This document shows, one piece after another, positions 1 to 64,000 of a DNA stretch of 64,000 nt. The translations under genes and the position numbers were made by a program. Source of the stretch: Phycisphaerales bacterium. GTDB lineage: Bacteria; Planctomycetota; Phycisphaerae; Phycisphaerales; UBA1924. How positions within the stretch are numbered: position 1 is the first letter of the stretch; each line of letters begins with the position of its first letter. The stretch spans positions 54,792 through 118,791 of the forward strand of contig JABWBB010000008.1 of the NCBI GenBank assembly GCA_013360675.1, given 5' to 3'. Under the pieces are notes generated by a model. The model made no database searches. It had not been told where the DNA came from and worked only from the letters and a program-made list of their open reading frames with translations.

Positions 1-1751
1 TCCTGCTCGCGCAGACCCCCGTCGCGCTCGCGGGCGTGATGCTGCATCACCTCCGCTTCCCGTCGTTCGAGGATCCCTTGCCTCTCCCGAGAGTGAGAGT
101 CGGGCGTGCCTTCGTGCTGCTCTTGCTGGCGAAGAGCGTGGCGGGGTTCGCCATCGCGGTGGGCATCTTTATCTTTGTTCCGCGCGGGATCGGCGGGGAC
201 CAGCTCGGTCGGTTCGGGCACGTGGGCCTTTCACGAGTCTCGGGTCTGTCCGACTCGATCGAGCTGGGGCGGGCCGGCCTCATCAGCCAATCCCAGGCCA
301 CGGTGCTCGAGGTGTCGCTCCGATCCGCGGACGGAAGCCCCATCGGCGGCGAGAATGAGATCCAGTACCTTCGGGCCATGACGCTCGATGAATACACGGA
401 CGGGCGATGGACCCGCACGCCCGCACCCGGTGACGTGGTGGACCTCGACGCCGGTCAGCGCGAGAACATGGTCTGGCCGCCGCGTCGTGCGCGGATCATC
501 GAGCAGCAGATTCGAGTGCGATCCATGGCCCCGGAGGCATCACTGCCGGCCCTCCTTTCACCCGTGTGGATCAGCTGGGATCAACCCGGCAGACTCAGGG
601 TTGACCAAGGCACACAGGAGCTTTCACGCCGCGGCGGCGCTGGGCCCCTCACCTATACGGTGGGGTCGTGGGCGGGTCAGCCATCGAGCGAACCGGCTCC
701 GCGTGCGGCGGGCGTGGGCTTTCCCTCCGAACGGATCCAAGGCTTGGCCCGAGAGGTGCTGACGCGAGCGCAGATCGAGCATGACCCCGCGAAACGAAGC
801 GTGGACGATGACCCCGCCGCGGCTCGTGCGCTCGAGAGTCACATGAGGAGCCGACGCCTTTACACGCTCGATATCCAGGCCCCGCGCGGAGGTATTGACC
901 CGACCGAATGGTTCATCTTCGATGCGGAGGCGGGGCATTGCGAGTACTTTGCGAGCGCTTTGGCCGCTCTGTGCCGCAGTGTTGGCATCGAGGCCAGAGT
1001 CGCCACCGGTTATGTGGCCAGCGAGTGGGACGCGGACAAACGGGTGTATGTCGTGCGGCGTGCGCACGCTCACGCCTGGGTCGAAGTGCACGCCGGTCAT
1101 GGGCGCTGGATGACGTATGACGCGACACCTCCCGCGGATCTGGCCGCCTCGCACGACGCCGGACGGGGCTTGATGTCGCGCATGGCTCGATGGCTCGACA
1201 GCCTTGAATCCGCCTGGGCTTCGGGTGTGGTGAGCTTTGACCAGGTGGCCCAGGGGCGGTTGCTGGGTCAGCGTCCCGGTCATGCGGGCCCCGTCGAGCG
1301 GGGATTGCTGTGGCTGCGCCGCTCGGTGCTCGGTGGACGATCCGGTCGTTCAACGAACACGGCTGACACCAGTGGCGAGTGGATCGTGCCGACGCTCTCG
1401 ATCGTGATGGGGGGCGCGATGATCGCGGGTGGTCTGGTCTTGATCCTCCGGCGACGCACGTCCGTGGGACACGCGCGAGCGCAGGGCGTGTTGCTGACCG
1501 AGTGGCTGCGATTATGCGCACGTCAGGGGCTTGTCCGTCCTGTTTGGCAGCCCCCGTTGGCCTTTGCCCGGGTGATTGAGGGCACGCACCCGGAACTGGG
1601 ATCGATCGGGCGTCTGGTGGTGGAAGGGACATACGACGCCAGGTTTGGTGGGCGGGCCATGAGCGTCGATCGGGTGCGAACCTTGCGGGATCGCATGCGG
1701 GGGTTGTTCTCGGACGCGCGATCCGGTGGTGCGGGCGCGCTGGGGCGATGA
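1..1751 (+). CDS. Transglutaminase-like domain membrane protein; 5' end probably outside the window
   Basis: Track ORF 36..1751 starts at GTG, but the frame stays open back to base 3. Hydrophobic N-terminal segment. Transglutaminase Cys-His core by eye (GHCEYFASALAALCRSVGIEARVATGY ... HAHAWVEV ... YDAT). C-terminal TM segment (IVPTLSIVMGGAMIAGGLVLIL). Confidence 0.8.
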   Translation, partial: LLAQTPVALAGVMLHHLRFPSFEDPLPLPRVRVGRAFVLLLLAKSVAGFAIAVGIFIFVPRGIGGDQLGRFGHVGLSRVSGLSDSIELGRAGLISQSQATVLEVSLRSADGSPIGGENEIQYLRAMTLDEYTDGRWTRTPAPGDVVDLDAGQRENMVWPPRRARIIEQQIRVRSMAPEASLPALLSPVWISWDQPGRLRVDQGTQELSRRGGAGPLTYTVGSWAGQPSSEPAPRAAGVGFPSERIQGLAREVLTRAQIEHDPAKRSVDDDPAAARALESHMRSRRLYTLDIQAPRGGIDPTEWFIFDAEAGHCEYFASALAALCRSVGIEARVATGYVASEWDADKRVYVVRRAHAHAWVEVHAGHGRWMTYDATPPADLAASHDAGRGLMSRMARWLDSLESAWASGVVSFDQVAQGRLLGQRPGHAGPVERGLLWLRRSVLGGRSGRSTNTADTSGEWIVPTLSIVMGGAMIAGGLVLILRRRTSVGHARAQGVLLTEWLRLCARQGLVRPVWQPPLAFARVIEGTHPELGSIGRLVVEGTYDARFGGRAMSVDRVRTLRDRMRGLFSDARSGGAGALGR

Positions 1752-1798
1752 GCATTGTCAGACTGGCGAATGGCTGAATCGCGCGGGGGCATCGCCCG

Positions 1799-2734
1799 AT
1801 GCTCACCGCGACGCCGTGGTGTTGGCCCGTGGATTTCACCCCCGGCGGGGTGAATCGGGTGAATCTCCGGCGCGCATTGGCCCAGCCGAGGCCCGGGGAG
1901 GGCGACGTGCCCGCGAATCGATCGAGAACGGAACGCTGGCGGGAATCGCTGCACCAGATCTACGAGCGCAACGGCGGGCTCGAAATTTCACTCAAACGCA
2001 AGCCCGGTGCGGCCGAGGGGCCGGACCTGCTCTGGCGTGTCCGGCTGATGGGGATCAACGATCAGGAACTGCTGGTCGAATCTCCCGCCGCCGCGGGCAA
2101 GAGCATCGCGATGGTCAGCGGCGCTGAGCTCGTGGTGGTGATGGCGGTGGGGCAGAACCGGTGGATGTTCCATTCCAAGGTGCTTGAATCCACCCCCGGC
2201 GGCCTGCGGCTGGCCATGCCCGAGCATGTCGAGCGCTGCCAGCGGCGCGACTTCATGCGGATCTCGACCGCGGCGGTGAATCCGGCGCGGGTGCAGTGCT
2301 GGCGCCTGCTCGACCCCGCCTCGGTGGTCGCGGCGGAAATCGCCAACAAGGGGCTGGTGCTCGATCTCGAAAACGGCGTTCACACGCGCCCGGCAGAGTG
2401 CGACGTCGAGACCATGCTGCTGCCGACCGTGGGGCCTGGCTTCCACGCACGGTTGATCAACATCGGCGGCGGCGGTGTAGGTCTGCTGGTGGACAAGTCG
2501 GAGGCGTCGGCGCTCGACCGCTGCCGCTATGTGTGGATGAAGATTGACCTTCGCCCGGAGATCCCCGCGCCCATCGGGCTGACGGCCCGCCTGGTGCACG
2601 TGCACACGGACCACGAGCAGAACGTCTACGCGGGCCTGGCCTTCGAGTTCTCGTTCAACGCGGGGCACCGGGACTTTGTCGTATCGCAGATCGGGCGGTA
2701 CGTGGGGGCGGTCCAGGCCAGGCACGCGGCCTAG
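1799..2734 (+). CDS. PilZ domain protein (c-di-GMP receptor-like)
   Basis: 311-aa ORF with ATG start. PilZ signature by eye: RRDFMRI (RxxxR) followed by LINIGGGGVGLLV ((D/N)xSxxG-like). Confidence 0.65.
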   Translation: MLTATPWCWPVDFTPGGVNRVNLRRALAQPRPGEGDVPANRSRTERWRESLHQIYERNGGLEISLKRKPGAAEGPDLLWRVRLMGINDQELLVESPAAAGKSIAMVSGAELVVVMAVGQNRWMFHSKVLESTPGGLRLAMPEHVERCQRRDFMRISTAAVNPARVQCWRLLDPASVVAAEIANKGLVLDLENGVHTRPAECDVETMLLPTVGPGFHARLINIGGGGVGLLVDKSEASALDRCRYVWMKIDLRPEIPAPIGLTARLVHVHTDHEQNVYAGLAFEFSFNAGHRDFVVSQIGRYVGAVQARHAA

Positions 2735-2788
2735 GCGACGGGGCGAGGTATTGGCCCATACACTCTGGTTCACCACCGGAGTGTTGTC

Positions 2789-5230
2789 ATGAACCCACGC
2801 GCGATCGGCTTCTTTGGCGTCTTGTTCACGACCGTTGCCCTCCACGCGGCCCCGCCCGAAACGAAGCGCGAGCCCGTGACCGACACGCTGCACGGCGTGA
2901 AGCTGGTGGACAACTACCGCTGGCTCGAGGGCGACAACAGCGATCCCAAGGAGATGGGAAAGCTATCGCCCGAGGTCGCCGCGTGGACCGACGCGCAGAA
3001 CGCCTACACGCGTGGGCTGCTCGACACGCTCCCCGGGCGCAAGGCCCTCGAAGACCGCATCCGCCCGCTGATGGAGATCGGTTCGATCACGGCCCCGGCG
3101 ATGCGCCGCAACCGGTATTTCTATACGCGGCGCGAGGGGAAGGAATCGCAGCCCCGGGTCTTTGTGCGCGAAGGGTACAAGGGCGAGCCGCGACTGCTGC
3201 TCGATCCGGGCGCGCTCGACGCCGACGGGCTGACGGCGCTGGGCGGGTATTGGCCCAGCCAGGACGGGAAGTACCTGGCATTCGGGCTGTACCGGGCGGG
3301 CGATGAAAACACCACGGTCTATGTCATGGACGTGGACACCGGGCACTGGCTCGCCGACGAGATCCCCGGCAAGGCGGGGGGCGTGAACTGGATGCCCGAC
3401 AACAGCGGGTTCTTCTACGAGCGCCTGGCGGACATCAAGAACCCCTATTCGGCGCAGGTCAAGTTCCACCGCTTGGGCACGCACCAGCGGATGGACCCGA
3501 TGCTCTTCCGCCAGTACACCAAGGAAGAGAACGAAAAACTGGCGACCACCTGGGGCCCCGGCGCGTCGATCTCGCGCGACGCCCGCTGGATGATCCTCTC
3601 CTACTGGACGGGCACCTCATCGAATGACATTTGGTGCATCGACCTTGATCGCTGGTTCCGCACGGGCGAATTCGTCAAGAACGAGATCATGGTCGGCGCG
3701 GATGCCACCTTCGGCGGCTCGGTTGTCGGCGACACGCTGCTCATGCAGACCAACCACGAAGCACCCAATGGCAAGGTGGTCGCGGTCGATCTCAACAACC
3801 CGGCCAAGGCGAACTGGCGTGAGTTCATCCCCGAACGCAAGGACGCCGTGCTCGATTCGTTCTCGGTGGCGCGCGGCGTCATCGCCGCCGACTACCAGGA
3901 AAAGGCCACCACGCGCTACATGCTCTTTGACATGAGCGGCAAACCCCTGTCGAACCTTGCGCTGCCGGGCATCGGCTCGGCGGGTCTCCAGACGGAGGAG
4001 GACCGCACCGAGGCCTTCCTTACGTTCACCAGTTTCAACTACCCCAACACCGTCTTCCGCGTGGACCTGGCCAACCCCGGCGCGGCCCCCGAGTTGTGGG
4101 AGCGTCCTGCCGTTCCGGTTGATCCTGATACGGTCGAGGTCAAGCAGGTGACGTATTCGTCCAAGGACGGCACGCCCGTCACGATGTTCATCGTGCACAA
4201 GAAGGGCCTCGTCCTCAACGGGAACAACCCGACGATTCTCAATGGCTATGGCGGGTTCAATATCTCGATGAACCCGTCATTCTCCGCCACGCTCTTCCCT
4301 TGGTTTGAGGACGGCGGGGTTTTCGCCTTGCCCAACCTGCGCGGCGGGGGTGAGTACGGCAAGGCCTGGCACGAGGGCGGGATGCTCGCCAACAAGCAGA
4401 ATGTCTTCGACGACTTTGCCGCCGCGGCGAAGTACTTGTTCGAGCAGAAGTACACCAACCCCTCAAAGTTGGCGATCACGGGCGGATCGAACGGCGGTCT
4501 GCTGACAGGCACGCTGGTGACGCAGAACCCGGACCTGTTCGCGGCGGCGATCGTCGCTGTGCCGCTGCTCGACATGATCCGCTATCAGGACTTCCTGATG
4601 GCGCGGTACTGGGTGCCCGAGTACGGGACTGCCGAGAACAAGGACCACTTCGAGTTCATTCTCAAGTACAGCCCCTACCAGAACATCAAGGCGGGCACGA
4701 AGTACCCGGCGGTGATGGTGACCGCGGGCGAGAATGACACGCGGGTGCACCCGATGCACGCGCGGAAAATGGCCGCCGCACTTCAGGCTGCGACAGCGTC
4801 GGATCCCAATACGCGTCCGGTGCTGCTGTGGGTGGACCGTGAGGCGGGGCACGGGCAGGGCAAGCCCCTGCACCTGCGCCTGCGGGACATCGTCGATCAA
4901 CGCATGTTCATCATGTGGCAGTTGGGGATGATCCCCGGCAAGCCTGTATCGGCCCTGCCCGGTGATGAAGCGGCGCATGCCGCGGCCCCGATCGCGGCGA
5001 TGGGCGCGATGCGGAGCCTCTCGTTCAACGTCAAGGGGATGACCTGCGTGGGGTGCGCCGCCGAGGTGGAGGAGATCCTGGGTGCATTCGATGGCGTCGA
5101 AAGCGTGAAGGTCGATCTCAAGGGCGCCAAGGCCAAGGTCAATCTGCGCGACGGGGCCAGCCCCGACGTGAAGGCCATGGTGAGCTCGCTCAAGGAGAAA
5201 AAGTTCACCGCCACGGCGACGGGCGGGTGA
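2789..5230 (+). CDS. Secreted prolyl oligopeptidase (S9A family) with C-terminal heavy-metal-associated (HMA) domain
   Basis: N-terminal signal-like MNPRAIGFFGVLFTTVALHA. POP N-terminus DNYRWLEGDN. Catalytic Ser motif ITGGSNGGLL, plus ENDTRV and GHG near the C-terminus of the hydrolase domain. The last ~73 aa (nt ~5009..5227) have an HMA pattern with GMTCVGCAAEVEEIL. Confidence 0.9.
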   Translation: MNPRAIGFFGVLFTTVALHAAPPETKREPVTDTLHGVKLVDNYRWLEGDNSDPKEMGKLSPEVAAWTDAQNAYTRGLLDTLPGRKALEDRIRPLMEIGSITAPAMRRNRYFYTRREGKESQPRVFVREGYKGEPRLLLDPGALDADGLTALGGYWPSQDGKYLAFGLYRAGDENTTVYVMDVDTGHWLADEIPGKAGGVNWMPDNSGFFYERLADIKNPYSAQVKFHRLGTHQRMDPMLFRQYTKEENEKLATTWGPGASISRDARWMILSYWTGTSSNDIWCIDLDRWFRTGEFVKNEIMVGADATFGGSVVGDTLLMQTNHEAPNGKVVAVDLNNPAKANWREFIPERKDAVLDSFSVARGVIAADYQEKATTRYMLFDMSGKPLSNLALPGIGSAGLQTEEDRTEAFLTFTSFNYPNTVFRVDLANPGAAPELWERPAVPVDPDTVEVKQVTYSSKDGTPVTMFIVHKKGLVLNGNNPTILNGYGGFNISMNPSFSATLFPWFEDGGVFALPNLRGGGEYGKAWHEGGMLANKQNVFDDFAAAAKYLFEQKYTNPSKLAITGGSNGGLLTGTLVTQNPDLFAAAIVAVPLLDMIRYQDFLMARYWVPEYGTAENKDHFEFILKYSPYQNIKAGTKYPAVMVTAGENDTRVHPMHARKMAAALQAATASDPNTRPVLLWVDREAGHGQGKPLHLRLRDIVDQRMFIMWQLGMIPGKPVSALPGDEAAHAAAPIAAMGAMRSLSFNVKGMTCVGCAAEVEEILGAFDGVESVKVDLKGAKAKVNLRDGASPDVKAMVSSLKEKKFTATATGG

Positions 5231-5233
5231 GAC

Positions 5234-6064
5234 TCACTCGTTGGGCACGACCTGGCGCAGGATGAGTTCGAAGAGTTTGGCGCGGCGTTCCTCGTCGAGC
5301 ACGTCGTAGACCTTGTTGATCGCCGCCCGGCGCTGGTCAGGTGTGGGCTTGAGTTTGCCTTCGCGGATCAGATCGAGCACGACATCGCGGATGGCGAGGC
5401 GCTGCTCTGGCGTGGGCTCAAGCGCGGCGTACATCACCTCGAGGCGCTCGCGGTATGGGCGGATCACCCGTTCATAGGCGAGGCGGACCTCGTCCTGGAA
5501 GAGTTGGAATGCCAGGCGTTTTTCAACGCGGGCGCGGGCCTCGTCGCTCTTGTCCTTGGACGAGCGGAGTTCCCAGTCGATCCAGGCCTGCCAATAGTCA
5601 TCGAGCAGACGGGTGAACTCGACCTTCTGCGCGGGTTTGAGGATCTCGAGCATCGGCGCGGCGAGGGGGTCACGCGGCGGGGAGGCCTCAAACTGCTCGT
5701 AGAGTTTCGCGTAGGCCGCCTGGGCTTCGGCGTTCTTGCCGGCTGAAAGGGCGTCGGTCGCTTCTTTGAGCAGTTCCACATGTTCGGCCAGAAGCATGCC
5801 GATGGCGTTGGCCCGATCGGTGCAGAGTTTGGTCGCGCGTTCGCGCGCTTTGCCCTCGAGCCCAAGAACGACAATGGCGGCTTCCTCGGGGCGACCTTCG
5901 AGGCGGCGGAAGTTGCCTCGTGCATCCTTGTTGACCAGCGTCTTGGCGACGGTGTCGGGGACGGCCGGCCCTTTCAGCACCGGTTCCGGGCTCTCCTGGG
6001 CGAGGCCCACGGCGCACAAACCCAGGGTTCCGGCGAGAAACGCCGCACGGGTGGATCGGAGCAT
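5234..6064 (-). CDS. Hypothetical secreted helical protein with LTXXQ-like repeats (Spy/CpxP/ZraP-like?)
   Basis: ATG at 6064. Signal peptide MLRSTRAAFLAGTLGLCAVGLAQE. Charged helical sequence with two PTP(E/D)QR motifs (LEPTPEQRLAIRDV, LKPTPDQRRAAINKV). The functional call is weak. Confidence 0.7.
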   Translation of the reverse strand: MLRSTRAAFLAGTLGLCAVGLAQESPEPVLKGPAVPDTVAKTLVNKDARGNFRRLEGRPEEAAIVVLGLEGKARERATKLCTDRANAIGMLLAEHVELLKEATDALSAGKNAEAQAAYAKLYEQFEASPPRDPLAAPMLEILKPAQKVEFTRLLDDYWQAWIDWELRSSKDKSDEARARVEKRLAFQLFQDEVRLAYERVIRPYRERLEVMYAALEPTPEQRLAIRDVVLDLIREGKLKPTPDQRRAAINKVYDVLDEERRAKLFELILRQVVPNE

Positions 6065-6180
6065 GGGATCAGGATAACCGGGAACCGAACCGACGCAAGC
6101 CCCGAGGGATGGTGCCGCCGCGGCCCGGCGACGTACACTGGGGCAGGATTGACGAGTTCACGGGCGAAGGAGCGCCGGCC

Positions 6181-7314
6181 ATGGCCAAATCGAAATCGAG
6201 CGGGTTGACGAGCAGTGTGAAGGACCGCGACGCCAGGACGCTGAGCAAGATCAAGGATCTGGCCGACGGGGTGGCCAAGGCGGCCCTGGGCGGGAAGGAG
6301 CCCCGGTTCGAGATCCCCACGCGGACACGATCAAACACGAACTGGAATAAGAAGAAGGGCATCCTCGAGATGGGGGATGCCACGAGCGAGCGCCTGCTCT
6401 TCAACCTGAACCAGGCCAAGCAGTTCATGCAGACGTGCCTGCACTCGAGTTCGATCAAGGATCTGATCGAGGTCGAAAAAACGCTCAGCCTCCGCGGTAT
6501 GTTCTACAAGGGGCTGCACACCGTCGCGGGGACTAAGGAAAAGACTTTCGCCGATCAGGCCGAGTCGGACGGGATTCTCGAGGATCTTGAGGTCTCGCTG
6601 GGGGCGCTGCGCGAGGAACTGCACATCTTCGCGAAGAAGAAAGGAACGATGATCGGGAACATCACGATCATCGACAGCGGGGACGAGATCGACTGCCGCA
6701 AGATGGGCTCGGGTGGATACTCGATCCCGTCGATCGTCGAGCCCGACGTGATGCAGTTCAAGAAGTGCGAGGCGAAGTTCGTCCTGCACGTCGAAAAGGA
6801 CACGGTGTGGGGGCGGTTCAACGAAGACAAATTCTGGCAGAAGCACAACTGCATCCTGACCGAGGGCGGCGGGCAACCCTCGCGGGGCGTGCGCCGCCTG
6901 CTCCAGCGACTCAACAGCGAGTTGGGGCTGCCGATCTATTGCCTGCTCGATTGCGACCCCTGGGGGCACTACATCTTCAGCGTCATCAAGCAGGGCTCGA
7001 TCTCGCTGGCCTTCGAGAGCAACCGCCTGGCAATTCCGCAGGCCAAGTTCATCGGCGTGCGCTCGAAAGACTTCACGGCGTGCGGCCTGAGCGAGGACGT
7101 GCAGATCGCGCTCAACGATAACGACATCAAGCGGGCCAAGGAGATCGCCGCCTATCCGTGGTTCGCGCACCACAAGGGTTGGCAGAAGGAGATCCAGGGA
7201 CTGCTCGACAACGGCTTCAAGATGGAAGTCGAAGCGATGATCAACAAGGGGATCTCGTACGTCACCGAGGAATACGTCCCCGCGCGTCTCAAGGCCAAGG
7301 ATTGGCTCGATTGA
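6181..7314 (+). CDS. top6A: DNA topoisomerase VI subunit A / Spo11-family protein
   Basis: ATG 6181 is preceded by GAAGGAG 8 nt upstream; the track ORF starts earlier, at 6109. 5Y-CAP-like LSLRGMFYKGLH. Toprim motifs FVLHVEKDTVWGRF and PIYCLLDCDPWGHYIF (E ... DxD). Confidence 0.8.
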   Translation: MAKSKSSGLTSSVKDRDARTLSKIKDLADGVAKAALGGKEPRFEIPTRTRSNTNWNKKKGILEMGDATSERLLFNLNQAKQFMQTCLHSSSIKDLIEVEKTLSLRGMFYKGLHTVAGTKEKTFADQAESDGILEDLEVSLGALREELHIFAKKKGTMIGNITIIDSGDEIDCRKMGSGGYSIPSIVEPDVMQFKKCEAKFVLHVEKDTVWGRFNEDKFWQKHNCILTEGGGQPSRGVRRLLQRLNSELGLPIYCLLDCDPWGHYIFSVIKQGSISLAFESNRLAIPQAKFIGVRSKDFTACGLSEDVQIALNDNDIKRAKEIAAYPWFAHHKGWQKEIQGLLDNGFKMEVEAMINKGISYVTEEYVPARLKAKDWLD

Positions 7315-7342
7315 CGCTGTCGGTGGGGCGGTGGGGCGGCGG

Positions 7343-8626
7343 TCAGACGGGCGGGATGGGCCTGCCGTGCGGGTCCTGAGTGGCTTGGACAGCCTTGCTC
7401 AGGCGCTTGGCCAGTTCGGCCGAGACGAAGTGTTCGACGCGGTGCGAGGCCTCGTGCAGATGATCAAGGGGCAAGTCGGTCTTCTGGGCAAGGTAGGTCT
7501 CCCACAGGCGGTGAGCACGGACGATCGCCGCACCCTGTTCGAGGCCCGCGGGCGTGAGAGAGAGCCCGCCGTTAATCCGACGCACACTCTGATCAAGCCG
7601 CAGGAGGCGACGCGCCAGGCGCTGGCGCAGTGTGCTGGGCGGCAAGACCGTCAGCGTGGCACTGGGTTCGGGGCTGGCCTCGTGCTGTCGATAGAGGGCG
7701 GCGAGTTCGTCCTCTCGTGCGATGCGGATGGCGAGCAAGCCGCGCCGGACCCATCGCGTGACGATGCCGTGGCGCGGCGCGAGCAGGGCCGCTGTGAGGA
7801 ACTGCACGCCCGCCGCCACGCTGATAACGCCAGCGACGGACGTATCGAACCACTTCGCACCCAGGAAACCCAGGAAGGCTGCCGTAACCCCCAGGAAGGC
7901 GGCGAGAACCAGCGTGCTCGAGAGGCGATCGGTGAGCAGGTGGGCGGTGGCGCCCGGGGCCACGAGCATCGCCACGACCAGGATTGAACCGACCGATTCA
8001 AACGCGGCAACGCACGTGGCGGCGACAAAGGTCATCAGCAGGTAGTGGATTACGCCTGCGCCAAAGCCCATCGCTGTCGACATGGCCGGATCGAAGCTCG
8101 ACAGGCGGAGCTCCTTGAACAGAACGATCACGAAGAGCAGATCGGCGACGAGGATCATGCTCAGCCAGAGGACCGCACGCGGGATGTCAATGCCGAGGAC
8201 AGTCGTCGTATCGAGGGGGACAAACTCGATCTGGCCATAAAGCACGCAACCGGGGTCGAGATCGACACGGTCGGCGACCCACGTGATGAGCAGCACGCCA
8301 AACGCGAAGAGAGATGAAAAAACCACGCCCAGCGATGCGTCGCTGCCGAGACGCGCGACGCGCTGGATGCCCGCCGTCAGACCCGCCGTGGCCAGCCCCG
8401 CAGCGAGCGCGCCCAGCAGCATGGGCCATACGTCGCGCGAGCCCGACAGGATGAACGCCATCGCAATGCCCGGCAGGATCGCGTGCGAGATCGCATCGCC
8501 CAGCAGCGAGAGCCTGCGCAACACGAGGAAGGTACCGATGACCGCGCACGCCGCGCACGCGAGGGCAGCGGCGGTCACAACCCACCACTCGCTGCCCTCG
8601 GGCCATATGTGAAGGTCGAACGTCAT
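7343..8626 (-). CDS. Metal (Mn/Zn/Fe) ABC transporter permease fused to a C-terminal DtxR/TroR-like domain
   Basis: Start MTFDLHIW at 8626 overlaps the upstream stop (ATGA). ABC-3 type permease body (LLGDAISHAILPGIA). The last ~127 aa (nt ~7346..7726) resemble a DtxR N-terminal plus dimerisation domain (LTPAGLEQGAAIVRAHRLWETYL ... HEASHRVEHFVSAEL ... DPHGRPIP). The track ORF 7343..8947 is over-extended. Confidence 0.85.
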   Translation of the reverse strand: MTFDLHIWPEGSEWWVVTAAALACAACAVIGTFLVLRRLSLLGDAISHAILPGIAMAFILSGSRDVWPMLLGALAAGLATAGLTAGIQRVARLGSDASLGVVFSSLFAFGVLLITWVADRVDLDPGCVLYGQIEFVPLDTTTVLGIDIPRAVLWLSMILVADLLFVIVLFKELRLSSFDPAMSTAMGFGAGVIHYLLMTFVAATCVAAFESVGSILVVAMLVAPGATAHLLTDRLSSTLVLAAFLGVTAAFLGFLGAKWFDTSVAGVISVAAGVQFLTAALLAPRHGIVTRWVRRGLLAIRIAREDELAALYRQHEASPEPSATLTVLPPSTLRQRLARRLLRLDQSVRRINGGLSLTPAGLEQGAAIVRAHRLWETYLAQKTDLPLDHLHEASHRVEHFVSAELAKRLSKAVQATQDPHGRPIPPV

Positions 8627-9537
8627 GCGGTCCTCTCGATGCGGCGGCGACCGAGCCAGCCGGGGATGACGCCGCGGGCCTTGCCCAGCAGCAGAGAGAC
8701 GACAAAGACGCACGCGGCGCAGAGCACGATCAGCGGGCCGGTGGGCCAGCCGCGTGTGCCGGGTGCAGGCAGCACCGCGCTCATTGCGGTGCCCGCGAGA
8801 CCCGACGCCCCGCCGATGAGCCCCGAGAGCAGAACCATCGGGCCCAGGCGATTCGTCCACAGGCGAGCGGCGGCGGGGGGGATGATCAGCAACGCGACCA
8901 TGAGCACCACGCCCACGGCGGGCAGGCCGGCGACCGTGCAGACGCACACCAGCAGCATGAGGAGCAGATCAAGCCGCAGCGTGGGCCAACCCTGCGACGC
9001 GCCAAAGTCTTCATCGAAGCAGAGGAGTTTGAGTTCCTTATACAGCAGCACGACGATCAGCAGCACACCCGCACAGACCCCGGCGATGAGCAGTGCATCA
9101 TCGCGCACCATCGATGCCGCCTTGCCGAAGATGAACCCGTCGAGGCCAGCCTTGTTGCCGCCGGGCGAACGCTGGATGACCCCCGACATGGCGATGCCCA
9201 GCCCGAAAAAGGCGCCGATGACAATGCCGATCGCCGCATCCTCCTTCACACGGGTGGCCCCGCGGATGAGCGTGATGGCCCACGCGGCGAGCGCACCAAA
9301 GACCAGCGCGCCCAGCAGTAGCGATCCGAACTGACGCGAACCCACGATCAAGAATGCCACGCAGATGCCCGGCAGTGCGGCGTGGGCCACGGCGTCGGCC
9401 ACCAGCCCGCGGCGACGCAGCATCGCAAAGGCCCCGACCACCCCTGACACCAGGCCCAGTGTGCCCGTCCCCAGCAGCACGGTGCGGGTTGTCGAATCCT
9501 GCAGCGTGATGAGGCGCAGCAGATCGAGGTCGTTCAT
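8623..9537 (-). CDS. Metal ABC transporter permease (TroC/MntC-like)
   Basis: 304-aa polytopic protein with the motif [14 protein letters not shown]. Its ATG overlaps the upstream ATPase stop (ATGA). Confidence 0.9.
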
Positions 9538-10352
9538 CGCGGGCGTCCGTGCGGTTGGTCGGAGAGGCGCAGGGCCTGAGCAGCCTCATCCATGAGCGTG
9601 AGCCGCCCGCCGTAGGTCTTCTGCAGGTTGGATGACGTAAACACCTCGCGCACCGGGCCCGCGGCGATCTGTCGCTGATTGAGCAGCAGCACATGATCGA
9701 AGTAGGCCTGCACGCTTTGCAGGTCATGATGAACAACGATGACGGTCTTGCCGGCATTGCGCAGCGTGCGGAGCACCTCGACCATTGCCGCCTCGGTCGC
9801 GGCGTCGACCCCCGCGAAGGGCTCGTCCATGAGATAAAGCGTGGATTCCTGGGCCAGGGCTCGGGCCAGGAAGACACGCTGCTGTTGGCCCCCCGAGAGT
9901 TGCCCGATCTGGCGCGACGCGAATGACGTCATGCCCACCATGTCGAGGCATTCAGCGGCGATGCGTCGATCCTCGCGCCCCGGGCGACGAAGCCAGCCCA
10001 GGCGCCCGTACCGACCCATGAGGACGACGTCCGCGACGTTGACTGGAAAATCCCAGTCCACACTCTCTCGCTGGGGTACGTAGCCGATGAGGCGGCGGAC
10101 ATCTCGAACAGGTTTGCCAAAGACGCTGATGGAGCCGCTGGCGATGCGGACCAGGCCGAGGATCGACTTGAGGAGCGTGGACTTGCCCCCTCCGTTGGGT
10201 CCGACGATGGCGATAAGTTGGCCAGCAGGGAGCGAGGCGTCCACGTCCCACAACACGGGCTTGCGGTCGTACGCAACGCAGACATCGTGGAGTTCGATCG
10301 CGATGCGGGCGCCTACCGGTGTTGTTGCGGCGTCAACCATGGCGTGGCTCAT
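9534..10352 (-). CDS. Metal ABC transporter ATP-binding protein (TroB/MntB-like)
   Basis: Start MSHAMV at 10352 overlaps the stop of the binding-protein gene (ATGA). Walker [10 protein letters not shown], signature LSGGQQQRV, Walker B LYLMDEP. Confidence 0.9.
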
Positions 10353-11311
10353 CGCGGGGCGGGCTCCGGAGTGGTGGATGACGGCGGGGTATGCATGGGC
10401 GCAGAAGCGGCAGGCGCAAGCGCCTCGACGATCGTGCGTACGTTGTGGCGCACCATGCCCTCGTAGGTGCCCTCGGGCGTGCCGTCGGGGCCCATGGCGT
10501 CGGAGAAGAGTTCGCCACCGATCGTGAGCGTGTGCCCGCGCGACTTGCACCCCTCGATCAGGGCCTCGACAGCCTTGCGGGGGACGGAAGACTCGACGAA
10601 TACCGCACGGCAGCGACGCGATACAAGCGTGTCCACCAGGCGGTTGATCGACTGGATGCTCACCTCGCTGTCCGTGCTGATCCCCTGAAGGCCGATCACT
10701 TCCAGCCCATAGGCACGCCCGAAATAGCCAAAGGCGTCGTGCGCCGTCACGATCATTCGCGACTGCTCGGGGATTCGAGACAGTTCCGCGCGGGCCCAGG
10801 CATCGAGCGTCTTTAAACGGGCAACGACCCGGGCGCAGTTCGCCGTGAATTCATCCTTGCCCGCCGGGTCCCGCTCGATCAGCGCGTCGCGTGTGCGTTC
10901 GGCGACAAACACCCAGAGGGTGGGATCAAACCAGACGTGCGGGTCGTAGTGCCCCTCGAGCTCGGGCGGCTCTCTCAGAAGATTCTCGGGGATCGTCTCG
11001 GTCACCTGCACCGTGGGCTGGCGCCGGGCCAGGCGGATGAGCATGTCGGCCAGGCGCCCCTCGAGGTGGAGACCGTTGAAGAGGATCAGGTCGGCCTCCT
11101 GCAAGCGGCGCAGATCACCGGGCGAAGCCTTGTAGAGGTGGGGGTCCACGCCCTCACCCATCAGGGCGGTCACGTGTGTGCGCGGGCCGCCGACCTCGCG
11201 GGCGGTGTCGGCGATCATGCCGGTGGTGGCAACGACATTCAGGGGCTTGGCGGATGGGTCCTGTGGGGTCGCGCCCAGCAGGGTCAAGAACGTGATGATC
11301 AGGGCGAGCAT
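10349..11311 (-). CDS. Metal ABC transporter substrate-binding protein (TroA/ZnuA/MntA family)
   Basis: N-terminal signal [14 protein letters not shown]. Cluster A-1 SBP pattern ([18 protein letters not shown] ... VDPHLY ... DPHVWFDP ... TAHDAFGYF). Confidence 0.9.
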
Positions 11312-11342
11312 GGCGTTCGTCTCCCAGAGGCGAGTACCGGAT

Positions 11343-11360
11343 ATGTAGCCGTTGCTACAT
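11343..11360. promoter_or_regulatory. Candidate MntR operator (7-4-7 inverted repeat) in the mnt/mntR divergent promoter region
   Basis: ATGTAGC-CGTT-GCTACAT is a perfect palindrome between the SBP start (11311) and the mntR start (11428). It resembles the E. coli MntR box half-site CATAGC-N4-GCTATG (recalled from memory). Confidence 0.45.
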
Positions 11361-11427
11361 GCTGGATATCGTACCCAAGAATGTTTCCATGGTCAACAAC
11401 CGGAACATCGGCTACACTGAGGGCGTC

Positions 11428-11889
11428 ATGCCTACACGAGCACGAGCCAAGGCGATACCGACACCGGGGCGTAGGGCGGGGGCTGATCCGGCCGCGGTTC
11501 ATGCGCGGACCCGCCAGGCCCACGCTGGCGAGATCGCCGAGGACTACGTCGAGCTCATCGCCGACCTCATCGACAACGAGGGCGAGGCCCGCGTGGTCGA
11601 CATCGCCCATCGCCTGGGTGTTTCGCACGTCACTGTTGTGAGAACGGTCGCCCGTCTGCAGCGCGACGGCCTGGTTACTACCCGGCCTTACCGCTCCATC
11701 TTCCTGACCGACGAGGGGCGGGCGATGGCGCAGCGCGCCCGGCGACGCCATGTTGTCGTGCTGGACCTTCTCCGTGCCCTGGGTGTGCCCGAAGCCGCAG
11801 CCCTGACCGACGCCGAGGGGATCGAACACCATGTCAGCAGCGCGACGCTCGCCGCGTTCGAGCGATTCCTGGCGCGCGAATCGCGCTGA
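11428..11889 (+). CDS. mntR: Manganese-responsive transcriptional regulator MntR (DtxR family)
   Basis: ATG 11428 with GAGGG upstream. Sequence IAEDYVELIADLIDNEGEARVVDIAHRLGVSHVTVVRTVARLQRDGLV ... RRHVVVLDLLRALGV ... DAEGIEHHVS closely follows E. coli-type MntR. Divergent from the mnt operon. Confidence 0.85.
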   Translation: MPTRARAKAIPTPGRRAGADPAAVHARTRQAHAGEIAEDYVELIADLIDNEGEARVVDIAHRLGVSHVTVVRTVARLQRDGLVTTRPYRSIFLTDEGRAMAQRARRRHVVVLDLLRALGVPEAAALTDAEGIEHHVSSATLAAFERFLARESR

Positions 11890-11913
11890 GCGCTGTCAAC
11901 GTCCGCTTCGCCG

Positions 11914-12993
11914 TCATCGCCGCGGGATCAGATGCACATTGGTCGCTTTGATAGAGGCGACGATCGGTTGCCCCGAGGCCAGGGCCAGCTCGCGGGCGGC
12001 GGCCCGTGTGACCAGCGCCGTCAAGGCGAACCCGCAGTCGATCCCAACCCGGACCAGGCTCGGTTCCTGAACCACGCCCGTGATTCGCCCATCAAGACGC
12101 GAGCGGGCGCTCATCGCGCCCGTGCCATCGGGCGAGAGGAGCACATCCGAGGCGTGGATGCAGACAAGCACCTCGATGCCGTCAAACTCGGGCGGGGCCA
12201 GCGCGACCAGGAGCGCCGAGCCCACTCGCACATGGGCGATGCCCTCCTCCACGCGTTCGATCCGCCCGGAGAGCACGCTCTCGACGCCGATCGCCGCGGC
12301 GCAGGCGTCATCCTGGGGGCGGCTGAAGACCTCGGCGATCGGGCCGACTTGGCGCACACTCCCGTCGATCATCAATGCCGCATGATCGGCCAGTTCGAGG
12401 GCCTCGGACTGATCGTGCGTGACGAGAATTGCCGGGATTCCTGCGCTGGCGAGCAGGCCCCTCAACTCGGCGCGCAGCGACGCCCGTGCGGGAGTATCAA
12501 GCGAGGCCAGGGGCTCGTCCATGAGCAAGAATGCAGGCGAGATTGCCAATGCGCGCGCGATCGCGACGCGCTGGCGCTGCCCTCCCGAGAGTTGCGATGG
12601 GCGTCGGTTGCCCAGCCCATCAAGCCCCAGTGTGATCAACAATCGTTTGACGATGACTGCCCGTGCCGCGGCTTGAGCCACGCCAAATCCGATGTTCTCC
12701 GCCACTGTCAGGTGCGGAAAGAGCGACTGCTCCTGCACGATGTAGCCGATGCGCCGGGCCTGGGGCGGCTGATTCACACGTGTTGCTCGGTCGAACCAGA
12801 CCTCGCCATTCATGCGGATCCGCCCTGACGCGGGCGTGTCGAGCCCGGCGATGCAGCGCAGGATGGTGGTCTTGCCCACGCCCGAGGGGCCGAACAGCGC
12901 GGTGACGGTGCCTCCGCCGGTGGGCAGGGTCATGCGGGCGCTGATGCTCGCGCCACCGCGGAACTGTCGCGTGATGTCGATTTCGAGGCTCAT
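11914..12993 (-). CDS. modC: Molybdate ABC transporter ATP-binding protein ModC with C-terminal TOBE/Mop domain
   Basis: Start MSLEIDITRQF at 12993 overlaps the modB stop (ATGA). Walker A GPSGVGKTT, signature LSGGQRQRVAIARAL, Walker B LLMDEP. C-terminal TOBE-like GRITGVV ... ASIKATNVHLI. Confidence 0.9.
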   Translation of the reverse strand: MSLEIDITRQFRGGASISARMTLPTGGGTVTALFGPSGVGKTTILRCIAGLDTPASGRIRMNGEVWFDRATRVNQPPQARRIGYIVQEQSLFPHLTVAENIGFGVAQAAARAVIVKRLLITLGLDGLGNRRPSQLSGGQRQRVAIARALAISPAFLLMDEPLASLDTPARASLRAELRGLLASAGIPAILVTHDQSEALELADHAALMIDGSVRQVGPIAEVFSRPQDDACAAAIGVESVLSGRIERVEEGIAHVRVGSALLVALAPPEFDGIEVLVCIHASDVLLSPDGTGAMSARSRLDGRITGVVQEPSLVRVGIDCGFALTALVTRAAARELALASGQPIVASIKATNVHLIPRR

Positions 12994-13652
12994 CGTGGGC
13001 TGGCCCTGGCGCGGAGCGCGTAGGTTGCCCCCAGCGCGCCGAAGGAAATGATCAGAAGCACGCCCGAGGTCCACGCGGCGGAGGTAAAGTCGAACGCCTG
13101 CACATCCTCGAAGATCGCGATCGACGCCGTCCGCGTGACGCCGGGGATGTTCCCGCCGATCATGAGAACCACGCCAAATTCGCCCATGGTGTGGGCGAAT
13201 GAGATCACCGCCCCGGCGACGATCCCCGTCAATGACAGCGGCACGACCACGCGGGCAAACGTGCGAAGCCGAGACTGCCCCAGCGACCACGAGGCCTCGA
13301 TCAGGCGGCGATCCACCCCGGCGAATGCCGCGGTAATGGGCTGCACCGCGAAGGGAAGGCTGTAGACGATCGACCCGATCACAAGCCCCCAGAACGAGAA
13401 GGCCAGGCGCAGCCCCACGCTGTCGTCGAGCAGGCGACCGATCGGGCTGCGCGGGCCCAGAGCCGCCAGCAGATAAAACCCCAGCACGGTCGGGGGCAGC
13501 ACGAGGGGCAACGCCACAAGGGTTTCAACCACGAACCGCAGTCGTGATCGCGTCGAGGCCAGCCACCACGCCAGCGGGATGCCCAGCACGAGCAAAAACA
13601 GGGTTGTGACGCCCGCGAGTTTCGCGCTCAGCCAGATCGCGCCCCACTCCAC
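12990..13652 (-). CDS. modB: Molybdate ABC transporter permease ModB
   Basis: GTG 13652 (VEWGAIWLSAKLAG...) is preceded by AAGGAG 8 nt upstream and lies 4 nt after the modA stop. Typical ModB/CysT body (LVLPPTVLGFYLL, EASWSLGQSRLRTFARVVVPL). The track fuses it to modA in ORF 12990..14429. Confidence 0.85.
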   Translation of the reverse strand: MEWGAIWLSAKLAGVTTLFLLVLGIPLAWWLASTRSRLRFVVETLVALPLVLPPTVLGFYLLAALGPRSPIGRLLDDSVGLRLAFSFWGLVIGSIVYSLPFAVQPITAAFAGVDRRLIEASWSLGQSRLRTFARVVVPLSLTGIVAGAVISFAHTMGEFGVVLMIGGNIPGVTRTASIAIFEDVQAFDFTSAAWTSGVLLIISFGALGATYALRARASPR

Positions 13653-13656
13653 GCGG

Positions 13657-14429
13657 TTACTCCTTCCCCAGCCCGTGTCGATCCAGGATGGCCTGGCCTT
13701 CGGGCGAATGCATGAACGCGAGGAATTCCATGGCGAGTTCAACCCGCGTGCTGTGTGCGACGACTCCGCCCGCGTGCAGGATCGGCGGATAAGCATCGTC
13801 GTCGAGCGGCCACCCAGGTTCAGCACGAGCGAACGCGGAATGAACGCGAGATCCGCCGCCCCCGTCAGGGCGAACTGGGCGGCTTGCTCGGCATTATCGG
13901 CGATGGCGACCTTGGTGCCGATGGCATCGAACAACCCCGCCTGCTCCAGAAACGATTCGGCGGCACGCCCATAGGGGGCCAGGCGCGGGCTGGCGATCGC
14001 GATGTTCCGCACACGCGGATCACGGATTGCCATGAGCGGATCATCAATCGCAGCCTGTGGAGACTCGGCCCGCGTCCACAGGGCCAGACGACCACGCGCG
14101 TACACGCGGACACTCTCGCGGTCCAGCGCACCGGCTTGGACGAGCCGCTGGGGAGTATCTTCGTCCGCGGCGAGGAACACGTCAAAGGGTGCCCCCTCGC
14201 GGATCTTCACGCCCAGGCTGCCCGAAGCGCCCGCGGCGATCTCAACCCGCACACCGGGGTTTTTGCGGGAAAACTCGAGTGAAATCTCCTCCGCTGCCGT
14301 CTTGACTGAGGAGGCCACAGCCACCCGCAGCGTGGGCTCGCCATCGCCCGACCCGTGCGTGCACCCCATCAACGCAACGAGCAGCCAAACGCAGGCCGCG
14401 AAGATGATCCAAGGAGTATGGCAACGCAT
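13657..14429 (-). pseudogene. modA: Molybdate-binding protein ModA with an apparent 1-nt frameshift (or sequencing error)
   Basis: Lipoprotein signal MRCHTPWIIFAACVWLLVALMGC and the ModA N-terminal two thirds lie in one frame. The conserved C-terminus (PGWPLDDDAYPPILHAGGVVAHSTRVELAMEFLAFMHSPEGQAILDRHGLGKE, TAA at 13657..13659) lies in another frame. The frames switch near 13810..13825, and the 773-nt span is not a multiple of 3. Confidence 0.75.
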
Positions 14430-14519
14430 GGCGATGAGAGTGTACGGCCCTGCTCGCTTGGGGCGAATCTGGAAGGATCCCCGGGCGTGGGTCGTACGAT
14501 TCGGTTATTCTTCAGCCTC

Positions 14520-15545
14520 ATGATTCGTGCGGGCATTCTCGGCTTTGGCTTCATGGGACGAACGCACCTGGCCGCGTATCGCGACGCGGCGGAGGCCGGG
14601 CTTCCCGTGCGCATCACCCGGGTCTGTGATCCGTCATTCGCGCAGACCAATGCTCAAGCACAGCCACAAGCCGCTGGCGGCAACCTGCCCAGCGCGGGCG
14701 CTACCGGCCTTGCGGGCGTTTCGACGATGACCGATCCCGAGGCGATGATCAACGATCCCGATCTGGATGTGCTGTCGATCTGCACGTACACCGACACGCA
14801 TGTGGATTATGCGATCAAGGCGCTGCGCGCGGGCAAGCATGTGCTTGTCGAGAAGCCGCTGGCGCTCAAGGCAAGCCGCGTGGAGGAACTGGCTCAGGCC
14901 GCGGCCGGGTCTTCACGCTTGTGCATGCCGGCGATGTGCATGCGTTTCTGGCCGGGGTGGGACTGGCTTCAACTGGCGATCGTGACCAGGGCCTACGGCG
15001 AGGTGCGGAGCGCGGTCTTTCAGCGCGTCGGTGCGGGTCCGTCGTGGGCCAGCGATTTCTATCGCGACCCCGCCCGCTCGGGGGGCGCACTCGTGGATCT
15101 GCACATCCACGATGTTGATTTCATCACATGGTGCTTCGGCACGCCCACGAGTGTCGCCAGCACCGGCAGTGTCGATCATGTCACCACCGCGTACCGCTTT
15201 GCCTCGGGGCCTCGCCATGTCACGGCCGAAGGCGGCTGGTCGGTGCAGGCAACGGCCGGGTTCCGCATGCGTTATTGCGTCTGTTTCGACAAGGCCACGG
15301 CAGACTTTGACATCTCGCGCCCCGCGCCGCTGCTGCTGCATGAGGCTGGCGGTACGACACCCGTGAAACTGGGCAAAGGCAGCGGATATACAGGAGAGAT
15401 AGCGCACTTCATCGGTGCCATCGCTTCTGGGCGAGGACCGCTGCGGGCGACCCTTTCCGAGGCGGTTGTGGTAGCGAGAATCCTCGAGGCCGAGCAGGAA
15501 AGCCTCCGTCGCGCCGCGCCGATCACGATACCTGCGAAGGCTTGA
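14520..15545 (+). CDS. Gfo/Idh/MocA family oxidoreductase
   Basis: Start MIRAGILGFGFMGRTHLAAY (Rossmann GxGxxG). Also has the EKPLA motif (HVLVEKPLAL). The track ORF 14355..15545 is over-extended. Confidence 0.85.
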   Translation: MIRAGILGFGFMGRTHLAAYRDAAEAGLPVRITRVCDPSFAQTNAQAQPQAAGGNLPSAGATGLAGVSTMTDPEAMINDPDLDVLSICTYTDTHVDYAIKALRAGKHVLVEKPLALKASRVEELAQAAAGSSRLCMPAMCMRFWPGWDWLQLAIVTRAYGEVRSAVFQRVGAGPSWASDFYRDPARSGGALVDLHIHDVDFITWCFGTPTSVASTGSVDHVTTAYRFASGPRHVTAEGGWSVQATAGFRMRYCVCFDKATADFDISRPAPLLLHEAGGTTPVKLGKGSGYTGEIAHFIGAIASGRGPLRATLSEAVVVARILEAEQESLRRAAPITIPAKA

Positions 15546-15581
15546 TCCGGGCCGCCTGCCGCGCCGCCGTACACTGTGCGC

Positions 15582-16988
15582 ATGAAGATCTCGTTCTACG
15601 GGGCGGCGGGCGAAGTAACGGGGTCGTGTTACTACGTCGAAACGTCACGGGCCCGTGTGCTGGTCGACTTTGGTCTGCACCAGGGCACGCGAGAGCAGCG
15701 CCAGCGCAACCGCGTGCTGCCGCCGGTTCCGTTCGATCGCCTCGATGCCGTGGTGTTGACCCACGCCCATATCGATCACTCGGGGCGGCTGCCTCTGCTC
15801 AAGCGACAGGGCTACACGCGGCAGATCTACTGCACGCCCGCGACACGCGACCTGGTGGAATTGTTGCTGCGCGATTCAGCGGAACTTCAGCAGGCCGACG
15901 CCAAGCGCATGACCAAGCGCAACGAGCGCCGCGGCAAGCCCGCCGTCAGGCCTCTTTACAGCGTGGAGGACGCGATCGCGATCCTCGATCAGCTCTCGAC
16001 GCTCCGCTATGACACCCCCGCCGAAGTGGCCCCCGGTGTGAGCATCCGCTTTGTCGATGCGGGGCACATCCTCGGCTCGGCGTCGATCGAGATGACAGTT
16101 GTTGATGGAGGCGTGAAGCGGGTGATTGTCTTCTCGGGTGACATCGGGCAGAACGGCATGCCGCTGCTCCGCGATCCGACTCCGCTCGCCAAGGCCGATC
16201 TCGTCCTGATGGAATCGACGTATGGCGACCGCGACCATCGCCCCCTCGAGCAGACGATCGAAGAAGCCGCGGGGATCATGCGCGAGGCCGTGTGGAACAA
16301 GGAAAAAGTCCTGATCCCCTCCTTCGCGGTAGGGCGCAGCCAGTTGATCCTTTACTACCTGAACAAACTGGCGCGGTCGGGCAGGGTCCCCGAGTTCCCT
16401 GTCTTTCTCGACAGCCCCATGGCCATCGACGCGCTGAAACTCTACCGCAAGTATCTGCACGTGCTCGACGCCGAGACGCGCGAGCAGACCCGCAACGGCG
16501 AGTACCCGCTCGATGTGCCCAATCTCACCTGCACGGTGACGCCCGATGAATCGCGCAAGATCAACGACATGCATTGCTGCGCGGTGGTGATCGCGGGCTC
16601 GGGCATGTGCACGGGCGGCCGAATCATCCATCACCTCCGCCACAACATCTGGCGGCGCAATGTCACCGTGCTCATCGTGGGCTATCAGGCCCATGGCACG
16701 CTGGGGCGGCAGCTCGTTGAGGGGGCCAAGTTCGTCCGCATCTTCGGCGAACGCGTCATCGTCCGCGCCACCGTGCGCACGCTCGGCGGGCTTTCGGCGC
16801 ACGCGGGTCAGTCCGAACTCCTCGCCTGGGCGGGGAACTACGAGAAAAACGCTGCGGGTCAACGACCCCGCTTCGTGCTGACGCACGGTGAGCCCGGCGC
16901 ACGGGCCGCCCTCCAGGCCAAACTTAAGGCCACCCTCGCCATCGATGCCGAACTTCCCGAGTGGGGGGGCTCGATCACGCTCAACTAA
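15582..16988 (+). CDS. MBL-fold beta-CASP family hydrolase (RNase J/CPSF-like RNA-metabolising enzyme)
   Basis: MKISFYGAAGEVTGSCYYVE ... VLTHAHIDHSGRLP (HxHxDH). beta-CASP-like middle region and C-terminal LSAHAGQSELL motif. The track start at 15576 is a GTG two codons upstream. Confidence 0.85.
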   Translation: MKISFYGAAGEVTGSCYYVETSRARVLVDFGLHQGTREQRQRNRVLPPVPFDRLDAVVLTHAHIDHSGRLPLLKRQGYTRQIYCTPATRDLVELLLRDSAELQQADAKRMTKRNERRGKPAVRPLYSVEDAIAILDQLSTLRYDTPAEVAPGVSIRFVDAGHILGSASIEMTVVDGGVKRVIVFSGDIGQNGMPLLRDPTPLAKADLVLMESTYGDRDHRPLEQTIEEAAGIMREAVWNKEKVLIPSFAVGRSQLILYYLNKLARSGRVPEFPVFLDSPMAIDALKLYRKYLHVLDAETREQTRNGEYPLDVPNLTCTVTPDESRKINDMHCCAVVIAGSGMCTGGRIIHHLRHNIWRRNVTVLIVGYQAHGTLGRQLVEGAKFVRIFGERVIVRATVRTLGGLSAHAGQSELLAWAGNYEKNAAGQRPRFVLTHGEPGARAALQAKLKATLAIDAELPEWGGSITLN

Positions 16989-17041
16989 GCCCCAGGCAAC
17001 AGTCGAAGGCATCCTCGCTTCGTAATGGGTATCGTTCGACG

Positions 17042-18049
17042 ATGCTGATCCTTCGCATGCTCCTAGGGCTCTTGATGCTCTTCCAGTTCGCCTGCGCGTC
17101 ACGCGTGGGCGAACGCCTGCCCCGACGCGGCGACGAGATCGTCATCGCCGGCCAGTACTTCCACACCGGAACCCCCATCGTCCTCTGGACCGACCCGGGC
17201 GGCTACGACGCCTACCGCGTCGAACGCCGCTTCGCCCCCATCGACCAGGCCTCGTGGGAGGCCTCGAAAGAGAAAATCGCCACTCCGAACCGTTACGGCA
17301 CGCGGCGTGTGTCTCTCTCCCCCGAGGCCGCCGAACTCGTCCGTGGCGGGGGATGGGAACTCGATCTACTCCGTCAGCATGTCGATCAGTTCGTGATCCA
17401 CTACGACGTCTGCGGCACCAGCCGCACATGCTTCCAGGTTCTCCACGACCAACGCTGCCTTTCAGTGCATTTCATGCTCGACATCGATGGCACGATCTAC
17501 CAGACGCTCGACGTCAAGGAGCGGGCCTGGCACGCGGGCATCGCCAACGACCGTTCGGTCGGCATCGAGATCGCCAACATCGGGGCCTATCCCCCCGGCA
17601 AGCCATCACCTCTGGATTCCTGGTACGCCACCGATGCTGCTGGGCCTTATGTGACGCTCCCCTCGCGTCTGGGCGACGGGGGTGTGCGCACGAAGGGGTA
17701 CATCGCCAGGCCCGTGCGCCCACACCGCATCGCTGGCGCGATCCATGGCGTGACGTACGAGATGTACGACCTGACCCCGCAGCAGTACGAGAGCCTCGCC
17801 CGCCTTACCGCGACCCTCTGCCGCGTGCTGCCCAACCTTGCCTGTGATTACCCCCGCGACGCACAAGGCGATCTCGTCGCCCGCGCCATGACGCCCGATG
17901 AACTCGCCGCCCATCGCGGGCTGCTGGGGCACTTCCATATCACCAAAGGGAAGATCGATCCCGGCCCCGCTTTCGACTGGGACAAGGTCGTGCGCCGGGC
18001 ACGGGCACTGGGGGCGCCGCGCTCGATCAGCCCGCGGCTCGCGCCTTAG
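17042..18049 (+). CDS. N-acetylmuramoyl-L-alanine amidase (Amidase_2/PGRP-type), lipoprotein
   Basis: ATG 17042. Signal MLILRMLLGLLMLFQFAC. Motifs FVIHYDV, WHAGIANDRSVGIEIANIG, GHFHITKGKIDPGPAFDW. Confidence 0.8.
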   Translation: MLILRMLLGLLMLFQFACASRVGERLPRRGDEIVIAGQYFHTGTPIVLWTDPGGYDAYRVERRFAPIDQASWEASKEKIATPNRYGTRRVSLSPEAAELVRGGGWELDLLRQHVDQFVIHYDVCGTSRTCFQVLHDQRCLSVHFMLDIDGTIYQTLDVKERAWHAGIANDRSVGIEIANIGAYPPGKPSPLDSWYATDAAGPYVTLPSRLGDGGVRTKGYIARPVRPHRIAGAIHGVTYEMYDLTPQQYESLARLTATLCRVLPNLACDYPRDAQGDLVARAMTPDELAAHRGLLGHFHITKGKIDPGPAFDWDKVVRRARALGAPRSISPRLAP

Positions 18050-19160
18050 CCTCGACCCCGGAGAGCGCCGCATCGAGCGCGGCGCCCAGGCGGTCGATCT
18101 GCGCGGGCGTGTGCGCCGCGTTCACCACCACCCTGAAATACCGCGGGCAAGGCCCGCCCGGATAGTCGATCAGAGGGGCCAGAATGCCCGCCTTGAGCAC
18201 GCCCGCGGCTAGGTGCTCCATCTGCTCGTCCTTGTCCAACGCGAAGGTAAAGATCGGGATGCCCGGCGCCGGCTGCGGCAGTCCAAGTCGGCCGAAGACC
18301 TCGCGCAGATGCGCCGCGTTCGTGCGCAGTTTCATGACCATCGAGTCGCTTTCGCGCAGCAGCCCCAAGGCGGCCCGCGCCCCCTCGGCAATAGGGGGCG
18401 GCACGGGCGTCGAACTCCGGTAGACCCAGGCCCGTTCGCGCACCTTGCGCACAAACTCGCCCCGCCCCGCGACGGTCCCGCCGTAGCACCCCAGCCCTTT
18501 GGCCAGCGTGGTGGTGATGACCACACGGGGGTCGTCGATCCCCGCGCCGACCACCGACCCGCGTCCGTGCGGCCCCAGCACACAGAACCCGTGGCAATCA
18601 TCCACAAGCAGCGTCGAGCGGTGCGATGGCAGGGCCTTGAGCAGTTCGGCCAGCGGTGCGATCCCGCCGTCCGCCGCGAAAACGCTGTCGGTCAGAACGA
18701 CCACCCCCGCCTGGGCGTGACGTGCGGCGAGCCAGCGGGCCGAATCGGCGTTGAGGTGCTCAAAGTCGAAGACCTGCATCCCGGCGGCGGAGGCGGCGTT
18801 GCGGATGCTCCGATGGGCTCGGGCGTCGACCAGCGCGATACCCCGCTCGGGGGCGAGGGCTTGGCAGGCCATGAAGTTGGCGGTGTATCCCTCCGCCGAA
18901 AGGATCGCGCTCTCCTGCCCAAGGAACGCCGCCAGTTCGGCCTCGAGCGCCTCGTGCGTCAGCGTGTTGCCGGTGGTCTCGCGCGATGCGGTCGTCGTGA
19001 CGCCCAGGCGGCACAGCCCAGCGCTGATGGCGGCGTGCACCCGCGGTTCGTGCGCCAGCCCGAGGTAGTTGCACCCCCCAAAGGCGAGAAGTTCACGACC
19101 CTCGACGATCGCGGTGGTGGGGGTCGGCCAAGACTCAACAGGGATTCGCGGCATGTCCAT
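18027..19160 (-). CDS. Class-II PLP-dependent acyl-CoA:amino acid C-acyltransferase (AONS/Kbl family)
   Basis: Motifs FGGCNYLGLAHEP, VDDCHGFCVLGPHGRG, and a PLP-lysine context TTTLAKGLGCYGG. The start is uncertain: ATG 19160 or 19154, or GTG 19193. The 3' end overlaps the convergent amidase gene by 23 nt. Confidence 0.8.
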   Translation of the reverse strand: MDMPRIPVESWPTPTTAIVEGRELLAFGGCNYLGLAHEPRVHAAISAGLCRLGVTTTASRETTGNTLTHEALEAELAAFLGQESAILSAEGYTANFMACQALAPERGIALVDARAHRSIRNAASAAGMQVFDFEHLNADSARWLAARHAQAGVVVLTDSVFAADGGIAPLAELLKALPSHRSTLLVDDCHGFCVLGPHGRGSVVGAGIDDPRVVITTTLAKGLGCYGGTVAGRGEFVRKVRERAWVYRSSTPVPPPIAEGARAALGLLRESDSMVMKLRTNAAHLREVFGRLGLPQPAPGIPIFTFALDKDEQMEHLAAGVLKAGILAPLIDYPGGPCPRYFRVVVNAAHTPAQIDRLGAALDAALSGVEAKARAAG

Positions 19161-19207
19161 TCTCGATCGGCAGGAAACCTTCCCCGCCAACACTGTTCAC
19201 GCACGCT

Positions 19208-20215
19208 TCAGCGTCGCTCGTGCCCGGGCGCAACATGGATCGGCGCAGGGATCGTCGCCATCGTGTGCAGCCCCGGGGCGGCCTTGATCAGCCGCGGGAT
19301 TGCGTTGATCACGATCGCCGACGTCGCGATGTCCCCGTGCACCCCTCCCGGGATCACCATGTCGATCGAGGGCTCGCCCTCGATCACCACGCGGTCGTGC
19401 GGCTGATCCTGGCCGATGGCGGCCTGGAACTCGAGGTGTACCACGCAGCGCTCGTCGGTGTAACCCCGGGCCACCTGGCGCACACCCGCCGCCCGCCCCT
19501 TGGGGATCGTCCCCAGCCCGCAGACTAGTTCGCGCTCAGCGCGGACGGGGCCGATGTCTTCTTCCCAGCGTTCCACTTTCAGCCCGGCATAGTGGGCGAT
19601 GAAATGGAGGCTCTCGCCCAGGCCCACGTGGCGGAGCGAGCCGTCCTTGATCTTCGCCGCGAACTGGTCGTCATCGAGCCCGGCCCCGATCTTTTTCTGA
19701 AAAGGGATCCGCCGGGACGAGGCGTCCTGGATGCGGTAGCAGCGAACCTCGCGGACACCGTTGCAGACGCTGGTCATCGCCGCGGGGAGAAAGTCCATCA
19801 GGAACCCAGGGTTGACCCCGGTGCCAAGCAGGCGTCCCCCGTGCTGCAGGCACAGGTCGTCAAGATCCTCGGCCAGGGCCAGATGTCGGAGCCACGGGTA
19901 GACGAGTTCCTCGCAGGTGCTCACCACGGCCTTGCCCCGCTCGATCAGGCCGCGGAATGTCGCCTCGCACGAGAGCAGGTCCGACGACGTGGCGACGACC
20001 ACGCCGTCCACGCTCTCCCAGTTGTCGAAGGCGTCGAGGCTCGGGGCGATTTTGAGGCGGGGATCGGCGCTGGGCACGATCTCGCACAGGGGCTTGTCCA
20101 CGAGCGACGGGGAGGCATCGATCGCCCCGACAATCTGTCCGGCCTCGCGCTTGATGAGGTCGTTGGCGATCCGGATACCCAGCGGCCCAAGCCCGACGTG
20201 CACGATTCGCTTCAT
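19208..20215 (-). CDS. DapB-N-like NAD(P)-dependent amine dehydrogenase family protein (2,4-diaminopentanoate dehydrogenase-like)
   Basis: MKRIVHVGLGPLGIRIANDL Rossmann start. GTGVNPGFLMD and GDIATSAIVINAIPRLIKAAPGLHTM resemble the Ord/amine-dehydrogenase family (by eye). Confidence 0.7.
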   Translation of the reverse strand: MKRIVHVGLGPLGIRIANDLIKREAGQIVGAIDASPSLVDKPLCEIVPSADPRLKIAPSLDAFDNWESVDGVVVATSSDLLSCEATFRGLIERGKAVVSTCEELVYPWLRHLALAEDLDDLCLQHGGRLLGTGVNPGFLMDFLPAAMTSVCNGVREVRCYRIQDASSRRIPFQKKIGAGLDDDQFAAKIKDGSLRHVGLGESLHFIAHYAGLKVERWEEDIGPVRAERELVCGLGTIPKGRAAGVRQVARGYTDERCVVHLEFQAAIGQDQPHDRVVIEGEPSIDMVIPGGVHGDIATSAIVINAIPRLIKAAPGLHTMATIPAPIHVAPGHERR

Positions 20216-20256
20216 GGGCGGACTGTAGTCGCTCGCCTCGTCGTGTCACCCGCCCG

Positions 20257-21180
20257 TCAGGCCTGGAGTGCGGAATCGAGCCGCCCGCGGGCTTTGTCCA
20301 GGCGGGCCTCCGCCTCGGGGCGGGCCAGGCCCAGCAGCCGCATGACCACCGCGACCTTGACGCTGCCCCCCGCCTCGTCGAGCAGCGCCAGGCACGCCTC
20401 GCGATCGAGCCCGGTCAGCGTCGCGATGATGCGTGCGGCGCGGTCGCGCAGCTTGGCGTTGGTGGCCCGCACATCGACCATCAGGTTCTGGTAGACCCGC
20501 CCCGAACGCACCATGAGCGTGGTCGAGATCGTGTTGAGCGCGAGTTTCGTCGCCGTCCCCGCTTTCATCCGCGTCGAGCCCGTCAGCACCTCGGGTCCGG
20601 TCTTGAGCACGAGCACGTGGTCCGCGTGTTCGACGACCCCCGGATCGGCGCAGGTCAGCAGGGCCGTGAGCGGGGCGTCCTCAGCGGTGCGTCCGTCGCG
20701 CCGGCAGTAGGCCAGCGCACCCAGCGCATACGGCGTCGTCCCGCCCGCGGCGATCGCGATGACGCTGTCGTTCGGGTTGAGGGCGAGTGATTCCAACTCA
20801 GTCCATGCACCGCGGGGGTCGTCCTCCAGTCCTTCGCTGCTCTTGCGCAGCGAGGCATCCCCACCTGCGATGAGCCCGATGATCCGGTCGGGCGGGACGC
20901 AGAACGTTGGCGGAGCCTCGCACGCGTCGAGCACGCCCAGCCGGCCGCTGGTCCCCGCGCCCACATAGATCAGCCTGCCGCCGGCGAGGAACCGCGGCTC
21001 GATCGCCTCGATTAGTCGCGTCAGGCGTGGCCTTGCGCGCTTGAGCGCCTGCACACTGTCGCGGTCTTCGCGATTGATCGTCTCGATGATCTCCCCGACC
21101 CCAAGGGTGTGAAGGTTCATCGTGCGTGGGTTGCGCTTCTCGGTGGAGACGTGTGAACGATCCGGCGGGGTCACATTCAT
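20257..21180 (-). CDS. murQ: N-acetylmuramic acid 6-phosphate etherase
   Basis: Start MNVTPPD at 21180. Motifs TEKRNPRTMNL, GGRLIYVGAGTSGRLGVLDA (SIS domain), GSTRMKAGTATKLALN. The track ORF is over-extended to 21567. Confidence 0.9.
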   Translation of the reverse strand: MNVTPPDRSHVSTEKRNPRTMNLHTLGVGEIIETINREDRDSVQALKRARPRLTRLIEAIEPRFLAGGRLIYVGAGTSGRLGVLDACEAPPTFCVPPDRIIGLIAGGDASLRKSSEGLEDDPRGAWTELESLALNPNDSVIAIAAGGTTPYALGALAYCRRDGRTAEDAPLTALLTCADPGVVEHADHVLVLKTGPEVLTGSTRMKAGTATKLALNTISTTLMVRSGRVYQNLMVDVRATNAKLRDRAARIIATLTGLDREACLALLDEAGGSVKVAVVMRLLGLARPEAEARLDKARGRLDSALQA

Positions 21181-21203
21181 GGGCGACAATAGCGGCCCTT
21201 CGC

Positions 21204-22310
21204 CTAGGCCGATCGCCCACGCGCCGGGTATACCCACGCCCCGCTCACGGGCGCAGGGCTCGAGCATCGCGTGACATGGGGCAGGGTGATGGGTACGCCA
21301 TCCTGGCAGAGCGCGCCGAGCACCGCGAAGCACGCCGCCTCGCGATACGCCGCGGGCACGCCGGCCTCGTCGGTCGTGCACACGCTTCGCCCCTGGGCCC
21401 TTTCGCTGATCGCCGCGATGAGGGCGCGATTCATCGTGCCCCCGCCCGCGAGCAGCACTTGGCGTGAATCCGAGGCAACCCCGCGGCGAACGATCACCTC
21501 GGCGATCGCCTCGCCCGCGCTGCGGAGCAGGTCCTCGCTCGCAGCATCCGCGTGCGCATCCACCCACGCGGCGAGTTCATCCCCCGTGCCCAGCGACCGC
21601 CCAGACTCTGCCTGTCGCTCGAGGAGGCGCTTTGCATCGTCGTAGACGCGTGGGACGATCGCGCCGTTCATGGCTGTCGCGCCGTCCGTGTCGTACCCAC
21701 ACCCGAGCCTTGCGCGGGCGATGGCATCGAGCAACTGGTTGCACGCGCACACGTCCCTCGCGTCGATGCGATCGATCGCCTCATCCCCGCCCGCGGGCAG
21801 GTTCGTGATGTTGCAGAACCCGCCGAGATTCACAACCGACACCGGCGAGGTTTCATCGCGGAAGAGCACCCAATCGGCCATTGGCGTGATGGGGGCCCCC
21901 TGCCCGTCCGCCGCCAGGTCCGCCTGACGCAGGTCATAGACCACCGGCACGCCCAGCGCGTGCGCGATCGGGGCGGGCTGCATCACCTGCCAACTCAGGG
22001 GCGGCTCGTGAAACACCGTCTGCCCGTGCACGCAGACAATGTCGCACGCTTCGCTGTCAAGCAACGCTTCAATCGCCCGCACGTGCAACAGTGCAAAGTC
22101 ATGCTGCGCTGAACACACCTCGCGAGCGGTCATCGCCTGCTGCTCGGCCAGGCGGCGCAGCGATGGCCCCACACTCCCCAGCGGCGTGCTGCGCCCACGC
22201 ACGAAGCGGGCCCTCATCGCCAGCCCACGCCCCTCGATCGTGACGAGGGCGACGTCGAGCCCGTCGAGGCTCGTGCCCGTCATGCAGCCGACGACCCGTC
22301 GCGTGCTCAC
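21204..22310 (-). CDS. anmK: Anhydro-N-acetylmuramic acid kinase
   Basis: GTG 22310 overlaps the GH20 stop (GTGA). N-terminus VVGCMTGTSLDGLDVALV matches the AnmK GxMSGTSxDGxD motif. Also has NLGGFCNIT. Confidence 0.85.
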   Translation of the reverse strand: MSTRRVVGCMTGTSLDGLDVALVTIEGRGLAMRARFVRGRSTPLGSVGPSLRRLAEQQAMTAREVCSAQHDFALLHVRAIEALLDSEACDIVCVHGQTVFHEPPLSWQVMQPAPIAHALGVPVVYDLRQADLAADGQGAPITPMADWVLFRDETSPVSVVNLGGFCNITNLPAGGDEAIDRIDARDVCACNQLLDAIARARLGCGYDTDGATAMNGAIVPRVYDDAKRLLERQAESGRSLGTGDELAAWVDAHADAASEDLLRSAGEAIAEVIVRRGVASDSRQVLLAGGGTMNRALIAAISERAQGRSVCTTDEAGVPAAYREAACFAVLGALCQDGVPITLPHVTRCSSPAPVSGAWVYPARGRSA

Positions 22311-24103
22311 GCAGTGGCCTCCCCGGGCTCGGGCCCGATCTTTCTGAAGAACGCGCAACTCTGCGCGAGCCCCCCAGAACGCGAGCGCTCGACCCACAGA
22401 CGCCGATGCTCGGCCTCGATCTCATGCCAGCTCCCCGGCGGTGAGCCTGTGCTCCAGCCGCGCCGACGCCCGAAGCGGTCCATGGCCAGACGCGTCATCG
22501 CCAGCGTGTGGCGCAGTTCGTCCATCAGCAATGGGCACGATGCCGCCGGCGCATTGCCCAGCGCCTCAAGGCGTGCGACGCACCCGTCATACACCTCGCG
22601 CGAGCCCACTTCGCGGGCTTCATCACAGCCCTTGAAGAGATCGGCGAAGATCGCGGTCTGGTTCCTGATGCGGCCCGTCTGCCCCGGCCTTGAGAGAGGC
22701 ATCGCGACACTGCGCAGCGGCTCATCCACGTCACCCAGAACATCGAGCCACGCCCCGATCTCGAGTGAAGGATCGTCGAAGGCATGCAGCGACACGGTGC
22801 CCGCGTCGGGCGTGTCACAACCGCACCACGCCGCGTGAAGCCCGTCGGCGATCCCACGCAGCGCCACGGGCCAGGTCTGCCAATGCCCGCTGTCACCCCA
22901 ATCGCAGACGAGCAGCCCCGCGGCACGCTGCGACAGCGCCGCCCGGGCCGCCCCTTCGATGTTGCCGCGGCGTTCGCTGGTTCGCCCGGTGATCGACCGC
23001 CACGAACTCGTCCCCGGGCAGAGCCAGAACCCGTGCATCCACGCCGGGCCGTGGCGCGTGAGGGCGCCGCACCAGTCGTCCCACGGAGCGTCGGGCTCAT
23101 ATCCCCAGGCCAAGGGAGTCATGTCGGCCTCGAGCATCGAGAGACAGTCCGGGTGCGACAGGGCGATGTCGGCCCAGAACATCGAACGCTTGCCCAGCCC
23201 CCGCGCGACCGCGGCGATCTGGCCCACAAACTCGGCGAAGACCGCGCCCCGGCCGCGCCGGCGTACCACGTCCGCCGAACGCCCATACGCAATGTCGTAG
23301 GTCTCATCGCAGCCGATATTGACGAGCGCACCGCTGAAGTGGGGGAGCAACTCGCCCAGCAATCGCTCGACAAAGCGCAGCGAGGCGGGATCGGTCGGGC
23401 AGAGCGAGAAAGGCCCACTGCGGGGCCAGACGTCAAACATCCAGTCGCCGTGGGTCTCGGCCAGGTGCGCAAAGGCGGGTTTCTCGAGCCATTCGCGCAG
23501 GTGCCCGAAGCAGTTCTGGTTCGCCGCCATATCGATGCCATGAGCCGCGCATGCCACGTCGATCTCTCGCACCTGTTCGGGCGTGAGCGGATCCCACCCG
23601 CCCCAGACCGATTCGGCCCCCTCGTAGGCAAACGTGTGCTCGGTGTAGAACTGCACGTGGTTGCACTTGAGGGCCGAGAGTTGCCCGATGATCCGATGAA
23701 ACTCGGTCATCGTCGGCACGCGGCAGCGTGAAACATCCAGCATCACGCCCCGCCGCCCGATCGCCGGGCGATCGTCGATCTCGCAGCACGGGGCTTGGCT
23801 TGGAAACTGACGCAGGATCTGCACGAGCGTCGCCCGCGCATGGCGTAAACCCGTGCTCGTGGGGGCGAGGCATTCGGCGATGAGGCATCCGGCATCGCCG
23901 GCGCGGATGGTCAGCCGATACGACTGGGCGTCTCGCTCATCCGCGCCGCACCAGGCGCCCGAGGTCTGCTCACGCAGCCACGCGGGTGCCGGCGACATCG
24001 TGAGTGCGCCGCTCATCCACGCGCTCGCGTCGGGCGGCACGTGCGCCACGCCCTCGAGCATGCGCACGTTCATGGGTGTCGGGATGAGTCTGAGTGAGTC
24101 CAT
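22307..24103 (-). CDS. Glycoside hydrolase family 20-like (beta-N-acetylhexosaminidase-like)
   Basis: ATG 24103 (MDSLRLIPTP); the track start at 24121 is TTG. Motifs GVMLDVSRCRVPT, NHVQFYTEHTF, and a catalytic-pair context NIGCDETYD. Confidence 0.75.
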   Translation of the reverse strand: MDSLRLIPTPMNVRMLEGVAHVPPDASAWMSGALTMSPAPAWLREQTSGAWCGADERDAQSYRLTIRAGDAGCLIAECLAPTSTGLRHARATLVQILRQFPSQAPCCEIDDRPAIGRRGVMLDVSRCRVPTMTEFHRIIGQLSALKCNHVQFYTEHTFAYEGAESVWGGWDPLTPEQVREIDVACAAHGIDMAANQNCFGHLREWLEKPAFAHLAETHGDWMFDVWPRSGPFSLCPTDPASLRFVERLLGELLPHFSGALVNIGCDETYDIAYGRSADVVRRRGRGAVFAEFVGQIAAVARGLGKRSMFWADIALSHPDCLSMLEADMTPLAWGYEPDAPWDDWCGALTRHGPAWMHGFWLCPGTSSWRSITGRTSERRGNIEGAARAALSQRAAGLLVCDWGDSGHWQTWPVALRGIADGLHAAWCGCDTPDAGTVSLHAFDDPSLEIGAWLDVLGDVDEPLRSVAMPLSRPGQTGRIRNQTAIFADLFKGCDEAREVGSREVYDGCVARLEALGNAPAASCPLLMDELRHTLAMTRLAMDRFGRRRGWSTGSPPGSWHEIEAEHRRLWVERSRSGGLAQSCAFFRKIGPEPGEATA

Positions 24104-24148
24104 GCGGCGTGCCCGGCCCAAACTCCATCCCGGGCGGGCCGGGGCATC

Positions 24149-25273
24149 CTACCGCGCGCAGGCCACCTCGACACCGGTCAGTTCCGCAGCCAGCGTTTCA
24201 ATTGCACGAGTCAGCACGCGGATCGCCCGCGCGTATTCGCGCAGCGAAATCCGCTCTTCGGGTGTGTGATCGAGCGCGCTGTCACCGGGCCCGTACGCCG
24301 AGATCGGGCACCCCCACACCGGCCCGACGACATTCATGTCCGACGTGCCCGTCTTGTGCTTGGGGTGGGGCGTGCCGCCCTCGCCCCGGATCGCGCCGGT
24401 GAGCGCCCGCGCCACCGGGTTGTTCCGGTCGCACACATGCGCTACTTCGGCTCCCGTGAACCCCAGCCGCACGTGTTCGCCCGCTTCCTCGCGGCAGATA
24501 ACCTCGATCCGCCGCGCCGTCACCCCCGGCGGTAATCGAAACCCGCCCAGAGCCGTGGCCCGCTCGTACAACCCGTCGCTTGACGTACCCATGCGGCGCA
24601 TCGTCGCCTGCACGCGCTCGAACGCACGCTCGGAGACGCGCTCTCGTTCGGCCCGGATGCGCACGCGATCCCACCAGCGGCAGAGATCATCGCCCACGCT
24701 CGTGCCCGGCCCCGCCGCGTGGGCCGACGCGCGACGCTCCTCATATTCAACCAGCAAGCGACCCTTGTAACCGAGCGTCACGCCGTCCCACCCGCTGGGC
24801 TCGCCGATGACGCACGCCGTGGGCGTGAACGACTTGATCGCCTGTAGCGCTCCGCGCGAGGTGGCGGCCTCTTCCTCGACGGCGCCGATCACGATCAGGC
24901 GCACGCCCGGGGGCACATTCGCCCGCGAGGCGGCGCACACAAACGTGGCCAGCGGGCCCTTCGCGTCGACGCTCCCCCGCCCGTGCAGCGTGTCCCCCTC
25001 GATCCGCACGGGGATATCGCCGGGCACCGTGTCCATGTGCCCCAGCAGCACGATGTCGATGCTCCGCCCCTTCTCGTCGGGCGAGCCGACGATGCCCACG
25101 GCGTTGCCCGCGGGGTCGATGTGGGCGTCCATGCCCCGCTCTCGCATCGCTCGCGAGAGATGCTCGGCCAGCGGGCGCTCGTGCCCGGTCAGGCTCGCGA
25201 TCGACACCATCTCAAAGAGCAGGCGAGCGTCGGGGTCGCTGGGTGCGCCTTCATTCACGGGATGCCGGTTCAT
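24149..25273 (-). CDS. lysK: [LysW]-lysine/ornithine hydrolase (M20 family, LysK/ArgE-like)
   Basis: M20 motifs LLGHMDTVPG and GRGSVDAKG. The start overlaps the lysZ stop (ATGA). Position in the lysWXYZK array supports the call. Confidence 0.8.
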   Translation of the reverse strand: MNRHPVNEGAPSDPDARLLFEMVSIASLTGHERPLAEHLSRAMRERGMDAHIDPAGNAVGIVGSPDEKGRSIDIVLLGHMDTVPGDIPVRIEGDTLHGRGSVDAKGPLATFVCAASRANVPPGVRLIVIGAVEEEAATSRGALQAIKSFTPTACVIGEPSGWDGVTLGYKGRLLVEYEERRASAHAAGPGTSVGDDLCRWWDRVRIRAERERVSERAFERVQATMRRMGTSSDGLYERATALGGFRLPPGVTARRIEVICREEAGEHVRLGFTGAEVAHVCDRNNPVARALTGAIRGEGGTPHPKHKTGTSDMNVVGPVWGCPISAYGPGDSALDHTPEERISLREYARAIRVLTRAIETLAAELTGVEVACAR

Positions 25274-26073
25274 TCAAATACCGTCCCTTCGCCGTTGAGT
25301 GCGCTGCTGATCGGCGTCGCGGTGCGCGCATCGCCGATGATGACACGCCCAACCCCCGCCTGCAACGCATCGCCCGCGCCCAGCACCTTCTTCTTCATGC
25401 GTCCCTGGGCGGCCTCCGCGGCGGCTTCGATCTCGTGCCGGGGCACGCGCCGGATCAGCGTCGATTCATCCGGGAACGCCCGGAGCAAGCCGCGCACGTT
25501 CGAGAGGAGCAGCAGCGTGTGCGCATGGAGCGCCGCGGCGGTCGCCGCCGCCGCCCGATCCGCGTCCACGTTGATCGGCTCGCCCTGCTCGCTGATGCCT
25601 GGGGGCGAGATCACCGGCGTGTACCCAGCCTCGAGCAGCATCTGCAGCAGGCTGGCGTTGACCCGCTCGACCGTGCCGGTGTAGTCGTCACGCACCACCA
25701 CCACGCGACCTGCCTCGACGCTGCGGATGGCCTCTTTCCGCTTCCCCTCCCACAGCCTGGCGTCGAGCCCCGACAGCCCGATCGCGTTCACGCCCGCACG
25801 CAAGAGACGCTCCACCAGAGACTGGTTCATGACGCCGCGGCAGGCCATCTGAAAGATCTCGAGTGTCTTTCGATCCGTCCGGCGGCTGGTGTGCCCCGAG
25901 GGGGAGGTAATGAACCGCGCCGGGTGTCCCAGTTGTTCGCTCAGCGTGTTGGTGGCGTGCGATCCCCCGTGCACGATGACGAGCTTCTGCCCGCCGTGGG
26001 TGAGCGTCCCCGCGTCCGTGGCGATCGCCTCGAGATCTACGCCCTCACTCCCGCCGACTTTCACGACAAGCAC
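25270..26073 (-). CDS. lysZ: [LysW]-aminoadipate/glutamate kinase (amino acid kinase family, LysZ/ArgB-like)
   Basis: GTG 26073 (VLVVKVGGSEGVD...) is preceded by GAGGGAG about 8 nt upstream and lies just after the lysY stop. The track ATG at 26136 would overlap lysY by 47 nt. Confidence 0.8.
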   Translation of the reverse strand: MLVVKVGGSEGVDLEAIATDAGTLTHGGQKLVIVHGGSHATNTLSEQLGHPARFITSPSGHTSRRTDRKTLEIFQMACRGVMNQSLVERLLRAGVNAIGLSGLDARLWEGKRKEAIRSVEAGRVVVVRDDYTGTVERVNASLLQMLLEAGYTPVISPPGISEQGEPINVDADRAAAATAAALHAHTLLLLSNVRGLLRAFPDESTLIRRVPRHEIEAAAEAAQGRMKKKVLGAGDALQAGVGRVIIGDARTATPISSALNGEGTVFE

Positions 26074-26089
26074 TCGAGTTCTCCCTCGT

Positions 26090-27118
26090 TCAATAGGGGT
26101 GCAGGCCGGCAAAGCCGAGGCCGGCCCGTTCCTCAAAGCCGCACATCAGGTTCATGCACTGCACCGCCGAGCCCGCCGCCCCCTTCATCAGGTTGTCGAT
26201 GGCGCTGATGACGACAATCCGCCCCGTGGCTTCATCGACCTCGAAGCCAACGTCGCACCAGTTAGTCCCGCCCAGGATCTTGGGCTCGGGGTAGCGGTGG
26301 ATGCCCGACTTGTCCTTGACGATCCGCACGAAGGGTTCGCCCCGATAAGCCTCGCGATAGAGCGACCAGACTTCCTTCTCGGTCATCGCCCGCGTGGGGA
26401 AGACATGCGCCGTGCACAGCACGCCCCGCACCAGTTCCACGCTCGTGACCGACATGTGCAGTTCAAACGCGCCCAGTTCCTGGGCCACCTCGGCCTGATG
26501 CCGGTGCCCCGCGGGGGCAAAGGTTCGCACGGTGCCGCTCTTCTCGGGGTGATGGCTCGTCGCGCTGGGCTCGGCCCCTGCCTCCGACGACCCCACCTTC
26601 AGGTCCGCGACCGCCGAGCGGATCAGCCCGGCCCGGGCCAGGGGCAACAGCGCAAGATTGACCGCCGTCGCGTTGCACCCCACACCGCTGGCCAGCCGGG
26701 CCCCGCGCAGGCGCTCGCGCTGCAGTTCGGGCAGGCCATAGACGAAGCGATCAAGCCAGGCGGAGGCGGCGTGATCCTCGGCGTACCAGCGTCGATACGC
26801 CGCCGCGTCACGCAGTCGAAAATCCGCCGACAGGTCCACCACACGTTCGGCCAGCCCCGCGTACTTCTCGATCGAGCGGCTCGCTTCGCCGTGCGGCAGG
26901 CACAAGAAAAGCACGTCGCACTTTTCTACCTGATCGGGCGACACGAACTGCAACTTGGTGCGCCCGCGCAGGTTCGGGTGCGACGTGTGCACGAACGCGC
27001 CGACCTGGCGGCGTGAGGTCACCTGCGCGACCTCGGCCAGCGGGTGATCCAGAAGCAGTCGGATCAACTCGCCGCCAGTGTACCCCGAAGCCCCGATGAT
27101 CGAACAACGCACGCTCAT
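26090..27118 (-). CDS. lysY: [LysW]-aminoadipyl/glutamyl-phosphate reductase (LysY/ArgC-like)
   Basis: MSVRCSIIGASGYTGGELIRLL. The active-site Cys lies in the context ASGVGCNATA. The start overlaps the lysX stop (ATGA). Confidence 0.85.
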   Translation of the reverse strand: MSVRCSIIGASGYTGGELIRLLLDHPLAEVAQVTSRRQVGAFVHTSHPNLRGRTKLQFVSPDQVEKCDVLFLCLPHGEASRSIEKYAGLAERVVDLSADFRLRDAAAYRRWYAEDHAASAWLDRFVYGLPELQRERLRGARLASGVGCNATAVNLALLPLARAGLIRSAVADLKVGSSEAGAEPSATSHHPEKSGTVRTFAPAGHRHQAEVAQELGAFELHMSVTSVELVRGVLCTAHVFPTRAMTEKEVWSLYREAYRGEPFVRIVKDKSGIHRYPEPKILGGTNWCDVGFEVDEATGRIVVISAIDNLMKGAAGSAVQCMNLMCGFEERAGLGFAGLHPY

Positions 27119-27996
27119 GCCCGCACTCCTTCAGGCGTGCGGACCCAGCCCCGGCGTGCCAGCCCCAGCGTCCACTCGACAATCCGCCCGGGGATGTCTA
27201 CCCCTGTGGGCTCGATGCTGTTGCGAAACTCCATCGTGTGGTTCACCTCGCCCACGGTCAGCCCGTCGCGCGGGTGCTCGAGCAGGTCGACCGCAACGAT
27301 ACCCCCGCCCACCGCGTGCGCCGCCCGCACCGAGATCGCGCCCACCTCACCGCTCACATCGATGGGCGTGGCCCTGCCACCCCGCGCGGTGTTGGTGATC
27401 CAGTGCTCGCTCTCGCGGGCGATGCCGCAGATCGCCTCGTCCCCCGCGACAAAGACGCGAAGATCACGCCCGGGCTTGTTGACATGTTCCTGCACGTAGA
27501 AGACCGAGTGCTGCACGCTCCCGAGCGTCGCCTTGTGCTCGACAATCGCCTCGGCGGCGTCGCGGTCATTCACCCGGGAAAGCAGCCGCCCCCACGAGCC
27601 CACCGTCGGCTTGAGGACCGCCGGATAGCCATTGGCCTCGATCGCGGCGATGGCCGAGTTCTCGCTCACCGCGACGCGTGTCCGGGGCGTGGGCACACCC
27701 GCCCGCACCAGCGCCACGCTCGTGGCCAGCTTGTCGCCGCAGGTATCGATGACGCGCGAGGGATTCACCACCGGCATGCCCCAGCCCTCGAAGACTCGGA
27801 CGACCGCGAGGGCCGCCGAGTGGCTGACGCAGCGATCGATCGCCGCGTCGAACCGCTGCCAGGGGGATGGGTCGTGCAGATCGAGCACGATCTCACGCAC
27901 GTCGACGAACTCGTGCTCGATCCCCCGTGCCGCCAGCGACTCGCCCAGCAGCCTCTCTTCGACCCGAATCCTCGAATGCAGTATCGCAATCCGCAT
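27115..27996 (-). CDS. lysX: LysW--alpha-aminoadipate/glutamate ligase (RimK-type ATP-grasp, LysX)
   Basis: Near-collinear by-eye match to Thermus LysX: MRIAILHSRIRVEERLL, CGDKLATSVAL, GYPAVLKPTVGSWGRLLSRV, HWITNTARGG, VAVDLLE, EVNHTMEFRNS. Confidence 0.9.
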   Translation of the reverse strand: MRIAILHSRIRVEERLLGESLAARGIEHEFVDVREIVLDLHDPSPWQRFDAAIDRCVSHSAALAVVRVFEGWGMPVVNPSRVIDTCGDKLATSVALVRAGVPTPRTRVAVSENSAIAAIEANGYPAVLKPTVGSWGRLLSRVNDRDAAEAIVEHKATLGSVQHSVFYVQEHVNKPGRDLRVFVAGDEAICGIARESEHWITNTARGGRATPIDVSGEVGAISVRAAHAVGGGIVAVDLLEHPRDGLTVGEVNHTMEFRNSIEPTGVDIPGRIVEWTLGLARRGWVRTPEGVRA

Positions 27997-28062
27997 GACC
28001 GACTCCTGTTCCCCTCGTGAATCAACCGTGACAAGCGCGACAAATACCTTTCCGCGGCCGAC

Positions 28063-28251
28063 TCACTCGCCCCAGTCTTCCTCGACCTCGGGGGCCAGGA
28101 CCACGCTCAGCGGCTGCGTGCTGGTGACTTCGAGTTCCACCGCACATTCGGCGCACCGCACCACCTCGCCATTGAGCGGGGCGCGGGCAAACTCCACCCG
28201 CCCGCCGCACTCGGGGCATTCACACGCGATCGTGTACGTTCCGGTATCCAT
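28063..28251 (-). CDS. lysW: Amino-group carrier protein LysW
   Basis: ATG 28251 with AAGGAG upstream. 62 aa with a zinc ribbon (CPECGG ... CAECA) and the diagnostic acidic C-terminus EVEEDWGE. Confidence 0.9.
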   Translation of the reverse strand: MDTGTYTIACECPECGGRVEFARAPLNGEVVRCAECAVELEVTSTQPLSVVLAPEVEEDWGE

Positions 28252-28308
28252 CGCAGTCTCCTTTCGTTTCTCAACCTTCGAGCCCGGGGTCACACGCCCC
28301 GGAAGAGT

Positions 28309-28351
28309 TCAAAAGCACAACGGGCCCACCGACCACTGGTCCGGCGAGCCC
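28309..28351 (-). terminator. Candidate attenuator terminator upstream of lysW
   Basis: In minus sense, GGGCUCGCCGGACCAGUGGUCGGUGGGCCC (about 11 pairs including G-U, hand-folded) is followed by GUUGUGCUUUUG. It lies between the leader ORF and lysW. Confidence 0.4.
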
Positions 28352-28393
28352 GATCCGATCCTTGGCGCTTCCGCGCCCAGTTCGTGTTCGGTG

Positions 28394-28513
28394 TCACCGG
28401 CCCGGGGGGGCTTTCGCTTTCCCTTTGGCTTTGGCTTTGAGGCCGCACGACACGACACCGCACGCGGCGAATTCGCCGTTCATGCCCGCCAGGTTGGCCG
28501 TCGTGGTGCTCAT
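28394..28513 (-). CDS. Candidate Lys-rich leader peptide (39 aa) of the lysW operon
   Basis: Sequence MSTTTANLAGMNGEFAACGVVSCGLKAKAKGKAKAPPGR. An SD-like GAAGAGG lies 5-6 nt upstream. Third-codon positions are mostly G/C except five AAA Lys codons. Not in the ORF track (<60 aa). Confidence 0.4.
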   Translation of the reverse strand: MSTTTANLAGMNGEFAACGVVSCGLKAKAKGKAKAPPGR

Positions 28514-28566
28514 CGTGCCTCTTCATCCCAATCGGCGGATCAACTCCGCCAACTCCAGCCGAATCG

Positions 28567-30162
28567 TTAGGCCCCATGCGACACCGGGTCAACTTTCCGG
28601 CCTTGTCCCGCCAGGCACACCAGTGTTGCCACGCACGTCCCGATGACCAGTTGCCACGGGAAGGCCATTTTGAACTCGGGCAGTGACACCATCCCCGCCA
28701 GCCCCGTGCGAAGCAATACCCAGACCGCCGGCTGCATCACCAGGACGACGCCAAACCCCGCGATCAACGCCGCCACGGCGCTGGTCTCATTCCCGAACCG
28801 GGTGAACAGCGCCGTCAGAAAGACCCCCAGCAGCCCGGCATAGGCGAACGACATCACCCCCAGGGCGAACTCCACGAGCGTGTTGTTCTCCGGGTCGTAC
28901 CAGAGGATGCACAGGCTGGCAAAGCCGCCCAGCACCACCCCGGCGCCCACCACACCACCCCGGGCCACGCGCAGGTAGTGTCCCTCGGCGTGCCCAGGCC
29001 GCCACCCCCGGTACAGGTCTGTCACAAATGTGGACGACATCGCGTTGAGCGTCGAGTTCACCGTCGACAGCCCCGCCGCGAAGAGCCCCGTCATGACCAG
29101 TCCGCCCAGCCCCGGAGGCAGGTGGTGCATCACGAAACTCACGAACAAACCCATGCGGCTGGGCGCTTCGACGCTCCGCCCCGTCAGGTCCGGGCGCTGG
29201 TAAAACACCCACAGCAAAAGCCCGATCGCCAGGAAGACCGCCACCGTCGGCACCCCAGCCAACACTCCGCCGATCACCGATCGCGCCCCCTCCTTCGCGC
29301 TGCGGCAGGTCAGCATCCGCTGCACCAGGTCCTGGTCCGTCCCGTGCGAGGCCACGATCAACAGCATCAACCCCGTCACGCTCGTCAGCAGTGTGAAGCT
29401 CTTGCTCGCGTCAAACCCATACAGCGGCTTGCCAGGATCGATTCCAACATCGATCAACGTCAACTTGCTCGCGAGGCCCGCCCCGGGCTCGCGCCACGCC
29501 GCGATGATCGAACTCCAATCGGAGGGCATCAGCCACACGAGATACACCAGCACGCCGCCCGCCGCCCCGACATAGACGGTGGCCTGCAGCACGTCGGACC
29601 AGATCACGCTGCGGATCCCGCCCGCCAGTGTGTAGCCGATCCCGATGGTCGTCATGACGACCACGCCGCCCACCAGGTGCAGGGGCTCCACATCGCCGAA
29701 GAGAATCAACGATGCCGGCACCGATCCGATGAACACCCGCGCCCCGCCCGCGAAGACGCGTCCGATCAGGTACGTCACGCTCGCGGCATGCTTGGCCCGC
29801 ACCCCGAACCGCCGTTCGAGCAGTTGGTAGGGCGTCGAGCACTCGTGCCGATAGAACGCCGGAATAAAGACCCAAGCGAGCACCACCGCCGCCAGTATGC
29901 CGCCGATGGTCCCCGAGAGGTACGTCAGGTTGCCGTAATACGATGACTCGGGCACGCCGACAAAGGTTGCAGCAGATTGGGCCGTGGCGAGCACCGAGAT
30001 GGCCACCGCCCACGACGGCATCGATCGCTTCGCCAGGAAGTAATCGCCCGTGTCGTGCTGCTTGCGCCGATTGATGAACAACCCCGAAACCAGCAGCATC
30101 AGCCCGTACGCCCCGAGCACGCCCCAGTCGATCCATCCCAGGGCACCTAGCGTGAGCGGCAT
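28567..30162 (-). CDS. Sodium:solute symporter family (SSF) transporter
   Basis: 531-aa polytopic protein with about 13 hydrophobic segments and an SSF-like N-terminal region (YFLAKRSMPSWAVAISVLATAQSAATFVGVPE). Confidence 0.85.
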   Translation of the reverse strand: MPLTLGALGWIDWGVLGAYGLMLLVSGLFINRRKQHDTGDYFLAKRSMPSWAVAISVLATAQSAATFVGVPESSYYGNLTYLSGTIGGILAAVVLAWVFIPAFYRHECSTPYQLLERRFGVRAKHAASVTYLIGRVFAGGARVFIGSVPASLILFGDVEPLHLVGGVVVMTTIGIGYTLAGGIRSVIWSDVLQATVYVGAAGGVLVYLVWLMPSDWSSIIAAWREPGAGLASKLTLIDVGIDPGKPLYGFDASKSFTLLTSVTGLMLLIVASHGTDQDLVQRMLTCRSAKEGARSVIGGVLAGVPTVAVFLAIGLLLWVFYQRPDLTGRSVEAPSRMGLFVSFVMHHLPPGLGGLVMTGLFAAGLSTVNSTLNAMSSTFVTDLYRGWRPGHAEGHYLRVARGGVVGAGVVLGGFASLCILWYDPENNTLVEFALGVMSFAYAGLLGVFLTALFTRFGNETSAVAALIAGFGVVLVMQPAVWVLLRTGLAGMVSLPEFKMAFPWQLVIGTCVATLVCLAGQGRKVDPVSHGA

Positions 30163-30348
30163 CCGTGGCCTCCGTTGCGACGGGTCCTCCGTGCGCGGGC
30201 CTCAGCATACCGATACGGCTATCGCCCCGGGTGTGTGGGCTTGGAGACTGGAAATTGAGTCGCTTGGATTCAGCGAGCGGCCGGTGCGGGCCAACGTCGC
30301 GGAGTTCCTGCCGCGAGAGACTTCATACCCGAGACGGCGAGTCTGGTC

Positions 30349-30996
30349 CTACCGCCGGCGACGAATCCCCATCAGCCCCGCGCCCAGCAGCAGCGACGTG
30401 CCCCCCGGCGAGGGCAGCACGCGGATGTCGCTCACCACCCACGTCAACATGGTGGTGGTGGGGAAGGGGAGTTTCACGATCGAGATGTCGACCAGCGTCT
30501 CGCCGAACGCGCCAAACCCGACATAGACGGGCACTCCGGGTACCACGCCGGGTACCACGATCGTGTGCGAACTGACCGTGCCCACCGCCGTGATCGAGAA
30601 CGAATGCGTGGACCCCGACTCGGCCTCCAGGAAGAAGTCGATCGCCGTCGCCCCGACGGGCGGCACCACGTCCGATCCTGCAATCCCGCCCGGCCCGCCG
30701 ATCGGCAGCGCGTGGAACGCCCCCGACATGAACGGTGTGCCCGGCGCTACCCGGTCATGGCTGGGCATGAACCCCATCGAACCGATTGGCGTCGCGAGAG
30801 GCATGCCCGGCGTCAGCGACGGCGGGTGGCCGTAGATTGCGCCCAGTGGCGAACCGTCGCCCGGGACGACAAGAAGCGGCGTGCCCATCGCGAGATCCAG
30901 CGCCGGCGGAGCAAACGAAGAAAAAATGGCGCCAGAGGCCTGCGAGACCATCCAACCAAGGCCAGCCGCGGCGATCATCATTCCTGCGGATTGCAT
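30349..30996 (-). CDS. PEP-CTERM-type sorting-signal protein (PSP variant), secreted
   Basis: ATG 30996 with AGGAGG upstream. Signal MQSAGMMIAAAGLGWMVSQASG. C-terminus VLPSPGGTSLLLGAGLMGIRRRR (motif, TM helix, Arg cluster). Confidence 0.7.
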   Translation of the reverse strand: MQSAGMMIAAAGLGWMVSQASGAIFSSFAPPALDLAMGTPLLVVPGDGSPLGAIYGHPPSLTPGMPLATPIGSMGFMPSHDRVAPGTPFMSGAFHALPIGGPGGIAGSDVVPPVGATAIDFFLEAESGSTHSFSITAVGTVSSHTIVVPGVVPGVPVYVGFGAFGETLVDISIVKLPFPTTTMLTWVVSDIRVLPSPGGTSLLLGAGLMGIRRRR

Positions 30997-31535
30997 CTCG
31001 ATCCTCCTCTCACACTCGTGCGCGCCATCAGGCCCACGGCCCGCTTGATACAGAATCTCCAACGACGATTCTCGTGGACGTTCACGCGCAGGCAATGGGT
31101 ATTCAGGGGATTCACTTCAAACTGAGTAATTGGGAATCGCAGCAATGAACCTCACTAAGGCCCCGTATTGCAACGTGCACAATGTATGCAATTGTTGGAT
31201 GTGACGTACCCACTGCTGGGTCGCTTCAGCGCGGTGCGATTAAGCTGTACTGCTTGCCGTTGATGCCTACCGCCTGGCACTGCCTGTCAATGCCGTTCCG
31301 CATGCATCGGCCGGGGTGATGTACGTTGCGCAACGACATCGCCCAAGACACCGCAGAGCATGCAATGAATACAGGCTCACCCCATTGGGCAGTGGTGGCT
31401 AGTGACGAGTTGTGAGCGACGAAACAGTGGGGGTAGCCGGGGAGGAGCCCGTTGAGCACCCTCCAAGGACGGCGATAGGCCTGATTGGCCTCTCGTGGCT
31501 CTTCATGAGCCACCCAATCCCGTCGACCGCTTCAG

Positions 31536-31625
31536 TCAAAAAAGGAAACGACTCGGTCGCGTGTTTCCGCCCGCGGCCGAGTCGTAGGAGGAGAGAGAGA
31601 CAAGACGCCGTCACAAGGGGTGGCC
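31536..31625 (-). ncRNA. Candidate small RNA, copy 1 (CU-rich anti-SD-like tract, hairpin, U-tail)
   Basis: In minus sense: GUCUUGUCUCUCUCUCCUCCUAC, then hairpin GACUCGGCCGCG-GGCGGAAACA-CGCGACCGAGUC (31550..31583), then GUUUCCUUUUUUGA. The 5' end is unknown. Strand was chosen because of the U-tail. Confidence 0.35.
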
Positions 31626-31649
31626 CGCTTTTCAGCCGGCCCAGTCAAC

Positions 31650-31735
31650 CCTTAGTTCAAACCCGGCTACGTGTTTCCGCCCGCAGCCGAGTCATAGGAG
31701 GAGAGAGAGACAAGACACCCACAACATGCCACACG
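31650..31735 (-). ncRNA. Candidate small RNA, copy 2 (sibling of copy 1)
   Basis: A 50-nt block (31670..31719) matches 31560..31609 with 3 mismatches. The hairpin ACUCGGCUGCG-GGCGGAAACA-CGUAGCCGGGU (31661..31692) is retained although its 3' arm lies outside the repeat and differs in sequence. The U-tail is weak. Confidence 0.3.
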
Positions 31736-31891
31736 ATTCGGACGTTGCCACCAATCGTGCCGGTTTTTCCGTTTATTCCGCCCCGCCGTCGCGCAAGGGT
31801 TGTGTTCGCAGTGTGTTACGGCCACGGAAAAACGCGCCGCGACGGGCCAAAAACCCCGCTTCCCTTTGAACAAATGGGGTCGTTTTCCCCG

Positions 31892-32698
31892 TCAGGCCAC
31901 CGCCTCGTAGAGTTCCCCCGCCGCCCGCCAGTTCACCAGACCCATCCAGGCCTGAACATAATCCGAACGTCGGTTCTGGTACTTCAGGTAGTAGGCGTGT
32001 TCCCACACATCAATGCCCAGCACCGGGCTGGCGGCGGTGGGGAACATGTCCTGCTGCTTTTCCGTCTGAGTGATCCACAGGCGTCCGCTGGCCCGGTCGC
32101 GCACCAGCCAGGCCCAGCCGCCCCCCTCGACCTGCGCCGCCGCCGCCTTGAAATGAGCCGTGAAGGCGTCGAGCGAGCCAAAGTCCCGGTCGATCGCGGT
32201 GGCGAGTTCACCCGCGGGGCTGCCCCCGCGCCCCGCCGGGGCCATCAGCCGCCAGAAGAGGCAGTGGTTGATGTGCCCGCTGGCGTGGAACGAGAGTTCC
32301 CGTGACCAGTGGCGCACGAGCGACAGATCGCCCCGCCCCTCGCGCAGGCGCTTGAGTTCGCCCAGGGCGGCGTTGAGCCCGGCGACATACGCCGCGTGGT
32401 GCTTGGTGTGGTGGATTTCCATCGTCTGCGCGTCGATCACCGGCTCGAGGGCGTTGCTGGCGTACGGCAGTTTGGGCAATGTGAACTGCCCCGCCCTCTC
32501 GTCCCACCCGAAGGCCTCGGGCCCGAACTCGCCCGACGGTGCCGCACCCGCGGGCACCCTTGGCGCGGGGAGTGACCCGGGTTGTGCGCTCGCACCGGCC
32601 GCGAGGGCGCCAACCCCCGCCAGGCCAAGGGCCGCGAGCGCGGAACGCCGATCGAGCGTGGCAGGCTCGCGCGGCACGTCGTGGTTATGAGTGTTCAT
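31892..32698 (-). CDS. sodA: Fe/Mn superoxide dismutase with twin-arginine (Tat) signal peptide
   Basis: N-terminus REPATLDRRSALAALGLAGVGALAAGASA. The SOD domain begins FTLPKLPYASNALEPVIDAQTMEIHHTKHH. C-terminal motif DVWEHAYYLKYQNRR. Confidence 0.9.
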   Translation of the reverse strand: MNTHNHDVPREPATLDRRSALAALGLAGVGALAAGASAQPGSLPAPRVPAGAAPSGEFGPEAFGWDERAGQFTLPKLPYASNALEPVIDAQTMEIHHTKHHAAYVAGLNAALGELKRLREGRGDLSLVRHWSRELSFHASGHINHCLFWRLMAPAGRGGSPAGELATAIDRDFGSLDAFTAHFKAAAAQVEGGGWAWLVRDRASGRLWITQTEKQQDMFPTAASPVLGIDVWEHAYYLKYQNRRSDYVQAWMGLVNWRAAGELYEAVA

Positions 32699-32788
32699 GC
32701 AGTCAGACTAGCCGGGAATTGCAGCGCGGTCATGGGGTGATTAAGCCACACTGCCGTGGTGCCGCGATCAAGCCGGATGAATTCCGTG

Positions 32789-34285
32789 CTAGTTGCCAAC
32801 GCGATATCGTGGATAGACAAAGTGGAAGTCGGTGCCAGCGCCTTCGTGTTTGAGGGCATTCATATTGGTGTCCTCGTCGTAGGGTGCCCTATCGTCCACG
32901 CCATCGGCGCCCTTGGAATAGAGCGTGTACCCCCAGGGCTGGCTCGCGTCGGGGCGATAGACAATCCCGTCGGGGTTCCACGGATCGACCGGGAGCGCGG
33001 GCAAGATGCCCGGCACAAGATCGGCGAGCGCGGCGGGGAGAACGCCCGTGCGGGCGCGATGGATCTCGATGGCGAGCATCAGGCGTGTACCGGCGAGTTC
33101 AAGAGCGGCCGCATCGGAGGCATGTATCGCCATGATGGCGGATTGCAGACAATGCCTGGCTGGCGGCTGATCATGAGGCAGTGAGGACGCCCATTCTTCG
33201 AACTCCCGGATTTTCACCGCACGCGATGCGGGGTTTGTAACCAACGCAAGCGTGGCCGCCTTGTCATAGAACTCATGGACGACTCTGGTGGTCTCGGATT
33301 TCGTGGGCAAGAACAATCCGAAGACGTTGACGACCGACAAAGATACGCCGCCAGGATCGACCCAAGAATCGTCCAATGCTCTTAAGCGCACCACAAGGAC
33401 ACGTCCATCGCCTTGCCCATCATCGGTGTGCGTCCGCTGGATCAGATCCAGCATGGCAATACGATCTCCCTCCAACGCGAATTCGATGCCCGGTTCGTCG
33501 GCGATGCGGCCGAGGGTTTGAAGCAGCCTCTCGAGTATGGCTTCGTGCACCGGTTGCTCGATCAATTCGTGACGGAGTTCTTTGCATGCAGCCGAGCGGA
33601 TCGCCATGCCCTGCAACCGATCAATCAGTTGGTACTGACGCCCGACGGCACGAGCAACCGTGAACGCGTCGTCGAACGCATCGGCCAGCGTGGTCATATC
33701 GCCATCCATGTGGGCGAGACGTTGACGCGCAGACAAGAGCCGGGCAAATTGTCTGTACATGAGATCACTGTCGCGCAGATGTTCCAGCAGCACGCCTTTG
33801 TGAACCGGACGAGAAAAAAATCGGCGGCTTCTGAGATTGGCGATTTGATGAAAAATGTCCGCTCGTGCTTGGCCTTCAACGATTGCACGAGCGTGTGTCA
33901 TCACGCTCTCGGGTGCGCCATCCGCCAGCACATCTTCAGCGTCTGGGGGCCAAGACCATTTCTTTGGCCAATCCGCGGGTCTCGGCAGGAGATGTAGAGG
34001 CGTATTCGGTTCGCGCAACGTGTCGAGATAGGACGCATAGGTATCACGAGAGCGTTGGATGATATCAGAGAGTTCCTCCCACCCATTGGGCTCGTGGGCG
34101 ACGTCGGCCTGATATGAAGCGACAAGTGCTTCTGCCTTCGCCGCGTAGTCGACGCTGCTGCCCGGTTGGGCGTTGAACGCCCAGTGCACCGCCCACGCAC
34201 CCCAGACGCAGAACACCAGCAGCGAAACGCCGAGCGTTAGCCATATGATGTTCCGCCACCGCCAGAAACCGGGCTTGGGTTTCAT
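32789..34285 (-). CDS. Membrane-anchored hypothetical protein with pseudopilin (GspG)-like C-terminal domain, paralog 1
   Basis: ATG 34285 (MKPKPGFWRWRNIIW...) with GGGAGG upstream. Single N-terminal TM, long helical region, and C-terminus LPALPVDPWNPDGIVYRPDASQPWGYTLYSKGADGVDD. Same length class as paralog 2. Confidence 0.8.
   Translation of the reverse strand: MKPKPGFWRWRNIIWLTLGVSLLVFCVWGAWAVHWAFNAQPGSSVDYAAKAEALVASYQADVAHEPNGWEELSDIIQRSRDTYASYLDTLREPNTPLHLLPRPADWPKKWSWPPDAEDVLADGAPESVMTHARAIVEGQARADIFHQIANLRSRRFFSRPVHKGVLLEHLRDSDLMYRQFARLLSARQRLAHMDGDMTTLADAFDDAFTVARAVGRQYQLIDRLQGMAIRSAACKELRHELIEQPVHEAILERLLQTLGRIADEPGIEFALEGDRIAMLDLIQRTHTDDGQGDGRVLVVRLRALDDSWVDPGGVSLSVVNVFGLFLPTKSETTRVVHEFYDKAATLALVTNPASRAVKIREFEEWASSLPHDQPPARHCLQSAIMAIHASDAAALELAGTRLMLAIEIHRARTGVLPAALADLVPGILPALPVDPWNPDGIVYRPDASQPWGYTLYSKGADGVDDRAPYDEDTNMNALKHEGAGTDFHFVYPRYRVGN
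32894..33085. repeat. Near-identical 192-bp tract shared with paralog 2 (34511..34702)
   Basis: Hand alignment gives about a dozen mismatches over 192 bp, much higher identity than the rest of the two genes. Confidence 0.8.
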
Positions 34286-34408
34286 TGAAAGAGCCTCCCC
34301 ACAGGGCATCGATCCTGAATCGCCATTCGCAGCCGTGAACCATAACCCGGAAAGGCGGCGATGTCTGTTCCTGCTTGTGTCCACCACTGAGGGGGGAACG
34401 GCCCGCTC

Positions 34409-35902
34409 TCACTCGCGGCGGTCGCGTTCCTGCAGAATCCGATAGTCCTTCCCCGCACCCTTTGGGCGGAGCGACTCCTGGTTCGCCTTCGGATCGAAGG
34501 CGCCGCCGTTGTCCACGCCGTCGGCGCCCTTGGAATAGAGCGTGTACCCAGCGCGTTGGCTCGCGTCGGGGCGATAGACAAAGCCGTCGGGGTTCCACGG
34601 ATCGACCGGGAGCGCGGGCAAGATGCCCGGCACGAGGTCGGCGAGTGCGGCGGGGAGAACGCCCGTGCGGGCGCGGTGGATCTCGATGGCGAGCATCAGG
34701 CGCGTTGAGGCCACATCGAGCGTGGAGGCATCGGACGCATGGATGGCCTTGTCGAAGGCGGGCAGGAGCAACTTGGGCAGCACCTGCAACCTCGGCAGAG
34801 CCTCGATCCACTCATCCAGAATCCTCCCGCTGGCGGCTCGCGATCCGGGGGTCGATGCAGCCTCCTGGATGGCCAGGTCATAGAACTCGTTGAAGGCGAG
34901 GGTGGTCTCTTTCTTGGAGGGCATCACGAATCCGGCGAGATTAGCGATGGGCGAAGCCGAGATCGGTGTGCCCCCCGCCATGGAACTGAGCGGGCCTGCG
35001 GCGCTGGGGATGAAGCGGCCGTCGCCGTTTCCGTCGTCGGTGTGCGTCCACTGGATCGTGTCCATGGCGAAGAGGCGTTCCCCCTCGAGCGAGAGTTCGA
35101 GCCCTGGCTCGGTGTCAACATGATCGAGCGCCCGCAACAGCGCCACGAGCATCTCTTCGCTGGGTGCTCGCTCGATCAGTTCGGTGCGGAGTTCCTGGCA
35201 GGCCATCGCACGGATCGCGATGGCCACGAGCCGGTCGATCAGCGTGGACTGTCGCCCCAGCGCGCGGGCGAGCGTCAGCGTGCCCTCGAACGACGCGAGC
35301 ATCGTCGCGTCGTCGCCGGCCTGGTGCGCGAGGCGCTGGCGCGCGGTGCCGGTCCGTGTCAGGGCGCGTGCGTGGCCTAGTTCGGGCAGAAGGATGTTGA
35401 GCAGTTTTTCGTTCGACGGGAGCGGTCGGACAAAGTGGCGCTGATTGCGCAGGGCGGCCAGCCGCTCGAACACGCCGGCCTGCTCGTGGGCCGCGATGAT
35501 CGCCCGGGTGTGCATCAGCACGATATCTGGGGTATTGGTTGCCAGGACATCGGCGGGGTGTGGAGGCCAAGACCAGCCCTCGGGCCACCCGGAGGGCGGG
35601 TTGTTTACATTGATCGGAACGCTCGAATTGTACAGCGATTCGTAATACGCCCTGGTCGACTCCTGGGACATCACGATGACGCCCGCGAACTCGTCCCACC
35701 TGTTGGGCTGGTGCGCGTCGGCAACCTGGCGAGACGCCACGAGTTCTTCCATCTTCTTCGCGTAATCGACGCTCGAACCTTCCTCCGCGTTGAACGCCCA
35801 GTGCACCGCCCACGCGCTCCACACGCAGAACGCCAGCAGCGGCACGCCAAAGACCAGCAGCAGGATGGTGCGCAGACGCCAGAACGGTGGGGGAGTGTTC
35901 AT
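34409..35902 (-). CDS. Membrane-anchored hypothetical protein with pseudopilin (GspG)-like C-terminal domain, paralog 2
   Basis: ATG 35902 lies 1 nt after the paralog 3 stop. N-terminus MNTPPPFWRLRTILLLVFGVPLLAFCVWSAWAVHWAFNAEEGSSVDY parallels paralog 1. C-terminus LPALPVDPWNPDGFVYRPDASQRAGYTLYSKGADGVDN. Confidence 0.8.
   Translation of the reverse strand: MNTPPPFWRLRTILLLVFGVPLLAFCVWSAWAVHWAFNAEEGSSVDYAKKMEELVASRQVADAHQPNRWDEFAGVIVMSQESTRAYYESLYNSSVPINVNNPPSGWPEGWSWPPHPADVLATNTPDIVLMHTRAIIAAHEQAGVFERLAALRNQRHFVRPLPSNEKLLNILLPELGHARALTRTGTARQRLAHQAGDDATMLASFEGTLTLARALGRQSTLIDRLVAIAIRAMACQELRTELIERAPSEEMLVALLRALDHVDTEPGLELSLEGERLFAMDTIQWTHTDDGNGDGRFIPSAAGPLSSMAGGTPISASPIANLAGFVMPSKKETTLAFNEFYDLAIQEAASTPGSRAASGRILDEWIEALPRLQVLPKLLLPAFDKAIHASDASTLDVASTRLMLAIEIHRARTGVLPAALADLVPGILPALPVDPWNPDGFVYRPDASQRAGYTLYSKGADGVDNGGAFDPKANQESLRPKGAGKDYRILQERDRRE
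34511..34702. repeat. Near-identical 192-bp tract shared with paralog 1 (32894..33085)
   Basis: See the partner feature at 32894..33085. Confidence 0.8.
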
Positions 35903-35903
35903 G

Positions 35904-37940
35904 CTAATTCCATGGGTTCGGTGCGGGAGGCGGGTTCAGGATGTAATCGGCCTTGGTCGACGGAGGTGTCGCGCCCAGAGTCTGCATCCGGCCCAGCCAG
36001 AATACGTACTGCTGCGGCGTCTTGAGAGACAGGCGATGCCCAAGGTCGTCGGCCGCATCGGGCCCTACGGAATGCAGCACGTAGCCACGTCCCGCGGCGT
36101 CTTCGCCGGGCCCGAATCGACGGTACGACAACGGCCTGTCCGCCCAGATATCGCGCGGCACCTCGGGCATGAACTCGGGCACGAGCGCGTCGAGCGTGGC
36201 GGGATACTCGCCGCGTGCATCGCGGAAGCGCTCGATGGCGATCATCGCGCTGATGCCGCGCGCGTGCAGCACGCGTTCGTCGCGGGCTGAGAGAATCTGA
36301 AACGTGACGGTGTGGTACCACGACGCCATGATGAGTGGAGTCTGAACGGGCACGACGCCGGTTCGCTCCCACGGCATCTGGTCCGCGTGCGTACGGTACA
36401 CGCGGTTCGACGCATTGATCATGCCGACGACTTCGTTCAGCGTGCCGAGGCGGCCGTAGGTGGGCTGACTCCACGTGCCCTGCGAGGCCCAGTTGCGGGC
36501 CTCGTCGAGGTAGGCCTTGCGTACGGCGAGAGGATTCGTATAAGCGGCAGCCGCCTGTGAGAGAAAAAATGCTCTCGACGCGTCCATCGCCTCGCTCGTT
36601 GCCGGTGCGGTCCGGATCGCCTGTGCCCGATCGATCGATTCGACCCACGCCGGCGAAGGGGGCGCGGCTAGCACGTGGATCATCGCTCGGTCGATCACCC
36701 GCGACAATGTGGGATCTCGCATGAATCCCCTCGTGCCCAGGCTGTCCATCAGGAAGGGCTCGAGACGAGCCGCGGCCTGGAGTGTCGCGTCAAACGTGTC
36801 GTGCTCACCCCGTGCTGCGGCGAGAAACAGCCGCAGGCTTATCGCCTGCGTGATCGGTGAGAGATCCTGGATTCCGGCGCCATTCCAGATACGGATCGAA
36901 GAGATTCCCTGGGCTGCGCCGATGCCCGCATGTTTCGCGGCCGCGTCGATGGCGCGGAACACGTCAGCGCGCTCGTACTCGTCGTGCCACATGGGCATGA
37001 TCGCCAACCGTTCGGATACGCCGCTGTTCTGTTCGGGCGCGTAATCAAAATCGGGATGCAAGCCAAGGAAAAAAAATGGAGGCTCGACGACGAGTGTCGC
37101 GCCAGCCCCGAGCCGGGCCTCCTGGCCGGCAATGGCCCGCCGATCGCCTTCGTGTATCTTTTCAATCGCCTCAACCAGACGTAGTGAGACTTGTGTATTG
37201 AGTTCCTGCTCCTCGGGCGAGAGGCTCTCGGCGTCGCGCTGTGCCTGGGCGTTGATCGACGCGATGAGATCCGCCGCGTCCCGGGCCTGCGCCCGCAGCC
37301 ACCATTCGAATGCGCCCCATGAAATCAGCCCGAGCACCAGCGGCGCCACGACCAGCGCCATCACGCCGATGAAGATCCGCCGCCACGTCCTTCGCGAGAA
37401 CAGCGGCGGGGGGATGTGCTCGTTCGGCGCCGCCGGCGCAAAGCGCTTCGCCCCGCCCGCGCCCTCCGCGAGTTCGGCCATCGAGGCATCGACCGTCACG
37501 ACGCTGCCGCACTCGGGGCAGGCCACTTTTAGGTCATCGCCCACGGGCAGCCCCAGCAGCGAATAGCGGCAGACATTGCACGACCCGCGCGAGTGCAGTA
37601 CCTGCCCCACGCGTCGGCGCAGCAGGCGATCTCGAGCCGCCAGCCCCATCAGCACGGGGATGCACCCGAGCACGAGCATCCAGGCAATCAGCCCGAGAGT
37701 CAGCCACACCGATTCAAAGGCGAGCGAATCACCCCATCGATCAAAGAACCGGATCGAGCGGAAGAAGGCGAACGACGCGCCGATCCCCGCCAGCAGCGAA
37801 ACGATCAGAACGCACGAGGCGTGCACGACCTTCGCCGCCAGCCCGCGGCGTGCCGCGCGGACAAATCGCTCGCACGCCTCGTCGGGGAAGCGGTCGAGCT
37901 CGGGGAAGGCACGGTAAATGCGACGGGTCAGGAGGCGCAT
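35904..37940 (-). CDS. Polytopic membrane protein with cytoplasmic zinc-ribbon and pseudopilin-like C-terminal domain, paralog 3
   Basis: ATG 37940 (MRLLTRRIY); the track start at 37976 is TTG. Extra N-terminal TM pair plus CNVCRYSLLGLP...CPECGS. After a third TM it follows the same helical-domain plan, ending IAIERFRDARGEYPATLDALVPEFMPEVPRDIWADRPLSYRR ... GYVLHSVGPDAADD. Confidence 0.75.
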   Translation of the reverse strand: MRLLTRRIYRAFPELDRFPDEACERFVRAARRGLAAKVVHASCVLIVSLLAGIGASFAFFRSIRFFDRWGDSLAFESVWLTLGLIAWMLVLGCIPVLMGLAARDRLLRRRVGQVLHSRGSCNVCRYSLLGLPVGDDLKVACPECGSVVTVDASMAELAEGAGGAKRFAPAAPNEHIPPPLFSRRTWRRIFIGVMALVVAPLVLGLISWGAFEWWLRAQARDAADLIASINAQAQRDAESLSPEEQELNTQVSLRLVEAIEKIHEGDRRAIAGQEARLGAGATLVVEPPFFFLGLHPDFDYAPEQNSGVSERLAIMPMWHDEYERADVFRAIDAAAKHAGIGAAQGISSIRIWNGAGIQDLSPITQAISLRLFLAAARGEHDTFDATLQAAARLEPFLMDSLGTRGFMRDPTLSRVIDRAMIHVLAAPPSPAWVESIDRAQAIRTAPATSEAMDASRAFFLSQAAAAYTNPLAVRKAYLDEARNWASQGTWSQPTYGRLGTLNEVVGMINASNRVYRTHADQMPWERTGVVPVQTPLIMASWYHTVTFQILSARDERVLHARGISAMIAIERFRDARGEYPATLDALVPEFMPEVPRDIWADRPLSYRRFGPGEDAAGRGYVLHSVGPDAADDLGHRLSLKTPQQYVFWLGRMQTLGATPPSTKADYILNPPPAPNPWN

Positions 37941-38090
37941 GCGAGAGACTATCTCGAATGGCCTACACCCCAGCAAGCCTTACGGTTGCACGCCCCCCTC
38001 CGATGGCGGGGCGTGACGACACTCCCTCGGCGGTGGGGGAGTCACCTCGCCCCCTCCCGGCGCATCCTGAAGCGTGTTCCGCAGCGGGCG

Positions 38091-38951
38091 TTACTTGGCA
38101 TAACTGAACACGCCCCGCCCGGACTTATCGCCCAGGCGTCCCGCCGTCACCAGTTGACGCAGCAGCGGGCAGGGGCGGTACTTGTCGTCGCCCAGTTCGG
38201 TGTGCAGCACGCCCAGGATCTTGAGGCACGTGTCGAGCCCGATGAAGTCGGCCAGGCGCAGCGGGCCCATCGGGAAGTTGCACCCGAGCTTCATGATCTC
38301 GTCGATGTGCTCGGGCTCGGCGACCCCCTCCATCCACGCGAAGAACGCCTCGTTGATCATCGGCATCAGCACCCGGTTCGACACGAACCCCGCCCGGTCG
38401 TTGGCCGGGATCGGCGTCTTGCCCATCGCCTTGGCCAGCGCGATCACCCGCTCGGTCGTCTCGGGCGCGGTCTGCAGGCCCTTGATCACCTCGACGAGTT
38501 TCATCACCGGCACGGGATTGAAGAAGTGCATGCCGATCACGCGCGGGGCCGCGTCGCCCGCGGCGGCGGCGATGTCCGTCAGACTGATCGAACTCGTGTT
38601 CGACGCGAGGATCTGGCCGCCCGTGAACATCTTCGCCAGCGAGGCGAACAGGTCGCGCTTGATCTTCACGTCCTCGACGATCGCCTCGATCACGATGTCG
38701 ACGCCCTTGAGCCCGTCGAGCGAGCCGACGTACGACAGCCGCTTGAGGGCGGCGTCCACGTCCTCCTGCTTCATCCGCCCCTTCTCAACCTCGCGGGCCA
38801 GTCGCTTGGCGTGGTCCGCCTTGCACTTTTCGAGGGCCTTGGCGTTGGAATCGAAGACAATGCAGGCAAAGCCGCTGCACGCGCCGACCTGCGCGATCCC
38901 GCCGCCCATCTGCCCCGAACCCACCACGCCGATTGCTTTGATGTCGCTCAT
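38091..38951 (-). CDS. hbd: 3-hydroxyacyl/3-hydroxybutyryl-CoA dehydrogenase
   Basis: MSDIKAIGVVGSGQMGGGIAQV Rossmann start. Motifs NTSSISLTDIA, GMHFFNPVPVMKLVEV, PGFVSNR-like AGFVSNRVL. Confidence 0.9.
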   Translation of the reverse strand: MSDIKAIGVVGSGQMGGGIAQVGACSGFACIVFDSNAKALEKCKADHAKRLAREVEKGRMKQEDVDAALKRLSYVGSLDGLKGVDIVIEAIVEDVKIKRDLFASLAKMFTGGQILASNTSSISLTDIAAAAGDAAPRVIGMHFFNPVPVMKLVEVIKGLQTAPETTERVIALAKAMGKTPIPANDRAGFVSNRVLMPMINEAFFAWMEGVAEPEHIDEIMKLGCNFPMGPLRLADFIGLDTCLKILGVLHTELGDDKYRPCPLLRQLVTAGRLGDKSGRGVFSYAK

Positions 38952-39117
38952 GCGGGGAGGGTACGCCCCGCCCTGTCGCTCTGGCCAGCCGCCGCGGCCA
39001 GCCGCCCCGGCAACGCGCTCGCACGCCGACGGGTGTTTGGACCTGGTCGAACCACACGACGGCTTCAGTCCTCACGGGCATCCGGTCTGGTGACGCCGAA
39101 CTTGCGTGGTGCGGCGG

Positions 39118-39479
39118 CTGCCTCCGCCGTGCCACCGATGTCTGCCCCGAGACATCGGTGCCTCTTCCCACCGCTCGGCAGACTCAATGCCAAGTGGCCC
39201 GCTCTCGTAGCGAGGCGTCTGCCCTCCGCCGTGCCACCGAAGTCTGCCCTGAGACTTCGGTGCCTCTTCCCGCCGCTCGGTAGACTCGCCGCGTTGTGGT
39301 TGGGCGTGCGGGAGGGTGAGGTAGAATGCGACCCGCCGCCCGCACCGGGGCGTGTGCGAAATGGAAGGGATACCGATGCACTCGAACCGGCAACGACCAA
39401 GACACCGAAGTCTCAAAGCAGACTTCGGTGGCACGAGGTCGCTGACAAGGTTTCGGAGGTTGCTGCCGACTTCGGTGCC
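39118..39479. repeat. REP-like hairpin repeat cluster: two direct ~69-bp units, one inverted copy, one half copy
   Basis: Units at 39118..39185 and 39219..39287. 11-bp stems CACCGA(T/A)GTCT-N6-AGAC(A/T)TCGGTG at 39133..39160, 39235..39262 and 39403..39430. Half copy GACTTCGGTGCC at 39468..39479. Confidence 0.8.
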
Positions 39480-39844
39480 ACCCGCCGAACTGGAGGAGAT
39501 ACCCGTGAATCCGAACCGGGCAGGTGGCCCGACTCTTGATGCAGGATCTGCGTCCAGTGTGCCCCGATCTGACCGTCCGCGGTCAGTCGGGTGAGGAAGC
39601 GGTTGAATGAGTCGCCACGCCCGCGAGGGTTAGAGACGTGGAAGGGGTAACTGTGAGAAGCGCGAACGTGCTGAAGCCGGTATGACTGCGCTGGGAAAGG
39701 GGTAGGGGGGAGACCCTGATACACTTTCCCGACTGACCCCAAGGCCGGTCAGTCGGGGCACTGCGGAAAACACACCGGATCGCGAAAAGAGTCGGGCCAC
39801 TCGCCCGATCATGGATTGTGAGCGCATCGAAAAGGTGGAGCAAG

Positions 39845-40216
39845 ATGACGCCGCGTGATATTGAGATGTGCGTCATGGACTGCCTTCAGGACGACGTCAT
39901 GGAGAATTTGGCCGCATTGCTGAGAGTTCTTAATGGGGCCGATGACCGACGCTCCTGGGAATCGGCTCGTGGCCAGTCCTTCTCCGAATCAGAAGTACAA
40001 TCAGCCCTCGTTTGTTTGATGAATAAGGGCTTCGTCATACCGTTGGCTGAACAGGCGTCGTCAAATGACAAAAGCTCTCCTGTCCAAGTGAGCGAGGTAG
40101 GATTTGGCGTCACATGGTCTAGGGCATGGTTCCATTTGACACAGGCAGGGCGTACTGCTCTGCAGGCCTGGTGGCATGCCGAGGGACAAGCCAGGTACCC
40201 TGTGGACGAAATGTAG
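39845..40216 (+). CDS. Hypothetical small protein in a lower-GC islet (possible winged-helix C-terminus)
   Basis: ATG 39845 is preceded by GGTGGAG; the track start at 39818 is GTG. 123 aa. C-terminal WFHLTQAGRTALQAWW resembles the wing/helix end of PadR/MarR-type domains (weak). Composition is visibly more AT-rich than the flanks. Confidence 0.55.
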   Translation: MTPRDIEMCVMDCLQDDVMENLAALLRVLNGADDRRSWESARGQSFSESEVQSALVCLMNKGFVIPLAEQASSNDKSSPVQVSEVGFGVTWSRAWFHLTQAGRTALQAWWHAEGQARYPVDEM

Positions 40217-40314
40217 TCCAAAGACTTTTTCGCGTGTCAATACCCGCCGCATCTGTACGCTTCGTTGTGATTATTATGGAATAACGCACGACCCTAGACA
40301 AATGTCGCACGCCT

Positions 40315-40992
40315 TCACCGCACTGCCCCCAGGTACACATACCACCCCAGCCCGATCGTGATGATCAGCCACCCGTACAGCGTGTGCTCGATCGACGCCA
40401 GCACCAGCGAGCGCGTCCGCGCGTAGGTTCGGGCAAAGAGCAGCCCGCCCACCGCCGTCAGCAGCACCGCCAGCACGTTCTGAAAAATCACATGCGCAAA
40501 GCCAAAGGCCAGGGCCGAGGCGAGGATCATGTCGCGCGGGTCGGTGAACAGATCGCGATATCGGTGAAAGATGAACGCCCGGTAGACGACGTTCTGCGCG
40601 ATGACCGACAGCACCGGGTACGCCAGCATCACCAGCGCGTACAACTCGGGCCTGGCCCTGGGAAAGTAGAACAGGATCTCGGGCCTGGCCCACGCCACCA
40701 GGGCCGTCAGCGCACCGCCGGCCACCACGAAGGTGCCCAGCACGCGCCACAGTTCGCGCGAAGGGTGCCCGGGCATGGCCGGGCCAGCGTTCCACAGCCC
40801 GCGCCGGTCAAAGGCCGGATCGCCCACCAGCATCACCAGGCACGCCGTCGCCGCACTCCCCAGCATGACCAGCAGCGGGATTCGCCCGTCCGCGAAGGCG
40901 GCGAGCACCGGCAGCACGCCGAACAGCACGCCAAACTCGATCGCCAGCGATCGGCGCGAGCGGTGGGGGACTGATACCGGGGCGGCCTCCAT
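40315..40992 (-). CDS. CPBP (CAAX protease/bacteriocin-processing) family intramembrane protein, catalytic motifs apparently degenerate
   Basis: ATG 40992 avoids a 14-bp divergent gap with the thiolase gene. Polytopic. FGFAH (FxxxH) is present, but the expected EExxxR reads QNVVYR and HxxxN reads HTLYG (by-eye alignment). Confidence 0.65.
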   Translation of the reverse strand: MEAAPVSVPHRSRRSLAIEFGVLFGVLPVLAAFADGRIPLLVMLGSAATACLVMLVGDPAFDRRGLWNAGPAMPGHPSRELWRVLGTFVVAGGALTALVAWARPEILFYFPRARPELYALVMLAYPVLSVIAQNVVYRAFIFHRYRDLFTDPRDMILASALAFGFAHVIFQNVLAVLLTAVGGLLFARTYARTRSLVLASIEHTLYGWLIITIGLGWYVYLGAVR

Positions 40993-41099
40993 GTCCCCTT
41001 CTTGGGATTGCCGTGTTCGGGTTTGCGGCGGGTCGGCGTTGGGGTTGCGGGGCTGACGCCCTATGCTTGGCTTTCCCGTATCCATGAAGGAGTTTTTCG

Positions 41100-42308
41100 A
41101 TGTCCACGCCCGTGATTCTCGCCGCCAAACGCACCCCCATCGGCCGCTTCTTCGGGGGTCTTTCCAAGGTCCCCTCGCCCTTGCTGGGGTCCTACGCCAT
41201 CGCCGGGCTCTTCGCCGAGCAGCCCGCGCTCAAGGCCGCGGCGGAGTCGGGCAAGATCGACGATGTCATCATGGGATGCGTGCTCCAGGCCGGGCTGGGC
41301 CAGAACCCCGCCCGCCAGGCCGCCCTCAAGGCCGGCTGCCCCGAGACGCAGAGCGCGGTGACGATCAACAAGGTCTGCGGGAGCGGGCTCCAGGCCGTCA
41401 TGCAGGCCGCCGCCGCGATCAAGGGGGGCGATGCCTCGCTCGCCATTGCGGGCGGGTTCGAGAGCATGACCATGGCGCCCTACTTCGCCAAGATCCGCGA
41501 CGGCGCGGGGGCCCCCAAGTTCGGCCCCATGACCTTCGAGGATCACATGCAGTTCGACGGCCTGCGCTGCGCGTTCGAATGCTGGGCGATGGGCAACGCC
41601 GCTGACTACATCGCCAAGAAGCACGAGATCAGCCGTGCGGAGCAGGACCGCTTCAGCGCCCGCAGTCACCAGCTCGCCGCCGACGCGACGAGCAAGGGCT
41701 ACTTCAAGAGCGAACTCGTCGCAGTGACGGGCGAGCAGTGCCTCGACCGCAAGTCGCCGGGCGTGAGCGCCGACGAGGGCATCCGCGCCGAGAGCACCGC
41801 CGACTCGCTCGCCAAACTCCGCCCCGTCTTCGACGCCAAGGAGGGGACCGTCACCGCCGGTAACGCGAGCCAGATCTCCGATGGCGGGGCGGCCCTGGCC
41901 GTTGCCTCGATGAAGATGGCCGAGGAACTGGGCATCAAGCCCATAGCCAAGATCCTCGCCTATCACACCAGCGGGGTGTCGCCCAAGGACATCTTCCGCG
42001 CCCCGGCGCTCGCCGTCCCCGCGGTCATCGCCAAGGCCGGGCTCAAGCTCGGCGACATCGACCTGTTCGAGGTCAACGAGGCCTTCGCCGCCCAGGCCCT
42101 CCAGAACATCAAGGAAGGCGGCATCCCCGAGGCCAAGGTCAACATCTGCGGCGGGGCCATCGCCCTGGGCCACCCCATCGGCTGCTCGGGCGCCCGCGTC
42201 CTAACGACCCTGGTCCACCAGCTCAAGCGCACTGGCGGCAAACGCGGCGTGGCGGCCCTGTGCCTGGGCGGGGGCAACGCCGTCGCCATGGTCGTCGAGG
42301 CCTGCTGA
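41100..42308 (+). CDS. Acetyl-CoA C-acetyltransferase (thiolase II)
   Basis: AAGGAG SD. MSTPVILAAKRTPIGRFFGGL. Active-site contexts NKVCGSGLQA, NICGGAIALGHPIGCSGAR, LCLGGGNAVA. Confidence 0.95.
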   Translation: MSTPVILAAKRTPIGRFFGGLSKVPSPLLGSYAIAGLFAEQPALKAAAESGKIDDVIMGCVLQAGLGQNPARQAALKAGCPETQSAVTINKVCGSGLQAVMQAAAAIKGGDASLAIAGGFESMTMAPYFAKIRDGAGAPKFGPMTFEDHMQFDGLRCAFECWAMGNAADYIAKKHEISRAEQDRFSARSHQLAADATSKGYFKSELVAVTGEQCLDRKSPGVSADEGIRAESTADSLAKLRPVFDAKEGTVTAGNASQISDGGAALAVASMKMAEELGIKPIAKILAYHTSGVSPKDIFRAPALAVPAVIAKAGLKLGDIDLFEVNEAFAAQALQNIKEGGIPEAKVNICGGAIALGHPIGCSGARVLTTLVHQLKRTGGKRGVAALCLGGGNAVAMVVEAC

Positions 42309-42340
42309 CTTCGTCAATCGCTCTTGATTTGATCAAAAGC

Positions 42341-42375
42341 AACCCCCCGTCCCCTGGGCGGGGGGTTGTGTTTTT
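42341..42375 (+). terminator. Rho-independent terminator after the thiolase gene
   Basis: AACCCCCCG-tcccctggg-CGGGGGGTT followed by GTGTTTTT. Confidence 0.8.
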
Positions 42376-42429
42376 GGACGGGATCGGCCATACTGGACGT
42401 GTTCCAACCAGACCCGTTCTGGGTCTGAG

Positions 42430-43269
42430 ATGCGGGGTGACACCATGCGCATGGCACTTGCACCGAGACGTGGACGCGGCATTCCCACGCGGCGAGCCTT
42501 CACGCTGATCGAACTGCTCGTGGTCATCGCGATCATCGCGATGCTCATCAGCCTGCTGCTCCCATCGCTGGGCAAGAGCCGCGAGGCCGCCCGTGCGACC
42601 ATCTGCGCCGCCAACCTCAGGCAAGTGGGCTATGCCCTCCTGCAATACACCGGCAACAACAAGGACTACTACCCCGGCGATCACCGCCAGATCGGCTCGG
42701 ATTCATGGATCACCTGGGTCCCGCGCCTGAAGAGTTACCTGGGCGACAACTACCAGATCTTCTGGTGCCCCTCGGCCCCCAAGGAGTACCGCTACAACCC
42801 CTACACCGGCTTCCCCAACACCGATCCCAACCGCGACCCGCGCCGCTATGGGTATGACGCCAACGAACACCCCATGTACGGCAACGAGTTCTTCTGCTAC
42901 GCCTACAACGGTTGGGGGGTCCGCGATTTCTCCCGCCCGCACCTGGGCCTTGGCGGGCACGTCGCGGCCCTCGAGCCCATTCCGACCATGCAGGACCGTG
43001 CCGACCGCCCCTACAACGAGATCCGCGATTGGCAGGTCCGCGTTCCCAGCGAGATGATCGCCATCGCCGACAGCAAGACCGACGGCATCTGGGATACATG
43101 GCTCACCCCGCAGGCCGACGCTCCCTATTCATGGCCGGGCCAGCGCCACAATCGCAGCGCCCAGACACTCTTCTGCGACGGTGCGGTGAAGATGATGCGC
43201 TACGACATCCTCATGTCCACCGATCCCATCAACCGCCGCCGCTGGAACAACGACAACGAGCCGCACTAG
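42430..43269 (+). CDS. Prepilin-type N-terminal cleavage/methylation domain protein (DUF1559-like)
   Basis: [34 protein letters not shown], and a C-terminal H-x9-DG-like [15 protein letters not shown]. The start could instead be 42445 or 42451. Confidence 0.85.
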
Positions 43270-43287
43270 CCCGCACAGGGAACCCGC

Positions 43288-43638
43288 ATGAACAGCAACG
43301 CCGTCAAACTTACGCTGGCGATCGTGCTGCTGGTCTCGGCCGCGGCCATCGCCTGGTACCGCTTCGGTAACGCCGAAGAAGACGCGGTCATCATCGAAAA
43401 GACCCATTGGATCTGCACCGCTTCTTCCTGCGGCAAAGAGTTCGAGTTTCCCGCGCCCGACTACGCCAGGATCCGGCGTGACTCTCCCGACGCCGTGCCC
43501 CCGTGCCCCCATTGCGGCACCAGCACCGTCGTGCTGGGCGTTCCGTGCTCCAACTGCACCAAGCTGGTGCGCCCCGTCGGGCATGGGCAACTCCCCCCCG
43601 CATGCCCACACTGCGGCAAGCCGCCCGTTGCCAACTGA
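43288..43638 (+). CDS. Small membrane-anchored double zinc-ribbon protein
   Basis: N-terminal TM LTLAIVLLVSAAAIAWY. Cys pairs CTASSC...CPHC and CSNC...CPHC. Lies 18 nt downstream of the DUF1559 gene. Confidence 0.65.
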   Translation: MNSNAVKLTLAIVLLVSAAAIAWYRFGNAEEDAVIIEKTHWICTASSCGKEFEFPAPDYARIRRDSPDAVPPCPHCGTSTVVLGVPCSNCTKLVRPVGHGQLPPACPHCGKPPVAN

Positions 43639-43702
43639 CCCGCAAACCCGATGGCGATCGCCGAGGTAATGCGCGCATGCCATGGGCGTGCAATGATCAC
43701 GC

Positions 43703-44371
43703 ATGGCACACACCTACGTCATTACCGGCGCATCGCGCGGCCTAGGTCTTGAGTTCTGCAATCAGCTCGCCGCCCGCGGCGACAACGTCATCGCCGGCGT
43801 GCGCGACCCCTCGCGCGTGACGCTTCCCAAGGGCGTCCGCGTCGAGCCCCTCGACCTGACCCAAGACGCCAGCATCTTCGCCTTCGCCAAGGCCCTCAGC
43901 GGCACGACGATCGACGTCCTCATCAACAACGCGGGCATCTACATCAACCACGGCACGCTCGCCGAGTTCGCGAGCGAGGACCTCGCCGCGTCCTTCCGTG
44001 TCAACACCATCGCCCCGTTCGTACTTCTCAAGGCGCTGCGACTCTCGATGGCGGGGGGGCTCAAACGCGTCGTCCACATCACCAGCGAACTGGGCAGCGT
44101 CTCGCTCAACAACGGCGGATGGTCCTACGCCTACTGCGCCAGTAAGGCCGCCCTCAACCAGATCCACCGCACGATCTCGCTCGAACTGGGGCGAGATGGC
44201 TTCACGTGCGTCGCGATGCACCCGGGCTGGGTCCGCACCGACATGGGCGGTCCCGATGCGCCACTGCTCCCCCCCGAGAGTGTCCGCGACATGATCGCCA
44301 CCATCGGCCGCTTCACCCAGGCCGACAACGGACGCTATATCGAACGCACCGGCCAGACGCTCCCCTGGTAA
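43703..44371 (+). CDS. Short-chain dehydrogenase/reductase (SDR)
   Basis: YVITGASRGLGLEF (TGxxxGxG), NNAG, and YCASKAAL (YxxxK). Confidence 0.9.
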   Translation: MAHTYVITGASRGLGLEFCNQLAARGDNVIAGVRDPSRVTLPKGVRVEPLDLTQDASIFAFAKALSGTTIDVLINNAGIYINHGTLAEFASEDLAASFRVNTIAPFVLLKALRLSMAGGLKRVVHITSELGSVSLNNGGWSYAYCASKAALNQIHRTISLELGRDGFTCVAMHPGWVRTDMGGPDAPLLPPESVRDMIATIGRFTQADNGRYIERTGQTLPW

Positions 44372-44424
44372 GTCCTTCGTGCCCCCGCGCTATACTGGTC
44401 CTCGCACTCCAAGGACCACGACTC

Positions 44425-46284
44425 ATGCTCATCCGCACGCATACCTGCGGCCAGTTGCGCGACACCAACGTCGGAGAGAACATCCGCCTCAACGGTTGGG
44501 TCAACTCGTACCGCGACCACGGCAACCTGATCTTCATCGATCTGCGCGACCGCTACGGCGTCACCCAGCTCGTCTTCGACCCTGACGACGGCACCGACGC
44601 CGCCCTCATGGCCGCCGCCGACAAACTGCGCAACGAGGACGTCGTCGCGTGCGAGGGTGTGGTACGCATCCGCATCGGCGGCGAGAACCCCAAACTCGCC
44701 TCGGGCAAGATCGAGATCGTCGTCAAGAAACTCGAGGTCCTCAACAAGACCGAGCCGCCCCCCTTCCTCCCCGAGGACATAGGGAATCTCCCCGCCGAGG
44801 AGTTCCGCTCGAAGTATCGCTACCTCGACCTGCGCCGCCCCACGATGCAGAAGATCCTGGGTCTCCGCCACAAGGCCTACCAGGCGACGCGCCGCTACTT
44901 CGACCAGAACGGCTTCCTCGAAGTCGAAACGCCGATTCTCTACAAGAGCACGCCCGAGGGCGCCCGCGAGTTCCTCGTCCCCAGCCGGCATCTCCCGGGC
45001 AACTTCTACGCCCTGCCGCAGAGCCCGCAGCTCTTCAAGCAGATCCTGATGGTCGCGGGCTGCGACCGCTACATGCAGATCTGCCGCTGTTTCCGCGATG
45101 AAGATCCGCGGGCCGACCGCCAAGCCGAGTTCACACAGATCGATCTTGAGATGTCCTTTGTCCGTCGCGATCAGGTCATGGCCATGATGGAGGGCTTCGT
45201 CCGCACCCTCTGGAAGGAGGTCATGGGCGTCGAGGTTCCGCCGCTGGCCCGCATGACCTACCGCGAGGCGATGGAACGCTTCGGGATCGACCGCCCCGAC
45301 ACCCGCTACGCCCTCGAGAGCCGCGACATTTCATCCCTCGCCGCCAAGTGCGACTTTGGCGTCTTCAAGGACGTCCTCGCCAAGGGTCAGGACCGCCCCC
45401 AGTTCAACAGCAAGCGGGGCGTCGTCAAGGCCATCCACGTCCCAGGCGGGGCCGACAAGCTCACGCGCAAGATGACCGACGGCTACACACCCTTCGTCAA
45501 GGGCTTTGGCGCGGGCGGGGTGGCCACCGTCAAGGTCAACGCTCAGGGCGCCTTTGAAACGGGCATCGCGAAGTTCCTCGAGCCCATCCGCGAGGATCTC
45601 ACCCGCGAACTTAACCTCAAGCCCGGCGACGCCGTGCTGTTCGTGGCCGATCTGTACGCCATCGCGACCAAGGCGATCGGTGAACTCCGGCAGGTCGTCG
45701 CCCGCGATCTTGGCCTCATCCCCAAGAGCGGCGCCGAGGGCGGCCCGTGGAACTTCCTCTGGGTCATCGATTTCCCCATGTTCGAGAAGGACAAGGAAAG
45801 CAACCGCTGGGTGGCGATGCACCACCCCTTCACCAGCCCGCGCGACGATCAACTCGAGGCCTTCCTCGCCGCCGATGTCAACGACGACGACACGATCGAG
45901 GGGATCGTCTCGGCGGGGTACGACATCGTGCTCAACGGGCAGGAGATCGCGGGGGGGTCGGTCCGAATCCACGACCAGGCCGTGCAGTCCAAGGTCTTCC
46001 GTCTGCTGGGCCTCACGCCCGAGCAGGCCAGGGAAAAGTTCAGCTTCCTGCTCGAGGCCCTGGCCTTTGGCGCGCCGCCCCACGCGGGCATCGCCTTTGG
46101 CTTCGATCGCCTCGTGATGAACTTCGTGGGCACGACCAACATCCGCGACGTGATCGCCTTCCCCAAGACCCAGACGGGCCAGGACCTCATGACCGGCGCA
46201 CCCGGCGTGGCCAACGAGGCCCAGCTCCGCGATGTCCACGTGAAGTCCATCCCGATCGAACCCAAGGCCGAACCCAAGGCCTGA
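44425..46284 (+). CDS. aspS: Aspartate--tRNA ligase
   Basis: Start MLIRTHTCGQLR at 44425; the track ORF is over-extended to 44206. Motifs GWVNSYRDHGNLIFIDLRDRYG, FYALPQSPQLFKQ, FRDEDPRADRQAEFTQID, GGSVRIH, PPHAGIAFGFDRL. Confidence 0.95.
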   Translation: MLIRTHTCGQLRDTNVGENIRLNGWVNSYRDHGNLIFIDLRDRYGVTQLVFDPDDGTDAALMAAADKLRNEDVVACEGVVRIRIGGENPKLASGKIEIVVKKLEVLNKTEPPPFLPEDIGNLPAEEFRSKYRYLDLRRPTMQKILGLRHKAYQATRRYFDQNGFLEVETPILYKSTPEGAREFLVPSRHLPGNFYALPQSPQLFKQILMVAGCDRYMQICRCFRDEDPRADRQAEFTQIDLEMSFVRRDQVMAMMEGFVRTLWKEVMGVEVPPLARMTYREAMERFGIDRPDTRYALESRDISSLAAKCDFGVFKDVLAKGQDRPQFNSKRGVVKAIHVPGGADKLTRKMTDGYTPFVKGFGAGGVATVKVNAQGAFETGIAKFLEPIREDLTRELNLKPGDAVLFVADLYAIATKAIGELRQVVARDLGLIPKSGAEGGPWNFLWVIDFPMFEKDKESNRWVAMHHPFTSPRDDQLEAFLAADVNDDDTIEGIVSAGYDIVLNGQEIAGGSVRIHDQAVQSKVFRLLGLTPEQAREKFSFLLEALAFGAPPHAGIAFGFDRLVMNFVGTTNIRDVIAFPKTQTGQDLMTGAPGVANEAQLRDVHVKSIPIEPKAEPKA

Positions 46285-46308
46285 CCCGCATCAGGGCCTG
46301 AATGAAAA

Positions 46309-46328
46309 GCCCCCGCGATGGCGGGGGT
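46309..46328. terminator. Hairpin between convergent aspS and xerC (possible bidirectional terminator)
   Basis: GCCCCCGC-GATG-GCGGGGGT. In minus sense it is followed by CUUUUCAUUC, in plus sense by UGAUCGUUUC. Confidence 0.5.
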
Positions 46329-46388
46329 TGATCGTTTCAAGGGCTGGGCGGTCCTCGCGCCGGTGTTACCCCGCGCGTGGCGAGTTCT

Positions 46389-47420
46389 TCAACTCGCCTG
46401 CGCCCGAGGGTGGGACTTGTCGTACGCCTGCTGCAGCCGCTGCGTGGTCAGGTGCGTGTAGACCTGCGTGGTGCTCAGGCTCTGGTGCCCGAGCAGTTCC
46501 TGCACGCTCCGCAGATCCGCCCCGTTGTCGAGCAGATGCGTCGCGAAGCTGTGCCGCAGCGTGTGCGGGCTGATCGTCGCGTCGAGGCCGGCGTACTTGA
46601 GGTACTTGTCCAGCTTGCGCCGCACGCTGCGGCTCGACAGCCGCCCGCCGTGCTTGTTGACGAACAGGGGCTTGGCCGGTGCGTTCTCGCGGGCCTGGGC
46701 CCCGAAACGCACGTCGGCCCGGAGCATCTCGAGATACCGCTGGATCGCCGCCAAGGCGTGCGAGCCCAGGGGAACGATCCGTTCCTTCTTGCCCTTCCCG
46801 CGGACATGCAGCGCCTCGCCGGGCAGGTCGAGGTCGGCGTTGTTGAGGCCGACCAGTTCGCTCACGCGGATCCCGGTGCTGTACAGCGTCTCGAGCATCG
46901 CGCGGTCGCGCCGCCCGAGCACGTCGCTGTCGCCGGGGGCGGAGAGCAGCCGCTCGATCTGCTCGATCGTGATGGCCTTGGGCAGGCGCTTCCCCTGGCG
47001 GGGCGTGCGGATCGAGGTCATCGGGTTCGTCGCCGAAACCCCGCGACGCTCGGCCCACTTGTAGAACGAACGCAGCGTCGCGATCTTGCGCGCCATGGTC
47101 GCCGCCGAATACGACTGCTCGCCCAGGTTCGCCAGGAACATGCGGATGGTGTCGCTCGTCGCCGTCGCGATGATCTCGGTCAGCGTGGTGCAGCGCGTGG
47201 GGTCGGTCTGTGGCGTCGGGCGACCGCTCCCGCGGGCCTGGTTGAGGCGGTCCAACGCGGCCTTCTCGGCATCAGGACGCACCTCGATCCCGAACTTCGT
47301 CGTCAGAAACTCGATGAACTGGCGCAGGTCCGCGCCGTAGCACCGGGCCGTGTACGGGCTGAAGTGCCGTTCGTCCGAGAGGTAGACGGTGAAGGCATCC
47401 GTGATGGGAAGGGTCGACAT
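46389..47420 (-). CDS. xerC: Tyrosine site-specific recombinase, XerC/XerD-like
   Basis: ATG 47420 (MSTLPITDAF...); the track start at 47429 is GTG. Contains YLSDERHFSPYTARCYGADLRQF. Catalytic region HTLRHSFATHLLDNGADLRSVQELLGHQSLSTTQVYTH. Confidence 0.85.
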   Translation of the reverse strand: MSTLPITDAFTVYLSDERHFSPYTARCYGADLRQFIEFLTTKFGIEVRPDAEKAALDRLNQARGSGRPTPQTDPTRCTTLTEIIATATSDTIRMFLANLGEQSYSAATMARKIATLRSFYKWAERRGVSATNPMTSIRTPRQGKRLPKAITIEQIERLLSAPGDSDVLGRRDRAMLETLYSTGIRVSELVGLNNADLDLPGEALHVRGKGKKERIVPLGSHALAAIQRYLEMLRADVRFGAQARENAPAKPLFVNKHGGRLSSRSVRRKLDKYLKYAGLDATISPHTLRHSFATHLLDNGADLRSVQELLGHQSLSTTQVYTHLTTQRLQQAYDKSHPRAQAS

Positions 47421-47535
47421 GGGCGGCACTCCTCAAAGTCTTCTCCGACGCTTCCGTGCGCCGGTCTTGGGCGATAACACGTGTTTCGTCGGCTGACTCG
47501 GACGTTGGCTTGATCGCCCGAGCCTGACATCATCG

Positions 47536-47563
47536 AAAAAACGGGTGCGGGAACTCCCCACCC
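47536..47563 (-). terminator. Rho-independent terminator after the lipoprotein/TolB-like operon
   Basis: In minus sense, GGGUGGGGAGUUCCCGCACCC followed by GUUUUUUCG, immediately after the stop at 47567. Confidence 0.7.
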
Positions 47564-47566
47564 TGG

Positions 47567-48352
47567 TTATTTGTCCTCGACACGGGCCTGGACCCGACCC
47601 AGGCGGATCCACTCACGCTGCATCAGCTCGTCCATCATCCGGTACGCGGCAAACTCGCAGAAGAGAGGCATGCTGGCGATATATCGCTCCCAGCGCAGGG
47701 CGGACTGCTCCCGGGCCCGCCCGCGGGCAAAGGTCTTCACATCCTGCAGCACCTGGTGGTTCTTCCCGTCGAGGTTCCCCGACACCACCACGCCGGGTGT
47801 CTGCGAGAAGCGGGTCCCGCTCGGGCCGCGATCCGTGGTCGCGCTTGTCAGCGACCGGGGATCAACCTCGCCGCGCCCGCCCGCGGGCTGCAGCGAGCCC
47901 GGGCGGGCGTACAGCCCCAGCGTCATCCCCAGCACCGGCGTGTAGGGGTCATAGTTCGTGATCGAGCCCACGATGATCGCGTCCACGCCCATCGCTTGCG
48001 TCAGGCGCATCGCGTCTTCAGGGCTGGTCACGCGGGTCATGTTCAAGGCCCGCATCGCCTGAAGGGTCCGGTTGAGCGGCACGGTGCGCACGCCCTGGAC
48101 TTCCTCCGCCGCCGCCACCAGCCGATCGGTCACCATGCCCACATCCACCTCGGTGGTGCCTGATTCGTTGTTGAGGGGGGCGAAGGCAAAGAGCACCTCG
48201 CCCTGCAGCGTGTCGTAGGGGGCCACGAGCGATCGCGGCGAGGCCAGTTGCTCATCACGCGGCGCTCCCGCGCACGCGATCAGCATGCCCACGCCCACGC
48301 ACGCCATGATCCGACACAGAATCGAGCGAGTCCGTTTCCCGAAGTTCGACAT
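47567..48352 (-). CDS. Putative lipoprotein (TolB-associated; function unknown)
   Basis: ATG 48352. MSNFGKRTRSILCRIMACVGVGMLIACAG lipobox-like. The track ORF is over-extended to 48490. Confidence 0.75.
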   Translation of the reverse strand: MSNFGKRTRSILCRIMACVGVGMLIACAGAPRDEQLASPRSLVAPYDTLQGEVLFAFAPLNNESGTTEVDVGMVTDRLVAAAEEVQGVRTVPLNRTLQAMRALNMTRVTSPEDAMRLTQAMGVDAIIVGSITNYDPYTPVLGMTLGLYARPGSLQPAGGRGEVDPRSLTSATTDRGPSGTRFSQTPGVVVSGNLDGKNHQVLQDVKTFARGRAREQSALRWERYIASMPLFCEFAAYRMMDELMQREWIRLGRVQARVEDK

Positions 48353-48380
48353 GGGCCTCCTGCCTCCGTCGTAAAAAGAA

Positions 48381-49553
48381 TCAGTTCCCGTTCCCGGCCT
48401 CGGCCATGGGCGCCGTCGCACCGCCCGTCGAACCCGCCGCCAACAGCGCGGGGCCCAGATCGAGCGACCAGATGTTCTGCGAGCCGCCACGATCAGACAC
48501 GAAGTAGAGGCGGTTGTTGGTCGCCCAGGCGGGGCTGATCGACGCCCCCGTGCCCGATGTCAGCCGCACCTTGCCCGTGCCGTCGATGTTGATGATCCAC
48601 AGCGAGGCCTCACGCGGGAGTTCGCCGTTGCGGGGCGAGTTGGCCGCCCCGACAGGCACTTCGGAAAAAGAAATCCAGTTCCCGTCCGGGCTCCACGCCG
48701 GGTTGATCAGCGCCATGCCCGGCTCGCTGGCGATCTCGGTTGCGTTGCTCGCCTGGCCGTTGGCGTAATCCACCGTCCAGATCGAGAATGAACGCGAACC
48801 ACGTTCGCGTCCCAACTGGAAAAGGATCGTGTCCTTGCCCTCGGCCCCGGTGCCCGCCGTCGGACACCACTGCGGGAAGAGCCCATAGCCGATGAAGTGC
48901 GAGACCCCCGGGTTCGCCGCGTCGCTGACCCACATCTCCCAGCGGCCGCTCATGGCGCTGAGCTTGGAATACACCAGGTTCTTCCCGTCAGGCGACCACG
49001 AGGGGTGCAGTTCGTCGGCCCCGTCCGAAGTGACCTGCATCGCCTTGCCGCCCGTGATGGGCATCACGTAGATATCCCAGTTCCCGCCCCGATTGCTCGC
49101 GAAGGCGATCCGCGTGCCATCCGGGCTCAGGCTGGGCATCGCGTCGTCCGAGGGGTCGTTGGTCAACTGCGTCACCACGCGGCTGTCCGACCGCTTGATA
49201 TAGATGTCAGACGTGGGCCGGTGCTGTGTGCTCGAATACACCAGCCACTGCCCGTCGCGAGAGACGCACGGATCAAAGTCCGCACCCTCACTCGCGAATG
49301 TCGCACGCGTCACGTTGGGCGTCGAGGGGGCCGGCGTCATCGCGACGACGACAGGCTCCGCGGGATTCGTGACAGGTTCCGCGGCCAGGGGCTGCACCGG
49401 AACAACGTCCTTGGAGGCTGTCACAGGAGCCGGAGCCTTGTTGGGCTGGGCCGATGGCTCGTGGTTGAATGTGAACGGGCTCGACGCGCATCCTGCCAGC
49501 GATGCGATCGTAAAGCCAAGGAACGCCATGCCACACTTGTTCGTGATCTTCAT
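48381..49553 (-). CDS. TolB-like periplasmic beta-propeller protein (PD40 repeats), lipoprotein
   Basis: ATG 49553. Signal MKITNKCGMAFLGFTIASLAGC. Repeated SPDG...F.S.R.G..DIY units (SLSPDGTRIAFASNRGGNWDIYVM, WSPDGKNLVYS, WSPDGNWISFSE). Confidence 0.85.
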   Translation of the reverse strand: MKITNKCGMAFLGFTIASLAGCASSPFTFNHEPSAQPNKAPAPVTASKDVVPVQPLAAEPVTNPAEPVVVAMTPAPSTPNVTRATFASEGADFDPCVSRDGQWLVYSSTQHRPTSDIYIKRSDSRVVTQLTNDPSDDAMPSLSPDGTRIAFASNRGGNWDIYVMPITGGKAMQVTSDGADELHPSWSPDGKNLVYSKLSAMSGRWEMWVSDAANPGVSHFIGYGLFPQWCPTAGTGAEGKDTILFQLGRERGSRSFSIWTVDYANGQASNATEIASEPGMALINPAWSPDGNWISFSEVPVGAANSPRNGELPREASLWIINIDGTGKVRLTSGTGASISPAWATNNRLYFVSDRGGSQNIWSLDLGPALLAAGSTGGATAPMAEAGNGN

Positions 49554-49746
49554 AAAACACCAACCTCCACGATCGGCGGGCACTTCCCGCAATCCCCGCG
49601 CACCAGCATGGCGGCGCATCCGTTTATCGGACTGCAAGGTGCCCGGGCTTCAAGCCCGGAGCCCCGATCTTCGTGAGCATCGGCCCGCCGCCCGCCCCGC
49701 ATGAGTCCAATAAGGCATTCCACTCCCCGCGTTCGCCGAGTCCCAC

Positions 49747-49790
49747 CAAAAACACAACAGGGCGAACCCCCTCCCTGGTGGGGTCCGCCC
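49747..49790 (-). terminator. Rho-independent terminator after the small ORF 49817..50098
   Basis: In minus sense, GGGCGGACCCC-ACCAGGGAG-GGGGUUCGCCC (11 pairs, one G-U) followed by UGUUGUGUUUUUGG. Confidence 0.75.
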
Positions 49791-49816
49791 CGCTGAAGAC
49801 ATCCTTTTTGGCACAA

Positions 49817-50098
49817 TCAGGCCAGCGATTCGCACGACACAATCGCCCGCGTCAGCCCGCGGCGCACCCAGGTCGAGCCCCGCCCACGAGGGCTGAACCC
49901 GATCGACAGGTGCTCGAGATACTCGCTCAGGTGGACATCATCGAACCGCATCAAGAACGACGGCGTCGCGCTCGGGTTGAGTTCGAGAATCTGCAGCATG
50001 ATCTGCGATCGCGTCAGCGTGTTGACACCCGGCCCGTCGTCCTCACGGCATGCGATCGCGGAATGAACACCAGTCTGCTCAAGGCATTCTGCAACCAT
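49817..50098 (-). CDS. Hypothetical small protein (93 aa), apparently monocistronic
   Basis: ATG 50098 with GGAGG 7 nt upstream and a strong terminator 27 nt after the stop. No recognisable family. Confidence 0.6.
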   Translation of the reverse strand: MVAECLEQTGVHSAIACREDDGPGVNTLTRSQIMLQILELNPSATPSFLMRFDDVHLSEYLEHLSIGFSPRGRGSTWVRRGLTRAIVSCESLA

Positions 50099-50251
50099 CG
50101 GCGGCCTCCGTGTCGGGGTCTGCGGGGATCTCCAATCCCCATCTGACCAATCCGGGCTCCGCCGGGATGCGTGAGGAGTCTCGATCGGCTGGGGATGGGG
50201 GTCCGGCTTTTATTTTGGGACGTCCCGTGCGCACATCCCCCATGCAGAGCC

Positions 50252-50881
50252 ATGAAGGGGGTACCCTCCGGCGTGCTCACGCTCTACCGCATCAATACCT
50301 CCAACGGCTCATGGACCCCCTGCGGTAGGATTGTGGACGGGGTTGATCCTTCCCTCGCCTCGATCACCCTCGACGAGCAGAGTTCCACCGCGATCCGGGG
50401 CATCTCGGGCACCGAGAATGAACCTGTTTGGCTGCCCGCGCCGCGTGCGGCGTTCGCCCGCGCCTGCGATGCGTTGGCTCACGAAGCCGTTGCCTGGATC
50501 TGGCCCACCCAGCAGAGCCCAATCTCCGATGTTCCATCGCTGCGGTCATTCCTCGACGCCCGACCGAATTGGCGGTTTCTGCTCGACCCCGTCGCCATGC
50601 TCACCCCCGAGATGCTCCCCCGGGCAGACGACTACCTCATGCGCATCTTCATGGCCATGGGCGGGCGGCGGGAACTCGGTGCGGTCCTGATCTGCGACGC
50701 CCGCGTGGACGACGGGCAACTGGTCCGCGTGCCCCTGGGCGAGGGGTGTCTCCCAATTGACGCCATGGTCGCGGCGTGGCGTGCCAGCGGCGCAGGCCAT
50801 GCCCCCGTGGGCGTGCTCACACCCGCGGATGCTCAGCGCCTCGCCCGCGCGGGCCACGTCCCGGAGCGGTCTACGCTATAA
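50252..50881 (+). CDS. Hypothetical protein
   Basis: In-frame ATG 50252; alternatives are ATG 50195 and GTG 50171. No recognisable motif. Ends 35 nt before nuoC. Confidence 0.5.
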   Translation: MKGVPSGVLTLYRINTSNGSWTPCGRIVDGVDPSLASITLDEQSSTAIRGISGTENEPVWLPAPRAAFARACDALAHEAVAWIWPTQQSPISDVPSLRSFLDARPNWRFLLDPVAMLTPEMLPRADDYLMRIFMAMGGRRELGAVLICDARVDDGQLVRVPLGEGCLPIDAMVAAWRASGAGHAPVGVLTPADAQRLARAGHVPERSTL

Positions 50882-50915
50882 AGGTCCGGCGGCTGGCCGG
50901 GTGCAGGAGGCAGGC

Positions 50916-51482
50916 ATGAGCGACAACGCAACGGGCCCCAGGCTGGATCACCCCACCTTCGCCGCGGCCAAGGCACAGTTCCCCGGCAAGCCCCTTCGCG
51001 GTACCGAATACCGCGGGCAATCCACCCTGATCGTCGAGGCCAAGGACCTGCACGAAGTCCTGGCCTTCCTCAAGTCCAACGACGCGACGGGGTACAACTT
51101 CCTTTCCGACATCACCTGCGTCGATTACCTCGGCTACCCCACGCCGATGCCCGGGCGATTCGGCGTCATCTACAACCTGATCTCGCTCGACCGCAACGAC
51201 CGCTTCTTCGTCAAGGCCTTCCTCGACCCCAGCCTGCCCACCGACGGCATCGTCAACGACCCCGCCCTCGTGGTCGACAGCGTGACCGACCTGTGGCCCG
51301 GCGCCGAGTGGATGGAGCGCGAGATCTTCGACATGTTCGGCGTGCGCTTCATGAACCACCCGGACCTGCGGCGCATCCTGCTGTGGGAGGAATATCCCGG
51401 GCACCCGCTGCGCAAGGACTACCCGGTGCGCGGACGGGGTGAGCGCGAGCAGTACCGCGTCGTCGATCGCACGTCGTCCTGA
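50916..51482 (+). CDS. nuoC: NADH-quinone oxidoreductase subunit C
   Basis: ATG 50916 with GGAGG upstream. Motifs YNFLSDITCVDY and LWPGAEWMEREIFDMFGVRFMNHPDLRRILL. Confidence 0.85.
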   Translation: MSDNATGPRLDHPTFAAAKAQFPGKPLRGTEYRGQSTLIVEAKDLHEVLAFLKSNDATGYNFLSDITCVDYLGYPTPMPGRFGVIYNLISLDRNDRFFVKAFLDPSLPTDGIVNDPALVVDSVTDLWPGAEWMEREIFDMFGVRFMNHPDLRRILLWEEYPGHPLRKDYPVRGRGEREQYRVVDRTSS

Positions 51483-51510
51483 GTTACGCCCGGTAGGGAG
51501 GGCTGACCTC

Positions 51511-52368
51511 ATGCGAATGCTGCATGTCATGACCGTGGTTTGTCTGGGCGCGTGCCTGCTCGGGTGCGAGCGTTCGCCCTACAGCCAGGCTTCGCCGGAC
51601 GAAACGATCCAGACCGCCCGCCTGATGGTCGAGCGGGGTGAGGCATCGCGTCTGCCCGACCTGATCTGGGCCGCCAACGAGGATGAGCGTCGCCTTTTCA
51701 CGCACCTGGGGCGGATGCTCGGCAGCCTGCAGAAACTCGGCGTGGCGATCCAGGCGAAGTTCCCGCAGGAAGTGGGCGAACTCAAGGCCCGCGCCGAAGA
51801 AGCGGCGAACAAGGGCCAGTCCACCTCGCTCCTTTCGCAGATGACCCAGTCGATGGGCCCCCAGCGCGGCAACCGCCGGCGTCAGGGCCCGCCCAGCGAC
51901 GCCGAGCGCAGCGCCTTCGACGACACTCTCTCGAACCTCTTCGCCGACCCGTACGGTTTTCTCGAGCGATCCAGCGAGCGACTCTCGACGGTCTACATCA
52001 CCGACAACACCGCCGCCGTGATGTGGGACAAGAAACCCGTTCTGCCACCGCTGGGCCTGGCCATGAAGCAGGAAACCAACGGGGACTGGTACATCGTGAT
52101 CCCCACGGCGTTGCCCGGGATCAGTTCGGCCTGGCCCCGCTCGAAAGAGGAATACCAGGTGTGGGGGAGCCTCATCACCACGCTCGACAAGACCATCATC
52201 GACCTGACGGCGGACGTTGAGCTGGGCCGCGTCACTACGCTCGATGAAGTCTCAAAGCGTGCGGGCGAAAAGGCATTCATCCCCGCGGCGATGGTCTTCT
52301 ACGCCTTCGGGCAACTGCGCGACGCGCAGAAGAAGGAAGCCGCGCAAAGCGTAACGGCACCGAAATAA
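51511..52368 (+). CDS. Hypothetical lipoprotein
   Basis: ATG 51511 with GGGAGG upstream. Signal MRMLHVMTVVCLGACLLGC. Confidence 0.7.
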   Translation: MRMLHVMTVVCLGACLLGCERSPYSQASPDETIQTARLMVERGEASRLPDLIWAANEDERRLFTHLGRMLGSLQKLGVAIQAKFPQEVGELKARAEEAANKGQSTSLLSQMTQSMGPQRGNRRRQGPPSDAERSAFDDTLSNLFADPYGFLERSSERLSTVYITDNTAAVMWDKKPVLPPLGLAMKQETNGDWYIVIPTALPGISSAWPRSKEEYQVWGSLITTLDKTIIDLTADVELGRVTTLDEVSKRAGEKAFIPAAMVFYAFGQLRDAQKKEAAQSVTAPK

Positions 52369-52389
52369 ACGGAACCAGAGCGGGCCGGC

Positions 52390-55300
52390 TCAATCCCCGT
52401 CGATGCTGGTGCCCGAGGCTCCGATCCCGCTGATGCGGGCCTCGCCCACCGCGCCGTAGGGCACGAGCACAAAGCCCAGGCTTGTCTCGCCCGAGATGTC
52501 GTTGTAGCCCACGTTGACGCCGAACATGAGGCTGGCGAAGCGTCGGCGCACCTCGACCCCGCCGCCCTGGATCCCGCCGCGGGTGGCGTCGTAACTGCCC
52601 GCCAGCGCGATGGCGTATTTGCTGGTCAGGTCGTACTGCGTGCCCACCGAGATGATGGTCGAGTCCTGGCTGTTGATGTACCTGGCGTCGATGCCCGAGA
52701 TGAACCCGGGCGCGTGATAGATCAGCAGGCCAGTGCTGGCCATGGCCTGCTGGTTCTTGTCGAAGTCGAAGACGCTCGACCCGGTGAGGGCGAAGGCGTC
52801 GGTGACGCGCCACATCGCGTCGGCCACGAGGTATTCGCCCGGGTTCGAGTATTCGGGGCGGAAGTCGTAGTAGCGCCCGATGGGCCCGCGCGGATCGGCG
52901 TCGCCCGACGAAACGACCACGTGCGTGTCGAGGGTGAGCACGTCGGTGCTGTGCCAGCGGCCCGCCCCGCCGCGCTGCGTCTGGAGCACCTGCGTCAGGC
53001 CGACCTTGGCGATAGCGCCGTCGGCCAGGGCCTCGATCGATTCGTCATAGACCGGGAGCAGTCGAGACTCGACGCTGGTGCCCGCGATCCAGACCGAGGC
53101 GTTGGGCTCGAGCACGTGGCGCAGGCGGTGCAGGTCGAGCACGCGCGATTCGACATCCTCATACACACGCGAGACCGTCGTCGATACCCGCACGCCCGCG
53201 GCGGACCAGAGGCGGATGTCGTCCCCGCGCCCGGCGTTGTACGAAGAGAAGTCGTCGTCATACGCCGTCACGCGGCCCACGACAAAGGGCGTGACGATCG
53301 CCGGGCCCCAGGGAATCTTCGCCGCCAGTTCGTGGCGTGTGTCGAGGCGGTGCACGGCGTCTTCGGTCAGGCCCGCGGCCCGCAGCGCGTCGCCCGGGCT
53401 CTGCGTGGGGGTGATGCCAAAGGCCCGCTGAGCGCGGGCGAGTGAGTTCATGCCGCGCGATGCGGCGGTGTTCTCGTCGAACTGCAGTTCGAGGCGTCCG
53501 GCGCGATACTCGGAGAAGTACGTGAGCGAGCCGGGAAAGGACTCGTAGAGCACGTCGTCGGCGAGGCGGACGTACGCGACCTCGGGCAGTTTGGCGACGC
53601 TGTAGCCCTGGCTCTGGAGCAGGTATTCGTTGGCGACAAAGTCGTTGAGCGAGCCCTTGGCCTGAGCGGTGAAGACCGTGTTCTCGCCCGTGCGCTGGGC
53701 GAGCAGGCGGTTGGTGAACTCGCGCCGGTTCTTGCCCAGCGACTCGAAATAGGCGGGCACGAAGGATTCGTCGCTGATGTACGAGCCCTCGGCGAGCAGG
53801 GTCCACGATTCGCTCATGCGCCAGCGCTGTTCGGCGGTGAGAATGCCGCGGACACCCGTATCACGGTTGACCGTCGCGCCCGTGGGCATGCGGTCATCGC
53901 CCCGGTCGGGGAGCAGGCCGTAGACGAACGCGCGACCCTTGGAGTTCTCGCTCTCCCAGCGGGTGTCGGTGCCGAGGGCCGGCCCGCGCTCGAAGTAGAG
54001 GTCGGCGATGAGCTCGCTCGAGAAGCCCTCGGGGGGCTTGCGCCCCATCAGGGCGTGCGCGTTCCAACGCGTCTTGATCGAGCCGCCCATGCCCGTGCGG
54101 TTCTCGAACCGGAAATCCTTCAGCGGGAAGAGTTCGGGGTCGCCCCGGTAGTAAGGCCACCAGAAGAAGGGCACGCTTCCGGCCCGCAGCGTGACGTTCT
54201 TGGCCTCCGCCGTGGTGGCGGTCTGGACCTGCGCGGGCGAATCGGGCGTGGCGGGGATGACCTTGTCCTCGCGCGTGATCGTCACGCTCGACGCGCCGAT
54301 CGAGAACTCGGGGTCGAAGAACGCCGTGTTGGTGAAGACCGCCTTGGTCGCCGTGAACTGCTGGCTCGATTCCTGGCGGATCGACTCGGCCCGCACATAG
54401 AGCGGCACGCGCCGACGCTCGTCATACGTCCAGAAGACCGCATCGAGCAGCACGGCCTTGTTCGCGCGCAGGTCGTAGTAGATCTGCGGCCCGCGGAGTG
54501 TGTACTTGCCGTCCGTTGCCGTCACGTCCCCCTCGAGATAGATCCCGCGCACCTGTTCGACGCTGAGACGCGCAAAATCGGCCAGCGGGCCCGGGTCGAG
54601 GAAGATGACGGCACGCTGCGCGGTGAGTTGGAGGGTGCGACGCGTGGATTGATCGAAGTAGGCGACGGTCACGCCGTCCGACGCCATCACCGCGTTCTCG
54701 GTTTCACCCGAGACCACCGTGACGTTGCCGGGCGAGACGCTGATGATGCCCTGACGCGCGAAGATCGGGGCGGGAGGGGCCCCCTCGAGGCGGCGGGTGA
54801 GTTCGCCCGCGGTGGGCAGCCCATCACGACGCTGGGTCAGCCCCGTGAGCGGTGGGGCGTCGGGGTTGAGCTGGCGGTTAATCACCCGGGCCAGCACGTC
54901 CTCGGCCTCGAGCACGAACTCGGCGTCGGCGGCGCTGCGCCCACGCTGCTGTGGGCGGCCATCGGTCACAAGGTCGGCGGCGAGATCGATCGGGGCCTCG
55001 AGCAGGATCATCGCCCGCACAGGCAAGCGCGGGGCCGAGATCGAGACCGCGCCCGATGCAGCGGCGGTGGTGCCCACCTCGTCAAAGTAGACAAAGACCT
55101 GCTGGATCGCCTTGCCCTCGGCCTCACCTACGCGTTCGATCCAGACCGACGCCCGCTTGGCCTCGAACGAATACTGCGCCAGGCGGACGCGGACGCGCCC
55201 GGTGATCAGCAGACGACGGCAGGCCCCCTCGGACCAGTGGGCGATGTGCGTCCCGGCAAAGTGGATGGTGCCCGCCACGGGCTGCTGGAGGAACTGCACG

Positions 55301-55434
55301 CCCGCGAAGTCGCGCCCGGTGATCGGGCCGCCGGCAAACGAGGGAATCTGCGCGAGGGCCGGCGTAATGGCCGGCGTCAGGCACAGCGGGGCACCCAGGA
55401 GTGCGCCGAGAAAGAGTCCCCTCGTCCTTCGCAT
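52390..55434 (-). CDS. Large outer-membrane beta-barrel protein, LptD/OstA-like
   Basis: ATG 55434. Signal MRRTRGLFLGALLGAPLCLTPAITPALA. About 1000 aa with alternating beta-strand-like sequence and an aromatic-rich C-terminal region. The LptD assignment rests on size and architecture only. Confidence 0.6.
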   Translation of the reverse strand: MRRTRGLFLGALLGAPLCLTPAITPALAQIPSFAGGPITGRDFAGVQFLQQPVAGTIHFAGTHIAHWSEGACRRLLITGRVRVRLAQYSFEAKRASVWIERVGEAEGKAIQQVFVYFDEVGTTAAASGAVSISAPRLPVRAMILLEAPIDLAADLVTDGRPQQRGRSAADAEFVLEAEDVLARVINRQLNPDAPPLTGLTQRRDGLPTAGELTRRLEGAPPAPIFARQGIISVSPGNVTVVSGETENAVMASDGVTVAYFDQSTRRTLQLTAQRAVIFLDPGPLADFARLSVEQVRGIYLEGDVTATDGKYTLRGPQIYYDLRANKAVLLDAVFWTYDERRRVPLYVRAESIRQESSQQFTATKAVFTNTAFFDPEFSIGASSVTITREDKVIPATPDSPAQVQTATTAEAKNVTLRAGSVPFFWWPYYRGDPELFPLKDFRFENRTGMGGSIKTRWNAHALMGRKPPEGFSSELIADLYFERGPALGTDTRWESENSKGRAFVYGLLPDRGDDRMPTGATVNRDTGVRGILTAEQRWRMSESWTLLAEGSYISDESFVPAYFESLGKNRREFTNRLLAQRTGENTVFTAQAKGSLNDFVANEYLLQSQGYSVAKLPEVAYVRLADDVLYESFPGSLTYFSEYRAGRLELQFDENTAASRGMNSLARAQRAFGITPTQSPGDALRAAGLTEDAVHRLDTRHELAAKIPWGPAIVTPFVVGRVTAYDDDFSSYNAGRGDDIRLWSAAGVRVSTTVSRVYEDVESRVLDLHRLRHVLEPNASVWIAGTSVESRLLPVYDESIEALADGAIAKVGLTQVLQTQRGGAGRWHSTDVLTLDTHVVVSSGDADPRGPIGRYYDFRPEYSNPGEYLVADAMWRVTDAFALTGSSVFDFDKNQQAMASTGLLIYHAPGFISGIDARYINSQDSTIISVGTQYDLTSKYAIALAGSYDATRGGIQGGGVEVRRRFASLMFGVNVGYNDISGETSLGFVLVPYGAVGEARISGIGASGTSIDGD

Positions 55435-55493
55435 GGGCGGGATGCTACCCGACTCGGCGGCCGCTCGCCGGAGGCGTGGGGATGAACCGTGTC

Positions 55494-57359
55494 TTAGGGC
55501 TTGGTATCGCCGGAGTTGTCCCCGGGCCAAGGCTGGCCCAGCCATGTGGTATACGCGGCGCGGGCCTTGTCGTCTGCGTCCTTGAGGCGTCGGACGAGCA
55601 GTTTGCCCTTCGGGCGGGCGGCGAGCGTCAGGTGCGTCTCTCGCATCTGGTCATTGCGGAAGTACGTGATCGTCAGCGTGTCGCCCGGTGTACGCCGCTC
55701 GAGGAGTTTGTCCCAGTCCGCGACGCGCAGCCGATGCGCGTCAACCGCGACGATCACGTCGCCCGGGATCAGCCCCGCGTTTGTGCCCGGGCCCGGCGAG
55801 CGCACCTCGGTGACCCCCGCGGCCCCGCCCTGGTCGGTGAGCGTCAGGCCCGAGTCGGGGATCGACTCGTCCCCTTTTTCGCGGTGGAGTTCAAGGCCGC
55901 AGGTGCGCAGGGCGGCTTCGAAATCGAGATCGCCCGTGCCGTCGATGGCGTGAGCGAAGAACTCGCCAAAGTCGCCGGCGAGATCGGCCAGGATCGTGCG
56001 CACGTCGTCGGTGGTGTAGCCCTTGTCTGGGTTGGGGAAGCGTTCAAAGAGGGCACGCATGAGCGTGTCGAGCGAGCGGTCGTTGCCCGTGCGAGCGCGG
56101 ATGGACATGTCGAGGATCAGGCTGGCCAGCGCGCCCTTGTCGTAGAACGAGATGGTGCTGTTGGCCGCGTCGGCGTTGCGACGGTTGTACTTGATCCAGG
56201 CGTCGAAGCTCGAATCGCGCAGGCTCTGCACGCTGTTGCCCGGACGCTGGCGAAGGGCGTCGATCGACTCACCCAGGGCCTTGAGATAGTCGTCGGGTTT
56301 CATCAGCCCCGCGCGGACGAGGACGAGGTCCTCGTAGTAACTGGTCGTGCCCTCGGCAACCCAAAGGAGTTCGGTGTAGTTCTCCTTCTGGTAGTCATAC
56401 GGCACCAGGCCCGCGGGGCGGAAGCGCTTGACGTTCCAGGTGTGGAAGATCTCGTGCGAGACGAGCGAGAGGAAGCGACGGTGCCGGGCCTCGTCGTGGA
56501 AGGCCTCGGGTGGGGCCTGGATGACGGTCGAGTTGAGGTGCTCGGTCCCGCCACGGGCGCCCGGGTAGCAGTGCAGCAGGAAGACGTAGCGGTCGTAGGG
56601 GAGAGTGCCGAAGATCGCCTTCTGTGTGCGCACGATCGCGGCGATGGCGTCGGGGGTCTTGGTGTACAGATTGGTTTCGCGCAGGGCCTGGCTGGGCGTT
56701 GCGCCGGTCCAGAGGACCAGTTCGTGGGGCACGTTGTCGACGTCGAAGGTCGTCCGGTGGTGCTGGCCGATTTCGATAGGGGAATCGACGAGCACGTCAA
56801 AGTCTGGAGCGGTGATGGTCCAGCCGGCGGCGTTGGGCTCGGAGGCCATGCCCGTGGCGATTTGCCAATCCGTCGCATTCGGTGGCGGCGTGAGCGAGAC
56901 CTCAACCGGGAGCGAGCGCCACGCGTCGGCGTAGAGGAAGGTCGTCGACGGGCTCATGAAGGCGTGGGTGTCGTCGGCGTGTCGCGTCCGATTGTCGAGC
57001 GACGCGGCCCACACCTCGTAGGCCACGCGGATGCGTGGGTGACCTCCGGTGGTGACCCGCCATGTGGACTTGTCGACCTTGACGACGTCGAGGGGCTGGG
57101 CGTCGGGGCCGCGGGCCTTGAGGGTGCGGATGGTGCCGGCCTGATCCAGGATGGCGTAGAGGCCCGGTCGCCAGACTGGCAGACGCACATCGACGCTGTC
57201 CGTGCTCACGCCTTCGAGCGTCATCTCGATCGAGATGACCTGGGCCGCGGCGTGGGACAGATCGACGCGATATCGAACCGGCCCCGTCTGGGCGCGAGCC
57301 AGCGTACAGAGGCATGCCAAGATGACGAAACCCAGCGAACGCGTGGTCAAGAGGCTCAT
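55494..57359 (-). CDS. M61 family glycyl aminopeptidase with C-terminal PDZ domain
   Basis: Signal MSLLTTRSLGFVILACLCTLARA. Zinc motif VSHEIFHTWNVKR. PDZ-like GLIPGDVIVAVDAHRL. The start overlaps the hmgA stop (ATGA). Confidence 0.85.
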   Translation of the reverse strand: MSLLTTRSLGFVILACLCTLARAQTGPVRYRVDLSHAAAQVISIEMTLEGVSTDSVDVRLPVWRPGLYAILDQAGTIRTLKARGPDAQPLDVVKVDKSTWRVTTGGHPRIRVAYEVWAASLDNRTRHADDTHAFMSPSTTFLYADAWRSLPVEVSLTPPPNATDWQIATGMASEPNAAGWTITAPDFDVLVDSPIEIGQHHRTTFDVDNVPHELVLWTGATPSQALRETNLYTKTPDAIAAIVRTQKAIFGTLPYDRYVFLLHCYPGARGGTEHLNSTVIQAPPEAFHDEARHRRFLSLVSHEIFHTWNVKRFRPAGLVPYDYQKENYTELLWVAEGTTSYYEDLVLVRAGLMKPDDYLKALGESIDALRQRPGNSVQSLRDSSFDAWIKYNRRNADAANSTISFYDKGALASLILDMSIRARTGNDRSLDTLMRALFERFPNPDKGYTTDDVRTILADLAGDFGEFFAHAIDGTGDLDFEAALRTCGLELHREKGDESIPDSGLTLTDQGGAAGVTEVRSPGPGTNAGLIPGDVIVAVDAHRLRVADWDKLLERRTPGDTLTITYFRNDQMRETHLTLAARPKGKLLVRRLKDADDKARAAYTTWLGQPWPGDNSGDTKP

Positions 57360-58690
57360 GGTGCCCAGACATTAGCGACATTGCGGTGATCGAAGACCGG
57401 GACATTGCCCGACTTGGCCTCGGCCTCGGCGCTCAGGCGGATCTTGCCGCTGGTCAACCCCGGGAAGTGCTCGCCCTGCCAGGAGGCGGGGTAGGCGGTG
57501 TCGTCCATGTCGAGGGCGGCCTTGGTGGGGAAGAGCGGGCGGAAGGTATCGCACATGACGGCGAGTTCGTGGGTCCACGTGGCCTTGAGGGAAGCCTCGA
57601 GCGTGCCCGGGTGCGGGCCATGGGGAATGCCCTGCGGGTGCAGCGTGAGGCTGCCGACCTCGATGCCCTTGCGTGAGCCGAAGTTGCCCTCGACGTAGTA
57701 GAGGACCTCGTCGCTGTCGAGGTTGGAGTGGTTGTAGGGGACCTTGATGGCCTGCGGGTGGTAGTCGAGCATGCGCGGGGCGAAGGTGCAGATGACGAAG
57801 TTGTGGGCCTCGAAAGTCTGGTGGATGGGCGGGGGCATGTGGAGCATGCCGGTGATGGGGCTGAAGTCGTCGGCGTTGAAGATGAAGGGGTAGTAGCAGC
57901 CGTCCCATCCGACGACATCGAGCGGGTGATAGTGGTAGACGTACTCGTGGATGAGATCGCGGGCCTTGATGCGGACGGGGAAATCACCCTTCTCGTCCCA
58001 GGTCATCGGGAACTCGGGGATCCGGAAATCGCGCTCGCACATGGGCGCGTGCTCGAGGAACTGGCTCGTGGTTTTACTGACGTAGCGAGGGGGTGGGCCG
58101 ATGTGGCTGCCGTTGGTCGTCTCGATGAGCAGGACCTTGCCGAAGGGGCAATCGGCGATGGGCGGGCCGTTGTCGGTGGGCTTGCCGTCGGGCCCATTGG
58201 TGCGCTGATCCCAGATGATGGTGTAGATGACGCCCTTGGGAATGACGAGATAATCGCGCGGGCCGAACTTGAGCGTGCCCAGCATGGTGTGGCAGATGCC
58301 CGAGCCGAAGTGGATGAAAAGGCATTCGTCGCCCTGTCCATTCTTGTAGTGATACGCCATCTGCTCGCTGGGGTTGCAGACGGCCATCTCGCAGTCGGAG
58401 TTGCCGAAGAGGACGACACGCCCGGTGACGAAATCGCCCTTGGGCTTCATCGGGGCGGACTTGACGTGGCGCATCCGCATGATGTCGCGCTCGACGTACT
58501 CGACGGCGGTGGAGTAGAGGGGCTTCCACCCGTACACCTGCGTGGGCGGGTGGATGTGGTACATCGTCGTCGTCGGGCCCACGAAGCCCTCGGTGCCGAA
58601 GACCTCCTCGGAATAGAGGCAGCCGTCGGGGCGGCGAAACTGAACGTGGCGCTTCTTGGGGAGAAGGCCGAGTTTGGTGTAGTACGCCAT
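57356..58690 (-). CDS. hmgA: Homogentisate 1,2-dioxygenase-like cupin dioxygenase
   Basis: GGAGG SD. The C-terminal region YNHSNLDSDEVLYYVEGNFGSRKGIEVGSLTLHPQGIPHGPHPG parallels the HGD metal-site region (H.N..SE ... SLH ... PHGP), by eye. Confidence 0.6.
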   Translation of the reverse strand: MAYYTKLGLLPKKRHVQFRRPDGCLYSEEVFGTEGFVGPTTTMYHIHPPTQVYGWKPLYSTAVEYVERDIMRMRHVKSAPMKPKGDFVTGRVVLFGNSDCEMAVCNPSEQMAYHYKNGQGDECLFIHFGSGICHTMLGTLKFGPRDYLVIPKGVIYTIIWDQRTNGPDGKPTDNGPPIADCPFGKVLLIETTNGSHIGPPPRYVSKTTSQFLEHAPMCERDFRIPEFPMTWDEKGDFPVRIKARDLIHEYVYHYHPLDVVGWDGCYYPFIFNADDFSPITGMLHMPPPIHQTFEAHNFVICTFAPRMLDYHPQAIKVPYNHSNLDSDEVLYYVEGNFGSRKGIEVGSLTLHPQGIPHGPHPGTLEASLKATWTHELAVMCDTFRPLFPTKAALDMDDTAYPASWQGEHFPGLTSGKIRLSAEAEAKSGNVPVFDHRNVANVWAP

Positions 58691-58798
58691 GGGGAAGACC
58701 TCCAGGTACGAGACCTTGGATGGTACGCGCAGCGGACATGCGGGGCCTGATATGCAGGCAAGGTATGTCCCCGGGATATGTTCCCGGGCTGTCGTGCT

Positions 58799-59848
58799 CT
58801 AGGTCTTCGGCGTTTCGTGTGAAAGCCGGGCCAGCAGGGTCAGCACGCGCGGGGCGGCTCCGGATGAGACAGCCTCACGCGCCATCGAGTAGCCCTGGGC
58901 AAGATCGGACGCGGCGCCCGCGACCACGAGGGCCCCGGCGGCATTGAGGCAGACGATGTCGAGGCAGGGGCCGGGCGAAGCCGCGAGCACTTCGCGGGCG
59001 ATGCGGACAGCGTGCTCGAGATCGTCGGCGAGGAGGGAATCTCGAGTCGGGGTAGCGAGCCCGAGCTGAGCGGGGTCGATGGTGCGGTGAGTGACGTTGC
59101 CTTCCGCGACGCTGGCGACGTTGGTGAGGCCCAGCGAGCTGATTTCATCCATCTGGCCTTCGCCGTGCACGACCCAGGCGCGCGAGGAGCCAAGGCGGGC
59201 CAGCGCTTCACCCATGAGCGGAACCAGGGCGGGGCTATAGATGCCCAGGAGTTGGTGAGTTGCACGAGCGGGGTTGGTGAGAGGCCCGAGAAGATTGAAG
59301 ATTGTCGGAAAGCCCAGCGAGGCCCGGGCGGGGGCGGCGTGCTTCGCCGTGGGATGATGATTCACCGCGAAGCAGAAACAGACACCCGCCTCGCGGAGAC
59401 AGCGGGATTGCAAGGCGGGGGTGGCGTCGATGTTGACTCCGAGCGACGCGAGGAGTTCCGCGCTCCCGCGACCGGTGCGGCTGCGGTTGCCGTGCTTGGC
59501 AACCCGAACGGGATGGGGCGAATCCGGCGGTGCGGCGGCGGCGGTGACGATGGCGGCGAGTGTGGAGATGTTGAAGGTCTTGGGCGCGCCGCCCGTGCCG
59601 CAGGTATCGAGCACGACGCCGGACAAAGAGTCGGTGTCCGGGATGGGTGTGACATGGGCGCGCATAGCCAAGGCTCCGGCCACGAGTTCGTCGCAAGTAA
59701 CGCCCCGGGTCTGCATGAGGGCGAGGGCGGCGGCGATCTGGGCGTGATCGAGGCGTCCGGCGAAGAGGTCGTCGAAGAAGGAGTCGGCCAACGCGGGGGA
59801 AAGGCGCTCGCCGGCGACCAGGCAGGAAAGGACCTCGCGGATAGGCAT
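58799..59848 (-). CDS. trpD: Anthranilate phosphoribosyltransferase
   Basis: ATG 59848 (MPIREVLSCLVAGERLS). Motifs DTCGTGGAPKTFNISTLAA, AKHGNRSRTGRGSAELL, NLLGPLTNPA. The track ORF is over-extended to 60004. Confidence 0.9.
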   Translation of the reverse strand: MPIREVLSCLVAGERLSPALADSFFDDLFAGRLDHAQIAAALALMQTRGVTCDELVAGALAMRAHVTPIPDTDSLSGVVLDTCGTGGAPKTFNISTLAAIVTAAAAPPDSPHPVRVAKHGNRSRTGRGSAELLASLGVNIDATPALQSRCLREAGVCFCFAVNHHPTAKHAAPARASLGFPTIFNLLGPLTNPARATHQLLGIYSPALVPLMGEALARLGSSRAWVVHGEGQMDEISSLGLTNVASVAEGNVTHRTIDPAQLGLATPTRDSLLADDLEHAVRIAREVLAASPGPCLDIVCLNAAGALVVAGAASDLAQGYSMAREAVSSGAAPRVLTLLARLSHETPKT

Positions 59849-59901
59849 GTGACTGATATCGGCCCACGCACACGCCCTGCACCAGCCTCGTACAGTGAGG
59901 A

Positions 59902-62664
59902 GTGACCCAGAACACCTGCACCAGGACGAGGGTTGTTGCCGCCAGGGCCGCTCGCCGGCGCCTGATGGCCAGCCTGCTGTTGCGCCTGGGCCATTGGCTG
60001 ACAATCGGGGCGGGCACGGGGCTGATTGGCGTCGGCCTGTTGCGGCTGCTTGGGCAGGTCGGGGGCGCGATCGTTATCGCGGGAGCGATGATGGTCGGGC
60101 TGGGTGTTGCGATCGCCATGGCCGTGCGTGACCGTTGGGACGAATCACGAGCCGCGCGAGAGCTCGATCGCGTGCTGGGGCTCAAGGATCGGCTCTCGTC
60201 AGGGCTGGCGATGCACGAGGCTGCGGGTGGGTTTGCGCGTGTTGCGGTGGATGCGGCCGAGGCGACGGCGGCGGAGGTTGACTCGGCGAAGGCTGTTCCT
60301 GTTCGCATACCGCGGACGCATCTGGTTTGGCCACTGGTACTCGCGGGGGCGATCGCGGCGTTGCGGTTGCCTGTCGTGCGGTGGGAAGGTGAATCGATAC
60401 CGCCACCGGATCGCGGAGTGATCGCGCACGCGGTGGACCAGGTGCAGCAGGCAGCGGCAGCGATCGAACAGATAGAACGAGCGGCCGATATGCCGGGATT
60501 GGATGAGTACGCCGCCGAGATCGCCTCGATCGAACGCGAGTTGGAATCGGGACGGAGCGACGCGAACGGGGCGTTGGCGCAGAGCGCCAAAGCGCTCGAC
60601 GCAGCGGGGCGTCGCATCGAGGAACGCGCCCGCGAGCAGACGCAGGCGATTGAACAACTGAGAGAGAACCTGGCGCGGGCGGGGGAGATCGCGGACGAGC
60701 GAGCCGCGTCCCTGGCGAGGTCGATCGCCAAGGGAGACATGGAGGCGGCGGCGCGAGAAGCATCGCGTTTGAGCGCCGACGCGGCGACGATGCCCGCCGA
60801 GGAGCGAGAGCGGATCGCACGCGGGCTCGAGGAGATGGCCAGAGCGATCGACGGTTCAATGAGCGAGGGCGAGCTAAAGGATGCGCAGCCCTCAACTGCT
60901 CAAGGAGACACGGGCGAGACTTCAACGTTGCCCGCGAAGGAACGCGTGAATGAACCGGCGGAGGGGAAGGATCAGGCCAGTCGGGAGCGGACGGCGGGGG
61001 ATGAAAAGGCCGCGCCAACGGTGGATCCGAGAGAGCCCGTAGCCGAGAAGCCCGAGTCGTCATCGACCAAGCCGACCGAGAATGATCGCGCGCCTGAAAC
61101 AAAGCCTGGGGAGAAGCCACCATCGGAATCGAGCGAAGGTTCGGCGTCTACGCCGCAAGACGAGGGTCAAACGGGGAGAGATGGTTCGACGACTCCGAAC
61201 GAGCGCGTTCGTGATGCGCTGCGCGAGGCGGCGGAGGAGTTGCGACGTTCCGGGCAGGATGGGACCACGCCACCCGGGGACCAGCAGCGAAAGCCAGAGC
61301 AGGGCGCGAAGCCGACGCGGGATTCGCCACCGACCAAGCCCGGTGAGAAGCAATCGGAGAAGCCGGGCGACCCAACGGGTGTGCGGCCGGGAGAAAAATC
61401 AGGGGATAAACCAGCCCGGCGACCTGGCGAGAATACTGGTGAAGTACAGGGCGAGAAGACGGGCGAGCAACCTGGCGAGAAGCCGGGAGACAAGCCCGGC
61501 CAGCCGCGGCGTGAACCTTCACCCTCATCCCCAACAGGTCAGCCTGAACAGCGCGAGCCGGGAGCGATGGGTCCAGTCGAGAAACCCTCGCCGTCGGTGG
61601 AGCCAAGGCCAGAGGGCGTGACGCCAGGGGAACGCCCCGCAGCGGGCGACCGCCCCTCGCCTGGGAAAAACGAGTCGGGCACGAAACCACAAGAATCAAC
61701 TGAGCCAAGTGGCGAACCATCGGCGCCGGAAGTATCAAAGGAACAACAGCCTCCCAAGGGCACGCAGGGGGCGCCCGATTCAGGCGTGACAACACCTGCT
61801 CCAGGGCAGCAATCGGTGCCCGGTCCCTCATCACAATCGCCCGATGCCGGGGCCACGCCGAGGCAAAGCAGGCCCGGCGAGCCCGGGCAGGACGGCACGC
61901 GAGTGCCGCGGCCTGCGACCGATGGGACACCGGGTGAAGTACTTTCGGATACGTCAGCCCTGCCTGGTGGTGACGCGAAGCCCTCGCCCACGGGCACGAA
62001 GCCGACGAGAGAGGGTCAGTCGCCTTCACAGGGCGGCGAGGGTGTGAAGCCGCCCGATGCGGGCACGATGAAACCGGGTGGTGATGCCTCGGGTCCCACG
62101 CCGACCGATGCAGAAATCCCGGACGCAAAGGGGTTGGAACGCCTGGAAAAAGAACTGCTTCGCATGGCCGAAGAAGGGCGCACGATCGACAGGCGGCTGC
62201 TCGAGTCGCAATCGCTCCGCGAACAGGCCAGGCGGATGCTCGATCAGGCTAGCCCCGAACAGCGCGAGCGGCTCGAAGATCTGGCCCAGCGCCTGATAGG
62301 GGGCGAGGGATCGAAGCGCGGCGGGCCAATAACGCCACCTACGCCAAGGCGCGAACTCGACCAGGTGCCTACGGCTCCCGTGGATGCGAGGGGTACGGCG
62401 CCCGATGCTGGCGGGCCGACGATCGCGCAGTGGCTGGGCGAGGGCGAGCGGGGCGTGCCGCAGCGGGAGCGATTGGCCGAGGGGGTGCGACGGGCGGCCG
62501 CGGGGATCGAGCAATCGCTCGAGCAGCAGGCGGTGCCGGCGCGTCATGGAGACTTTGTCCGGCGCGTCTTTGAGCGATATGTGCGCCGTGCGCAGTCGCC
62601 GGGAGCGGAGGGATCGTCCTCGCCGCCTGTACTGCAGGATGCGCCCGACGCGCCGCGTCGATAA
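59902..62664 (+). CDS. Large membrane-anchored protein with coiled-coil region and long Pro/Glu/Lys/Gly-rich low-complexity region
   Basis: N-terminal TM pair (LLLRLGHWLTIGAGTGLIGVGLL, AIVIAGAMMVGLGVAIAMAV). Ala/Glu/Arg-rich helical part. About 330 aa of PGEKx-type degenerate repeats. Ordered C-terminal about 150 aa. Start uncertain: GTG 59902 or ATG 59965. Confidence 0.75.
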   Translation: MTQNTCTRTRVVAARAARRRLMASLLLRLGHWLTIGAGTGLIGVGLLRLLGQVGGAIVIAGAMMVGLGVAIAMAVRDRWDESRAARELDRVLGLKDRLSSGLAMHEAAGGFARVAVDAAEATAAEVDSAKAVPVRIPRTHLVWPLVLAGAIAALRLPVVRWEGESIPPPDRGVIAHAVDQVQQAAAAIEQIERAADMPGLDEYAAEIASIERELESGRSDANGALAQSAKALDAAGRRIEERAREQTQAIEQLRENLARAGEIADERAASLARSIAKGDMEAAAREASRLSADAATMPAEERERIARGLEEMARAIDGSMSEGELKDAQPSTAQGDTGETSTLPAKERVNEPAEGKDQASRERTAGDEKAAPTVDPREPVAEKPESSSTKPTENDRAPETKPGEKPPSESSEGSASTPQDEGQTGRDGSTTPNERVRDALREAAEELRRSGQDGTTPPGDQQRKPEQGAKPTRDSPPTKPGEKQSEKPGDPTGVRPGEKSGDKPARRPGENTGEVQGEKTGEQPGEKPGDKPGQPRREPSPSSPTGQPEQREPGAMGPVEKPSPSVEPRPEGVTPGERPAAGDRPSPGKNESGTKPQESTEPSGEPSAPEVSKEQQPPKGTQGAPDSGVTTPAPGQQSVPGPSSQSPDAGATPRQSRPGEPGQDGTRVPRPATDGTPGEVLSDTSALPGGDAKPSPTGTKPTREGQSPSQGGEGVKPPDAGTMKPGGDASGPTPTDAEIPDAKGLERLEKELLRMAEEGRTIDRRLLESQSLREQARRMLDQASPEQRERLEDLAQRLIGGEGSKRGGPITPPTPRRELDQVPTAPVDARGTAPDAGGPTIAQWLGEGERGVPQRERLAEGVRRAAAGIEQSLEQQAVPARHGDFVRRVFERYVRRAQSPGAEGSSSPPVLQDAPDAPRR

Positions 62665-62667
62665 GCC

Positions 62668-64000
62668 ATGGAGATTCGATTCGAACAACCCCTCTGGCTT
62701 TGGCTGGCGCTGGCGAGCCTGCCGCTGGCGGTGGTCGGGTTGATCTGGTTTCGCACGATGAGCCCCGGGCGTCGGATCTCGGCGGTGGTGGCGCGGGCGG
62801 TGCTGGTGGCGCTGCTCGCGCTGCTGCTGGCGGGCGCGTCGAATGTGCGCAAGACCCAGGGTGTAAGCGTCGTGGTGGTTGCGGACGTGTCGGGGTCGTT
62901 GGCGCGGTATGCGCCGGCAACGCGCTGGGCTGATGGAGTGACGCGCGGCGTGAGTGAATCGATCACGCACGCGCTGACACGGCTGGAGACGGATCGGGGC
63001 GTGGAGGATCTGCTGGGTGTGGTGTCGGCGGAGGCGACGGCGCGGGTGCAGGCGATGCCCTCGCGGGCGAGCGTCGGACGGCGCGAACTCTTCGGGGGGG
63101 ATGAGAGCGCGACGGATCTCGACTCTGGGCTGCGATTGGCGAGGGCGATCGTCCCCGCGGAGACAACCGGGCGCGTGGTGCTCGTCAGCGACGGGCGCCA
63201 GACACGGGGCGACGCGGTGGCCGCGGCTCGCGAACTGGCCGGCGCGGGGGTGCGGGTGGATGTCGTGCCCGTCGCGTATGACCTGAAGGACGAGGTGGTG
63301 CTTGAATCGGTGGATGCACCGCCGACCGCGGGTGCCGAGTCGGTGGCGACGCTGCGGATTGCGCTGCGTGCCGGTTCGGCCTCGACGGGCACGCTGCGCG
63401 TCGAGCGCGAGGGATCGGTGGTTGATCTTGACCCCGCGCCCGATCGCACGGGGCGACGCGTGGCGCTCACGCCCGGGCTCAACATCGAGATGGTGCAGGT
63501 GCGCCTGCCCGCGGGACGAGTGCATCGATTTGGCGTGACCTACGAGCCCGATGTGCTGGCGCACGATGCAGGCGGCGCGGTCTATGCGGGGGACACAATC
63601 CTCGAGAACAACACGGGCGGCGCCTTCACGATGACGCCCGGACGGGGCGCGGTGCTGCTGGTCGATGGCGTGGGGATGGGCGAACCGGGGGCGGGTTCGG
63701 CGCTGGCTCGGGTGTGGCGCGAGGCGGGGTTGTCGGTCGAGGTGACGCCGCCAGGCGGAATCCCAACGGGTCTGCTCGAACTCGAGCGGTACGACCTGGT
63801 GGTGCTCGAGAACGTGCCCGCGGACAGCGTGCCCGAGGCGACGCAGGAACAGCTGACGCGATTCGTGCAGGAGATGGGGGGCGGGCTCGTGATGGTGGGC
63901 GGGCCCAACTCATTCGCCGCGGGCGGTTGGAAAGGCTCGACGCTCGAGCCGCTGCTGCCGGTGAGGCTGGACCTGCCCCAGCGACTGATTGTGCCCGAGA
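62668..64000 (+). CDS. BatA-like N-terminal double-TM / vWA-like / GATase1-like (DUF1355-type) membrane protein; 3' end outside the window
   Basis: ATG 62668 lies 3 nt after the previous stop and the frame is open to the window end (hand translated). MEIRFEQPLWLWLALASLPLAVVGLIWF (aerotolerance-regulator N-terminal type), VVVVADVSGS (MIDAS-like), later GGGLVMVGGPNSFAAGGWKGSTLEPLLPV. Not in the ORF track because it has no stop. Confidence 0.7.
   Translation, partial: MEIRFEQPLWLWLALASLPLAVVGLIWFRTMSPGRRISAVVARAVLVALLALLLAGASNVRKTQGVSVVVVADVSGSLARYAPATRWADGVTRGVSESITHALTRLETDRGVEDLLGVVSAEATARVQAMPSRASVGRRELFGGDESATDLDSGLRLARAIVPAETTGRVVLVSDGRQTRGDAVAAARELAGAGVRVDVVPVAYDLKDEVVLESVDAPPTAGAESVATLRIALRAGSASTGTLRVEREGSVVDLDPAPDRTGRRVALTPGLNIEMVQVRLPAGRVHRFGVTYEPDVLAHDAGGAVYAGDTILENNTGGAFTMTPGRGAVLLVDGVGMGEPGAGSALARVWREAGLSVEVTPPGGIPTGLLELERYDLVVLENVPADSVPEATQEQLTRFVQEMGGGLVMVGGPNSFAAGGWKGSTLEPLLPVRLDLPQRLIVPE

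Follow-up and report, generated by a model that had tools for sequence, protein, structure and literature searches.

In Thermus thermophilus, a leader-peptide attenuator of the lysine (alpha-aminoadipate/LysW) gene cluster is said to have been proven experimentally by Tsubouchi et al. It reportedly stands upstream of the homocitrate synthase gene, where a longer cluster begins, and its peptide, with adjacent Lys codons, is much shorter than those described here. The enterobacterial leaders trpL, hisL, leuL, thrL, ilvL and pheL couple the translation of a leader rich in cognate codons to a choice between antiterminator and terminator. Two further classes of leader work without a leader peptide as sensor: the L-box (RF00168), which acts in cis from the leader of lysine biosynthesis genes and stops transcription early at high lysine, has a conserved five-helix aptamer that binds lysine directly with no need for translation, and the T-box (RF00230) senses the charging state of a specific tRNA, binding the uncharged tRNA via a specifier codon and the T-box and operating a terminator/antiterminator switch.

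Here we analysed a 64-kb window of Phycisphaerales DNA, that is, the whole stretch under study. On its minus strand, a leader region lies between a sodium:solute symporter gene and a lysW-lysX-lysY-lysZ-lysK operon, and it contains, in order, a 39-codon open reading frame (ORF), an antiterminator 5′ arm (anti-arm) holding the stop codon of that ORF, a small hairpin and a terminator. We conclude that this element is probably a lysine-sensing, ribosome-mediated transcription attenuator of lysWXYZK. The kind of element, classical ribosome-mediated attenuation, is already known; it is uncatalogued for Phycisphaerales.

The likeness to Thermus consists of a short Lys-codon ORF before LysW-pathway genes, followed by alternative terminator and antiterminator hairpins, with lysine as the presumed signal. 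Compared with the Thermus leader as reported, the present leader stands directly before lysW and in a different phylum; with its relatives, it encodes peptides of 24–61 aa in which 3–6 Lys codons, nearly all of them the rare AAA, have one or two codons between them, and it is predicted from sequence. In contrast to the enterobacterial attenuators, lysine would be the amino acid sensed, and three segments (anti-arm with stop codon, shared segment and terminator 3′ arm) are present with no obvious 1:2 protector hairpin, so that termination is not clearly the default of the untranslated RNA. Many relatives also appear to lack a Shine-Dalgarno (SD) sequence, with a -10-like box 5–10 nt before the ATG.

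Neither the L-box nor the T-box was matched by covariance-model scans of the window leader and 51 related loci, as the preliminary description had expected for the lysine riboswitch; in place of an aptamer or a bound tRNA, the sensor here would be a translating ribosome. An Rfam scan of positions 27800..29000 gave no match even at E up to 10, and at gathering score the 51 related loci returned tRNAs only and no leader family. No such leader family was found in Rfam 15 or NCBIfam, and a search of the literature turned up no paper that describes Lys leaders in either Planctomycetota or Chloroflexota.

The lysW operon and its leader ORF

The first gene under the proposed control, lysW (28063..28251, minus strand, like all features below), encodes an amino-group carrier protein and matched NCBIfam TIGR01206 with E = 2.3e-14, its score of 53.0 bits being marginally below the 53.2 cut-off. 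Its ATG lies at 28251, behind an AAGGAG SD sequence (28263..28258). The remaining operon genes (24149..27996) matched NCBIfam equivalogs above cut-off: lysX (27996..27115, LysX, 335 bits), lysY/argC (27118..26090, ArgC-type reductase, 377 bits), lysZ (26136..25270, [LysW]-aminoadipate kinase, 399 bits) and lysK (25273..24149, [LysW]-lysine hydrolase, 411 bits). By these family matches the downstream genes are assigned to a LysW-type lysine pathway. After lysK comes a GH20 glycosidase gene unrelated to that pathway, and the scan of window ORFs turned up no further genes of the lysine pathway. A sigma-70 promoter scan of 27900..28900, including the interval between symporter and leader ORF, gave no site. 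The 64-kb window contains no tRNA genes; in four relatives a tRNA gene adjoins the leader, and it is tRNA-Gly(GCC), not tRNA-Lys.

The leader ORF (28394..28513) has 39 codons and a stop, encodes MSTTTANLAGMNGEFAACGVVSCGLKAKAKGKAKAPPGR and finishes 142 nt short of lysW. Upstream of it is an SD-like GAAGAGG (28518..28524) whose predicted duplex with the anti-SD has an energy of -5.8 kcal/mol; the motif was correctly recognized in the preliminary description, but its end lies 4 nt 5′ of the ATG rather than the 5–6 nt given there. The ORF, the hairpins and the SD of lysW all lay where that description had placed them. Third codon positions are G/C-rich in the leader ORF (GC3 0.82) and poorer in an overlapping 100-aa ORF (0.62), in agreement with the earlier reading of the two frames.

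All five Lys codons of the leader (codons 26, 28, 30, 32 and 34; 28412..28438) are AAA, fall within the final 14 codons and have one codon between neighbours, and the peptide ends in Pro-Pro-Gly-Arg-stop. The long ORFs of the window use AAA 98 times and AAG 353 times, which turns an uncounted impression of AAG dominance nearby into a measured one and puts the chance of five AAA in five at about 5e-4. The leader is also the sole instance, on both strands of the window, of at least four clustered in-frame AAA codons; no second copy of its signature, which could have hinted at a regulon, was found elsewhere in the window. The peptide matched no Pfam or NCBIfam family.

Conservation of the leader in Phycisphaerales

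We compared a set of 23 leaders comprising the window and 22 related loci, with counts of 23/23 loci referring to Phycisphaerales reference loci that have enough sequence upstream of lysW. The small ORF, its Lys run, the position of its stop and a terminator before lysW were kept in 23/23 loci, and a short ORF in the 5′ leader of the amino-acid operon was present in the window and in 23/23 related loci. Among the loci that carry the element is L023, from a Tepidisphaera metagenome-assembled genome. The same design was found in 15 metagenome loci; the metagenome scan yielded few relatives nearer than those already collected, and these loci therefore serve as a replication set and not as a deep alignment. 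One Phycisphaerae-like metagenome locus (L087) has AAG in place of AAA. Both the ORF and its Lys run, whose conservation in relatives the preliminary description had proposed to check, were kept in reference and metagenome loci alike.

Codons for the presumed end product are clustered across the set as in the window, Lys being the most enriched residue in the final 20 codons (6.0 times background, 23 leaders). The choice of synonym is reversed relative to the neighbouring genes: the leaders contain 99 AAA and 4 AAG codons, against 7 AAA and 107 AAG in lysX of the same loci (P = 1.7e-47, Fisher exact test). The 260-nt zone before lysW makes up 1.6% of the sequence searched for in-frame AAA clusters in the 23 reference loci, yet it holds 23 of the 39 clusters found; for clusters of at least four AAA codons the figure is 17 of 20.

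Many bacteria control lysine genes by RNA elements that act independently of translation, and a conserved terminator with an alternative pairing would suit the expression platform of a riboswitch. The leader might on that account control the terminator as RNA alone, either as a riboswitch not yet described or by binding a protein, with the ORF and its AAA codons incidental or forming an A-rich RNA motif. We consider this very unlikely. Of the AAA triplets, 102 fall in the ORF frame of the 23 leaders and only 13 and 6 in the other two. The AAA frame always has a start, and in 23/23 leaders it stops 28–58 nt before the terminator, whereas the other frames do so in 9/23 and 8/23. The stop codon furthermore lies inside the anti-arm, neither sequence nor length is conserved 5′ of the Lys cluster, the expected site of an aptamer, and Rfam offers no match.

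Attenuation also accounts for what is kept of the peptide and what is not. N-terminal halves are unrelated even in the close pairs L007/L009 and L020/L022; what persists is the frame, the Lys cluster and the C-terminal RNA segment. It is highly improbable that the ORF encodes a functional Lys-rich micro-protein accompanied by a partial terminator or stabilizer hairpin, or that the hairpin is the terminator of the symporter gene. The gene-like GC3 of 0.82 and a C-terminal peptide segment that is conserved inside subgroups would fit a micro-protein, and the window hairpin does lie downstream of a co-oriented gene. Yet the peptides vary from 24 to 61 aa and match no protein family, their Lys codons are nearly all the rare synonym, opposite to neighbouring genes, and the portion of the C terminus that is conserved falls on the RNA anti-arm. 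As for the symporter, the terminator lies 215 nt beyond its stop codon.

The identity and orientation of the upstream gene vary among relatives, which assigns the element to lysW. The symporter is upstream in none of them and the upstream gene is divergent in several, and the terminator is always kept; we therefore rejected the hairpin as a symporter terminator.

Most orthologous leaders have no SD sequence and carry instead a -10-like TAnnnT 5–10 nt before the ATG. Translation in these relatives would thus need leaderless or otherwise atypical initiation.

Alternative pairings and the position of the ribosome

A terminator scan predicted an intrinsic terminator at 28311..28352, between the leader ORF and lysW. 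Its stem-loop, CGGGCUCGCCGG-ACCAGUGGU-CGGUGGGCCCG, spans 28352..28321 (-26 kcal/mol, z -3.2) and can extend to 28357..28316; the U-tract that follows, UUGUGCUUUU, is interrupted. A GC-rich hairpin with a U-rich tract lies between ORF and lysW in 23/23 leaders, although the U-tract is weak in L013 and L005 and the assignment is doubtful in L015. In alignment A1, 88% of cells at terminator positions were paired, compared with 25–51% in slid controls, and two pairs were compensatory. Between the terminator and the SD of lysW lies a second hairpin (CCGGGG-CGUGUGA-CCCCGG, 28284..28302; -12.8 kcal/mol, z -1.5), with analogues in L001 and L003.

The 5′ half of the terminator has a second potential partner. 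The segment 28338..28357 can serve as the 5′ arm of the terminator, paired with 28333..28316, or as the 3′ arm of an antiterminator, paired with the anti-arm GGGCCGGUGACACCGAACACGA at 28403..28382 (-24.9 kcal/mol, RNAduplex); as it pairs with one of the two at a time, antiterminator and terminator are mutually exclusive. The core of the anti-arm, GGCCGGUGA, spans the final two sense codons and the UGA stop (28396..28394). At the tip of the antiterminator sits the small hairpin GGCGC-GGAA-GCGCC (28364..28377; -11.7 kcal/mol, z -3.3), and hairpins of other sequence occupy the equal position in relatives (CCGAGC..GCUCGG in L001, CUGAGC..GCUCAG in L003, CUGAAC..GUUCAG in L013). The antiterminator is present in the minimum free energy (MFE) fold of the naked window leader.

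Taken by itself, the window anti-arm has a complementarity that does not significantly exceed that of GC-matched shuffles (z -1.07, P = 0.15); the case rests on the whole, phylogenetically related leader set. Across the 23 leaders, complementarity between the anti-arm and the terminator 5′ arm had a mean z of -1.8 relative to shuffles. The register of the anti-arm shifts by 1–5 nt between lineages in MAFFT alignments, which makes column-wise covariation of the antiterminator infeasible; the shuffles and a permutation of cognate and non-cognate partners stand in for it. Cognate duplex energies summed to -363 kcal/mol, compared with -310 ± 10 kcal/mol for permuted partners, and 0 of 20,000 permutations reached the cognate value, in line with co-variation of the two partners. 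In 20/23 leaders a ribosome on the stop codon would have the anti-arm within its footprint.

We computed the effect of ribosome position by constrained folding, and the values that follow are thermodynamic modelling only. The naked window RNA was ambivalent, with a terminator probability of 0.39. With a ribosome on Lys26 or Lys28 the probability fell to 0.02 and 0.07, and with a ribosome on Pro-Pro-Gly or on the stop codon it rose to 0.91 and 0.94. On the late codons Lys32 and Lys34 the terminator was predicted to be favoured, so only stalls at early codons would relieve termination. Across the set, a ribosome on the stop codon let the terminator form at a probability of at least 0.64 in 22/23 leaders, and a ribosome on a Lys codon abolished it in 17/23; in these 17 a switch that depends on ribosome position is predicted, and the remaining 6/23 showed no switch in MFE modelling. 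Both of the folds that the preliminary description had said should be sought are thus available to the RNA, and in the folding model the choice between them follows the ribosome. Its reading of the region as a leader-peptide attenuator draws support from codon bias, conservation, complementarity and folding together.

In the mechanism that we propose, a ribosome would translate the 39-codon ORF as RNA polymerase transcribes the leader. At low lysine, the supply of charged tRNA-Lys that reads AAA would become limiting, and the ribosome would stall on the first AAA codons (28438..28424). The segment 28403..28382 would then stay free to pair with 28357..28338, with the small hairpin (28377..28364) as a cap. 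Because the resulting antiterminator would take the 5′ half of the terminator, polymerase would continue into lysW. When lysine is plentiful, the ribosome would reach Pro-Pro-Gly-Arg-stop and cover the anti-arm, the terminator at 28352..28321 would form with its U-tract, and the transcript would end about 60 nt before lysW.

The same architecture could in principle respond to another signal or act in another way, through the supply or modification of tRNA-Lys(UUU), translation capacity or the access of Rho; we regard this as unlikely. The near-exclusive use of the rare codon AAA does point to one isoacceptor rather than to lysine in general, and the terminal Pro-Pro-Gly could make the outcome dependent on EF-P. 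However, the genes under control make lysine, Lys is the sole strongly enriched residue, and leaders in Anaerolineae use mostly AAG, so that the amino acid and not the codon is common across lineages. The imperfect U-tract would suit a Rho-dependent variant, but the canonical GC-rich stem and U-run are conserved, and Rho is then not needed.

Leaders in Chloroflexota and a possible wider family

Analogous Lys leaders, often in tandem, were found in Anaerolineae, where some loci carry Arg-rich leaders. The Anaerolineae leaders use mostly AAG. A rule that the leader uses the minor codon of the genome holds in about 8–9 of the 12 Chloroflexota loci, with L030 and L036 as clear exceptions and L032 near parity. 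The NCBIfam classes of LysX, LysZ and LysJ were no guide to whether an operon had an Arg-rich or a Lys-rich leader.

We tentatively raise the possibility, which we think somewhat less probable than its opposite, that the window represents one member of a large uncatalogued family of leader-peptide attenuators on LysW-type operons, spread over the phyla Planctomycetota (Phycisphaerae) and Chloroflexota (Anaerolineae) at the least, with three shared properties. The sensor codon would systematically be the minor synonym of the genome: AAA in Phycisphaerae, whose GC content is high, AAG in most of the low-GC Anaerolineae, and CGU where the leader is Arg-rich. If this is true, minor codons would make the switch responsive to a single scarce isoacceptor, in keeping with the prediction of selective-charging theory. 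Many of the leaders would be translated from leaderless transcripts. Finally, the clustered codons (Lys, Arg or both) would report the role of the operon in making lysine, arginine/ornithine or both, a distinction beyond the reach of protein family models; the Arg-rich variants hint at a way to separate Lys-type from Arg-type LysW operons.

The reversal of codon use between leaders and lysX (99/4 versus 7/107) is ready-made material for the idea that the isoacceptor read by attenuators is the one most sensitive to starvation. The design, conserved over more than 35 loci, could become the starting point of an RNA or leader family used in annotating genomes. For the operon in the window, the Lys leader supports lysine, and not ornithine or arginine, as the product, independently of protein homology. 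We know of no lysine regulator in Phycisphaerae, and the leader offers a concrete, testable mechanism of lysine regulation for this poorly studied class of planctomycetes.

Elements of the lysW leader and its operon

All of the elements that the preliminary description had listed upstream of lysW were recovered where it had placed them. The leader ORF (28513..28394, minus strand) encodes MSTTTANLAGMNGEFAACGVVSCGLKAKAKGKAKAPPGR followed by a stop codon, and its third positions are indeed mostly G/C (GC3 0.82 versus 0.62 in the overlapping 100-aa ORF). The Shine–Dalgarno (SD)-like GAAGAGG is present, with a spacing to the ATG of 4 nt rather than the 5–6 nt first given. Counting bore out the impression that AAG dominates in the surrounding genes (AAA 98, AAG 353 in the window's long ORFs), a usage that makes five AAA codons out of five improbable (P ~5e-4). 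On both strands of the 64 kb, the leader holds the sole in-frame cluster of at least four AAA. A terminator scan assigned to the GC-rich hairpin a 12-bp stem (28352..28321, minus strand) followed by TTGTGCTTTT; the extended terminator fold had −26 kcal/mol (z −3.2), and the small hairpin GGCGC-GGAA-GCGCC had −11.7 kcal/mol (z −3.3).

lysW (28251..28063, minus strand, as for the whole operon; 53.0 bits against an NCBIfam cut-off of 53.2) is followed by lysX (27996..27115), lysY/argC (27118..26090), lysZ (26136..25270; [LysW]-aminoadipate kinase, 399 bits) and lysK (25273..24149; [LysW]-lysine hydrolase, 411 bits). The latter four of these five genes pass NCBIfam equivalog cut-offs for the LysW-dependent alpha-aminoadipate lysine pathway. 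We placed the operon's end at lysK because the next genes are that for a GH20 glycosidase, then anmK and murQ. The aminotransferase gene lysJ is absent from the window operon; in Chloroflexota loci L019 and L077 it comes after lysZ. LysX homologues put the window in the Phycisphaerales (Planctomycetota), the top match being 76% identical.

Cell-wall recycling genes surround the operon (GH20 glycosidase, AnmK, MurQ etherase and AmpD-like amidase, with an SSS symporter; 20257-24121 and 28567-30162, minus strand, and 16961-18049, plus strand), and the sodium:solute symporter gene, ending at 28567 (minus strand), directly precedes the leader region. A GGCGGA-GUUGA-UCCGCC hairpin without a U-tract (28534-28550, minus strand; −14.6 kcal/mol, z −5.5), 17 nt past the symporter stop and just 5' of the leader SD, may mark the end of the symporter transcript or stabilise it.

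As had been expected, no lysine riboswitch was found: for 27800..29000, a permissive Rfam search gave just three chance-level matches to unrelated eukaryotic and viral families, and in 51 related loci tRNAs were the only matches at the gathering threshold. The window leader thus belongs to no catalogued leader class, L-box and T-box included. The leader peptide had no match in NCBIfam or Pfam, Rfam 15 and NCBIfam hold no model for such Lys leaders, and a literature search found no report of them for Planctomycetota or Chloroflexota.

Conservation upstream of lysW

We sampled 80 LysX loci from species-representative genomes. The ORF and its Lys run were conserved in 23/23 Phycisphaerales-type loci with enough upstream sequence (L011 and L028 were left out, their upstream sequence being incomplete). 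In all 23, the ORF stops 100–170 nt 5' of lysW and carries 3–6 clustered Lys codons near the C-terminus of a peptide of 24 to 61 aa. Within 376 kb of strand sequence, 23 of the 39 clusters of at least three in-frame AAA fell within 260 nt 5' of lysW, a zone that makes up 1.6% of the searched space and holds 17 of the 20 clusters of at least four. Of the AAA triplets 5' of the terminators, 102 were in the ORF frame, against 13 and 6 in the remaining frames, and the AAA frame had a stop 28–58 nt 5' of the terminator stem in 23/23 leaders (other frames, 9/23 and 8/23). Lys was the top enriched residue in the final 20 leader codons (6.0x background), with 99 AAA and 4 AAG in the leaders versus 7 AAA and 107 AAG in lysX of the same loci (Fisher p = 1.7e-47).

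Leader N-termini were unrelated even in near-identical loci (L007/L009; L020/L022), while the frame, Lys cluster and C-terminal segment were retained, as expected if translation matters and the peptide itself does not. We give very little credence to a functional micro-protein, or to the hairpin being the symporter's terminator. The symporter lies upstream in none of the relatives, and the upstream gene's identity and orientation differ, so the leader element belongs to lysW; a terminator of the upstream gene was ruled out on these grounds.

In the four closest reference relatives, tRNA-Gly(GCC) lies directly 5' of the leader ORF, ending 10–41 nt before the ATG (L001 3404-3475; L002 1223-1294; L003 3413-3484; L006 3188-3259), a position taken in the window by the symporter gene; in these relatives, leader and tRNA may share a transcript from which tRNA processing frees the leader. 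Most orthologous leader ORFs have no SD, and a −10-like hexamer (TAnnnT; TATAAT or TAGAAT in Chloroflexota) ends 5–10 nt 5' of the ATG (L004, L005, L007-L010, L012, L014, L017, L020-L023, L025, L037 and L040; further such starts in L041, L043, L060, L064 and L077). The missing SD and the nearby hexamer suggest leaderless or near-leaderless mRNAs and translation. In the window, the leader does have an SD, and no promoter was recognised.

An independent metagenome set yielded 15 further Phycisphaerae-like loci with the same design, 14 using AAA and the exception, L087, using AAG. The L087 leader (..MKKSVKAKKAKPPTRAR) lies ~155 nt 5' of lysW in a high-GC locus (0.66), with AAG for 6/6 Lys codons. 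Apparent failures in this set were accounted for by incomplete contigs, a non-ATG start (L085, like L013) or a lysW inside a longer operon. In L102, L106 and L132, lysW directly follows genes like those for homoaconitase small subunit or homoisocitrate dehydrogenase, the longer cluster arrangement of Thermus, and any leader must lie further upstream, beyond the examined DNA.

Alternative folds and ribosome position

Between the ORF and lysW, 23/23 leaders have a GC-rich hairpin and, directly after it, a U-rich tract; the U-tract is weak in L013 and L005, and the terminator assignment is doubtful in L015. An alignment of ten sequences had 88% pairing in the terminator helix (slid controls, 25–51%) and two compensatory positions there. 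The mutually exclusive folds that had been anticipated were predicted for the window: the anti-arm, a segment over the last codons and stop codon (GGGCCGGUGACACCGAACACGA; 28403..28382, minus strand), is complementary to the terminator 5' arm and pairs with 28357..28338 (−24.9 kcal/mol) in an antiterminator tipped by the small hairpin. Against dinucleotide shuffles, anti-arm complementarity had a mean z of −1.8 over the 23 leaders (13 below −1.64); the window's own z was only −1.07 (p = 0.15), so the pairing argument rests on the whole leader family. Because the anti-arm changes register between lineages, co-evolution was assessed in 17 non-redundant leaders by permuting which terminator arm each upstream segment was paired with. 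The cognate pairs summed to −363 kcal/mol versus a permuted mean of −310 ± 10, and 0/20,000 permutations reached the cognate sum. Lineage-specific changes in the terminator arm were mirrored in the anti-arm (GCCAGG with CUUGGU in L006; CAGGCC with GGCCUG in L013).

Such paired arms could also belong to an RNA-only switch, which we consider highly unlikely; the anti-arm lies inside the footprint of a stop-codon ribosome in 20/23 leaders. We modelled the transcript up to and including the terminator stem at equilibrium, without kinetics, with a 28-nt single-stranded constraint as the ribosome and the mean probability of terminator pairs as readout. For the window leader, modelled terminator probability was 0.02 with the ribosome at Lys26, 0.07 at Lys28, 0.39 at Lys30, 0.90 at Lys32, 0.60 at Lys34, 0.91 at Pro-Pro-Gly and 0.94 at the stop codon, and 0.39 with no ribosome. 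In the family as a whole, modelled terminator probability was at least 0.64 in 22/23 leaders with a stop-codon ribosome, and a ribosome on a Lys codon abolished the terminator in 17/23.

The observation is real, and its reading as a Lys leader-peptide attenuator is supported by the lack of an Rfam match, the conserved leader and the alternative ribosome-dependent folds. The best explanation, and in our judgement a likely one, is classical ribosome-mediated attenuation sensing lysine, in a three-segment form; we infer that the ORF is translated, that ribosomes stall at AAA, that transcription terminates at the hairpin and that lysine is the signal. When lysine is low, the ribosome would stall at the early AAA codons and leave the anti-arm free, the antiterminator would form and polymerase would continue into lysW. 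With sufficient lysine, the ribosome would get to the ORF end and cover the anti-arm, the terminator would form and transcription would end ~60 nt 5' of lysW.

Several leader peptides have Pro-Pro(-Gly/Pro) soon after the Lys cluster (window codons at 28400-28408, minus strand): APPGR before the stop in the window, and SPPPR (also before the stop), GPPAW, GPPGP, KPPTRAR and KPPPV elsewhere (L001, L002, L083, L087, L019, L024). Such motifs pause ribosomes when EF-P is absent. A pause there would keep the anti-arm covered by the ribosome; the CCC/CCG codons may instead be there just for RNA pairing. A second GC-rich hairpin, CCGGGG-CGUGUGA-CCCCGG, lacks a U-tract (28284-28302, minus strand; −12.8 kcal/mol) and has counterparts in the closest relatives (L001 3688-3711; L003 3712-3734), between terminator U-tract and lysW SD; its role might be to make read-through transcripts more stable or to modulate translation of lysW.

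Codon choice and leaders in Chloroflexota

In 12 Anaerolineae LysW operons, short ORFs with a KKxKK-type motif are each followed by a canonical intrinsic terminator. Two tandem units precede lysW or lysX by ~100–450 nt in nine loci (L016, L018, L024, L029, L030, L033, L035, L036 and L063), and single units occur in L019, L032 and L058; the tandem form recurs in metagenome loci. In first units, the terminator arm GCCAGAC has its complement in the post-stop sequence (..CCGGUAG, then UCUGG). Other Chloroflexota leaders are rich in Arg or Arg and Lys (for example PRSRRPLPTS, SPRSRRFPKRL and LKRARRSPK; L041, L043, L046, L056, L064, L068, L075 and L077, also L138 and L140) and lie 25–50 nt before a terminator, just 5' of lysW. 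Their conserved CGY-UCC-CGU-CGY runs vary at wobble positions only, and CGU is used in these leaders against a preference for CGC in lysX. LysX, LysZ and LysJ get identical NCBIfam names in Arg-type and Lys-type operons; the Arg-type operons may be LysW systems serving arginine/ornithine, or both amino acids.

AAA is decoded only by tRNA-Lys(UUU) and AAG also by tRNA-Lys(CUU), so a leader in an AAG-dominated high-GC genome probably queries the minor isoacceptor. The choice of AAA fits the selective-charging argument reportedly made by Elf and colleagues in 2003. Anaerolineae leaders mostly prefer AAG, while the surrounding genes of the low-GC loci prefer AAA; L029 has both preferences reversed, L030 and L036 are exceptions and L032 is near parity. 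The minor-codon rule describes a strong tendency with exceptions. An improbable variant is that this device responds to the state of tRNA-Lys(UUU) or to translation in general, or works via Rho.

Lysine-sensing attenuation as proposed for the window leader has the same mechanism as the trp, his, leu, thr, ilv and pheA attenuators. In 2005, Tsubouchi and colleagues reportedly gave experimental proof of lysine-specific attenuation in the lysine cluster of Thermus thermophilus. The mechanism is textbook; the leader family is uncatalogued and widespread, with an unusually clear rare-codon signature.

Follow-up and report, generated by a model that had tools for sequence, protein, structure and literature searches.

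The locus described here, a short tandem repeat in a non-coding gap of a planctomycete genome, raises the question of whether such an element encodes regulatory RNA and, if so, how many transcripts it yields and which genes they would control. The window in which it lies (the whole stretch of 64,000 nt that was analyzed) had received an initial annotation that proposed two sibling small RNAs (sRNAs) at this site. As that annotation claimed, positions 30997..31891 are non-coding and contain a 50-nt repeat core that recurs with a 110-nt period and differs at 3 positions; the gap is flanked by a superoxide dismutase (SOD) gene and a gene starting at 30996, both on the minus strand, and a repeat search extends the units to 59 nt (31551-31609 and 31661-31719; 88% identity, period 110). 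The minus-sense build that had been ascribed to the units is present in both copies, GUCUUGUCUCUCUCUCCUCCUA followed by a hairpin with the loop GGCGGAAACA, as are the differing 3′ arms (CGCGACCGAGUCGU versus CGUAGCCGGGUU), the C-G to U-A double change in the stem and, at copy 1, an intrinsic terminator in which the hairpin is followed by UUCCUUUUUUGA and which is flagged by a terminator scan. The copy 1 hairpin was also recovered as an inverted repeat (31548-31561 / 31572-31585) with 14-nt arms that are 93% complementary; in the direction of the predicted RNA, which is the order used below, this copy is the second module.

31892-32698, minus strand: gene for a Tat-signal Fe/Mn SOD (Pfam Sod_Fe_N and Sod_Fe_C)
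31695..31716, minus strand: module 1 seed, GUCUUGUCUCUCUCUCCUCCUA, at the putative 5′ end of the RNA
31660..31693, minus strand: module 1 hairpin, with 5′ arm GACUCGGCUGCG, loop GGCGGAAACA and 3′ arm CGUAGCCGGGUU
31607..31659, minus strand: inter-module spacer, for which a small hairpin of its own is predicted and whose sequence is not conserved
31585..31606, minus strand: module 2 seed, the repeat copy of GUCUUGUCUCUCUCUCCUCCUA
31548..31585, minus strand: module 2 hairpin, which is also the terminator stem, with 14-nt arms of which 13/14 positions are paired
31536..31547, minus strand: U-tail UUCCUUUUUUGA, from the terminator scan
30349-30996, minus strand: gene for a PEP-CTERM-type protein, 540 nt downstream of the RNA element

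The module 1 hairpin contains G-U pairs and lacks a strong U-tail, and the 3′ end of the spacer is GACGGC, directly before the second seed. The 200-nt region that holds the two modules is present once in its own 2.9-Mb genome, and no further occurrence of the core CTCTCTCCTCC was found when both strands of this genome were searched. Elsewhere in the window, a hairpin-rich spacer at 39118-39760 was considered and is unrelated to the sRNA element.

Comparative analysis indicates that the element is widespread within one family of bacteria. BLAST against 40 relatives found it in 13 other genera of the same family, and an Infernal search of relatives with a covariance model of one unit, built from 21 units, detected it with strong covariation in 77 of 151 Phycisphaeraceae genomes, or 67 of 138 genera. 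The 77 genomes contain 1 to 5 units each, always in tandem at one main locus, and an order-wide sample of 200 genomes yielded no matches outside the Phycisphaeraceae. The exact 22-mer of the seed occurs in 70 GTDB contigs, all but two of which are labelled Phycisphaerae, Phycisphaerales, Phycisphaeraceae or Planctomycetota (the two differently named contigs are "Leptolyngbya sp. PLA1" and "Tepidisphaera sp."), and in 46 metagenome contigs; a scan of the metagenomes for transcript-like short contigs returned solely genomic contigs > 1 kb. Across 115 distinct units the seed is near-invariant over all 22 nt, GUCUUGUC included. A permissive E-value scan of Rfam 15 assigned the element to no known family; the best match, to a Giardia snoRNA model (E = 0.39), scored 22.6 bits where the gathering score is 100. 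The dispersed genomic copies that would mark a mobile repeat, a caveat of the initial annotation, are absent: there is a single place in the own genome and one locus per relative genome, so the element is not a MITE or REP. Its uniqueness in its own genome, its conservation across genera and its covarying stem together argue that it is more than a chance repeat.

The covariation that had been proposed from the two copies in the window is borne out by the alignment of the 115 distinct units, in which double (compensatory) changes are seen at 9 of the 10 stem pairs. Of the cells of the 10-bp stem, 94.8% are paired, a value that 0 of 500 shuffles equaled, and controls in which the arms were slid gave 27-39% pairing. 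The stem cells also include 152 G-U but 18 A-C combinations, and these counts, with the terminators, place the RNA on the minus strand of the window and disfavor the plus-strand-only transcription that the initial annotation had kept as an alternative; on the opposite strand, the 152 G-U cells would become mismatches. In addition, the module 1 hairpin (31660..31693) is predicted to fold in the minus sense and not in the plus sense, and the two seeds have predicted mean unpaired probabilities of 0.79 (module 1) and 0.77 (module 2), against 0.50 overall. On this comparative sequence evidence, the element is a conserved, structured, predicted RNA gene on the minus strand and represents a new family in the Phycisphaeraceae (Planctomycetota).

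The number of transcripts can be addressed from the sequences that surround the units. A conserved alignment places a promoter-like block before the first module, and the positions of this block and of the terminator predict the extent of the RNA:

31723..31770, minus strand: promoter-like block before the first module
31764-31768, minus strand: A-tract within the block
31745-31750, minus strand: -35-like TGGCAA within the block
31723-31728, minus strand: -10-like CATGTT within the block
31536..31716, minus strand: predicted primary transcript of ~181 nt with two modules

The 17-nt spacer of the block ends in TGG, and the putative +1 lies 6 nt downstream of the -10-like CATGTT. The consensus over ~60 distinct loci consists of an A-tract, cTGGCAc, ~13 nt, GTGGCAYNTT, 6-7 nt and GTCTTG, which fits a putative σ70-type layout (a -35-like hexamer and a -10-like CAYNTT that are separated by 17 nt with an extended TG), so the seed would sit at the very 5′ end of the RNA. 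A σ54 promoter reading of TGGCAC was tried and rejected, since there is no TTGC at the right spacing and the arrangement of -35, 17-nt spacer and extended -10 fits. A genome-wide regular expression for the block gave 201 matches versus 77 in the control, mostly coding-region noise, and is too loose for a promoter-defined regulon to be claimed.

By eye, the block stands upstream of the first unit only and is found before 0 of 34 internal units, which in other genomes are preceded instead by the spacer hairpin and a short YTTCGACGRW. At 61 loci, the last unit is followed by a direct U-run, or by a separate GC hairpin plus U-run within ~130 nt, and the non-terminal units mostly lack U-tails; these loci have one module (32 loci), two (24), three (4) or four (1). 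A genus with complete genomes (G066 and G167-G169) has a one-module version (L123, L125), and the predicted size is ~70 nt for each module. A promoter block at the first unit only and a terminator at the last unit only point to one modular transcript, and the repeat in the window most likely gives rise to a single predicted RNA that contains both modules and is not a pair of sibling genes. The sibling sRNAs of the initial annotation are thus not supported, the internal units having no promoter block and the copies no promoter and terminator each of their own, but the read-through dimer for which it had allowed corresponds to the one-transcript reading. Two other features of the region are of note. 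At the module junctions of a series of relatives (loci L059-L122), YTTCGACGRW lies directly 5′ of GUCUUG, where it may belong to the spacer hairpin or serve as a processing site to free monomers that share their 5′ end with the primary transcript. A small hairpin, GGGG-AAAACGA-CCCC, then AUUUGUU, immediately follows the stop codon of the SOD gene (31868-31890, minus strand) and is probably the SOD terminator; if so, SOD transcription would be separated from the sRNA promoter.

To what mRNAs the seed could pair was analyzed with 2183 Shine-Dalgarno (SD)-bearing ORFs of the own genome, called by a crude GC3/SD heuristic, of which 41 end in a PEP-CTERM signal. This signal was defined by a C-terminal P-[ETS]-P motif, a hydrophobic helix and an Arg cluster, together with an N-terminal signal peptide, and by PF07589. 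A regular expression finds 41-44 ORFs of this genome that end in ..P.PG...LLGLGGL..RRRR, mostly with signal-peptide-like N-termini, and PF07589 independently matches 31 places at E <= 1 (3 over the cut-off), most of them in these genes. Perfect complementarity to the seed, and the motif GAGAGAC, are distributed as follows among these ORFs:

At least 9 nt of perfect seed complementarity at -25..-1: PEP-CTERM genes 11/41, others 2/2142 (Fisher 2e-18)
At least 7 nt of perfect seed complementarity at -25..-1: PEP-CTERM genes 24/41, others 79/2142 (Fisher 8e-23)
GAGAGAC at -25..-1: PEP-CTERM genes 24%, others 0.3%, other signal-peptide proteins 0.3%
GAGAGAC at -200..-1: PEP-CTERM genes 15/41, others 14/2130 (p = 5e-20)

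In this genome, 7-mer enrichment in the 200 nt upstream of PEP-CTERM genes is confined to complements of the seed. The start regions of these genes have the consensus AGGAGAGAGAC-AUG or GGAGACAAGAC-AUG, so that the seed covers the SD and the entire spacer up to the start codon; examples in the own genome are C39 and C31 for GGAGACAAGAC-AUG and C80, C24 and C79 for AGGAGAGAGAC-AUG. The matches span 9-12 nt, and no target of the full 22 nt with <=5 mismatches was found in the own genome. The PEP-CTERM gene next to the element (30349..30996) has GAGAGGAGGAUCGAG-AUG, which shows modest complementarity to the seed and a duplex of -21 kcal/mol. In several PEP-CTERM leaders, another GA-rich, seed-complementary site precedes that of the start region by 45-175 nt. 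Second or third sites of this kind were seen on contig C39 (gene start at reverse-complement position 4183) and at C32:21474, C19:158653, C60:2523 and C73:142953; such multiple sites could match the multi-module build of the sRNA.

A similar pattern is seen in relatives, for which gene starts were likewise assigned by a crude ORF/GC3/SD heuristic, with at least one erroneous call (at locus L166). Matches to the GA-rich complement in a short-query BLAST fell in PEP-CTERM leaders, for example UAGGAGGAGAGAGAGAC-AUG-AAGAC upstream of a protein ending ...VPTPGALALLGMGGLVAARRRR (locus L020), and complementarity of at least 7 nt is found at 7 of 16 PEP-CTERM start regions in a genome of another genus (G082). 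In the 151 family genomes, GGAGAGAGACATG gives 84 matches versus 6 matches of the reversed control, and GAGACAAGAC-N0-2-ATG gives 82 versus 8. The latter discriminates better, since its pairing partner is the 5′-terminal GUCUUGUCUC, which is unique to the RNA of the window. This motif is present in 39 of the 69 genomes that have a strong sRNA match versus 9 of 74 without (Fisher 1.3e-8, a value that ignores kinship, after removal of four matches inside the sRNA loci themselves); the co-occurrence may also arise because the RNA-bearing genomes are related and have inherited the same PEP-CTERM leaders. When 20 matches to GAGACAAGAC-ATG from 20 genomes were sampled, 15 of the 16 that could be determined in sRNA-bearing genomes proved to be the starts of diverse PEP-CTERM proteins (173-426 aa) from different genera, and 0 of 3 from sRNA-negative genomes were PEP-CTERM starts. 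One genome, G004, is a natural variant whose seed lacks GUCUUG, and it has no GAGACAAGAC-ATG match. As a separate observation, the L020 leader (G023:C33), which reads ...GCGUGUUUUCCGCAC...GAGUGUUUCGCG-UAGGAGGAGAGAGAGAC-AUG, resembles the antisense of a whole sRNA module, the complement of the loop included, which hints that the sRNA may have arisen by inverted duplication of a PEP-CTERM leader.

Genomes counted as negative for the RNA of the window contain a second, shorter CU-rich sRNA candidate, here called type B. It consists of a promoter, CCGATA-N-TAYNAT, and of GAUCUCUCUCUCCUCC fused to a terminator hairpin, AGCGGGGCGCC...GGCGCCCUGCUUUU, and was located at L130-L134, L137 and L138 (around position 1500 in each) and at G093:C1:753527-753583. 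An invariant 24-mer of this RNA recurs in 143 of 151 family genomes, mostly as a single exact or near-exact copy and often upstream of a gene for an NAD-dependent epimerase-like protein (GAAGFIGSH); the candidate has no Rfam match and is absent from the assembly of the own genome. Type B shares the core UCUCUCUCUCCUCC with the RNA of the window and not the GUCUUG 5′ end. A GA-rich start-region 13-mer is also found in 21 of the 74 genomes without the RNA of the window, and all 21 are carriers of type B, which explains the generic GA-rich motif in such genomes. In two genomes with type B only (G093 and G120), 1 of 15 PEP-CTERM starts has at least 7 nt of complementarity, in a small sample with at least one mis-called start. 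Variant arrays in which CU-rich tracts alternate with GNRA-capped hairpins, for example UUUUCUCUCUCUCCUCCUCC + GAGUCGAGUGUCGAAAGACAC, were seen at L127 (G105:C1:~323067) and L136 (G075:C1:~491484), in genomes without the version found in the window.

These distributions bear on the proposal that the RNA is a general damper of translation, in which CCUCC would pair with any strong SD and the enrichment at PEP-CTERM genes would be a side effect of their purine-rich leaders. The seed contains CCUCCU, the core of the 16S anti-SD, GGAGG is found upstream of 18% of called genes, and type B, which shares this core, occurs almost throughout the family, all of which would be expected of a damper. Such a function is nonetheless unlikely, since it does not account for the invariance of all 22 nt, including the non-anti-SD part GUCUUGUC, for the fact that 11 of the 13 matches of at least 9 nt are PEP-CTERM genes when other secreted proteins lack the motif, or for the position of the complement of GUCUUGUCUC, which abuts the AUG of PEP-CTERM genes in many genera. 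Therefore, the part of the initial annotation that saw a CU tract complementary to ribosome-binding regions stands, but its generic anti-SD reading does not, the 22-nt seed being specific to the SD-to-AUG interval of PEP-CTERM genes. With these refinements, the sRNA interpretation of the initial annotation is supported, each of the computational checks it had suggested having turned out in favor of it.

The modular build with its recurring loop could also be that of a sponge that titrates a protein, in which the modules would sequester CsrA at the GGA of each loop or else use the CU tract to capture a protein that binds pyrimidine tracts. Sponges of the CsrB/RsmZ type typically contain identical modules in variable number, the loops are mostly GGCGGAAACA and so contain GGA, and the own genome has a FliW-CsrA pair (C32:2854-3640) and a second CsrA-like ORF (C16:16625-16789). 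We regard this proposal as quite improbable, however, because 32 of the 61 loci have a single module with one GGA per module, and because the GGA is lost in several lineages, in which the loop is GCGAAAG or the stem is longer or otherwise capped. We read the loop as a structural, GNRA-like cap and not as a recognition site. The part that is invariant, the CU tract, is not bound by CsrA, no Csr or Rsm model of Rfam matches the element, and a sponge would leave the complementarity to PEP-CTERM genes unexplained.

A cis-acting role, as the leader or attenuator of a downstream gene (a sodium:solute symporter in many relatives), or an origin as a SOD 3′UTR-derived RNA, is very unlikely in view of the neighborhoods in which the element occurs. 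An SSF symporter gene in the same orientation lies downstream at 21 of 70 loci, often within 5-90 nt, and a SOD gene lies upstream at 24 of 70, yet most loci have other neighbors, and at about one third the next ORF is on the opposite strand (by crude ORF calls). The element ends in a strong terminator, has no conserved alternative structure, and keeps its promoter block regardless of the upstream gene. In the window, the PEP-CTERM gene separates the element from the symporter gene (28567-30162, minus strand); the symporter at 21 of 70 other loci also implies that this PEP-CTERM neighbor (30349..30996) is not a conserved partner. That there is no RNA at all, and that the repeat acts as DNA (protein-binding sites or a MITE/REP) or encodes a small plus-strand protein, as could be suggested by a plus-sense unit that reads AGGAGG..., with an NTG 25 nt later, and by a 47-aa ORF (31726-31869), is extremely unlikely given one locus per genome, compensatory stem changes and a strand-specific G-U bias that indicate RNA, and plus-sense ORFs that range from 5 to > 130 aa and are unrelated beyond promoter-encoded residues. 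The ORF at 31726-31869 was rejected as a candidate gene because its conserved NTG is the -10 box and neither its length nor its sequence is conserved.

The reading that we favor, and hold to be reasonably probable, is that the RNA is a trans-acting repressor that occludes the ribosome-binding sites (RBSs) of PEP-CTERM mRNAs by means of tandem seed-plus-hairpin modules. Features common to trans-acting sRNAs are predicted at ~60 loci, which have a promoter-like block and terminator of their own, and the conserved, predicted-accessible seed is complementary to sequences near the RBSs of the putative targets. Because this complementarity is to the ribosome-binding regions of PEP-CTERM genes, the RNA would probably silence that family. 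In such a mechanism, a minus-strand sRNA gene would be transcribed from one conserved σ70-like promoter and end at one intrinsic terminator, to give a transcript of repeated modules, of which there are two here and from one to five in relatives. Every module would present a single-stranded, 22-nt pyrimidine seed, GUCUUGUCUCUCUCUCCUCCUA, held open beside a stable hairpin, and the seed would pair with the SD-to-AUG interval of mRNAs for PEP-CTERM (exosortase-sorted) proteins. This pairing would block binding of the 30S subunit, so that the whole paralogous family would be repressed together. We infer transcription, the exact 5′ end and repression as the sign of the effect from the sequence; by analogy, the inducing signal may be envelope or EPS stress. 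Hfq was not found in the own genome by tblastn with the E. coli and B. subtilis proteins.

A tentative extension of the trans-acting repressor reading, possible rather than probable, is that the RNA is a 'seed-array' riboregulator in which module copy number sets the stoichiometry of silencing and binding is cooperative on PEP-CTERM mRNAs that have a GA-rich site in the leader besides the one at the RBS; the near-universal type B may act jointly with this RNA. If this extension is true, exosortase substrates would have their first post-transcriptional master switch, and Planctomycetota, for which no described sRNA was found in the literature, their first characterized sRNA regulon. Ever since the PEP-CTERM/exosortase system was described, it has been an open question how its substrates are co-regulated outside the Proteobacteria (PMC1569441). 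The locus provides a testable pair of regulator and regulon, in which seed and target sites are defined, the latter directly adjoining the AUG, and in which both module number and seed sequence vary naturally across > 60 genera. It also illustrates how a paralogous family that is defined by a sorting signal can share an RBS 'address' that is readable by one RNA.

Several known systems share parts of this design. The multicopy sRNAs LhrC1-5 of Listeria monocytogenes pair with the ribosome-binding region through redundant CU-rich motifs and block translation of LapB, an LPXTG surface protein; they do not need Hfq and are induced by envelope stress via a two-component system (PMC4132741). The predicted RNA would be like LhrC in directing redundant CU-rich sites against the RBS of one or more surface proteins with a sorting signal. 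It differs in that the LhrC sRNAs are separate genes with three short CU motifs each, whereas here seed-plus-hairpin modules are concatenated in one predicted transcript, with a 22-nt seed at the putative 5′ end of the RNA and in a different phylum; the two have no homology in sequence or structure, and there is no Rfam match that would place the RNA in the LhrC family.

The streptococcal csRNAs of the CiaRH regulon have an unpaired anti-SD stretch beside stem-loops, are predicted to block translation initiation and vary in copy number between species (PMC3091779). The RNA described here shares with them membership of a family of similar sRNAs, an anti-SD stretch that is predicted to be unpaired beside stem-loops, and a variable copy number. 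However, csRNAs carry an anti-AUG (CAU) and a promoter with the CiaR direct repeat, and the present seed stops just before the AUG and follows a TGGCA / GTGGCAYNTT block. An anti-SD without CAU, the different promoter block and the lack of homology separate the RNA from the csRNA family.

RybB is an sRNA of enterobacteria with a seed at its 5′ end. A conserved 5′-terminal seed is likewise found in OmrA/OmrB, also of enterobacteria, which repress many mRNAs for one class of envelope proteins near the translation start (PMC2588501). OmrA/OmrB and RybB-type sRNAs differ from the present RNA in being Hfq-dependent, in having one seed per RNA, in their phylum and in their outer-membrane-protein targets.

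For the PEP-CTERM genes themselves, the sole coordinate control described so far is transcriptional and proteobacterial, and depends on PrsK/PrsR and σ54 sites (PMC1569441). In that description, PEP-CTERM genes are mostly single-gene units with long leaders and a shared cis motif, which implies family-wide co-regulation, and its authors state that other regulators of these genes outside the Proteobacteria remain to be found (PMC1569441). PrsK/PrsR control acts through a DNA motif and an enhancer-binding protein, whereas the motif shared by the planctomycete genes lies at the RBS and is matched by a predicted RNA. The RNA of the window is rather likely to represent a new family of a known kind of regulator, the trans-acting base-pairing sRNA.
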